Source of the DNA: Planctomycetales bacterium
Lineage (GTDB): Bacteria > 4484-113
NCBI GenBank assembly: GCA_037445915.1
Contig: JBBIJQ010000058.1
Coordinates: forward strand, 1-11,881
Length of the DNA stretch: 11,881 nucleotides
Reading direction: 5' to 3'
The translations under genes were made by a program, and so were the position numbers. Below, in pieces: positions 1 through 11,881 of this stretch. The first letter of the stretch is position 1; each line of letters opens with the position of its first letter. The notes beneath the pieces are model-generated. The model saw nothing but the letters and a program-made list of their open reading frames with translations, made no database searches and had not been told where the DNA came from.

Positions 1-299
1 CCGATATTTTCCGCGACTGTCAGCGAATCAAAGAGAGCGGATTCCTGGAATACCAGCCCCATCTTCAGGCGGTGTTCCGCAAAGGCGTGCTCAGAACAGT
101 GCGTAACATCCTCGCCGTCAATGATGAGCCGGCCGGAAGTGGGGCGAAGGAAACCCATGATGACTTTGAGCAGCGTGCTTTTGCCCCCGCCGGAAGAGCC
201 GATGATGGCGGTTGTCACATTCCCCTCGGCCACGAGGCTGACGCCGTGGAGGACTTCGGTGTTGCCATAGCCGGCGCGGATGTCTATTAGCTTTAGCAT
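1..299 (-). CDS. mlaF: MlaF/Mkl-family ABC transporter ATP-binding subunit (5' part; continues beyond the left edge)
   Basis: Not in the ORF track; translated by hand from ATG at 299: MLKLIDIRAGYGNTEVLHGVSLVAEGNVTTAIIGSSGGGKSTLLKVIMGFLRPTSGRLIIDGEDVTHCSEHAFAEHRLKMGLVFQESALFDSLTVAENI. It has Walker A GSSGGGKST and the MlaF-type Q-loop region GLVFQESALFDSLTVAEN, and starts after a 1-nt gap from the mlaE stop. Confidence 0.92.
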   Translation of the reverse strand, partial: MLKLIDIRAGYGNTEVLHGVSLVAEGNVTTAIIGSSGGGKSTLLKVIMGFLRPTSGRLIIDGEDVTHCSEHAFAEHRLKMGLVFQESALFDSLTVAENI

Positions 300-300
300 T

Positions 301-1047
301 TCAGAATAGAATCGGCAGCAAGAGCAAATCCAGCCCGAATATCATCACAATGCTGACGACGACGGAATTGGTCACTTCGCGCCCCACGCCCGCCGCGCCT
401 CCTTCAACGCGGTAGCCCATATAACAGCCGACCGCAGCGACGACGATGCCGAAAACAAGGCATTTGATGAAACAGGCGAAGAAATCGTTCGCTACAACAA
501 ATGAGTTGATGTAGAGCGAGTAGCTCGCATAGGAAATGCCTATCTTCGCGTTTGCCATCGCGAAGCCGGCGTAAAAACCGGCGAAGCCGGAGAACACGCC
601 AACTACCGGCAGCATCACCAGCAGCGCGATTATGCGGGGGGCGGTCAAGAACCAATGCGGGTCCGTGGAAAGGGCGCGCAGGGCTTCAATCTGCGAGGTA
701 ATTTTCATAGAGCCGATTTCGCTAGTAATCGCCGAGCCTGCCTTGCCCGCCATCACCACGCCTGAAAGCACAGGAATGAACTCGCGGAGCAACGCGACGA
801 GGAGGAAGCCGCCCGTGTAGTTAGCTGCGCCGCGCTTGCCAAGCTCTTCGGCAAGCAGGTAGCTCATCGTTGCGCCGACAAACGCGCAGACCATCATCGC
901 CAAGGGGATAGTGTTGACGCCGAGGAACTCCATCTGCCGGGCAACTAGCCGCCAGCTTAGACGCCCGGTAAACAGGTAAGTGAGGGTACGAGCCGTATAA
1001 ACGACGACAGCTCCTAAGAAGTCAAATAAGCCAAGAATATGCCCCAT
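301..1047 (-). CDS. mlaE: MlaE-family (MCE/phospholipid ABC transporter) permease
   Basis: 248-aa hydrophobic protein with MlaE signatures QMEFLGVNTIP, LLREFIPVL..AGKAGSAITSEIGSMKITSQIEALRAL..P..FL..PR and GGAAGVGREVTNSVV. Adjacent to the MlaF ATPase. Confidence 0.95.
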   Translation of the reverse strand: MGHILGLFDFLGAVVVYTARTLTYLFTGRLSWRLVARQMEFLGVNTIPLAMMVCAFVGATMSYLLAEELGKRGAANYTGGFLLVALLREFIPVLSGVVMAGKAGSAITSEIGSMKITSQIEALRALSTDPHWFLTAPRIIALLVMLPVVGVFSGFAGFYAGFAMANAKIGISYASYSLYINSFVVANDFFACFIKCLVFGIVVAAVGCYMGYRVEGGAAGVGREVTNSVVVSIVMIFGLDLLLLPILF

Positions 1048-1061
1048 TAGTTCCGGGGCTT

Positions 1062-1090
1062 AGTATAGTCCGTGGGCATAAGTTCGTAAA
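1062..1090 (-). promoter_or_regulatory. Putative sigma70-type promoter for mlaEF
   Basis: Minus strand reads TTTACG (1090-1085), a 17-nt spacer, then TATACT (1067-1062), 14 nt upstream of the mlaE ATG, within the 64-bp intergenic gap. Confidence 0.6.
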
Positions 1091-1111
1091 GCCAAACGTG
1101 GGGGCTATTGG

Positions 1112-4100
1112 CTAGAAAAGTGGGCCGCGCTGCCAGATTTGGATTGCCTTTGCCCCATCCAGAGGGCCGTCTGGGTCAACGGGCATTATTAGCAGCGGGT
1201 AATCAGACACTGCCGGGCACACTTCCAGCCCTAGCGGCGCCCTGAAGTGGAGAAAGACAGGCATTGACTCAACGACTTTCTCTGCCACCCACGAGCCGCT
1301 TCCTGTATTCCACCTGCAGTAATAGACATCGTTGTAGTTCAAGGGATTGGAAGGAGTTGGCGGGTCAGTGAGCCTAGAGTAGCTCGCCAGAGCGATATGG
1401 CCATCCACTATTGCCAGGGCAGGGTCGTGGTAATAAGCGCTTGCCGCCCCGTCAGGGTTGGGCAGGCTTACCGGCATGACATCTTCAGCAGTAAAAGCTG
1501 CGCCATCGTAGGTTGCGCGCCGCAGGCATGCGAGGTCAACAACATCGCTTGCGTGGAGGTCGTAGTAAACAAAATGGACTGTGGGGGGGAATGTGCTGCT
1601 GTCCAGCAGCAACTGGAGGTTGCGGCCGGTGTTGCTGTCTATGCTTGAGCCGGTGTCAAGCCCGCTTACTTTCCACTCGCTGAAAACAGAATCGTAATGC
1701 GCCATCCACAGGCTGCCTTTCTTCGGAAGAGTGCTTCCTCCATAGTATTCGGCAGTGCGCTGGTAAAATACCATCGGGATCCCGCCGCTTCCGAAATCGG
1801 CGATTGCCGCCCGGAGGTGTATTCCCTTGTCCAGGTCCGGGTCGGCCACTCCAAAGCTGTCCCATGACATCAAATCTCCAAGGCGCGACCGCAGTGACAC
1901 CGTTTCATTAGGCAGCGGAACCGACTCGGCAAACAACGCTTGCATCCTGGCAATGCCGCCATAGAAGGTTGAAAACGCAGGCTGGGATGGAACGCCATAC
2001 GCGCTGATGGTATCCGAATTCCAAACGCCGGAGATGTCGCGCACGGCGAGGATATAGTTGGCGCTGTCGGAAAAAGAGAGCATTGGGACGCCTGAATCAT
2101 CTTCGCCCATTTCCAGGCAGCGGACAACACCGTCAGGCGGCACAATGGGACCGTCAGCGGTGACGCTTGAGCCGTCATAAGTGACATAGCGCAGCCTATT
2201 CACAGCTCCTTCAACTGCATAAGCCAGGCGTAATGCGCCGTCTGCCTGAGATTGCGCGGTATCCAAGTAAGTTATGTATGAGCCCGGCGCAGCCGGAAGC
2301 TCGCTCCCCAAGCTTAGCTGCGCGCGAATGTTCCAAGGCGGCGTCGCGCCAACGATGTTCACGTTTTGCTCAGTGTTGGGGCTATCCCATAGCGGGCGGT
2401 CTGACGCGCGCACGCCGAAGTAGTAGCGCACGCCGTCCTGCAAGCCGGGGATTGTGCAGCTATGCGTTACTGCGCCGCTTCCCCTAATGCTTGCCGCAGG
2501 CGGGCCGTCCCAAAGCTGCGCCTTATTGGTTGAGGCGTAAACGCTGTAATAAACCGGGTTGTAGAAGTTATCGGTCGCATAATCCCAGTATATGTAGGCT
2601 TCGCCGAAGCCGGTGCTGACTGCGCGGACGCCCTCCGCGCCCTGCCATGTTGGCGGGATTGTGTCCGCCTGCGCTTCCAAGCAGAATAGCCTCATCTCTG
2701 TAGTGGGAATGAACACGCGCCCGCCAGAGAGCGCAGCGCTCGCGTAAATCGGGCTGCCAAGGTTGATGTCCTGTTTGATATTGCCCTGGAAGTCCAGCAC
2801 ATAGAAATGCCCGTTTACCGAGCCGACGAAGATGCGGTTCGCTGAAGCGGCAGGCGAAGCGAATATCCTGCCGACATCGGCAGTTCGCCATATTTGCACG
2901 CCGGTAACCAGGTCGTGCGCTGAGATGTAGCCTGAAGGAGGGGCGTTAGTCCCCTGTCCTGCAATGACCAGGTTGCGAGCGCCGTCATTTACGACTACAG
3001 GCGCGCCTTGCACCCCGTGGTCCGTGGGATAGATGGTCGCAACCTGGAGGTTGGACGCAGCAAGCGAGTAATACTTGCTGTTGCCAGCGACAGTGTCGCT
3101 TCCGATGACGACTACAATCGGGGCTTCAGCAGGGAATAGCACTGGGGTTGCGAACGTGATGGTTCCTAAGTCTATTGACTTGGAGACTTCAGCGCCGGTC
3201 TGGATATCCAGCTTGTGGACAAATCCATTTTGGCTTGCGACATAGATGAAGGTTCCGTCGGAAGCAGGGCTGCTGCTTATTGCGCCTGATTGAAGGTTGT
3301 TTTTCCACTTCTCTTCGCCAGTAAGAATGTCAAACGCGTAAGCTATACCTTCTTCGCTGCCTGCATAAGCGGTCCCATTGACAATGAGCGCCGAAGAGCG
3401 AACCGGCAGCCCGCTTACCAAGTCAAACTCGCCGGAAGCGGCGCCGTCGGAAAGCTGGCGCAGATAGTACTTGCCGGGGCCGCCTATAACGAGGCGGTTT
3501 TCCCAGAGCGCGGCAGTCGAGGATGAAAGGAACCCTGCGACAATCTCGCTATATATGGGCCAGCCGTCATCCTGGCGGAAAGCGTAAATGCGGCCGTCGT
3601 TGGAGCCGATGTAAGCATTGGCGGCGTCAAGCACCGGCGAGGATTCGTTGTATGTTCCGCTCACCTTGTAAGGCTTGTTCCACCGTTCCACCAGAGGCTC
3701 GCGCAGGGCTTCTGCAAGAATGCCGCTGCGCTGTTCATCCTTGTGCAAATAAGGCCATGGATACGGGTTGGACACGTAGTCGTAAGGCGTTGAGGAAAGC
3801 ATTCTGAGGTTCGGCGGATTCTCACGGAGGCCGTGCTCGTCATATACCCACACGAGGAAAGTGTAGATTAGGCCATTCTCCAGGCCAGTGATGTCCACGC
3901 TAAAAGGCGGCTGGCCCAGCGCAGAACGGTCAAAGCGCTGGAACTGGGCGGCAGGCGGGTAAACGGTAGTGTTTTGCTCCCAGTAAACAACGTAGTGGAT
4001 AGCGTCGCCGTCGGGGTCGGATGCATCGCCGAAGGTTAGCGTTACTTTTCTATTGCCGCCGACGGCAGCTTGCAAGCCCGGCACGCTAACCCAGGATGGC

Positions 4101-5215
4101 GCGCTGTTACCGCCGGTGGTGAATGCGGCTTTGGCGATGTTGGAAAAGAATACAGCGGCATAATCGTCGCTTTCCAGCGAATACGCGCGAACTGCGAAAG
4201 CATAGCTTTCGGCATTCATATTCCATCCAAAGGAGTAGCGGATGCGCGCCTTAGGCGGGACGCCTCCAACATAGAACTTAGCGCGTTTCACCGATGGGCG
4301 CGGCTCGCCGGGAGTGTCGGGGTCGGAGAAAGGAACTGCGGCGAACATCTCGTCGTCAGATGGCTCATAGTCAACCGACGGGATTTCCAGCGCTGAGACT
4401 TCGTAGCCGGTGATTTCGCTGCCGAAGTTCATCGCAATTTGCGTTATGTCCTTTATGTCCAGCTTCCCGTCTTCATTGCCGTCAACCAGCTCGCGCTCCG
4501 GGGTGTCGGCAAGCAGGTTAAAGTGCATCGCTAGGGGAGTTATATCGGCGACGGAGACATCGCCGGAATTGTTGTAGTCGCCTGTATTTACTTCAGTCCA
4601 TTGAAGGTCGGCGTATGTCCCGTTGGCGGTTACTTCAAGGTCTTGGACGCGGGTAGCAAGCGTCTCAAACGGGCGGTTCGCCGACTTAAGCGGAAGCTCC
4701 AGCCGCTGCGAGCCTTGAAATGCGCAGGGGGGCTGCGCGTCGGCGGATCCCTGCGGATGCACGGCAAGGCGGAAGGTGAAGCCTGCTCCACTTGCACCGC
4801 CGATTGCGGCGATGCCGACGGGGACAATGCCTGGGAGCTTGCCGGGGACGGCTATCGCAAGGATTGACGGAGGCGCGCCAACGCTTATTTCCCCCGCGCT
4901 GTATCCTTCGGGAAGGCGGATGTAAAGGTATAACGACGAGGGCGCTCCGGCGAGGGAGGAGATGCGAAGCTCATTGGCGGAGGCGACCGCAGTTATAAAC
5001 CGGAGTGAAAGCGGGTCGTCGTTGGAAGCCGCATCCAGCGCGCTAATCTTAAAGCCCCCGGCGCGGAGAAAGTGCGCCTTCTCCAGCGTACCTAGCAGGC
5101 TTGGCTGCTGCGGCTGGGCTGCGCCGCGCACAGCGGAATGCCTGCTTCCGCAGGCCGAAAAGCCTGCTAGCAGCAGCAATAGTAGCAGCCACCGCAGTAA
5201 CTCAGATCTGCGCAT
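1112..5215 (-). CDS. Large modular surface lipoprotein: lipobox, possible cohesin-like domain, FN3-like domain with inserted dockerin-like repeat, FN3/Ig, PQQ/BamB-like beta-propeller, FN3, C-terminal propeller-like region
   Basis: 1367-aa ORF. Signal peptide MRR..LLLLLLLAGFSA-C22. Twin EF-hand repeats GDYNNSGDVSVADITPLAMHF and VDGNEDGKLDIKDITQIAMNF. FN3 motifs GLENGLIYTFLV and GLQDGVRYYFGVRA. Repeated PQQ-type blades (SSPVLDAANAYIGSNDGRIYAF, YAGSEEGIAYAFDILTGEEKW, IFASPAASANRIFVGSVNGHFYVLD). Confidence 0.85.
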   Translation of the reverse strand: MRRSELLRWLLLLLLLAGFSACGSRHSAVRGAAQPQQPSLLGTLEKAHFLRAGGFKISALDAASNDDPLSLRFITAVASANELRISSLAGAPSSLYLYIRLPEGYSAGEISVGAPPSILAIAVPGKLPGIVPVGIAAIGGASGAGFTFRLAVHPQGSADAQPPCAFQGSQRLELPLKSANRPFETLATRVQDLEVTANGTYADLQWTEVNTGDYNNSGDVSVADITPLAMHFNLLADTPERELVDGNEDGKLDIKDITQIAMNFGSEITGYEVSALEIPSVDYEPSDDEMFAAVPFSDPDTPGEPRPSVKRAKFYVGGVPPKARIRYSFGWNMNAESYAFAVRAYSLESDDYAAVFFSNIAKAAFTTGGNSAPSWVSVPGLQAAVGGNRKVTLTFGDASDPDGDAIHYVVYWEQNTTVYPPAAQFQRFDRSALGQPPFSVDITGLENGLIYTFLVWVYDEHGLRENPPNLRMLSSTPYDYVSNPYPWPYLHKDEQRSGILAEALREPLVERWNKPYKVSGTYNESSPVLDAANAYIGSNDGRIYAFRQDDGWPIYSEIVAGFLSSSTAALWENRLVIGGPGKYYLRQLSDGAASGEFDLVSGLPVRSSALIVNGTAYAGSEEGIAYAFDILTGEEKWKNNLQSGAISSSPASDGTFIYVASQNGFVHKLDIQTGAEVSKSIDLGTITFATPVLFPAEAPIVVVIGSDTVAGNSKYYSLAASNLQVATIYPTDHGVQGAPVVVNDGARNLVIAGQGTNAPPSGYISAHDLVTGVQIWRTADVGRIFASPAASANRIFVGSVNGHFYVLDFQGNIKQDINLGSPIYASAALSGGRVFIPTTEMRLFCLEAQADTIPPTWQGAEGVRAVSTGFGEAYIYWDYATDNFYNPVYYSVYASTNKAQLWDGPPAASIRGSGAVTHSCTIPGLQDGVRYYFGVRASDRPLWDSPNTEQNVNIVGATPPWNIRAQLSLGSELPAAPGSYITYLDTAQSQADGALRLAYAVEGAVNRLRYVTYDGSSVTADGPIVPPDGVVRCLEMGEDDSGVPMLSFSDSANYILAVRDISGVWNSDTISAYGVPSQPAFSTFYGGIARMQALFAESVPLPNETVSLRSRLGDLMSWDSFGVADPDLDKGIHLRAAIADFGSGGIPMVFYQRTAEYYGGSTLPKKGSLWMAHYDSVFSEWKVSGLDTGSSIDSNTGRNLQLLLDSSTFPPTVHFVYYDLHASDVVDLACLRRATYDGAAFTAEDVMPVSLPNPDGAASAYYHDPALAIVDGHIALASYSRLTDPPTPSNPLNYNDVYYCRWNTGSGSWVAEKVVESMPVFLHFRAPLGLEVCPAVSDYPLLIMPVDPDGPLDGAKAIQIWQRGPLF

Positions 5216-5960
5216 AGTTGATAACGGCTACTCCCTTTTCCTGAAGCCATGCCGCCAGCTCAGGCGAGCAGAGCACCTCAAGCTCTTCCCCGCGCTCCTC
5301 GCGGTAGGAAGAAAACCCTTCTGGCAAGCTTTCAACAAGGCCGGGGTGGCACATTACTTCAACCGTTTCCGCGCGGGCGGAGGCTGCCTCGCACAACAGC
5401 TCCATCAAGCGCCCGCTGCTAAGGTTATTCTTCCCGAAAAAGCCGGTTATTAGTACATCAGGACGCCGCAAACCCAGCCGGGCGAAGCGAGCCGCCATCC
5501 AGGCGGAAGTTGGGCGCACCGCGAGCTTGTGCTTCTCCGCCAATTCCTCTACCGCCGCGAGCGCCGCCGCAAAGCCTTGAATGTGGTGGTGGCCGTCTAT
5601 GTGCGATAACTTCAACCCGGCGTCAAGCAAGTGGTAGAGCTGCGCCTGAAACTCGCCGCGGACTGCCTCGTAAGGGAGAGTTGCCCCGCCATCGGGGCTA
5701 AAGATTAACTTGGCGCTAAAGTTCCCTTCGTTATCAAGCCATCGGCAGGGGAACTGCGTCAGCGGCCTCCCCTTAGTGAGGTTGGCATGCAAGCCGGCAG
5801 ACACCCCAGAAAGCTCCTTAAGTTCAGCCAACCCGGAGGCGCTAACAAGGTTCGCCATCACCGTCGTGGCTCGCACAACGCCCTCGCGCATTGCCATTAG
5901 AATCCCGCGTGAAACCTGCGAGTGCAAACCGTAATCATCAGCATTGAATATAACTCTCAC
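5202..5960 (-). CDS. ydjC: YdjC/ChbG/HpnK-family carbohydrate deacetylase
   Basis: 252 aa with family motifs IFNADDYG, GLHANL, SHIDGHHH and EVMCHPG, plus the C-terminal R..EL..L. GTG start overlaps the upstream TGA (GTGA, 5957-5960). No signal peptide. Confidence 0.9.
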   Translation of the reverse strand: MRVIFNADDYGLHSQVSRGILMAMREGVVRATTVMANLVSASGLAELKELSGVSAGLHANLTKGRPLTQFPCRWLDNEGNFSAKLIFSPDGGATLPYEAVRGEFQAQLYHLLDAGLKLSHIDGHHHIQGFAAALAAVEELAEKHKLAVRPTSAWMAARFARLGLRRPDVLITGFFGKNNLSSGRLMELLCEAASARAETVEVMCHPGLVESLPEGFSSYREERGEELEVLCSPELAAWLQEKGVAVINYAQI

Positions 5961-8353
5961 TGGCGGGCATCCTTTCGCGAGCTTTCATCAAGCAGCTTCT
6001 TAGCTTGAACGAGAAACTCGTCGGCGAGCTTCACCTGTTCCGGCGAGGGGTTGCGCGGGGAAAAGGCTGCTTGTTCGTAAAGGAGCATGAAGCCCTCCAA
6101 ATCACCTTTGCGCTCCTGGAAGAAAACAGCGAGCTTACGGCGGAACTCCTGGCTCGTGTCGGATGGATCGCGCCCCAACGATGAGACGCCAAGGAGTTTG
6201 GACAGCTCCAGATAATCGGCGATTATCCTGTTTTGCGGGTAAAGCGGGATGGCTCGCGGCTTGCGCTTCTTCGCCATCATCCCCAATAAAACTACTAGGG
6301 CGGCGAAAAGCAAAATTGAAGGGAGAACAAACCAGCTTGTTAGGAGAAGCGGCTTAAGGACATTGTAAAGGCCAACGAAGAAGCTCATGATCGTCTGCTT
6401 TGCGCCGGCAGGATCAACAATAAATAGGTTTTCCAGGAAGCTTGTCGCGCCGTGAACCGCTTCAACAACTGTGTTGACGCTGAAGACATCGGAGCTGCTC
6501 TGTGTCGGGTCAAAGGCGATCCAGCCCAGCCCGTCAAAGTAAACCTCCACCCACGCATGGGCGTTGCGGTCGCGGTAAACGTACTTATTGCCGATGATGG
6601 AATAACCGCCTGGGGCATAGCCGGTTACGATGCGAGCGGGGATATTGTTAGCGCGGCAGAGCACCGCCATTGCTGAAGCGAACTGCTGGCAGTAGCCTTT
6701 CTTCGCCCGGTTGATGAAAGCGTCGGTTGCCTCTTCATCCTTTGCCAACGGAATGATGTCTGTGTTGTAGGCGAACTCATCCGGGTTCATCAGGTAGTCG
6801 TAGATGCGCTGCACCTTGTCTTTCTGCGTTGCTGCGCCTTCCACAAGCGCTTGCGCTTTGGTGATGACGCTGTAAGGCACAGGCACGACTTCGTGCCCGA
6901 TGATGCGCATCATTTCCGCGCGGTTAGCCTCAATCGGAAGTTGTGTGTATCGCTTGACGATTTCAGCGGGCGGGTCGGAAGCCACCTGCGACATTTGCTT
7001 GCGGCGCACACTAGGCGCGAGCACAGTCAGCTTGTAGCTGTATTTGGTGGGATGGCGTGGCAGCGCAGACTTAACAATGGTGAAATCGTTTACCTTCGGC
7101 GAAGGGTCGTATGCCTGCTGTTCTATCGTACGGACGACGGAGATGTCCTCAATCTTCACCGGCTGGTATGAGCTGAAAAATATCGGAGGATGGTCTTTTG
7201 CGAAGATGACTTCCTGCGTAATGATGTCGTAGCGCAGCGAAGGGTCTTCATTATTAGAATAGGTATTGCCGTCAATTACTTTGATTCCGCGCTCTTTGAG
7301 CTGGCTTTCCGCATAGGCACGGGAGGGAAAGTCAATCGCGGGCACCTCGTAGAACTGCGCGAATGCAAAGTAAGCCGACCTGCCTCTCGCCGGCTTTTCG
7401 GTAAGTGCAACCTGCGGCAGCGGCTCCCAGCTTTGCCCAGTATAGAAGTCAAACACCGCCCCGCGAAGATAGCCGTTGGAACTGCTCCGCACTTCCAGCG
7501 CCACTGCGTTGCTGAAGTAAAGCGAGCTGGGGCCGAAAACTGAGCGGTTGTTAGCCAAATCAAACGAGTCAGAGAAGCCGGAAATCGAGAGTTCGCCCGC
7601 CCCCAGCGAAACGTCGCCCTCCTTGTTCTTGAGCGCTAAGCCCTCAACTGTTTCGTCCAGCGCGCTCACTTGCGGCAGGAAGAACGCTTGTCGGTTGATG
7701 TTCGTGTAGTGCGGGACGAAAATGTAAACGACGACTGAGATGGTGATAATGACAGCTACGACGCGCACAATCAGCCCGCCGACGGCGTACATAAACTGAG
7801 CGGCCTGGTTAGGGCTCAACGCCTCGTCGCACCCAATGTACGCTACGCGCTTTTGGAGGTCTATCGCGTTTGCGAAGTAGAGGCCGGTGGAGGCGAAGAT
7901 AAAGAACAGCGGGATGTAAACGACCATCAGCAAGTCAAAGCTTGTGGCTGCGGAGAAAATGACAAAGACGACGCCCATCAGCAGTATCTGGAGCTGCATC
8001 CGGTACTCAAACGAAATGAACGAAAGCAGCACCATCATTATCCCGGCAAGCATCCCCAGGTAGTTTCCGATGGAGGAGTAGTCCTGAACCATTTTATAGA
8101 CGTATAAGCTTACGAACAGCAGCCCGCCGATATCAACAGAAATTCTCGCTAATGCATATAGGCGCTGTTCTAAAAAGTAGCCGAAAATGAAGCCTGCGGT
8201 GGTCACCGCCATCAGCGTCACTTTCAGCATTGGCTGGTCAAGGCCGAGGTCTAAAATTTGCAGCGAAGTAAGGCTGGCGAGGCAAACGGTCAGGAACAAA
8301 ATAAAGCGTTCCTTCCTCGAACGGTGCTCTGCTGCAAGCTTCAGGACGTCCAT
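5957..8353 (-). CDS. Membrane-anchored transglutaminase-like protein (TgpA-type: N-terminal multi-TM region, transglutaminase core, C-terminal TM and DUF4129-like tail)
   Basis: 798 aa. About 7-8 N-terminal hydrophobic segments, YLRGAVFDFYTGQSW motif and an intact triad: Cys555 (GYCQQFASAM), His599 (HAWVEVY), Asp615 (GWIAFDPT). AGGTG RBS-like motif upstream, overlapping the DUF58 stop. Confidence 0.92.
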   Translation of the reverse strand: MDVLKLAAEHRSRKERFILFLTVCLASLTSLQILDLGLDQPMLKVTLMAVTTAGFIFGYFLEQRLYALARISVDIGGLLFVSLYVYKMVQDYSSIGNYLGMLAGIMMVLLSFISFEYRMQLQILLMGVVFVIFSAATSFDLLMVVYIPLFFIFASTGLYFANAIDLQKRVAYIGCDEALSPNQAAQFMYAVGGLIVRVVAVIITISVVVYIFVPHYTNINRQAFFLPQVSALDETVEGLALKNKEGDVSLGAGELSISGFSDSFDLANNRSVFGPSSLYFSNAVALEVRSSSNGYLRGAVFDFYTGQSWEPLPQVALTEKPARGRSAYFAFAQFYEVPAIDFPSRAYAESQLKERGIKVIDGNTYSNNEDPSLRYDIITQEVIFAKDHPPIFFSSYQPVKIEDISVVRTIEQQAYDPSPKVNDFTIVKSALPRHPTKYSYKLTVLAPSVRRKQMSQVASDPPAEIVKRYTQLPIEANRAEMMRIIGHEVVPVPYSVITKAQALVEGAATQKDKVQRIYDYLMNPDEFAYNTDIIPLAKDEEATDAFINRAKKGYCQQFASAMAVLCRANNIPARIVTGYAPGGYSIIGNKYVYRDRNAHAWVEVYFDGLGWIAFDPTQSSSDVFSVNTVVEAVHGATSFLENLFIVDPAGAKQTIMSFFVGLYNVLKPLLLTSWFVLPSILLFAALVVLLGMMAKKRKPRAIPLYPQNRIIADYLELSKLLGVSSLGRDPSDTSQEFRRKLAVFFQERKGDLEGFMLLYEQAAFSPRNPSPEQVKLADEFLVQAKKLLDESSRKDARQ

Positions 8354-8357
8354 AGTG

Positions 8358-9599
8358 TCACCTAATAAACCTTACCTTCTCTACGAATGTATCTAGCTGT
8401 TTCACCAGGTCATCGCCATACGCTAGCTCAAAGATGAGGAAGTTCTGGCCGAAGCTGACGCGCGACCGGGGGGTCTTGGAGGATGCACCCTTGCGGAAGC
8501 TCTCCAAGTCAAAGGTAATCACCGAGAGCAGCCGATAGTTCAGCCGCAGGTTCGCCAGGAAGCGCGACTCGGTCCCCGTAAGGTGCGGGATGAAGACGAT
8601 GAGGTCGGAGCCCGCAGGGAGAGAGCCCAAGATGTCGGACGAATAATTAGTGAGATCAAGTTTCTCGCCGGAACTTATTTCCGCAAGCTGGAGCGATATG
8701 CTCTGGAAAAAATCCGAGCCCATGCCGGAAGAGCGCGACTCGTTGCGCCCGTTCAGCTCCAGGAACGAGAAATAGTAGTGCGAGCGACTCGTCTCCCTCG
8801 CCAACGTTGACACGAGCGTAATGGAATACTCCAGCGGATTATGCTCAGCTTCGCGCCCGATAGCGCTGCGGTCGTCGTTCACCAGCAGCACGCATAGCGT
8901 TGAAGCGACGTTGCGCTCAAACTGTTTGGTTATCAGCTTTCCCAGCCGCGCCGTGCTCGCCCAATGAACCTTGCGAAGCTGGTCGCCGGACTGGTATTCG
9001 CGCACGCCGAGGAATTCGGTAGAGCTGCCGGGAATGCCGACGGTTGAGAGCTCGTCTTTTGCAACCTGCGATGTGCTGCGCAGGTAACTCACTTGCGTCT
9101 CCAGCGGGGTAGGCAGCACAACCAAGTCGGTAAAGACATCCACTTTGCGGATGTTGCGGTAAAAGCCGAAGGGGTCGCCGGAGTAAAAGTAAAACGGGCC
9201 GATAGTATAACGCCCACGCTTTGATGGAACAGCTTCATATTCAACCGCCACGCTTGAGCGCGCGGCAAGGCTCAACAGCGCCACTTCGCGCAAGTGGTCG
9301 CCCTTCTTCGCGGGTGTGAACTGGTCGTATCCCACCAGCGCGAACCGGTGAGTGCGGAAACGGTTGCTTATTGTCAGCAACACGCGCAAGGGGTAGCCGC
9401 GCAGGCAGGTCTGCGAGTGGCTGCGCTCTACTGTGAGGCCGCGCGTGCTAAAGAGTGCCCACAAGAACAGCCCGATGTTAGCAGTTGCAAAGAGGACGGC
9501 TGTGTAAACGAGGAGGTGGTTCTTGAACAGCGCGACTAAAATGAAGGTGAAAACCGTGAGGGCCAGGGATACGCGCGAAAGTTGTGTTAGCCTATACAT
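8358..9599 (-). CDS. DUF58-containing, vWA-related membrane-anchored MoxR partner
   Basis: Core motif EFLGVREYQSGDQLRKVHWASTARLGKLITKQFE, preceded by RGRYTIGP..SGDPFG..LVVLP and two N-terminal TM helices. ATG 9599 (MYRLTQ, 413 aa) is preferred over the track's 9686 start, which would overlap moxR by 68 nt. Confidence 0.9.
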   Translation of the reverse strand: MYRLTQLSRVSLALTVFTFILVALFKNHLLVYTAVLFATANIGLFLWALFSTRGLTVERSHSQTCLRGYPLRVLLTISNRFRTHRFALVGYDQFTPAKKGDHLREVALLSLAARSSVAVEYEAVPSKRGRYTIGPFYFYSGDPFGFYRNIRKVDVFTDLVVLPTPLETQVSYLRSTSQVAKDELSTVGIPGSSTEFLGVREYQSGDQLRKVHWASTARLGKLITKQFERNVASTLCVLLVNDDRSAIGREAEHNPLEYSITLVSTLARETSRSHYYFSFLELNGRNESRSSGMGSDFFQSISLQLAEISSGEKLDLTNYSSDILGSLPAGSDLIVFIPHLTGTESRFLANLRLNYRLLSVITFDLESFRKGASSKTPRSRVSFGQNFLIFELAYGDDLVKQLDTFVEKVRFIR

Positions 9600-9618
9600 G
9601 GCCCAGCCAGAACGAGCC

Positions 9619-10620
9619 TCATTGGACCGGAACCGGCAACTTCTTGAGAATGCCTTCCACGACTGCGCCGGGCTTGACACCCGCAAGCTGGGCTGAAGGA
9701 AGCATTATCAGCCGGTGCGAAAAGACTCCAAGAGCCATCGTTTTCACATCGTCGGGAGTCGCATAATCGCGCCCGTCTATCAGCGCCCATGCCTGCGCCG
9801 CGCGCATGAGCCCCAAGCTTCCGCGGATTGAAGCGCCCACGAGGATATCGGGGTGGCTTCGCGTCTCTACGCTAAGGCGCACTATGTAGTCGCGCAGCGA
9901 AGGCTTCAGGAAAACCCGGCGGCTGAACTGCTGGAATTCGCCCAGCTCGTCAAGCGATGTCACCGGAGCGATTTCCTGGATGGGGTGCATCTCGCGCTGC
10001 GCCTCTAAAGCATCCGCTTCCTCCGCAGCCCCCGGATAGCCAATGGAAAGCCGCAGCAGGAAACGGTCAAGTTGCGCTTCGGGAAGGTCGTAGGTGCCCT
10101 GGTGCTCAATGGGGTTTTGCGTCGCCACCACGAAGAAAGGCTTGGGCAGCGGGTGCGTCACGCCGTCCACCGTCACCTGGCGCTCTTCCATCGCCTCCAG
10201 CAGCGCGGACTGCGTGCGCGGGCTGGTGCGGTTGATTTCATCGGCGAGGAGGATATTGGTGAACACCGGCCCGGGGTTGAACGAAAACTCGCCAGTCTTC
10301 TGGCTGTAAACGGTTGAGCCCGTCACGTCGGCGGGCAGCAGGTCGGGTGTGAACTGGATGCGCGTAAATTTAGCGGCGATTGAACGCGCCAGCGCGCGCG
10401 CCAGCATCGTCTTGCCCACGCCGGGGACGTCCTCCAGCAGCACATGCCCGTCCGCGAGCAGCGCAGCCAGCACCTTGCGGATTACCTCTTCCTTGCCGAA
10501 AACGACGCGGGATATGTTGTCGGTGATGCGCTGGATTTGGCCCGACGCGCGCATCACCTCCTGGGGGTCTAGCGTAGAGCCTTCCGCTACCATTTGATTT
10601 TTCAGCCTAGCATTAGCCAT
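9619..10620 (-). CDS. moxR: MoxR-family AAA+ ATPase (MoxR-proper type)
   Basis: Walker A EDVPGVGKT, RIQFTPDLLPADVTG, Walker B LLADEINRTSPRTQSALLEAM and ATQNPIEHQGTYDLPEAQLDRF. Start is probably ATG 10620 (or 10593), because an extended -10 box lies inside the track's longer ORF starting at 10698. Confidence 0.95.
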   Translation of the reverse strand: MANARLKNQMVAEGSTLDPQEVMRASGQIQRITDNISRVVFGKEEVIRKVLAALLADGHVLLEDVPGVGKTMLARALARSIAAKFTRIQFTPDLLPADVTGSTVYSQKTGEFSFNPGPVFTNILLADEINRTSPRTQSALLEAMEERQVTVDGVTHPLPKPFFVVATQNPIEHQGTYDLPEAQLDRFLLRLSIGYPGAAEEADALEAQREMHPIQEIAPVTSLDELGEFQQFSRRVFLKPSLRDYIVRLSVETRSHPDILVGASIRGSLGLMRAAQAWALIDGRDYATPDDVKTMALGVFSHRLIMLPSAQLAGVKPGAVVEGILKKLPVPVQ

Positions 10621-10639
10621 TGCGCATTCCGCACCCGTT

Positions 10640-10648
10640 ATTATAGCA
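10640..10648 (-). promoter_or_regulatory. Extended -10 promoter element for the moxR operon
   Basis: Minus strand TGCTATAAT is a perfect TGnTATAAT, 19 nt upstream of ATG 10620, at the edge of an AT-rich divergent intergenic region. Confidence 0.65.
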
Positions 10649-10745
10649 AAGCCCAGACCAGCGGTTTCTTTCTTGGGTATAGGCTCAATATAAAGCATAA
10701 GTAAAGTTTTCTATTCGTAACCCATACAACCGCCATTTTGGGCGG

Positions 10746-10751
10746 TATACT
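10746..10751 (+). promoter_or_regulatory. Putative -10 element for the divergent lipoprotein gene
   Basis: TATACT about 30 nt upstream of GTG 10781. No convincing -35 (CATACA at 17-nt spacing). Confidence 0.45.
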
Positions 10752-10757
10752 AAGTTG

Positions 10758-10769
10758 AGACTTAAGTCT
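10758..10769. promoter_or_regulatory. Perfect 12-bp palindrome, candidate operator
   Basis: AGACTTAAGTCT is its own reverse complement and begins 7 nt after the TATACT box, at the predicted +1. Confidence 0.35.
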
Positions 10770-10780
10770 TTGGAAGGAGT

Positions 10781-11881
10781 GTGCGCCAAGCCATTACAGC
10801 ATTTGCGGTCGCCGCTTTGCTTTTCGCGGCAACATGCGGGGGCCATACGCGCAATGCAGCGCGCACTTCCGGCTTAACGCCGGAAGCCACTTCGCCAACC
10901 AAGACGGCATCGATCATTCCCGCAGACGAGCGGCTTGTCGCGCGCGATGCGGGCATTGCGTTGAGTGGCGGGGGATACACGCTTACATGGAAGTATGAGA
11001 ATCCCGGGGATTACGGCCAAGACGGGAAGGCGGGCGTTGAGGATGTAACTCCCATCGCGCAGCACTTCGGCGAAGCCGTGTCGCCGGAAAACGAGTGGAT
11101 AAAGGTTAACGGCACCGGCGTAATTGGAGTATCCGAGATAACTCCCATCGCCATGAACTGGGCGAGCGAAGTCACCGGCTACCGCATTGACGGCGCGGAT
11201 GCTGCCGAAGGGCCGTGGAACGAAATGGCGCAGATAACGCTAGAAAAAGGCGACACAGCGAACGGCAGGCTTGCCTTCTCAGACGAAATCGCGCCTGGAA
11301 ACACATACTACCGCATCGTGACGCTAACACCCGAAGGCGACGCGGCTTTCACCGATAACCTCATCGCGCCAAGTAACGAGCCTGTCATATACGGCGTATC
11401 CCCCATGTCCGGCTACCAGCACGAGGAGTACACTTTCACTGCGACGGCCTCCGGCCAGGAACCTCTGACCTATGCCTGGGATTTCGGCGGCGGCGCTTCG
11501 CCTAACACTTCTTCCGCCATCTCGCCAAACGTCACCCTCTCCGACGCAGGCGACTATTCCGCCACCCTCACAATATCCAACTCCTACGGCCCAACCACTT
11601 TCCCCTTCACGCTTTCGGTGACTGCGCGCGACATGTGGTCTCATACCTGGGGGGGGAGCTTATCCGATGAGGCGGTAGACATTTGCACTGACGGTGAAGG
11701 AAATATATACGTGGTTGGCAAGACACAGAGCTTCAGTGCAGGTGATGAAGATACATTGATCTTGAAGTACGCTTCCGACGGAACGTTGTTGTGGGCAAGA
11801 ACTTGGGGCGGGCAAGGCTATGATTCTGCCGTCGGAATCGCGGTGCTTAGTATCGGAGGAATTGCAGTCGGAGGAAGAACA
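10781..11881 (+). CDS. Modular putative lipoprotein: FN3-like domain with inserted dockerin-like repeat, PKD domain, SBBP-like beta-propeller repeats (partial; runs off the right edge)
   Basis: Not in the ORF track; 367 stop-free codons from GTG 10781, with in-frame TAA at 10763 upstream and GGAAGGAG just before the start. Translation: MRQAITAFAVAALLFAAT-C19-GG...YTLTWKYENPGDYGQDGKAGVEDVTPIAQHFG...VNGTGVIGVSEITPIAMNW.SEVTGY...; PKD YAWDFGGGASP..P.VTLSDAGDYSATLTISNSYG; propeller repeats WSHTWGG..SDEAVDICTDGEGNIYVVG and LILKYASDGTLLWARTWGG. Confidence 0.88.
   Translation, partial: MRQAITAFAVAALLFAATCGGHTRNAARTSGLTPEATSPTKTASIIPADERLVARDAGIALSGGGYTLTWKYENPGDYGQDGKAGVEDVTPIAQHFGEAVSPENEWIKVNGTGVIGVSEITPIAMNWASEVTGYRIDGADAAEGPWNEMAQITLEKGDTANGRLAFSDEIAPGNTYYRIVTLTPEGDAAFTDNLIAPSNEPVIYGVSPMSGYQHEEYTFTATASGQEPLTYAWDFGGGASPNTSSAISPNVTLSDAGDYSATLTISNSYGPTTFPFTLSVTARDMWSHTWGGSLSDEAVDICTDGEGNIYVVGKTQSFSAGDEDTLILKYASDGTLLWARTWGGQGYDSAVGIAVLSIGGIAVGGRT

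Follow-up and report, generated by a model that had tools for sequence, protein, structure and literature searches.

A dockerin-like double EF-hand, placed by structure prediction within the B-C loop of an FN3 domain, is carried by two otherwise different lipoproteins encoded in the window (the whole 11,881-nucleotide stretch of DNA that was analyzed). The compound module is conserved, occurs in many copies in each genome of the source phylum, and co-occurs there with cohesins. We infer that it serves for attachment by cohesin docking, and we consider it reasonably likely that the nested dockerin binds cohesins of the same organism in a network at the cell envelope.

The larger carrier is a 1367-aa lipoprotein encoded at 1112..5215 on the minus strand, as defined by its open reading frame and Pfam matches; all of its features given below lie on that strand. 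The signal peptide and lipobox, read by eye, extend from M1 to A-G-F-S-A-C22 (5150..5215). Between the lipobox and the module lies an N-terminal beta-sandwich domain (aa ∼40-155, 4751..5098), modeled with pLDDT 65-92 over most of its length. The module itself spans 4125-4648, corresponding to aa 190-363, and consists of two FN3 strands, a 60-residue double Ca-loop/helix unit, and the remaining FN3 strands; on re-reading, the translation quoted for this interval in the earlier note agreed exactly. FN3 strands A and B (aa 190-208, 4592..4648; DSSP strands E2-9 and E12-18) have the conserved strand-B Trp, W206, at their end. The dockerin insert (aa 212-265, 4421..4582) contains two Ca-loop/helix units and a short helical linker (helices H33-42, H50-55, and H65-73, pLDDT 92-97), and the span GDYNNSGDVSVADITPLAMHF..VDGNEDGKLDIKDITQIAMNF that had been assigned to 4421-4582 was correct within one codon (aa 212-264/265). 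Ca-binding loop 1 is formed by D213-D224 (D-Y-N-N-S-G-D-V-S-V-A-D, 4544..4579) and loop 2 by D245-D256 (D-G-N-E-D-G-K-L-D-I-K-D, 4448..4483). FN3 strands C to G follow (aa 266-364, 4124..4420; strands E81-88, E137-142, and E149-156) and include, in this copy, a long loop at module residues ∼100-130 with pLDDT 62-70, a feature specific to the 1367-aa protein and its orthologs (P0048-P0063), which are 52-77% identical to the module. Downstream of the module, Pfam identified a canonical fn3 domain (aa 380-463), a PQQ-like beta-propeller (aa ∼521-744), and a second, weak FN3-like match (aa ∼900-942) that precedes a long unassigned tail.

We modeled the module of the 1367-aa protein with AlphaFold2 from an alignment of paralogs (pLDDT 85.8, pTM 0.80) and obtained a second model from an ortholog-only alignment. 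In the first model, the insert superposed on the solved dockerin 2y3n_B over 60 of 60 residues (Z 8.7, rmsd 2.0 Å, 30% identity in VIA), and Foldseek returned the same entry with probability 1.00 and a target TM-score of 0.80. A profile built from the module family recovered solved dockerins from the PDB at E values of 1.4e-7 (2y3n_B) to 3.3e-5, so the suggestion that the insert is a dockerin/EF-hand-like unit is well borne out. The insert has a pLDDT of 30-40 in the ortholog-only model and is unfolded there; the confident dockerin geometry thus derives from one model and one alignment. Among 191 unique modules, the Ca ligands and both helices were conserved at 76-97%. In loop 1, position 1 is D in 97%, position 3 D/N in 85%, position 5 D/N/S in 93%, position 6 G in 95%, and position 12 D in 97%; the corresponding values for loop 2 are D in 90% at position 1, S/D/N in 94% at position 3, N/D/S in 89% at position 5, and D in 92% at position 12. 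The helix residues T (90-92%), P (76-92%), and A (92%) fall in the same range. Pfam Dockerin_1 (PF00404) scored 15.3 bits against the whole 1367-aa protein and 19.0 bits against its module alone, below the gathering cut-off of 22.9, and matched only 7 of 20 paralogous modules at E<=1. The proposal that the helices define a distinct specificity class found partial support: the Thr-Pro that starts each helix is unusual, but the L-A-x-x-F-G motif aligns well with the dockerins of Bacteroides cellulosolvens and Acetivibrio cellulolyticus.

The models support an FN3 fold that is nested around this insert. All 50 of the matches listed by VIA for the paralog-based model were single FN3-type domains of ∼90 aa (Z 7.2-8.9, 79-97 aligned residues, model residues 1..175), the best being 7mrs_A, which aligned across the insert (Z 8.9, rmsd 2.1 Å, 82 residues, model range 1..175); Z scores of 7-9 are middling, and the tool warns that such values can reflect common arrangements. 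The ortholog-only model again yielded a split FN3 domain (Z 5.8-6.8 in 47 of the 50 listed matches, range ∼154..336). Consequently, the flanking strands are predicted in both models to form one beta-sandwich around the insert, as had been claimed. FN3 domains have a consensus Trp in strand B, a Tyr in strand C, and a Tyr/Val/Ala pattern in strand F. The 191 unique modules retain these landmarks: the insert falls in the B-C loop, between the strand-B Trp (94%) and the strand-C I-T-G-Y (Tyr 93%), and the strand-F Y-R-V-x-P/A pattern follows (V 75%, P/A 84%). This placement agrees with the earlier view of a dockerin displayed from the B-C loop. By sequence, titin FN3 domains matched module profile positions 81-136 (E 0.002). 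Pfam fn3 matched none of 20 modules at E<=1, and what it hit in the 1367-aa protein was the domain after the module (aa 380-463); the FN3 of the module is split by its 60-residue insert.

The second carrier is encoded on the plus strand (10781..11881, defined by ORF and Pfam) by an open reading frame that extends past the end of the window; its lipobox (..FAATC19) is followed by the module and then by PKD and SBBP propeller repeats. Its FN3-with-dockerin module occupies 10943..11365 (profile match positions 3-148, E 1.5e-46), with strands A-B at 10943-11005, the dockerin at 11006-11161, and strands C-G at 11162-11365, all on the plus strand. The layout is repeated here as described previously, with G76 of GDYGQDG located at 11006, and the two window modules are 34% identical over ∼120 residues (BLASTP, E 3e-17). 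Their shared layout is far beyond chance. The same arrangement appears again in 31 six-frame ORFs of the genome (phmmer). The C-terminal parts mounted on this common module differ as had been noted, being fn3, a PQQ-like propeller, and a tail in one protein and PKD and SBBP propeller repeats in the other (Pfam). The description of the module as one that two proteins share was correct yet understated its distribution, since dozens of carriers exist per genome.

The proposed profile census showed how far the module has spread. The source genome (1.79 Mb) contains 33-34 copies, 33 of which were matched from one query sequence. All 24 genomes of the source phylum carry the module, with 14-119 matches each in the profile search. 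Of 81 genomes sampled from a control phylum, 3 had a match, one in each. Among 1.84 billion representative proteins, 4534 matched at E<=1e-3 and 373 at E<=1e-30.

The carriers resemble one another in their N-terminal organization. Both window proteins possess a signal peptide up to Cys (..AGFSAC22 and ..FAATC19, by eye), the same pattern was found in 27 paralog ORFs with the N-terminus present (by eye and regex), and a lipobox-like motif was detected by regex in 141 of the 182 public module proteins that start with M. The module is situated just past the lipid anchor or past one extra N-terminal beta-sandwich, with a median start at aa 105 in the public proteins; two or three modules occur in 22 of 205 proteins, and one of the 150 best-scoring representatives has its module at aa 1008-1155. 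The cargo after the module includes PKD, beta-propeller, FN3, and CarboxypepD_reg-like domains, supporting a conserved module with different cargoes. Enzyme families, including glycoside hydrolases, were found in none of 26 proteins (24 own-genome module proteins and both window proteins, Pfam E<=0.001), and 8 of the 24 own-genome proteins matched no Pfam family.

Potential partners are available in the same organisms. Of the 24 genomes that represent the phylum, 23 have Pfam Cohesin matches, between 1 and 10 per genome, and the cohesin of one lipoprotein (C33) is conserved in 21 of 24, including 13 of the 13 high-quality genomes. The source genome has two cohesins over the cut-off, compared with ∼34 modules; these belong to two proteins with one cohesin each, and no scaffoldin with several cohesins is found in this genome. 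Besides that of C33, its cohesins include a FecR-linked one (C59). In a genome of the same family, a 1044-aa lipoprotein has, immediately ahead of the module, a Pfam Cohesin domain that exceeds the cut-off (28.8 bits), and a 276-aa cohesin lipoprotein gene is located 103 bp upstream of a module gene. The N-domain of one module protein from the source genome (C7) shares 36% identity (E 5e-20) with a cohesin of the same-family genome, and seven paralogous N-domains aligned with a cohesin alignment at a probability of 79.6% (E 1.5e-5, hhalign). The N-domain of the 1367-aa protein may likewise be cohesin-like. Its ortholog alignment gave a probability of 0.3% against the cohesin alignment (hhalign), its BLASTP comparison with a Pfam-positive cohesin had an E value of 0.94, and VIA retrieved only generic glycosidase beta-sandwiches (Z 5.8-6.0). 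Pfam, applied to the N-domains of nine module proteins, gave a single Cohesin hit, a weak one (E 0.008) that did not involve the 1367-aa protein, and a Foldseek search with a two-domain model produced no N-domain match below E 0.02. The cohesin+FN3 entry 2w1n, seventh in the Foldseek results, was considered and set aside as too weak (TM 0.19-0.27). Complex prediction for a C33-type cohesin with the module scored 0.00 in a run without controls and is evidence in neither direction.

In the predicted fold, the FN3 sandwich clasps both ends of the dockerin and presents it at one pole of the domain. In the docking mechanism that we favor, once loaded with Ca2+, the two conserved D-[IV]-T-P-[LI]-A-M helices would form a docking face for cohesins of the same organism, for which the candidate partners are the conserved single-copy cohesin lipoprotein and the cohesins found directly before the module in some carriers. 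Module lipoproteins would in this way become part of an envelope network of cohesins and dockerins that is not a cellulosome, and the module is probably a shared plug by which binding proteins of various kinds are fastened to partners that bear cohesins. Because the carriers and their candidate partner all have a lipid anchor already, docking would not be needed for mere retention. A broader version, in which a lipoprotein-borne cohesin-dockerin network organizes a large part of the envelope proteome of the phylum, with dozens to >100 cargo lipoproteins bearing the nested dockerin, some of them also a cohesin immediately ahead of it, and with carriers chaining head-to-tail or plugging into the single-cohesin anchor lipoprotein, strikes us as possible but doubtful; if true, it would describe a self-assembling surface layer of adhesins, and we know of no such cell-surface building in any diderm.

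Several other explanations account for part of these data. The nested double EF-hand might be solely a Ca2+-dependent structural element (a stabilizer, a rigid membrane-proximal spacer, or a Ca2+ switch) that has no cohesin partner. The Ca ligands are the most conserved positions, the excess of modules over cohesins in the source genome is large (∼34 versus 2), and Peer and colleagues are said to have described in 2009 many non-cellulosomal dockerin-like modules without a known partner, all of which would suit such an element. We nevertheless rate it as unlikely, given helices as conserved as the Ca ligands and the presence in 23 of 24 genomes of the phylum of cohesins, which in a relative lie within a module protein or next to a module gene; the helix conservation could itself be structural, with the helices packed on the FN3 domain. 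Less probable still is a sorting or export tag, a folded signature at the N-terminus read by machinery that flips lipoproteins or places them at the cell surface. A constant location right after the lipobox (median start aa 105), very high copy number in every genome of the phylum, and cargo that is unrelated between proteins are what one would expect of a tag; this proposal lacks candidate machinery, however, and to our knowledge the export signals of known systems are short peptides, never a 150-residue folded domain. Moreover, the proteins with two or three modules and the one with its module at aa 1008-1155 are easier to reconcile with a binding unit than with a tag.

The nesting itself could be illusory, such that the dockerin is an ordinary bead between unrelated short beta segments and the FN3 domain is an artefact of prediction. 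The failure of Pfam fn3 on all 20 modules and the VIA Z scores of 7-9, possibly a common arrangement, are compatible with that view, but we regard it as very improbable: every one of the 50 listed matches is an FN3-type domain spanning the insert, the independent alignment agrees, the landmarks of strands B (Trp), C (I-T-G-Y), and F (Y-x-V-x-P/A) are conserved on both sides, and at the sequence level titin FN3 domains align with the C-F region of the profile.

Dockerins are familiar as beads at the ends of secreted enzymes. This one is predicted to be nested in another fold, is lipid-anchored, and reaches 14-119 copies in each genome of a phylum that is uncultured and has small genomes. If docking to the co-occurring cohesins is true, cohesin-dockerin pairing would reach beyond cellulose degradation to the assembly of surfaces in general, the module would offer a way into studying the attachment of these uncultured cells to particles or partners, and the compact clasped dockerin could be a scaffold for protein engineering. 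Nested domains are missed by annotation pipelines, and most copies of this one lie under the curated cut-offs of Pfam.

Related systems have been proposed in other uncultured diderms. One study of freshwater Planctomycetes describes a hypothetical "planctosome", a non-cellulosomal cohesin-dockerin system (PMC6461901), and another reports a giant Omnitrophota ORF whose nine dockerins were proposed to be adhesins (PMC10066038). Both have in common with our case cohesins and dockerins together, no link to cellulose, and a proposed role in surface-protein assembly. The domains that they describe are ordinary tandem ones in few proteins, unlike the nested module with its dozens to >100 copies per genome, its lipoprotein carriers, and the cohesin directly before the dockerin in some of them. 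Titles and opening lines of abstracts from outside the subscription journals contained no earlier report of a nested dockerin.

Among cellulosome dockerins, the closest to the insert are 2y3n_B of B. (Pseudobacteroides) cellulosolvens (28-30% identity, rmsd 1.6-2.0 Å) and the A. cellulolyticus X-dockerins 4wi0_B and 4u3s_B. The module dockerin shares with them a length of ∼60 residues, two Ca loops of 12 residues each (D/N/S at positions 1, 3, and 5; D at position 12), and a helix after each loop that ends in F-G. It differs in being nested in another domain instead of located at the protein end, in its N-terminal position beside the lipid anchor, in the Thr-Pro that starts each helix, in its carriers, which are of a binding type and not glycoside hydrolases, and in that most copies score below the Pfam threshold. 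An intimate pairing of a dockerin with an Ig-like/FN3-like beta-sandwich also characterizes the XDoc dyads of type II dockerins (5g5d_B and 4u3s_B, both among the Foldseek and profile hits), in which the sandwich is thought to buttress the dockerin; there the sandwich precedes the dockerin in tandem, whereas in our module the sandwich is broken by the dockerin after strand B and resumes with strand C. Entries for insulin receptor FnIII-2, also present among the structural matches of the module model, exemplify an FN3 sandwich that folds despite a long loop insertion, although that insert domain is located in the C-C' loop and is not a folded Ca-binding domain.

The 1367-aa lipoprotein is encoded on the minus strand at 1112-5215 and has a signal peptide ending in ..A-G-F-S-A-C22; its module (aa 190-363) occupies 4125-4648 of the same strand, and re-translation of this interval reproduced exactly the sequence quoted in the earlier note. 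The second lipoprotein ORF runs on the plus strand from 10781 to the window end (start ..F-A-A-T-C19), with GDYGQDG beginning at 11006, as stated there. Pairwise alignment of the two modules gave 34% identity over ∼120 residues (E 3e-17). Outside the module the proteins were unlike each other by Pfam analysis, with fn3 (aa 380-463), a PQQ-like beta-propeller (aa 521-744), and then a long tail without a family in the 1367-aa protein, and PKD and SBBP propeller repeats in the second ORF. The C-terminal ∼430 residues of the 1367-aa protein (aa ∼940-1367; 1112-2400, minus strand) had no Pfam family and were conserved in the seven of seven orthologs that were read.

We modeled the module of the 1367-aa protein with AlphaFold2 from an alignment (A1) of 20 paralogous modules of the source genome (mean pLDDT 85.8, pTM 0.80). 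The model contained strands at residues 2-9 and 12-18, helices at 33-42, 50-55, and 65-73 (pLDDT 92-97), and further strands at 81-88, 137-142, and 149-156. The solved dockerin 2y3n_B was the top Foldseek match in the PDB (E 3.6e-3, probability 1.00, target TM-score 0.80, rmsd 1.6 Å over 60 columns), and FN3 domains recurred in lower rows with alignments of 173-180 columns. VIA-align superimposed residues 17..81 on 2y3n_B (Z 8.7, rmsd 2.0 Å, 60 of 60 residues, 30% identity); among the matches listed from 48,161 representative chains, 50 of 50 were FN3-type domains (Z 7.2-8.9), with 79-97 residues aligned between model range 1..175 and a single domain of ∼90 residues. Since Z values of 7-9 are middling by the program's own warning, independent support was sought from sequence profiles and a second model. 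The A1 profile recovered dockerins from the PDB by sequence (2y3n_B, 1.4e-7; 4wi0_B, 3.1e-6; 4u3s_B, 4.7e-6; 4fl4_A, 3.3e-5) and weakly matched titin FN3 domains at profile positions 81-136 (E 0.002). Modeling aa 26-364 from orthologs only (alignment A2, 11 rows) gave a second model that was poor overall (pLDDT 60.2; dockerin part 30-40), yet its flanking strands (range ∼154..336) fell on single FN3 domains in 47 of the 50 rows listed (Z 5.8-6.8).

Consensus landmarks of FN3 domains were then compared across 191 unique modules from the source genome, related loci, and public proteins. The Trp ending strand B was conserved in 94%, the Tyr of I-T-G-Y, the motif with which strand C begins, in 93%, and the V and P/A of the strand F pattern Y-R-V-x-P/A in 75% and 84%, respectively. 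These residues stand where an FN3 domain with a dockerin in its B-C loop, the arrangement proposed in the earlier note, would have them. Pfam gave 15.3 bits for Dockerin_1 (aa 212-260; cut-off 22.9) and no fn3 match within the module of the 1367-aa protein; most copies fell below the Dockerin_1 threshold, and all 20 tested failed the fn3 model. Taken by itself, nesting of the dockerin in the FN3 B-C loop is very probable, and we regard the opposite reading, that there is no true nesting, as extremely unlikely.

Both calcium loops kept the EF-hand/dockerin ligand pattern in the 191 modules. Loop 1 had D at position 1 (97%), D/N at position 3 (85%), D/N/S at position 5 (93%), G at position 6 (95%), and D at position 12 (97%); the corresponding residues of loop 2 were D (90%), S/D/N (94%), and N/D/S (89%) at positions 1, 3, and 5, and D (92%) at position 12. 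Each loop was followed by a helix of the form D-[IV]-T-P-[LI]-A-M-[HN]-[FY]-G, in which T (90-92%), P (76-92%), and A (92%) were conserved. The Thr-Pro is unusual. In the comparison of the A1 profile with the PDB, L-A-x-x-F-G, the rest of the helix, lines up position by position with the B. cellulosolvens dockerin, so the suggestion of a distinct specificity class is borne out only in part. Judged by sequence and model, the insert is a dockerin in its loops, ligands, and fold, and it is predicted to work like one.

The module was found at 33 places in the source genome (1.79 Mb, 90% complete) by single-sequence search, in 31 six-frame ORFs by phmmer, and in 34 matches by profile search. Module genes lay at the ends of contigs C27, C36, C44, C52, C64, and C82 and at the window end (11881). 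The assembly probably breaks at this repeat, which makes 34 copies a lower bound. Four matches carried one in-frame stop each (C64:240-485, TGA; C25:16643-16930, TAA; C10:4091-4291, TAG; C27:769-954, TAA), which may mark pseudogenes or faulty assembly; with all three stop codons represented, nothing points to an alternative code. Profile searches detected the module in 24 of 24 genomes of the phylum (13 genera, 4 families; 14-119 matches each) versus 3 of 81 sampled genomes of a control phylum (genomes of ∼1 Mb; one match each), and it is therefore hugely enriched in its own phylum without being exclusive to it. One control match, in a ∼0.7-Mb genome (G049:C1:538777-539196, plus strand), was to a full module (profile 12-148, E 2.3e-34). 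Its ORF encodes 327 aa, the contig is at least 539 kb long, and the nested module could have been acquired by horizontal transfer. Among 1.84 billion representative proteins there were 4534 matches at E≤1e-3, of which 1955 reached E≤1e-10 and 373 reached E≤1e-30. Public module-bearing genome records were MAGs, mostly named "Planctomycetales bacterium" and including isolate 4484_113, whose record belongs to a genome with the same matches as a same-family relative. The lineage is therefore probably phylum 4484-113 of GTDB, a name in use in PMC11484514.

In the 27 module ORFs of the source genome with the N-terminus present, a signal peptide that ends in Cys (usually C-G-G) was recognized by eye; four ORFs are truncated by a stop codon or the end of a contig. 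Among 205 public module proteins, 182 started with M, and a motif resembling a lipobox was present in 141 of these; the module began at a median of aa 105, and two full modules were present in 21 proteins and three in one. The segment between Cys and module took two forms among the paralogs. The short form (∼70 residues, about a dozen paralogs) conserved the helical motif A-L-A-E-L-D-A-L..P-P-G-V-D..V-F-Q.L-K-D(.L) and may belong to the functional unit, and the long form (some eight paralogs, among them the 1367-aa protein) was a beta-sandwich of 145-185 residues. Pfam cargo in 24 module proteins of the source genome comprised PKD (11), fn3 (3), and a PQQ-like propeller, SBBP, and CarboxypepD_reg (one each), with no family in eight and no glycoside hydrolase or other enzyme family in any. 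One of the 24 (L141; G000:C36:946-3039) carried, besides the nested dockerin, an extra canonical C-terminal Dockerin_1 (aa 637-686; 36.0 bits, above the cut-off). Precomputed Pfam assignments of public relatives included PF00082 and PF00578, which we take to be subtilase and AhpC/TSA, in one protein each.

Pfam Cohesin exceeded its cut-off in two proteins of the source genome, a 638-aa lipoprotein encoded on contig C33 (26.9 bits, whole protein), whose long linkers are rich in Pro, Ala, and Glu, and a 570-aa FecR-like protein on contig C59 whose gene adjoins that of a large multi-pass membrane protein. Beside the C33 gene, an ORF (L099:48-950, plus strand) held two repeats of one domain, the start of which resembled by eye a type II secretion pseudopilin or type IV pilin-like protein. 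Cohesin was detected by Pfam in 23 of the 24 genomes of the phylum (1-10 matches each), and the C33-type domain in 21, usually once per genome; all 13 of the high-quality genomes had it. A 1044-aa lipoprotein of the same-family genome G001 had Pfam Cohesin at aa 123-206 (28.8 bits) followed at once by the module (dockerin aa 247-295). Elsewhere in G001 (L156), the gene for a 276-aa lipoprotein that combines an Ig-like domain with a Pfam-positive cohesin (444-1274, plus strand) lay 103 bp upstream of that for an 854-aa module lipoprotein (1377-3941, plus strand), a possible cognate pair. The N-domain of a module protein on contig C7 of the source genome was 36% identical to a G001 cohesin (E 5e-20), and an alignment of seven long N-domains matched the C33 cohesin alignment by hhalign (probability 79.6%, E 1.5e-5). 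For the N-domain of the 1367-aa protein itself, the link to cohesin failed by hhalign of its ortholog alignment against the cohesin alignment (probability 0.3%), by BLASTP against a Pfam-positive cohesin (E 0.94), and by fold search, which returned generic beta-sandwich matches only; the domain is accordingly left unassigned.

The module is nested, conserved, lipoprotein-borne, and multiplied, and it co-occurs with cohesins. Because a "clasp" between the two termini stabilizes solved dockerins (PMC3821032), the FN3 domain may by analogy provide a built-in clasp and pedestal for the dockerin. The two conserved helices would offer the cell's own cohesins a Ca2+-dependent binding face, tying varied binding lipoproteins to the conserved cohesin lipoprotein or, where a carrier also has a cohesin, carriers to one another. 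We consider this reading as a whole, part of which we infer, moderately probable; for the predicted cohesin docking the chances appear about even. Against docking stand the few cohesins for many dockerins, the lipid anchors that all parties already have, and the helix conservation, which packing on FN3 might explain. A purely structural Ca2+ element is an unlikely alternative to the docking module, and a sorting tag is distinctly less likely still.

Because neither enzyme cargo in the module proteins nor a multi-cohesin scaffoldin was found in the source genome, the system is not a cellulosome. The nearest concepts are X-module-dockerin dyads, whose two domains stand in tandem and are not nested, the hypothetical "planctosome" (PMC6461901), and the dockerin-rich giant ORFs of Omnitrophota (PMC10066038); titles and opening lines of abstracts in the open-access literature yielded no report of a dockerin nested in FN3. 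As a lead only, an ESM Atlas cluster of 159 aa (score 0.88) bore the automatic name [quoted passage not shown], and databases may therefore already contain such proteins under automatic names.

The 1367-aa lipoprotein gene is the downstream end of a minus-strand gene run (5202-10698) encoding a MoxR-type AAA ATPase (9619-10698), DUF58 (8358-9686), a TgpA-like transglutaminase (5957-8353), and a YdjC-like protein (5202-5960) whose gene overlaps the start of the lipoprotein gene. The TgpA-YdjC-lipoprotein order was conserved in three further genomes (L021-L023). Directly downstream on the same strand is an MlaE permease gene (301-1047; Pfam E 3e-62), and beyond it lies the beginning of an ABC ATPase-like ORF (3-299, minus strand), probably MlaF; together they point to a diderm envelope with lipid-asymmetry maintenance.
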